From assembly GCA_014382685.1 (NCBI GenBank), contig JACNJG010000035.1, positions 1 through 15,883 on the forward strand: DNA of 15,883 bases. Direction: 5' to 3'. Each line of letters begins with the position of its first letter. Positions within the stretch are counted from its first letter, which is position 1. Shown here in pieces: positions 1-15,883 of the stretch. A program made the position numbers and the translations under genes. Below the pieces are notes generated by a model. It was given only the letters and a program-made list of their open reading frames with translations, did not search any database and was not told the origin of the DNA. The stretch comes from Candidatus Cloacimonadota bacterium (GTDB lineage Bacteria; Cloacimonadota; Cloacimonadia; JGIOTU-2).

Positions 1-117
1 TGCTCCGCCGTCATCATTAGGGTTGTCTGCCGCAGTGAAGGTTATGTCCTGGGCAAGAAGAGGAATGTTCAAGAAAAAAAACATAGTAAGAAAGAAACAA
101 AGGAAATATTTTTTCAT
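1..117 (-). CDS. Partial CDS (N-terminus only, continues beyond window start): secreted protein of unknown function with Sec-type signal peptide
   Basis: Not in the supplied ORF track because only 39 codons lie in the window. Minus-strand ATG at 117..115 is preceded by GGAG (126..123) with a 5-nt spacer. My translation, MKKYFLCFFLTMFFFLNIPLLAQDITFTAADNPNDDGGA, stays open to position 1. The KK n-region, hydrophobic core and LLA/Q site look like a signal peptide. Confidence 0.45.
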   Translation of the reverse strand, partial: MKKYFLCFFLTMFFFLNIPLLAQDITFTAADNPNDDGGA

Positions 118-153
118 AGAAACTCCGGATATTTCGACCTTAAAAAATAAATA

Positions 154-1173
154 TTATGCATTTTTGAAATCATCTTCAATTTCAGAAATATTCACATCTC
201 GGAACGTATCTGCAATGTTAATGCCAATATAACTGAAACTCATCAAACCTATGATAGCGATTAATAATCCTGTCAATAGATGCGCAAAAGACATTACAGC
301 ACTAACCATTTCCTTGTTCAGTCCAAGTCCTACAGAGAATATCAGAACCATGATCAGTTCATTGCTTCCTATTTGTGCAGGTGGGGTGGGCAGAATATAG
401 GAAAGGTAGATCAATGTATAACCAAAAAGGATTATCGGAAATGGAATTACCTGCGCGAATGCACGAAACATGAAAAAAAAATATACGCTGTCAATTAACA
501 CGGCGATTATTGTGAGTCCGATAACTGAAGGAAGAATATTTGAGTGATGTTTGAAAAGACCAACGCCTTCGACGAAAATTTCAATGATTTCAAAGAATTT
601 TGTTTTAAATTTTTTCGGAATAAAGAATAAAAATTTAGTAAGAATTTTTACTACAAGCGGCTTATTCACGGTAGAAATAATAAGGATTCCGACTCCGATG
701 ATGAAAACAGCGACAAGTAAGAAAATTAGTATGAGGAGAGGTTCTGAGATATTAACATGCAGCAAAGGAATGAGAGCGAGAACAATGAAAATGGAGAAGG
801 AATCAAAAACTTTATCAATAAAAATGGATGGGAGACTTTTTGATATTGGAACACCCTTTGTCTTTTTTATAAAGTAACTTTTTGCGAATTCTCCGGCCCG
901 TATAGGGATAAGATAGTTAAGGAAAAATCCAGCCATCCATATGAAATAGACTTCTTTGATGGTAAGCCGACATACAGGTTTGAGTATTTGTTTCCAGCGT
1001 ATTGAGCGAATAAAATAGGAAAGCATATAGAGAACGGAAGCAATAAGGACATAGAGGATGTTTAGTTTTTTCAGATAAATCAGCACCTCGTTCATATCGA
1101 TGAACTGCATCCACACGATAATGAGAATGATACCTATTACAATACCAATTATTATCTTTTTTCTACCAGACAT
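154..1173 (-). CDS. UPF0104 / LPG_synthase_TM family flippase-like integral membrane protein
   Basis: 339-aa ORF with ATG start (1173..1171) and TAA stop. It is hydrophobic throughout with multiple predicted TM helices. Family-typical motifs are SYFIRSIRWKQIL near the N-terminus and YLIPIRAGEFAKSYF (P-x-R-x-GE). Same strand as the upstream methyltransferase-like gene, 27 nt downstream of it. Confidence 0.75.
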   Translation of the reverse strand: MSGRKKIIIGIVIGIILIIVWMQFIDMNEVLIYLKKLNILYVLIASVLYMLSYFIRSIRWKQILKPVCRLTIKEVYFIWMAGFFLNYLIPIRAGEFAKSYFIKKTKGVPISKSLPSIFIDKVFDSFSIFIVLALIPLLHVNISEPLLILIFLLVAVFIIGVGILIISTVNKPLVVKILTKFLFFIPKKFKTKFFEIIEIFVEGVGLFKHHSNILPSVIGLTIIAVLIDSVYFFFMFRAFAQVIPFPIILFGYTLIYLSYILPTPPAQIGSNELIMVLIFSVGLGLNKEMVSAVMSFAHLLTGLLIAIIGLMSFSYIGINIADTFRDVNISEIEDDFKNA

Positions 1174-1200
1174 AGTGCACGATCACGAGTTTTCAAGATT

Positions 1201-2058
1201 TTAGTTCTCATACTCAACATTATTCACAAACAGCATAAATTTATGATGCGCCCAGAAAAATTTTATAAATTTCGGGGCAATTCGCTCGAACCAATAATGT
1301 TTCATCATATTAGCTGGGAAGGCGGTGTCTTTGCCGGAATAATAATCCAGAATACAAAGCTTATCTGCCTGTTCCTTTTGTTTCTTTTTCAAGAGGAAAC
1401 TGAGGTGCAGAGATGCAAGAAATTTCTCTTTATTCATACCAATATCGGGCCAGGGTGGAGCATCAATATAGTTTTTTTCAACAAGTTTCCAGTTTAGTTT
1501 GTTCATTATTTTTATGATATTTTTTGGAATGATATTCTTTTCTTTAAGATGTTTTTTGAGTTCCTGCAGAGATGAATATTTTTGCTGAAGATAGCCGAAG
1601 CCAGAGCGGTTTGGCACACAAATAAAAATAGCTTTTTTTGTCACCCGTGCAAGTTCGCCCAAAAACTTATCAAGATTATTTACAAACCAAAGAGAAGAGA
1701 AATTCCAGGTCAGGTCAAAGGTTTTATTTAGGAATCCGAGTTTTTCAAAGTTTTCCTGAAATAAAAAATCAGCATCAAGTCCGACCTTTTTCCATACATC
1801 ACGCACAAGTTCGATACGATCCCTGTCGTTATCAATAAGATATACATCGAGACCTTCTTTTGTCAGTCCCATCGAGTTGATTCCCGAGATGCCCGTGAAG
1901 CCGAAAGTGGGAACTTCGAGTACGGTCTCGCAGTCATATTTCTGTATGATTTCGTGCAATTTCCTGTTAAGTACAATACGTTCATAACTGGAACCAAGTC
2001 CTTCGTCAGGATTTTCTGTAAAGTATTCTTGCCAATTTTTTAAAATGGGAATTGCCAT
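1201..2058 (-). CDS. Class I SAM-dependent methyltransferase-like protein (atypical glycine-rich motif I)
   Basis: The ORF track gives 1201..2094. I prefer the internal ATG at 2058..2056 (MAIPILKNW...) because it forms a TAATG stop/start overlap with the upstream SDR gene. Rossmann-like pattern: VLEVPTFGFTGISG (degenerate motif I), acidic end of beta-2 (VYLIDND), FDLTWNFSSLW, LARVTKKAIFICVPN. The functional call is by pattern only. Confidence 0.55.
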   Translation of the reverse strand: MAIPILKNWQEYFTENPDEGLGSSYERIVLNRKLHEIIQKYDCETVLEVPTFGFTGISGINSMGLTKEGLDVYLIDNDRDRIELVRDVWKKVGLDADFLFQENFEKLGFLNKTFDLTWNFSSLWFVNNLDKFLGELARVTKKAIFICVPNRSGFGYLQQKYSSLQELKKHLKEKNIIPKNIIKIMNKLNWKLVEKNYIDAPPWPDIGMNKEKFLASLHLSFLLKKKQKEQADKLCILDYYSGKDTAFPANMMKHYWFERIAPKFIKFFWAHHKFMLFVNNVEYEN

Positions 2059-3050
2059 TAATTTTTCCCCTTTAACTTCGTTTGTTTGTACCAATTAATC
2101 ACATATTCAAATACCGGTACTGTGTTATGAGGAATGATATTCAAATCTTTTACTGCAGGTGTAACATCGTAATACCAGTTTTTTGAGATGAGTTCAATGC
2201 GTGCAGTCCATAATTCGTTTTTCAAAATTTTAGAGAAAATGAAAAGAGCAAAATTGTAAAGAAAAGTTGGAAGCTTTTTCCATTTCGGATATTCCGAACC
2301 GTGCAGTTCATTTTGAATAAAATTCACTAGTTCTTTAATGGAGATTGGGATTTTATCTGCAATATTGTAAGCACTACCGCTTTTTATGTTAGCTTTACCA
2401 GCTTGAATAAATGCCTGGATGAGTGTAGAAACATCCACAATGTTTATCATGATATCTTTTGTGGGAAGCATCATAATACCTTTATCGACAAGTTTAATAA
2501 GCGTGTAAGGGAACCCATAATCACCGATTCCGTAGGTTATTGAAGGTCGAATTATGGTAAGGTTCAGACCTTCTGGTACAAGCTCTTGTAATTTTTTTTC
2601 TGCTTCGATTTTTGTATAATGATAGTAGTTATCATTTTGACGCACAGTGTCTTCATTTGGTGGTAATTCTCTTGGAATCGCTCCGAATATTCCAACCGAA
2701 CTACAAAAGATCATCTTGCATTCATGTCGAATGCATTCATGAGCAATATGGAGGGTTGCATTTACGTTTGTTTCGTAGTAATCAGCCATCGGAAAATCTC
2801 TGCCACCTCTAATTGCAGCGATATGATAAACAAGATCAATTTTATGTTTCTTAAAAACTGAATGAATAAAATCAGCATTGGTAATGTCACCCTGAATACA
2901 TTTAACCCGATTATCTTGGAAGAATTGATATCGTTCTGACGAGGTGCCCTCCCTAATAAGCGCAGTGATCGTATGTTGATTTTCCTCTAACAATTTTCTG
3001 CAAAGTTCACCCCCGATAAAGCCAGTGATACCAGTGATCAAAATATACAA
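2058..3050 (-). CDS. NAD-dependent epimerase/dehydratase (extended SDR family)
   Basis: 330-aa ORF. N-terminal Rossmann motif ILITGITGFIGGEL, catalytic Y-x-x-x-K (YHYTKIEAEK), FCSSVGIFG. TTG start at 3050..3048 lies directly after an in-frame TAA, with AAGGA 8 nt upstream. TAA stop at 2060..2058 overlaps the next gene's ATG. Confidence 0.85.
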   Translation of the reverse strand: MYILITGITGFIGGELCRKLLEENQHTITALIREGTSSERYQFFQDNRVKCIQGDITNADFIHSVFKKHKIDLVYHIAAIRGGRDFPMADYYETNVNATLHIAHECIRHECKMIFCSSVGIFGAIPRELPPNEDTVRQNDNYYHYTKIEAEKKLQELVPEGLNLTIIRPSITYGIGDYGFPYTLIKLVDKGIMMLPTKDIMINIVDVSTLIQAFIQAGKANIKSGSAYNIADKIPISIKELVNFIQNELHGSEYPKWKKLPTFLYNFALFIFSKILKNELWTARIELISKNWYYDVTPAVKDLNIIPHNTVPVFEYVINWYKQTKLKGKN

Positions 3051-3221
3051 TTAAGTTATCCTTATCCTACTTATTATTTTTATAGTAGTATGCGATTGAA
3101 AAAAAAAATCATTGTCAATAAATTTGAAATGTAAATTTTGTATTTAAATTTGACAAAAATAATTTAAATTTGTTATTTAGGATTGTCATATAGACGATCT
3201 TACCAAATACGGAGGTGCGGT
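3051..3221. promoter_or_regulatory. Divergent intergenic control region between the SDR operon (-) and the surface-protein gene (+)
   Basis: This 171-nt gap is the largest non-coding stretch in the window. TAAATTTG occurs at 3119..3126, 3145..3152 and 3165..3172, with TAAATTTTG at 3132..3140. It matches the Bacteroidota-type -7 element TAnnTTTG. TTTG(3123..3126)-N18-TAAATTTG(3145..3152) fits a -33/-7 arrangement on the plus strand. TTGACA lies at 3150..3155 (+) and TGTCAA at 3113..3118 (TTGACA on the minus strand). An A10 tract lies at 3099..3108. No transcription start site can be proven from sequence. Confidence 0.35.
3211..3216 (+). promoter_or_regulatory. Shine-Dalgarno sequence (GGAGGT) for the surface-protein gene
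   Basis: GGAGGT lies 5 nt upstream of ATG 3222..3224, which begins MKKMMSLVCVIAFFLWGEQLVCA. Confidence 0.65.
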
Positions 3222-3527
3222 ATGAAAAAAATGATGAGTCTTGTGTGTGTTATAGCATTTTTTCTTTGGGGGGAACAATTAGTTTGTGCAAATACAGTTT
3301 ATGTGGACTGTAATGGTGGTGGAGATTATACTACAATTCAAGAAGGTATAGATGCTGCGTACGATGGTGACATTGTTTTAGTTGCCGATGGAACTTATAC
3401 TGGGGCTAATAACAAGAATCTATCTTGGGACGGTAACGATAAACATATTGTAATTAAATCAGAGAATGATTATGAGAGTTGTATCATTGATTGTGAAGGT
3501 AGTGGGAACGGTTTTTTCCTTAACTGA
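3222..3527 (+). CDS. N-terminal fragment of the surface protein: signal peptide plus first beta-helix turns, ending at the in-frame TGA
   Basis: MKKMMSLVCVIAFFLWGEQLVCA/NTVYVDCNGGGDYTTIQEGIDAAYDGDIVLVADGTYTG... is the canonical opening of pectate-lyase-fold (PbH1) proteins. The TGA stop at 3525..3527 was verified by hand. Confidence 0.6.
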   Translation: MKKMMSLVCVIAFFLWGEQLVCANTVYVDCNGGGDYTTIQEGIDAAYDGDIVLVADGTYTGANNKNLSWDGNDKHIVIKSENDYESCIIDCEGSGNGFFLN

Positions 3528-4430
3528 ACACATCAAACCCATGCGGATATTATTGAAGGATTTACCATACAAAACGCAAAAGGAACATGGGGGGGCGGCA
3601 TCAAAGCTTATAATGCCTCTCCAATAATTCAATATAACCGCATAACAAATTGTGAGTCTGGTTATAATCACATTAAAGGACCTGGAGGTGGAATTCTTTT
3701 GTATCATAATTGCAATGCTATTGTGCAAAACAATGTCATTGATAATAATATTGCTAGTGCAAATGATTTGGCGATGGGTGGAGGTATTTGTTGTTATCAT
3801 AATGACGATACAAATGCTCAACCGATCATAAGAAATAATATCATATTTAATAATGGTGCTCTTGAAGATGCAAGTGGTGGTGGAGGTGGTATTTGTATAT
3901 ATTTTTCCAGTCCGATAGTCGAAAATAATCTTATTTATGACAATTTTACAGACTGGTATGGCGGAGGAATTCATTGTTTACATGGTGGTAGTCCTGTTAT
4001 AAGAAACAATATTATCAATTGTAACAGCACTAGTCATTCATCACCTGCTGGTGGAGGTATTTCTGTTGTAGGAGGACATCCAACATTAATCAATAATACA
4101 ATTACTTCCAATAATGATTATGGTATTTACTATTCTTATGGTTCAATAACTACAGATTATTGTAATGTCTGGAATAATGGATTGGGGAATTATTATTCCT
4201 GTTCCCCTGGGATAGGCTGTATAAGTGAAGATCCCTTATTTGCAGATGTAAATAATGATGATTTTCATTTTTCAGAAACTTCCCCCTGTATCGATGCAGG
4301 AATTATTGATACTACCGGCATGAATTTACCACTCTATGATCTGGATGGTAATCCTCGTGTCGTTGATGGAAACGGAGATGGAATCGCAATTATTGATATG
4401 GGATGTTATGAATATTATAATTATCAACAG
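3291..4430 (+). other. Right-handed parallel beta-helix (PbH1/pectate-lyase-fold) repeat region
   Basis: Periodic turns of the form NN-I/V-I-x-x-N ... GGGI (IRNNIIFNN, VENNLIYDN, IRNNIINCN, LINNTITSN; GGGICCY, GGGICIY, GGGIHCL, GGGISVV). It closes with the typical cap EDPLFADVNNDDFHFSETSPCIDAG ... DLDGNPRVVDGNGDGIAIIDMGCYEY. Confidence 0.8.
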
Positions 4431-5729
4431 CAAATATATCTTGAGATACCCACAGAATACGCATTGCCCGGTGATACTGTTCTCATACCTATTAATGTTC
4501 TATTTCCTCAAGATTCAACTTTCACCTCTGCAGAAATTATTGTTGGCGGATATTTGGGTTCGTTAGAATTTCTTGAGTTGATCGCTGATTCCAGTTTGGT
4601 GGGTGATGCGGGATGGATGTATGAGTACAATGAAACCGATAGTCTGAATACGATATGGATGGCTGGTTCAGAACCAATATCCGGTGAAGATGTTCTTATA
4701 TGGATGAAGTTAAGTGTACCTAACACGGCAACCGGTTTTGTTCCAATAACGCTTGAGGATGCCCTGTTTGACACTGGTTTGGTGCCTGTAGAGCTTACAT
4801 CAGGAGGAATAAACATAGTGGCTCTCATATATGGCGATGTTGATTTTAACGGATTGGTTCAGGCGTATGATGCCTCAATGATATTGCAATATTTGGTAGG
4901 TTACATTAACTTAGATGATCTGCAATTGTCGGTCGCTGATGTTAGTCTTGATTCTACTGTCTCAGCTTTTGATGCAACTTTGATCCTACAGTATGGAGTT
5001 GGGATTATAGACACTTTGCCCTATCAGCCGGGACCATCCTATATTGCTAATGGTGATATAACAATGGAGGATCAAGTATATACCGGAGATCCCATTGATG
5101 TGCCAATAATAATCACAAATGCAGAAAATATTTTTTCTTTCGAAGGTTTGATCAATTTTGACACTGAGTGTTTAATGTTAGCTGACGTTTATTGGTCTGA
5201 TTATTTGGATGGTTTTTGTATATGTACAGATGTTGATGGAGGTGAATTTAAACTCGTAGGATCCGGAACTTTGCCATATGAGGAGTACGGTGTGATGGCA
5301 ACAATTAGATTTTATCCTAAAGATGGATTTAATATTAATGATTCAACAACTGTATGTTTCGAAAATCTAAGATTGAATGAAAATGAGACTATGTATAATA
5401 TTGCAACATCGATTATATTGAATAATTATGGAGTCAACAATCCTCAAGAACAGGAATTTATACTTCACCAAAATAGCCCCAATCCATTTGTGCATAACAC
5501 AAAAATCCAATACTCAATACCTTTGGAAAGTACTGTCTCGCTGAAAATATATAATATAAGAGGTGAACTTATTGTCGATCTGGTTAATGAATTCAAAGAC
5601 AAGGGTTCATATGATATTGTCTGGGATGGTAGAGATAAAAATGGTAATAGAGTTGTTAATGGGATATATTTCTATAAATTTATTAGTGGCGACTCAGAGA
5701 TAATAAAGAGGATGATACTTCTTAGATAG
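3699..5729 (+). CDS. C-terminal ORF of the same surface protein as a gene caller would report it (beta-helix repeats, cohesin-dockerin-cohesin, T9SS sorting domain)
   Basis: 676-aa ORF with TAG stop at 5727..5729. Its apparent start at 3699 is a TTG that reads as an internal Leu of the read-through protein. The first in-frame ATG is at 3774. The fragment has no signal peptide of its own, so it is unlikely to function as an independent T9SS cargo. Confidence 0.6.
   Translation: MYHNCNAIVQNNVIDNNIASANDLAMGGGICCYHNDDTNAQPIIRNNIIFNNGALEDASGGGGGICIYFSSPIVENNLIYDNFTDWYGGGIHCLHGGSPVIRNNIINCNSTSHSSPAGGGISVVGGHPTLINNTITSNNDYGIYYSYGSITTDYCNVWNNGLGNYYSCSPGIGCISEDPLFADVNNDDFHFSETSPCIDAGIIDTTGMNLPLYDLDGNPRVVDGNGDGIAIIDMGCYEYYNYQQQIYLEIPTEYALPGDTVLIPINVLFPQDSTFTSAEIIVGGYLGSLEFLELIADSSLVGDAGWMYEYNETDSLNTIWMAGSEPISGEDVLIWMKLSVPNTATGFVPITLEDALFDTGLVPVELTSGGINIVALIYGDVDFNGLVQAYDASMILQYLVGYINLDDLQLSVADVSLDSTVSAFDATLILQYGVGIIDTLPYQPGPSYIANGDITMEDQVYTGDPIDVPIIITNAENIFSFEGLINFDTECLMLADVYWSDYLDGFCICTDVDGGEFKLVGSGTLPYEEYGVMATIRFYPKDGFNINDSTTVCFENLRLNENETMYNIATSIILNNYGVNNPQEQEFILHQNSPNPFVHNTKIQYSIPLESTVSLKIYNIRGELIVDLVNEFKDKGSYDIVWDGRDKNGNRVVNGIYFYKFISGDSEIIKRMILLR
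4434..4820 (+). other. Cohesin-like domain 1
   Basis: IYLEIPTEYALPGDTVLIPINVLFPQDSTFTSAEIIVGGYLGSLEFLELIADSSL...GEDVLIWMKLSVPNTATGFVPITLEDALFD...GGINIV follows the cohesin beta-sandwich pattern (pGdtV-vPv ... g-la-i-fkV ... G-i-v). Pattern recognition only. Confidence 0.55.
4830..5006 (+). other. Dockerin-like domain (two EF-hand-type Ca-binding repeats)
   Basis: Repeat 1 is DVDFNGLVQAYDASMILQY and repeat 2 is DVSLDSTVSAFDATLILQY. Each has Asp/Asn/Ser at loop positions 1, 3 and 5, Asp at position 12, and a following amphipathic helix. Confidence 0.65.
5052..5423 (+). other. Cohesin-like domain 2
   Basis: GDITMEDQVYTGDPIDVPIIITNAENIFSFEGLINFDTECLMLADV...GVMATIRFYPKDGFNINDSTTVCFENLRLNE has the same cohesin-type pattern as domain 1, but the two are divergent at both DNA and protein level. 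Confidence 0.5.
5454..5726 (+). other. T9SS type A C-terminal sorting domain (Por_Secre_tail / FlgD-Ig-like)
   Basis: EFILHQNSPNPFVHNTKIQYSIPLESTVSLKIYNIRGELIVDLVNEFKDKGSYDIVWDGRDKNGNRVVNGIYFYKFISGD matches the hallmark L-x-QN-x-PNPF ... I-Y-L ... V-L-IYN-x-G ... WDG-D-x-G-x-V-x-G-YFY pattern at the extreme C-terminus. Confidence 0.85.
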
Positions 5730-5747
5730 ATTTGAAATAGGATATTG

Positions 5748-5804
5748 CCCGGATTACAATTTGAAAATGGACTTTAGTTTGTTTTTCAGTGATCCGGGTT
5801 TTTT
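5748..5804 (+). terminator. Candidate intrinsic terminator for the plus-strand surface-protein transcript, embedded in the 3' end of the convergent gene
   Basis: The outer stem CCCGGAT (5748..5754) / ATCCGGG (5792..5798) is followed directly by T6 (5799..5804). The inner stem is TGAAAA (5762..5767) / TTTTCA (5783..5788). It starts 19 nt after the TAG stop. The large interior loop makes it atypical. It has no U-tract in the minus orientation. Confidence 0.3.
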
Positions 5805-6548
5805 CCTTTCATCGAAATACCCATCAAAATTATGAATGAGGGGTTCGTTATTAAGAATCCTTTTAGGGTTTTCATAAAAAAGGATTTGTGCAATTTCTTC
5901 AGAATGATTTGAGGCGACAAAATCATAGGCATCTTTCATAAGTATCGGTCGCTTTTTTAAACCATGTACATCCGAAGCAATAACATGGACACATCCGATA
6001 TTGAGCATCTCCAATGCCAAGTTCTTCACTACATTACCATACACACCCAGAATACTTCCACTATTCATTTGAATATATATTTCCCTATTTACTATCGTGA
6101 GCAGGTAGTCGATATTGTTCATAAAAGGTGAAAATCTCTCTGCATGTGCTAGAATTGGTCGAAATCCTTCTTGTTGAAAGTTAAAAAGGATCTCTTCAAA
6201 ATTATCTGGAAAACGTTGCAGTTCAGTTTCAATAAGTATATAATTGCTGTTTGCAAGTGTAAGGTTTTCATCTTTTACTTTGCTGATCACATCCGGTTCG
6301 CAATAGAGTTCTGCACCGGGATGGATTTTAATACTAAGTTCCCGCTCTTGTATAAGATCTTGTACTTCAATAAGCTTTCTGTCAATTATACTGCGAGTGT
6401 TTTCATACACACCGGAAATGATATGCGGCGTAGCGACAAGTTCAGTTACTCCCTGATTGACAAGTGCTTGTAATATTTCAAAGCTCTCAGACATATCCTG
6501 TGCTCCGTCATCGATTCCCGGAAGTACGTGAGTATGAATATCTATCAT
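5754..6548 (-). CDS. PHP-domain metal-dependent phosphoesterase, CpsB/YwqE (CapC) tyrosine-phosphatase family
   Basis: 264-aa ORF with ATG start and TAA stop. All four family motifs are present: MIDIHTHVLPGIDDGA (H-x-H-x-LPG-x-DDG), VATPH, LAHAERF, IASDVHG. It starts 5 nt after the GGGPS stop, so it is probably co-transcribed. Confidence 0.85.
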   Translation of the reverse strand: MIDIHTHVLPGIDDGAQDMSESFEILQALVNQGVTELVATPHIISGVYENTRSIIDRKLIEVQDLIQERELSIKIHPGAELYCEPDVISKVKDENLTLANSNYILIETELQRFPDNFEEILFNFQQEGFRPILAHAERFSPFMNNIDYLLTIVNREIYIQMNSGSILGVYGNVVKNLALEMLNIGCVHVIASDVHGLKKRPILMKDAYDFVASNHSEEIAQILFYENPKRILNNEPLIHNFDGYFDERKKPGSLKNKLKSIFKL

Positions 6549-6553
6549 ATCAG

Positions 6554-7300
6554 CTATAAATGAATTGCGTCTGCAAATTCTTTTATTAGATCGGTCTGAT
6601 TGTTCTTTTCAATGGCAGTGCCAATCACTATAAAATCTGCGCCTGCAGATACTTTTTCTCGGGCTTCCTCAGGAGTTCTTATACCACCGCCGATTATCAT
6701 TGGAATGGAAATATTTTCTTTAACTTTCATGATCATTTCTGTTGGGACTGACTGTTTTGCTCCGCTTCCAGCATCAAAGAAGATAATCTTCATGCCAAGA
6801 TATTGAGCTGCAAGTGCATGTGAAGCTGCGATGTCGTATTTGGTTCTTGGTATTGGCAAGCTGTTGCTCATAAACTGTACTGAAGTTAGTGAACCGGATT
6901 CTATCAGAAAGTAACCTGTGGGAATTGCCTCGACCGCGTATTTTTTTATGAGAGGTGCTGTCCGAACCTGCTCTCCGATAAGCAATTGTGGATTTCTGCT
7001 GCTCATCATACTGAGGAAAAGGATCGCATCAGCATAGGGAGAGACAAAGTTGAAGATTCCGGGAAACACAAGTACAGGAACGGATACCTTTTCTTTGATG
7101 ACCCTTACAGTTTCATCAAAATTATCTTTGATCATCAAGCTGCCGCCAACCAAAATCACGTCAACACCATTGATCTGGCATTTTTCAGCAAGCTTTGCAG
7201 ATTCTACTGGCTCTTGCTTATCAGGATCAATAAGACAGAAGAAGCCGGCTTTTTTTTCACTCTTAAGTGAATATAAAAATTGTAACATGTTGTCTTTCAT
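6554..7300 (-). CDS. Geranylgeranylglyceryl phosphate synthase (GGGPS/PcrB family, TIM barrel)
   Basis: The ORF track gives 6554..7312. I prefer ATG 7300..7298 (MKDNMLQF...), which forms an ATGA overlap with the upstream TGA stop. Motifs: FFCLIDPDK, VILVGGS, PVLVFPG, FLSMMSSRNPQLLIGEQ, GYFLIESGS, FFDAGSGA, IIGGGIRTPEEAREKVSAGADFIVIGTAIE (standard phosphate-binding end of the barrel). TAG stop. Confidence 0.85.
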   Translation of the reverse strand: MKDNMLQFLYSLKSEKKAGFFCLIDPDKQEPVESAKLAEKCQINGVDVILVGGSLMIKDNFDETVRVIKEKVSVPVLVFPGIFNFVSPYADAILFLSMMSSRNPQLLIGEQVRTAPLIKKYAVEAIPTGYFLIESGSLTSVQFMSNSLPIPRTKYDIAASHALAAQYLGMKIIFFDAGSGAKQSVPTEMIMKVKENISIPMIIGGGIRTPEEAREKVSAGADFIVIGTAIEKNNQTDLIKEFADAIHL

Positions 7301-8133
7301 TGTGCCACCCATAAAATAACTAAAAATATTAGCATGTGTACTTTCATGAAACTTTCCGAATATTTTGCTGTTTTTGCGATTGGTTTAACTACAAGAACTA
7401 TCAGATCAATTAGAAGCAAAAATACGATTACAATCAATAATAATATGAAGAATGTTGAAGAATAAAATTCCGGATATCCCCAAATAATTGTTGCTGCGAA
7501 TCCTATCCAGAAAAGCAGTGAGAGCAGAAGTGTTTTTTTGTCACCCCACAAAAGCGGAAGAGTTTTTGCACCCGCAGAACTGTCGCCATTTTTATCTTCG
7601 ATATCCTTAACGAGCTCTCTTATCAGAGTATAGAAAAATGCACAGAGTGCTGCAAAGAATGCGTTTCTGAGATTGTGTGTAATAAAGCTTCCAAACACAA
7701 AGGTGGAGGCGGTCACGAAGGCGACAAGCAGATTTCCCCAGAAATGTATTCTTTTACTTTTCATGGCATAAACATATAGCAGGAATGAATTGAAAGCAGC
7801 GATCGCGATCATCCACAGATTTCGTAAAAAGATACTAATAATTATTCCAGTAATAAAAAGGCAGATCGCATAATATTTTGCCCTTGTGGGAGAAATCATA
7901 CCTGAGGGTAAAATTCTTTCTTTCCGATTGATCATATCGATTGAATAATCGTAGTAATCATTGATCACATAACCTCCTCCTGAGATAAGTGCTGCTGCAA
8001 TGCCTGCAAGAAGGGGATAAAAAATCGGATATGCTGTCACTTTGTAGTAGGCGCCGAAAAGGACTGCGATCAAAACAAACAGAAAATTCAGCGGTCTGAG
8101 GATACGAATATATGCCCAAATGCTTTGTATCAC
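7297..8133 (-). CDS. UbiA-family prenyltransferase, digeranylgeranylglyceryl phosphate (DGGGP) synthase-like
   Basis: 278-aa polytopic membrane ORF. First Asp-rich motif NDYYDYSIDMINRKERILPSG (aa 58-77) and second DIEDKNGDSSAGAKTLP (aa 177-193), as in UbiA prenyltransferases. Size and operon context match DGGGPS. GTG start (8133..8131) shares one base with the upstream TAG. TGA stop at 7299..7297. Confidence 0.75.
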   Translation of the reverse strand: MIQSIWAYIRILRPLNFLFVLIAVLFGAYYKVTAYPIFYPLLAGIAAALISGGGYVINDYYDYSIDMINRKERILPSGMISPTRAKYYAICLFITGIIISIFLRNLWMIAIAAFNSFLLYVYAMKSKRIHFWGNLLVAFVTASTFVFGSFITHNLRNAFFAALCAFFYTLIRELVKDIEDKNGDSSAGAKTLPLLWGDKKTLLLSLLFWIGFAATIIWGYPEFYSSTFFILLLIVIVFLLLIDLIVLVVKPIAKTAKYSESFMKVHMLIFLVILWVAQ

Positions 8134-9020
8134 TAGGGAATTCTATCATGAATGCGTTCTACAATTTCCAGGAGAACTTGATTATTGGGAATATATTTTA
8201 TGATATTCTGTGCATCTTGGATGAGTTTTAGAGCTTGTCGCTTTGATTCTTCAATACCAAGAAGCGTAGGATAGGTGACTTTTTCATTGCGCTGATCTTC
8301 ACCTGATTCCTTTTCCAGCAGATCGTCTGCTCCAACTTCATCGAGAATATCATCGATAACCTGATACGCAAGTCCGATATTCAGTGCGAAGTCACTTAAC
8401 GCATTGGTGATCTGCTCTGTGGCATTTGCTAAAATACAAGCGCAACGCTCTGCTGCACGTAGAAGGGCACCTGTTTTTTTGAGGTGAATATCTCTCAAGA
8501 TATGCAGTTTGACTCTTCTCTGCGAAGAAGTAATATCAACCACCTGTCCGCCGATCATGCCTCTTGTGGATACAGCTTCGACGAGTTCTTCAAGGCATTG
8601 GATCGCTTTTTTGCTGTTGCGAAGCTTGAGAACTGTCTCGAATCCCTTTGTCATGAGCGCATCGCCGGTGAGTACAGCAATTGCATTCCCGAATTTTTTA
8701 TGACAGCTTGGCTTTCCACGTCGTTCATCAGCGTTATCAATAAAAGGCAGATCATCATGGACAAGCGAAGCAGTATGAAGCATTTCAATCGCACAGGCGA
8801 CTGGAAGAGCCTGCTGTATAGTCCTTTTATCACGCCTGTTCATAAGCATCTCATAGGTCGCAAGCATCAATGTAGGACGTAAACGTTTTCCTCCAGCCAA
8901 CACAGAATATCTCATCGCACGATGAATTATCTCCGGTTTTGTGTTATCAGAATCGAGATATTTCGCAAGAGATTTATTGATAAGCTCTCTTCTGTTTTCA
9001 AAATATTTATCTATAATCAA
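8133..9020 (-). CDS. Short-chain trans-polyprenyl diphosphate synthase, predicted geranylgeranyl diphosphate (GGPP) synthase
   Basis: 295-aa ORF. FARM is HDDLPFIDNADERRGKPSCH (DDxxxxD with the 2-residue insertion of type-II short-chain enzymes). SARM is YQVIDDILD. Ala84/Ser85 sit at positions -5/-4 before the FARM, where bacterial FPP synthases carry Tyr/Phe. TTG start at 9020..9018 lies behind a perfect AGGAGG. TAG stop. Confidence 0.8.
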   Translation of the reverse strand: MIIDKYFENRRELINKSLAKYLDSDNTKPEIIHRAMRYSVLAGGKRLRPTLMLATYEMLMNRRDKRTIQQALPVACAIEMLHTASLVHDDLPFIDNADERRGKPSCHKKFGNAIAVLTGDALMTKGFETVLKLRNSKKAIQCLEELVEAVSTRGMIGGQVVDITSSQRRVKLHILRDIHLKKTGALLRAAERCACILANATEQITNALSDFALNIGLAYQVIDDILDEVGADDLLEKESGEDQRNEKVTYPTLLGIEESKRQALKLIQDAQNIIKYIPNNQVLLEIVERIHDRIP

Positions 9021-9024
9021 CTAT

Positions 9025-9030
9025 CCTCCT
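9025..9030 (-). promoter_or_regulatory. Shine-Dalgarno sequence (AGGAGG) for the polyprenyl synthase gene
   Basis: On the minus strand AGGAGG-ATAG-TTG, a 4-nt spacer to the TTG start at 9020. There is no in-frame ATG near the N-terminus. Confidence 0.6.
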
Positions 9031-9110
9031 AAGATTAGGAACTTATTGAAATGTGTATAAGTTGTAATTTCTTGTCAAATTTTCCAGCATCAATTGGCAT
9101 TTGACTTCCT

Positions 9111-11492
9111 TTATAAAAGAGAAATGGGGTCGATATCAATCTGCATTTTTATATAGTTTGGAATTGTCACATTACTTTGTAACCATTCAAAAAAGCGGTT
9201 AATATCTTGTTGATGTTCAGCTTTTATCAATATATGATAACGATACTGTTTTCTGATTTTGCTTATAGGTGCAGGTGTCGGGCTGAGAATAATAAATTTA
9301 TCTTTTTGGGGATATCTGGCGATCTTTCTCTTCACTACATCCATATATGAGCGAAGCCGCTCTTCATTATTTAGCATAAACAGTATGCGGGCAAGTTTGG
9401 TAGATGGAGGATAGTGAAGCTCCTGCCTGAGGTGAAGTTCGTATTCGTAGAAACCCATAAAGTTCTGTTTCCGGGCATATTGAATGCTGTAGTGTTTGGG
9501 ATTAAAGGTTTGAACGATCACCTCGCCTTCTTTTTCACTGCGCCCTGCTCGCCCTGCCACTTGAATGATATGCTGAAAATTTCGCTCCGATGCTCTGAAA
9601 TCAGGAAGGTTGAGATTTACATCTGCAGAAACGATGCCAACTAAAGTTATGTTCGGAAAATCAAGTCCTTTGATGATCATTTGTGTGCCGAGCAGAATAT
9701 CGATGTAGCCATTATGAACCTGATCAAATATATTTTGAAAGCTGTTCTTTTTCTTTGTAGTATCTGTATCCATTCGAGCAATTCTTGCAGTCGGGAAAAG
9801 GAACTGCAGGTTCTGTTCGATCTTCTCAGTACCTGGTGAGCCAAAATTAAAGATATATCCTCCGCATTCAGGGCAAGTGCGCGGCATGGAGCGTTCATAT
9901 CCGCAGTAATGACATTTGATCTTGTTATTTCTGGAATGATAGGTCATGCTGATGTTACAATCCTTGCATTGCAGCACATGACCGCATTTTACGCACTGCA
10001 CATAAGAAGCATATCCTCTGCGATTTTGAAAGAGAAGTATCTGCTCCTTTTTATTGAGCCGATCTTCGATCTTGTCTTTAAGAATCTTAGAAAAAATCTC
10101 TGTGTGATCTTCCTCCTGCCGCATATCGACTATTGTTAGATTAGGAAGTATCTGATTCTTCACCCTTTTACTCATGGTAAGAAGAGAATATTTTTTATTT
10201 TGAGTATTGTAATATGACTCAAGATAAGGAGTTGCGGTTCCCAGAAGAACGACAGCATTATTCATTTTTCCCCTAAGAACTGCCATATCACGCGCATTAT
10301 AAAGAGGTGGTCGCTCATGCTGTTTGTATGTGTTTTCGTGCTCTTCATCAACAATAATAAGCCCAATATTCTCAAGCGGAGCAAAGAGCGCACTTCTTGG
10401 ACCGATAGCTATCTTTCTTTCACCTTTTTTCAGAAGGTTCCAGTAATGCAAGCGTTCCCTGTCACTGAGCTTGCTGTGCAGTACTGCAATGATGTCCCCA
10501 AAGTGGGAATAGAATCTCTCAACGGTCTGCGGAGTTAAGGAGATTTCCGGAATGAGAAGTATCGCTGTTTTCCCATAAGAAAGTGCTTTTTTCATCGCAC
10601 GAATATAGACTTCGGTTTTTCCGCTCGAAGTTACTCCATAGAGAAGAAAGGTGTGAAAATTCTGTTCATCTATCTGGGCTTCTAATTTTTCCAAAACTTC
10701 AGTTTGCTCTTCTGTAAGCTCGAAAGTAACAGGTTTGCGCTGCACAATATTTGAAAAAATATCCGGATGAATTTCTTTCTTATATATCTCAATTAGATTT
10801 GTCTTTTTTAATTTATTAATGATGCTGTAAGAAAATTTTTTTGAAATGTCTGCCATGAAGATCGGTTCGGGGTGGTTTTGTAGATAATTCCAAAGTTCCT
10901 GCTGCTTGGGACTGAGAGACTCATCAGATGAGTCTGAAATAAGCTTAATGCAGTTCACAACTTTTTTCTGAATTTTTCTCTTATATTGACGCTCGATCTC
11001 GATCAGTCCCAGCTCCTCCATTTCGAGGAGATTTTTATACAGAGGAGAAATTTTTGATTTTTTCAAATCTTCTATGGTGCAGGCATCACCATTTTTCTCT
11101 ATATATTTGATAATTTTCAGGAAGTTTATGTTTTCAGATTTAGGATTCCTCAGTATAATTTTTTGAATTGTATTTACATTTATACCTGCAGGCAGCATTG
11201 CCTTGAAGACAAGTCCGATAGGGCAGTGGTAATACTTTGAAATCCACTGTGCAAAGGTGAAAAGCTCTTTATTGATGAGAGGTTTCTCGTCGATAATTTC
11301 GTGGATTTCCTTTATCTTGGCTTCATCATAAGCAGGTTTCTCTAACAGTCCAATAATGATCCCTGTCTGAATTCGGTAATTGAAATCCACAATCACGCGC
11401 TGCCCGATTTGAGGTGAAACGTTCTTCGGATAGGAATAAGTAAAGGTTTCCTGAATATTAATAGGTAGAGCAACTTCGATATAATTTTTCAT
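9111..11492 (-). CDS. priA: Primosomal protein N' (replication restart DNA helicase PriA)
   Basis: 793-aa ORF with ATG start and TAA stop. Walker A LLYGVTSSGKTEVY, DExH box IIVDEEHE, GTATPYLES, QVAGRAGR, and the PriA-specific Cys-rich zinc module CVKCGHVLQCKDCNISMTYHSRNNKIKCHYCGY...CPECGG. Confidence 0.95.
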   Translation of the reverse strand: MKNYIEVALPINIQETFTYSYPKNVSPQIGQRVIVDFNYRIQTGIIIGLLEKPAYDEAKIKEIHEIIDEKPLINKELFTFAQWISKYYHCPIGLVFKAMLPAGINVNTIQKIILRNPKSENINFLKIIKYIEKNGDACTIEDLKKSKISPLYKNLLEMEELGLIEIERQYKRKIQKKVVNCIKLISDSSDESLSPKQQELWNYLQNHPEPIFMADISKKFSYSIINKLKKTNLIEIYKKEIHPDIFSNIVQRKPVTFELTEEQTEVLEKLEAQIDEQNFHTFLLYGVTSSGKTEVYIRAMKKALSYGKTAILLIPEISLTPQTVERFYSHFGDIIAVLHSKLSDRERLHYWNLLKKGERKIAIGPRSALFAPLENIGLIIVDEEHENTYKQHERPPLYNARDMAVLRGKMNNAVVLLGTATPYLESYYNTQNKKYSLLTMSKRVKNQILPNLTIVDMRQEEDHTEIFSKILKDKIEDRLNKKEQILLFQNRRGYASYVQCVKCGHVLQCKDCNISMTYHSRNNKIKCHYCGYERSMPRTCPECGGYIFNFGSPGTEKIEQNLQFLFPTARIARMDTDTTKKKNSFQNIFDQVHNGYIDILLGTQMIIKGLDFPNITLVGIVSADVNLNLPDFRASERNFQHIIQVAGRAGRSEKEGEVIVQTFNPKHYSIQYARKQNFMGFYEYELHLRQELHYPPSTKLARILFMLNNEERLRSYMDVVKRKIARYPQKDKFIILSPTPAPISKIRKQYRYHILIKAEHQQDINRFFEWLQSNVTIPNYIKMQIDIDPISLL

Positions 11493-11532
11493 AATTTATT
11501 TACATAAAATAATTTTTTTACAATTTTGAGCC

Positions 11533-11901
11533 ATGAATAATAAGGAATTAGCAATTTTTGGCGAAGACACAGCAGTTCAGTTCCTTACGAGTAATGGCTA
11601 TACCGTTATAGAACGCAATTATCACTCACCATATGGTGAGATCGATATTATCTGTAATCGGGATGGAGAGCTCATCTTCGTGGAAGTCAAGGCACGAAGA
11701 TCGCACTCCTTTGGAGAGCCATTGGACGCTGTCACGGAAAGCAAAAGGCAAAAGATCATTAAAACTGCCTACCATTATATCGCAAAAAAAGATGTCGAAA
11801 TACCAGTTAGATTTGACATTATTACACTTGATTATGACAAAATTTCAAAAGATTATTCTTTATGCCACATTGAAAATGCATTCCTTGGAGAAGATTACTA
11901 A
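11533..11901 (+). CDS. yraN: YraN family (UPF0102) endonuclease-like protein
   Basis: 122-aa ORF. GEDTAVQFLTSNGYTVIERNYHSPYGEIDIICNRDGELIFVEVKARRS...GEPLDAVTESKRQKIIKTAYHYI reproduces the family pattern GE-x-A-x-x-L ... RN-x-x-x-x-GEIDII ... FVEVK-R. Divergent from priA with a 40-nt gap. Confidence 0.9.
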   Translation: MNNKELAIFGEDTAVQFLTSNGYTVIERNYHSPYGEIDIICNRDGELIFVEVKARRSHSFGEPLDAVTESKRQKIIKTAYHYIAKKDVEIPVRFDIITLDYDKISKDYSLCHIENAFLGEDY

Positions 11902-11907
11902 GAATTA

Positions 11908-13242
11908 CTATTGCAGTTCGTTTTCATCAAAATATGGTCCTAAATAATCCTGCCAGTTCGGATCGCCGAACTCAAATTCGTCATTTTCGACATAAACCAG
12001 TTTATAATTTCCCAATTTGGTGAAATCCACAAATATATAGATACGTTTTCCGCCAAGATAATATTTCCAGATGATGTAGGGTTTTGCATGATATTCGTAG
12101 CTTTTGTCAATAACTTCTTCGGGCTTTCCCCGACGTATGTAAATTCTACCTCTATCGGATTTCCAACCATCGCCATAATGAGAAAATTTTCTATTCGCAT
12201 AGTTCACGCGACGAGTGATTTCTTCTTTGTATTCATTCTGTTCTGTTTTTGGATTTGGGTCATTCTTCTCCCAAAAACGCTTGAGAAATTCAACACGTCC
12301 TTCATCGTCCAGATTCTTAAAAACCCGTTCTTCATAGTTCGTCAGAAAATATTTGGCGTAACGATATTCCTTATCAATTTCAGCTTTTGAAATGCTTTCC
12401 CGGGTATCTTGAATAAAAATTAGTTCTTCTCGCGATGCAACCGGTTCATCAGAATTATCATTTGAGTAGAGTTTCAGCGATAAAGTATAAGTTCCGGTAT
12501 CCCATTGGGAGATGGGTATCCATTCCCAGAATGGTTTTGTCGAATTGGTAGATGAAAACTCTTTTTCTTCATCATACACAGAGTTTTGGTCTTTATTTTG
12601 AACGGTTAAAATCCATTTGCCTTCTAACGGCTTTTCTTCAGTTGTCACATTTTGAAATACTTCAAAATAATACGTGAAGCCCTCATCCTTAATAGGATCA
12701 AAAAGATGATTCGGGTTTACAAGGAACAGGACATTATCCCGTTTGAAATCTTGGAATCGTGTTGTAGAGTCGCTCTGATGAAAAGAGCTTATCTCTATAT
12801 CACTCAAATTCATATGAGAAAATTCGAGGGTATGAAATGTTTTTTCCCAGGTTAAGCTTTCTTTGTTAACCCTGTCCTGAATATCGATCGTGAACTTGTA
12901 TAAGCCGGGGGTAACAGTTGCTTTTACCTTATCAATAAAAAACTCATCATGGTAAATAGAGGTTTTGTCCAGGTCAACTTTGATCTGTCTGATAAAATCT
13001 TTATGATACAGCTCCTGTCCATCAGCATTATAGATGTCGAAATTTACCAGCAGTTGAGTAATGAGGATATTATCCTGTGCAGTGAAATCAAGATTGGAAT
13101 CGAAGACCTTGTAGGTTATCTCGAAAGTTGTATTCTCATTTTCAGCAGGAAAGCAGTTGCAGTCGAAAAACACATTCAGTTCTGCAATGAGAAAAATTGG
13201 AATGAATACAAGGATAAAGGTTAATAACAATTTATTTTTCAT
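11908..13242 (-). CDS. GWxTD domain-containing protein (secreted or membrane-anchored, function unknown)
   Basis: 444-aa ORF. N-terminal signal/anchor MKNKLLLTFILVFIPIFLIA. C-terminal signature RFWEKNDPNPKTEQNEYKEEITRRVNYANRKFSHYGDGWKSDRGRIYIRRGKPEEV...YIIWKY (GWxTDRG core). ATG 13242..13240 overlaps the dnaE 3' end by 11 nt. TAG stop. Confidence 0.85.
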   Translation of the reverse strand: MKNKLLLTFILVFIPIFLIAELNVFFDCNCFPAENENTTFEITYKVFDSNLDFTAQDNILITQLLVNFDIYNADGQELYHKDFIRQIKVDLDKTSIYHDEFFIDKVKATVTPGLYKFTIDIQDRVNKESLTWEKTFHTLEFSHMNLSDIEISSFHQSDSTTRFQDFKRDNVLFLVNPNHLFDPIKDEGFTYYFEVFQNVTTEEKPLEGKWILTVQNKDQNSVYDEEKEFSSTNSTKPFWEWIPISQWDTGTYTLSLKLYSNDNSDEPVASREELIFIQDTRESISKAEIDKEYRYAKYFLTNYEERVFKNLDDEGRVEFLKRFWEKNDPNPKTEQNEYKEEITRRVNYANRKFSHYGDGWKSDRGRIYIRRGKPEEVIDKSYEYHAKPYIIWKYYLGGKRIYIFVDFTKLGNYKLVYVENDEFEFGDPNWQDYLGPYFDENELQ

Positions 13243-15883
13243 TGAAGTCCACCTTCATATTTTCTATAAAGTGTCCATTATTCTGCAAATATCTGTAAAG
13301 ATTTTTATGCGGATATATTTTATAACGTTGCGATTCTATCCTGAGAGTGCCGAAAAGTTTTGTGCGAACATTGAACACAACTCTGAAATTTCCAGGATGA
13401 GTGAGTATCTGTTCTTCCACGAAATGCTTCAAATCCTTTTCCGAGTATTGAGTTTCATCTATTTCAAAGGAGATATTGCCGGAAATATCTTTTTGCCAAT
13501 TTTCTTCGTGAATGATCTGATCTGCAACAATAGAGAGTCGTTCCTGATTTTCTCTTACTTTTGAAGAGAGTTTTCCGATGACATAAATAATATCTTTCTC
13601 ATTTATGAGATCACCGAATTTTGTATATTCATTAGAGAAAAGAACAACTTCGAATTTGTCATGCAAATCTTCGCAAGAGACAAAAGCCATTGTGCGTTTT
13701 TTCTTATCTTTGATCAATTTTATTCCGGCTACAATGCCGATCATTCTTATCTCTTGATTGCGCAAGGTGTCGCGTTTGCCTCTTTTTACGAGTTTCTTGT
13801 ATTGTTTGGTGTTAAGATTAGTAAGGGTTTGAATATCTTTTTCATAGGATGTGAGAGGATGTCCTGAAATGTAGAAACCTAATAAATCTTTTTCGAGATC
13901 GAGGCGCCTGCCGAAATCCCATTCTTTTTTGTCTGGAAGCAGAGGATATAGATCATGATCATTTACCTGCATGGATGCAAAAAGTGAAGATTGTCCTTTT
14001 TGGCGTTCACGCAGTTTCTGTGAACCGAATTCCAGCGCAATTTCCACTACAGTGTATAGCTGAGCTCTATTGCCATCGAAGTCATCAAGGGCACCTGCAC
14101 CAATAAGACTTTCCAGTGCAGTTTTATTAAGCTGATTTGCATCGACTTCTTCGCATAATTCGAAAATATTCTTAAAGGGTGGATGTTTTTTTCGTGTTTC
14201 TACGATCGCCCTGATTGCATTTTCTCCAAGACTTTTGATCGCTTTCAAACCAAATATTATCTTACCGTCTTTTACTGTGAAATTGTAGTCACTAAAGTTC
14301 ACATTCGGATGAAGCACTTCTATGTTCATTTTATGACATACTTCGATAAGACGAGCGATCTTTGCAGTATCCTTTTCTACGGTCATTAAAGCTGCCATAA
14401 ATTCTGCGGTATAATGGGTTTTCAAATAAGCGGTTTGGTACGAAATAATACTATAGGCAACACTGTGAGATTTATTGAAACCGTACCTGCCAAAGGTTTC
14501 GATACGCTCGAATATCCCGATGGCTTTTTCTCTGGATATGCCGTTTTTTACTGCACCTTCGATGAAAAGAGGGCGGTATTTATCCATGAGCGATTTGTCT
14601 TTTTTGCCCATCGCTTTTCTTAGAATATCGGCTTCGCTCAGAGAAAATCCGGCTAATGTATGTGCGATTTGAATTACCTGCTCCTGGAAGACGATCACAC
14701 CATAAGTCGTACGCAGAATGTCCTCGAGCATTGGATCCAGATAATCGACCTCTTCCTCATTATTTTTTCTGCGGATATAGACTTCATGCATGCCGCTATC
14801 CAGAGTGCCGGGACGGTACAGCGCATTGCAGATAGCAAGGTCTTCGATGGAATTCGGCTTGATACGTTTGAGAATTCCTCTCATTCCCGAGCTTTCAAAT
14901 TGGAATACGCCATCAGTTTCTGCTGTATGAAAGAGTTTGTAGGTTTCGGTATCATGCAGGTTGATTTCATCTATTTCGAGTTCTATACCATGATGTTTTT
15001 TGATGAGCTGCAGGGCTTTTTCTATGATTGTAAGGTTCTTTAATCCCAGACAATCAATTTTCAGTAAACCCAGTTTTTCGAGACATTTCCCATCATACTG
15101 GGTTATGATAGTCTTATCTTTTGGGCTTATTGCAAGGGGAATATGATTGGTGAGATTATCCGGTGCGATCACCACACCTGCAGCATGCACTCCTATATGT
15201 CTCGGTAAACCTTCGAGAGTTTTGGAATATTCCCAAAGCTCTTTATATTCATCTTTTGAGTTGACCAGCTCACGTAATTTTTCATTCTGATCATAGGCGC
15301 TTTCAAGATATACGTCCGGTCCTACGGGAATAAGCTTTGCAATTGCATCAACTTCATAAAGAGGAATGCTCATAGCTCTGCCGACATCGCGAATAACCAT
15401 TTTTGCACCAAGACTTCCCAGAGTGCCGATCTGGCTAACGTTCACGCGACCATATTTCTTCACAATATAATCGAGCACTTTTGGACGGGTTTCATTAGAA
15501 AAATCAGTATCGATATCCGGCATGCTGACTCGGGCTGGATTGAGGAAACGCTCAAAGAAAAGATTGTATCTGATGGGATCGACCCTTGTGATATCAATAA
15601 GATATGCCACGATACTTCCAGCACAGGAACCTCGTCCTGGTCCTACCATGACTCCCATTTCTCTCGCTGATTTGATGATGTCCCACACGATCAGAAAATA
15701 ACTGACAAAACCCATTTCTTTTATTACTGCAAGCTCATGTTCAATGCGGTTTTTTATTTCGTTGGTGAACTCATCATATTTTTTCTCAACTCCCTCATAC
15801 ACCAGTTTTTTCAAAAATTCATAATCGTCCGAGTATCCTTCGGGAAGCGAGAAATTGGGGAAGATAAAGCCATCATAATCAAG
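13232..15883 (-). CDS. dnaE: DNA polymerase III alpha subunit (DnaE), partial: N-terminal PHP region lies beyond the window end
   Basis: The frame remains open from 15814 to 15883 (my translation LDYDGFIFPNFSLPEGYSDDYEFLKKLVYEG...), so the TTG at 15814 is not the start. Hallmarks: PDIDTDF, RHIGVHAAGVVI, GLLKIDCLGLKNLT, FQFESSGMR, RPGTLDSGM, FGRYGFNKSHSVAYS, and a C-terminal OB-fold region (MAFVSCEDLHDKFEVVLFS). TAA stop at 13234..13232. Confidence 0.95.
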   Translation of the reverse strand, partial: LDYDGFIFPNFSLPEGYSDDYEFLKKLVYEGVEKKYDEFTNEIKNRIEHELAVIKEMGFVSYFLIVWDIIKSAREMGVMVGPGRGSCAGSIVAYLIDITRVDPIRYNLFFERFLNPARVSMPDIDTDFSNETRPKVLDYIVKKYGRVNVSQIGTLGSLGAKMVIRDVGRAMSIPLYEVDAIAKLIPVGPDVYLESAYDQNEKLRELVNSKDEYKELWEYSKTLEGLPRHIGVHAAGVVIAPDNLTNHIPLAISPKDKTIITQYDGKCLEKLGLLKIDCLGLKNLTIIEKALQLIKKHHGIELEIDEINLHDTETYKLFHTAETDGVFQFESSGMRGILKRIKPNSIEDLAICNALYRPGTLDSGMHEVYIRRKNNEEEVDYLDPMLEDILRTTYGVIVFQEQVIQIAHTLAGFSLSEADILRKAMGKKDKSLMDKYRPLFIEGAVKNGISREKAIGIFERIETFGRYGFNKSHSVAYSIISYQTAYLKTHYTAEFMAALMTVEKDTAKIARLIEVCHKMNIEVLHPNVNFSDYNFTVKDGKIIFGLKAIKSLGENAIRAIVETRKKHPPFKNIFELCEEVDANQLNKTALESLIGAGALDDFDGNRAQLYTVVEIALEFGSQKLRERQKGQSSLFASMQVNDHDLYPLLPDKKEWDFGRRLDLEKDLLGFYISGHPLTSYEKDIQTLTNLNTKQYKKLVKRGKRDTLRNQEIRMIGIVAGIKLIKDKKKRTMAFVSCEDLHDKFEVVLFSNEYTKFGDLINEKDIIYVIGKLSSKVRENQERLSIVADQIIHEENWQKDISGNISFEIDETQYSEKDLKHFVEEQILTHPGNFRVVFNVRTKLFGTLRIESQRYKIYPHKNLYRYLQNNGHFIENMKVDFNEK

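Follow-up and report, generated by a model that had tools for sequence, protein, structure and literature searches.

The minus-strand genes lying 3' of priA in this stretch of DNA (15,883 nucleotides, hereafter the window) very probably represent the form that the archaeal diether-core pathway takes in Cloacimonadota, encoded as a single operon. The cluster is already known for the phylum and was functionally tested in 2021 (Villanueva et al. 2021, ISME J, PMC7852524), but its fourth gene, for a PHP phosphoesterase, is a conserved member co-inherited with the GGGPS gene, and this linkage is a new element relative to that paper's main text and text supplements. The features are as follows.

8133..9020, minus strand: IDS, a short-chain trans-isoprenyl diphosphate (polyprenyl) synthase and predicted GGPP synthase of bacterial/plant type II (TTG start, 295 amino acids)
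7297..8133, minus strand: UbiA-superfamily prenyltransferase, putatively of the DGGGP synthase (DGGGPS) type (GTG start, 278 amino acids)
6554..7300, minus strand: TIM-barrel enzyme assigned by sequence to group II GGGPS (ATG start, 248 amino acids; an alternative ATG at 7312 would give 252)
5754..6548, minus strand: PHP, a CpsB/YwqE-family metal-dependent phosphoesterase (PF19567 over its full length)
9021..9110, minus strand: spacer of 90 nt between priA and IDS, which probably holds the promoter and ribosome-binding site of the operon

The first three genes are chained by overlaps, as the first-pass annotation had described: the TAG stop of IDS (8135..8133) and the GTG start of UbiA (8133..8131) share G8133 (TAGTG, a 1-nt overlap), and the ATG of GGGPS (7300..7298) overlaps the TGA of UbiA (7299..7297) by 4 nt as ATGA. 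This arrangement suggests that the three are co-translated. That annotation had drawn the cassette at 6554-9020, which captures these genes correctly and stops short of the fourth, since PHP starts on the same strand 5 nt past the GGGPS stop. An AGGAGG lies 4 nt ahead of the IDS TTG start. A promoter scan of the window called no sigma-70-like site in the 9021..9110 spacer; the nearest minus-strand call, at 9230..9201, lies upstream, inside priA. As the scan was not above expectation for the window as a whole (43 sites found against 37.1 expected in shuffles), we infer a promoter in 9021..9110 from the gap alone.

Profile searches of the window's open reading frames place the cluster among bacterial genes, encoding PriA, UPF0102/YraN, a GWxTD protein and DnaE. 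These flanks had been recognised earlier, together with a T9SS cargo protein for which we find only a weak, sub-threshold match to the C-terminal sorting domain. The closest proteins carry the names Candidatus Cloacimonetes/Cloacimonadota and Ca. Celaenobacter, a 90%-identity cluster includes entries under the names Ca. Celaenobacter and Cloacimonas sp. 4484_140, and the best-matching genome loci are all from Cloacimonadota.

Family membership of the three core enzymes is far beyond chance (PF00348, 2e-59 for IDS; PF01040, 1.9e-38 for UbiA; PF01884, 3.1e-45 for GGGPS). For GGGPS, the question is whether it sides with group I, group II or the heptaprenyl-specific PcrB enzymes, and both model and structure scores point to group II. 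The sequence passes the cut-offs of TIGR01769 (223.6 bits, cut-off 161.55) and NF003198 (298.4 bits, cut-off 247), and matches the structures of MtGGGPS (4mm1, 194 bits, 1.7e-56) and FjGGGPS (4jej, 178 bits, 2.1e-51). Group I scores are lower, at 44.6 bits for the Afulg-type model and 25 bits for AfGGGPS. A PcrB-type identity was considered and rejected: PcrB structures reach 31-38 bits (1e-6 to 1e-8), against 178-194 bits for the group II structures, and the HepGPS (heptaprenyl) model 35 bits, against 298 bits for the group II model. We therefore regard the assignment to group II geranylgeranylglyceryl phosphate synthases, rather than PcrB, as supported at the sequence level.

The residues agree with this placement, with one exception. 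All four motifs listed in the first-pass annotation are present (LIDPDK at 23, VFPG at 78, SSRNP at 100 and GGGIRTPEEA at 204). The phosphate loops A-G178-S179-G180, G204-G205-G206 and I-G227-T228 align with G176-S-G, GGG and TGT of the Mt enzyme, giving the standard TIM-barrel set of GSG after beta6, GGG after beta7 and G-T after beta8; G178, S179, G180, G204-G206 and G227 are invariant in our GGGPS alignment (A1). V86, in helix alpha3', occupies the position of Mt V86 and Fj I90, the proposed group II limiters to C20, and F143 that of the Mt hexamer anchor W141. The exception concerns the Tyr/Tyr/Glu triad, considered important for catalysis and G1P stereospecificity (PMC9385802). Y130 is kept, but where Mt (Y172/E174) and Fj have Y-x-E the window enzyme has F174-x-D176, so the triad is incomplete. 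F-x-D is common to the whole close subclade (56 of the 136 sequences with a recognisable motif). Of 130 representatives of the family clustered at 50%, 37 have D but only 5 have F; since D is common there, the triad is not truly invariant. The variant thus tempers any functional claim while being compatible with group II membership, and because F174 and D176 replace Tyr and Glu, neither activity nor backbone preference can simply be carried over from other enzymes.

The UbiA gene had been described as a 278-residue, DGGGPS-like prenyltransferase, and its two motifs are where expected: N58-x3-D62-x3-D66 in NDYYDYSID at 58 (motif 1) and D177-x2-D180-x3-D184 in DIEDKNGD at 177 (motif 3), the counterparts of N62/D66/D70 and D180/D183/D187 in Mj DGGGPS (PMC9385802). 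Its best NCBIfam models are both DGGGPS models, PRK12884 (191 bits, cut-off 269) and PRK12882 (184 bits, cut-off 296). The sequence falls under every curated DGGGPS cut-off; archaeal sequences were the basis of those models. Among solved structures MjDGGGPS comes first (6m31, E 3.8e-30, residues 4-273), followed by chlorophyll synthase at 6e-10. A role as a quinone, heme or chlorophyll prenyltransferase was rejected on the scores of the ChlG (74 bits), UbiA (47 bits) and CyoE (41 bits) models, against 184-191 bits for the DGGGPS type. Model scores and structure matches alike put the protein on the DGGGPS side, and its designation as a DGGGPS-like prenyltransferase is supported by these similarities.

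The chain length made by IDS is less straightforward. The FARM (DDLPFID at residue 89) has the two-residue insertion, the SARM is DDILD at 223, and T-A-S-L-V-H precedes the FARM, which puts Ala at -5 and Ser at -4. The published rule for type II GGPP synthases combines the FARM insertion with small residues at -4/-5, Ala/Ser being their pattern, while bacterial FPP synthases have an aromatic residue at -5 (PMC9385802). IDS carries both features, and the Ala/Ser region is kept in all nine Cloacimonadota cluster orthologues recovered (9/9), in line with the earlier reading of these residues and of a C20 product. We accordingly speak of a predicted GGPP synthase. Could IDS instead be a housekeeping FPP synthase (IspA), whose position beside the ether-lipid genes is only partly related to them, with GGPP coming from another enzyme? 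Its best curated NCBIfam model is the FPPsyn subfamily, whose cut-off it passes (299.7 bits, cut-off 275), while it stays under that of the CrtE-type GGPPS model (278.8 bits, cut-off 460), and GGPPS and FPPS structures, evenly mixed among its solved relatives, match it equally well. Moreover, the MAGs of the 2021 study hold only two polyprenyl synthases, one of the short-chain/GGPP type and one of the medium-chain type (PMC7852524), so the short-chain synthase must also feed undecaprenyl-PP synthesis. Against this stand the small residues at -5/-4 in place of an aromatic one and the overlap coupling of IDS to DGGGPS, with which it is co-conserved, and we judge the IspA explanation improbable. 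As a GGPP synthase releases or passes through FPP, the two roles are in any case compatible.

How conserved is the cluster? Of the 15 other Cloacimonadota loci, 14 keep IDS, UbiA and GGGPS adjacent (L001, 10 of the 11 species-representative loci, and L084-L086), the only exception being L003, where IDS and UbiA are not upstream. In L084 and L085, at 77-88% identity, the junctions are as in the window (1 nt for IDS/UbiA, 4 nt for UbiA/GGGPS); in more distant Cloacimonadota they are short gaps or overlaps. Most non-Cloacimonadota FCB loci examined differ from the window in having an alaS-GGGPS-gmhA-like context without adjacent DGGGPS or IDS.

The closest published counterpart is the locus of Ca. 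Cloacimonetes NIOZ-UU1 to UU4, which shares with the window the phylum, the scaffold order PriA, polyprenyl synthase, DGGGPS, GGGPS, and the lack of G1P dehydrogenase and CDP-archaeol synthase (CarS) (PMC7852524). The window derives from a different MAG, and the tested proteins, those of NIOZ-UU3, are compared with it by gene order. The same study detected environmental transcription of the locus by RT-PCR, found that purified Ca. Cloacimonetes GGGPS can use either G1P or G3P when it forms GGGP from GGPP, and obtained PG-archaeol in E. coli from Cloacimonetes GGGPS and DGGGPS alone (PMC7852524). Attempts at cultivation failed in that study, and no lipid of this type is known from a Cloacimonadota cell. 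Later surveys repeat the gene content. The first-pass annotation was right that earlier reports place such homologues in FCB bacteria, Cloacimonadota among them, but in calling the content "not unprecedented" it understated the case; with layout, transcription and enzyme activity all in print (PMC7852524), the finding is a correct rediscovery and not a novelty. The gaps it listed (source and stereochemistry of the glycerol phosphate, head-group steps) are likewise those left by the 2021 study.

By homology, a diether core would be built as follows. The polyprenyl synthase would convert DMAPP and IPP to C20 GGPP, as its Ala/Ser at -5/-4 and FARM insertion suggest, and would probably also supply FPP as an intermediate. 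The soluble group II GGGPS would etherify GGPP to glycerol phosphate, yielding GGGP, and the membrane UbiA-type DGGGPS would add a second geranylgeranyl chain to give DGGGP (unsaturated archaetidic acid). The bacterial CdsA, PgsA and Pgp of the host may activate and attach the head group, and a geranylgeranyl reductase (GGR) encoded elsewhere may account for saturation. Profile searches found no match to G1P dehydrogenase, CarS or GGR among the window's open reading frames, in agreement with the earlier reading; in the published MAGs G1P dehydrogenase (EgsA/AraM) and CarS are absent and GGR lies elsewhere (PMC7852524).

Compared with the pathway of archaea (GGPPS, GGGPS, DGGGPS, CarS, GGR), the resemblance lies in the homologous group II GGGPS, the homologous DGGGPS with intact motifs and the C20 limiter position V86. 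The differences are several: the predicted GGPP synthase is of bacterial/plant type II and not archaeal type I, neither EgsA nor CarS is present here, GGGPS has F-x-D instead of Y-x-E, and a complete fatty-acid/G3P pathway exists in the Cloacimonadota host as well (PMC7852524). The Bacteroidetes group IIb enzyme of Flavobacterium johnsoniae (4jej; Peterhoff et al. 2014) is likewise bacterial and group II, with I90 at the position of V86, but keeps Y-x-E. Bacillus PcrB offers another archaeal-type ether bond in a bacterium, made by the same TIM-barrel family; unlike the window enzyme, PcrB is group Ib and uses C35.

The lack of a G1P dehydrogenase also bears on the suggestion, raised by Coleman et al. 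for FCB lineages without G1PDH (PMC6431249), that lipid building is not the task of the GGGPS and DGGGPS homologues, which would instead use other substrates or run in reverse, for instance in salvage or degradation of environmental archaeal lipids. The gene is missing from both the window and the published MAGs. However, AraM is not needed for E. coli to make G1P-based archaeal lipid, and enzymes from the phylum have shown synthetic activity both in vitro and in E. coli (PMC7852524). A dedicated GGPP-type synthase, which would supply biosynthetic substrate, is moreover overlap-coupled upstream. We consider this alternative very improbable.

If the three core genes follow a published layout, what can be said of the PHP gene? 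The protein matches PF19567 (CpsB_CapC) over its full length (5.5e-59), as it does the structures of the manganese-dependent protein-tyrosine phosphatases YwqE (3qy6, E 1.9e-37) and CpsB (2wjd, 1.3e-35); it scores 152 bits to the Cps4B equivalog, under the cut-off of 400. The expected metal ligands HxH, E, H, D and H do not vary across alignment A2 (H5, H7, E80, H134, D192 and H194 in first-sequence numbering), so that both the full-length match and the metal-binding His/Asp/Glu set of the CpsB/YwqE family are present. It departs from that family in context, as it adjoins GGGPS and not BY-kinase or capsule genes, none of which was found beside it in the window or in Cloacimonadota loci with annotated neighbours. 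GGGPS is directly followed by PHP in each of the 15 other Cloacimonadota loci (L001-L010, L017, L024, L084-L086), and in about ten other-FCB loci (L014, L022 (partial), L036, L044, L046, L050, L069, L087-L089) whose remaining neighbours differ. A 4-nt overlap joins the two genes in L002 and also in L087, a locus from outside Cloacimonadota. In a neighbour-joining tree the linked PHPs form two clades whose sole unlinked member, L110, sits on a contig that ends upstream, and a further 76 metagenomic PHPs of the CpsB family have no link to GGGPS. These patterns suggest that PHP probably acts in, or regulates, the ether-lipid pathway. Neither the PHP gene nor the F-x-D variant is mentioned in the main text or text supplements of PMC7852524, and the word "phosphatase" is absent from its main text.

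A more specific proposal, which we advance tentatively and rate as unlikely on balance, is that PHP performs a working fourth step, either as a GGGP/DGGGP phosphatase leading to a neutral core or as a phosphoesterase supplying sn-glycerol-1-phosphate, and that F174-x-D176 might loosen or change the enzyme's stereoselectivity for the backbone. If true, bacteria of this lineage would make isoprenoid diethers with a backbone or fate unlike those of archaea. The phosphatase variant taken to its end would have PHP strip the phosphate from GGGP or DGGGP, so that the product, (di)geranylgeranylglycerol, is a non-bilayer lipid, serving as a neutral lipid or as the core of a glycolipid or acyl-lipid, and not a membrane phospholipid. 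The linkage, gene overlaps, clade structure and intact metal ligands described above all speak for this, as does the absence of CarS from the published MAGs, and a review leaves phosphate removal for glycolipid synthesis without an assigned enzyme. A possible parallel comes from Bacillus, whose heptaprenylglyceryl phosphate is dephosphorylated and acetylated (PMC9179154). Against it, PHP is present in only 7 of 69 non-Cloacimonadota GGGPS loci, the basic/amphipathic C-terminal tails are not specific to linked PHPs, and the E. coli product of the Cloacimonetes GGGPS and DGGGPS is a phospholipid (PMC7852524). By sequence PHP is an ordinary member of the YwqE/CpsB protein-tyrosine phosphatases (E 2e-37). 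To our knowledge, no lipid phosphatase belongs to that family. We therefore hold a dephosphorylated end product to be doubtful.

An archaeal ether-lipid pathway operating beside a fatty-acid pathway in bacteria bears on the "lipid divide" and on the viability of mixed membranes. That significance was set by the 2021 study, and the window, read as a diether-core operon, is one more instance from the same phylum. A phosphoesterase linked to GGGPS across FCB lineages and a lineage-wide F-x-D variant provide handles on where the glycerol phosphate comes from and which chirality it has, on the fate of DGGGP without CarS and on whether the cells contain such lipids, and both observations lend themselves to study in the existing E. 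coli system.

Two further observations concern gene neighbourhoods. The linkage of a neighbouring trio (SDR, methyltransferase and flippase-like genes) is not obligate. In Poribacteria-type loci, a DGGGPS-like UbiA, GGR and GGGPS are also colocalised.

Three minus-strand genes are chained in the window by overlapping stop and start codons, much as the first-pass annotation had described: the coordinates and both junctions were reproduced from the sequence, the motifs quoted for each of the three proteins are in place, and the family proposed for each was recovered by profile search.

8133..9020, minus strand: polyprenyl synthase (IDS), TTG start, 295 aa; Pfam polyprenyl_synt, 2e-59
7297..8133, minus strand: UbiA protein, GTG start, 278 aa; Pfam UbiA, 1.9e-38
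6554..7312, minus strand: GGGPS, ATG start, 252 aa (248 aa from an internal ATG at 7300); Pfam PcrB, 3.1e-45

At the IDS/UbiA junction (minus strand CCC TAG TG ATA), G8133 is common to TAG 8135..8133 and GTG 8133..8131, and at the UbiA/GGGPS junction (GCA CA ATG A AAG) TGA 7299..7297 is overlapped by ATG 7300..7298; an AGGAGG lies 4 nt before the TTG of the IDS gene. The organisation is operon-like, and the overlapping genes may well be translationally coupled. Promoter and terminator predictions in the window were not above shuffled expectation, and Rfam and tRNA scans of it found none. Profile searches also uphold the description of the flanks as bacterial, with PriA, UPF0102/YraN, a GWxTD protein and DnaE; of the proposed T9SS cargo there remains a beta-helix/dockerin/cohesin protein whose match to a T9SS sorting domain is weak and sub-threshold. 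As had been noted, no window ORF matched G1PDH, CarS or GGR in these searches.

The TIM-barrel protein is a GGGPS and not a Bacillus-type PcrB, as first proposed. Against solved structures it scores 194 bits with the Methanothermobacter thermautotrophicus enzyme (4mm1) and 178 bits with that of Flavobacterium johnsoniae (4jej), versus 31-38 bits with PcrB structures and 25 bits with the group I GGGPS of A. fulgidus. It clears TIGR01769 and NF003198 (the heptaprenyl model gives 35 bits), its V86 aligns at the ruler position sought in the earlier reading, where Mt V86 and Fj I90 are the limiters proposed for group II chain length, and its F143 at that of W141, the hexamer anchor. On these comparisons the window protein is a group II enzyme. 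The UbiA protein likewise proves DGGGPS-like rather than of quinone or heme type: among solved structures M. jannaschii DGGGPS matches it best (E 3.8e-30) and chlorophyll synthase comes next (6e-10), and DGGGPS-type NCBIfam models give 184-191 bits versus 41-74 for ChlG, UbiA and CyoE, all scores lying below the curated cut-offs. Its motifs N58/D62/D66 and D177/D180/D184 are intact. Family membership, catalytic motifs and the limiter residue can be read from the proteins themselves; the GGGPS and DGGGPS activities, which have been shown for enzymes of the same phylum, are attributed to the window proteins by homology.

The identity of the polyprenyl synthase is less straightforward. FPPS and GGPPS structures match it to an equal degree, and its product class cannot be assigned from overall similarity. 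It clears the FPPsyn subfamily model and fails the CrtE model, as might be expected of a housekeeping FPP synthase. Set against this is its chain-length region, T-A-S-L-V-H-DDLPFID, in which Ala and Ser occupy positions -5 and -4, the pattern summarised for type II GGPPS (PMC9385802) and kept in 9/9 Cloacimonadota orthologues found beside DGGGPS. Pattern and conservation together predict a C20 product, so the C20 assignment made earlier from these residues stands as a prediction, and we give the housekeeping alternative very little weight.

The cluster is a rediscovery of a system that had already been published and validated functionally. The nearest GGGPS proteins (58-90% identity) bear the names Candidatus Cloacimonetes or Cloacimonadota; Ca. 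Celaenobacter and Cloacimonas sp. 4484_140 are among the members of the 90% cluster, and the best-matching genome loci are all from Cloacimonadota. Villanueva et al. 2021 (PMC7852524) found the GGGPS and DGGGPS genes of Ca. Cloacimonetes MAGs colocalised, and in one of these MAGs, NIOZ-UU3, both lie with a polyprenyl synthase and PriA on one PCR-verified scaffold (PMC7852524), the same four genes that stand together in the window. The Black Sea yielded transcripts of all three Ca. Cloacimonetes genes, the purified GGGPS forms GGGP from GGPP with either G1P or G3P, and an E. coli co-expression strain makes PG-archaeol, with eight unsaturations (PMC7852524). EgsA/AraM and CarS are absent from the MAGs, and GGR and bacterial CdsA, PgsA and Pgp are encoded elsewhere in them (PMC7852524); later surveys give the same gene content for the phylum. 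This description thus supports the original interpretation: the observation is real and its reading correct, the system itself having been published before, and the questions it listed as open are those listed in the 2021 paper (PMC7852524). We consider it highly probable that the cluster is an archaeal-type diether-core pathway, in which IDS would supply a C20 chain and later steps would proceed via the host's CdsA, PgsA, Pgp and GGR. That GGGPS and DGGGPS instead act in salvage or other roles seems most improbable. The remaining interest lies in the biochemistry and in two testable leads, a variant site in GGGPS and a phosphoesterase linked to it.

Adjacency was compared across 11 Cloacimonadota species-representative loci, a near-identical contig (L001) and relatives at 88%, 77% and 67% identity. 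The order IDS-UbiA-GGGPS, which the first reading expected to be conserved, is found in 10/11 species representatives (one locus, L006, ends inside UbiA), in L001 and in all three relatives; the remaining representative, L003, is without IDS and UbiA beside GGGPS. PriA is retained upstream in the 88%, 77% and 67% relatives, whereas in the species representatives its place is taken by a Gfo/Idh/MocA oxidoreductase, lying 14-45 nt upstream of IDS in six loci (e.g. L002, 3202..4236); the cassette is thus conserved across varying surroundings. The oxidoreductase scores best against the models for inositol 2-dehydrogenase and UDP-GlcNAc 3-dehydrogenase, reaching the cut-off of neither. As a source of G1P it was set aside, being absent from the window, where PriA occupies the position, and from close relatives.

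The first lead concerns the glycerol-phosphate site. Where the M. thermautotrophicus (Y172/E174) and F. johnsoniae enzymes have Y-x-E, the window GGGPS aligns F174-x-D176. The Y-x-E residues have been called strictly conserved and determinants of stereospecificity and catalysis (PMC9385802). All sequences of at least 63% identity carry F or C and then D (56 of the 136 with a recognisable motif), and by this alignment the change is lineage-wide. Clustering the family at 50% identity gave 130 representatives, of which 89 have Y-E, 34 Y-D, 3 F-E, 2 F-D and 2 other pairs; Asp, in 37 of them, is thus a frequent substitute, and Phe, in 5, a rare one.

The second lead is a fourth gene.

5754..6548, minus strand: CpsB/YwqE-family PHP phosphoesterase (PHP), beginning 5 nt past the GGGPS stop

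The match is full-length (PF19567, 5.5e-59; YwqE 3qy6, E 1.9e-37) and the metal ligands are all invariant. PHP directly follows GGGPS in 15/15 further Cloacimonadota loci examined. Outside the phylum it is present in 7/69 GGGPS loci, standing next after GGGPS in L014, L036, L044 (Cytophagia), L046 (Gemmatimonadetes), L050 (KSB1) and L069 and, as a partial gene, in L022 (Latescibacteria); alaS lies upstream in such loci, with BatA/HflX, a SpoU methylase, a carbamoyltransferase or HPr/PtsI downstream. When a PHP alignment with a Cytophagia lead sequence was scanned against metagenome contigs, the three closest of 80 loci (43-48% identity) all had GGGPS immediately upstream, and the other 77 did not. 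In one of these three, L087, GGGPS and PHP overlap by 4 nt. A neighbour-joining tree, calculated with no support values, divides the linked PHPs between two clades, one from Cloacimonadota and a further one from FCB bacteria; the sole unlinked member comes from a truncated contig (L110), and L046 is an outlier.

The CpsB/YwqE family is known for protein-tyrosine phosphatases, and given this and the 7/69 linkage a functional role of PHP in the lipid pathway is a lead suggested by gene order, not a result. A variant in which PHP dephosphorylates the pathway product we regard as unlikely, if less so than the other alternatives. The word 'phosphatase' is absent from the main text of Villanueva et al. 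2021 (PMC7852524), and the portion of its supplementary text that was searched names no pathway phosphatase. We also considered whether an amphipathic C-terminal tail points to association of PHP with membranes or lipids. Linked PHPs have a slightly greater hydrophobic moment (median 0.52 vs 0.43, p = 0.0008), but basic/aromatic tails occur commonly among the unlinked homologues as well, and the feature was dropped.

Three further genes were considered as missing pathway steps.

2058..3050, minus strand: extended, HpnA-like SDR
1201..2094, minus strand: class I methyltransferase (MT)
154..1173, minus strand: flippase-like protein (LPG_synthase_TM)

Among the 11 species representatives they follow PHP on the same strand (SDR in 11/11, flippase-like gene in 10/11, MT in 9-10/11), and in L002 (trio at 7505..10532) the same-strand chain continues past PHP with 4-nt overlaps. 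An obligate link was rejected on four grounds: a 10-Mb genome and a Calditrichia MAG (L082, L083) have the SDR-MT pair in clusters of glycosyltransferase genes that lack GGGPS; the relatives at 88% and 77% identity carry no MT, and have an SDR that is a paralogue (25-28% identity), a gene for a 141-aa protein and an opposite-strand flippase-like gene; the 67% relative has none of the three; and in the window the trio is parted from PHP by a plus-strand gene. The trio probably serves to modify glycans or glycolipids. L003 (JAMOQM010000056.1, 1..6720) keeps GGGPS-PHP-SDR-MT-flippase, preceded by genes for a response regulator and an S41 peptidase. The intervening plus-strand frame in the window (3222..5729, about 835 codons; beta-helix/dockerin/cohesin/FlgD-Ig) contains a single in-frame TGA at 3525..3527 (GFFLN*THQTHADIIEG), for which a nonsense mutation, a pseudogene or an error in sequencing could account. 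Elsewhere in the window TGA acts as an ordinary stop, for example at the end of UbiA. At 1..115, minus strand, another gene starts with a signal-peptide-like N-terminus (MKKYFLCFFLTMFFFLNIPLLAQ) and is cut by the window edge.

Outside Cloacimonadota, GGGPS shares a stretch of about 3 kb with a DGGGPS-like UbiA (PRK12882, 124-224 bits) and a GGR-family protein (clearing the TIGR02032 cut-off) in L039 (3764..6717), L051 (2696..6735) and L078 (3562..6729), from two Poribacteria MAGs and one unclassified bacterium. Colocalisation of bacterial ether-lipid genes is therefore not confined to Cloacimonadota, contrary to the 2021 statement (PMC7852524). Other FCB phyla (L011, L014, L015, L025 and others) have a block recA-recX-alaS-GGGPS-(PHP)-gmhA-like, and over the non-Cloacimonadota loci alaS is upstream in 40/69 and a phosphoheptose-isomerase-like SIS gene downstream in 36/69; since the best models for the latter are phosphoheptose isomerase, we take it as housekeeping synteny and not as a pathway member.
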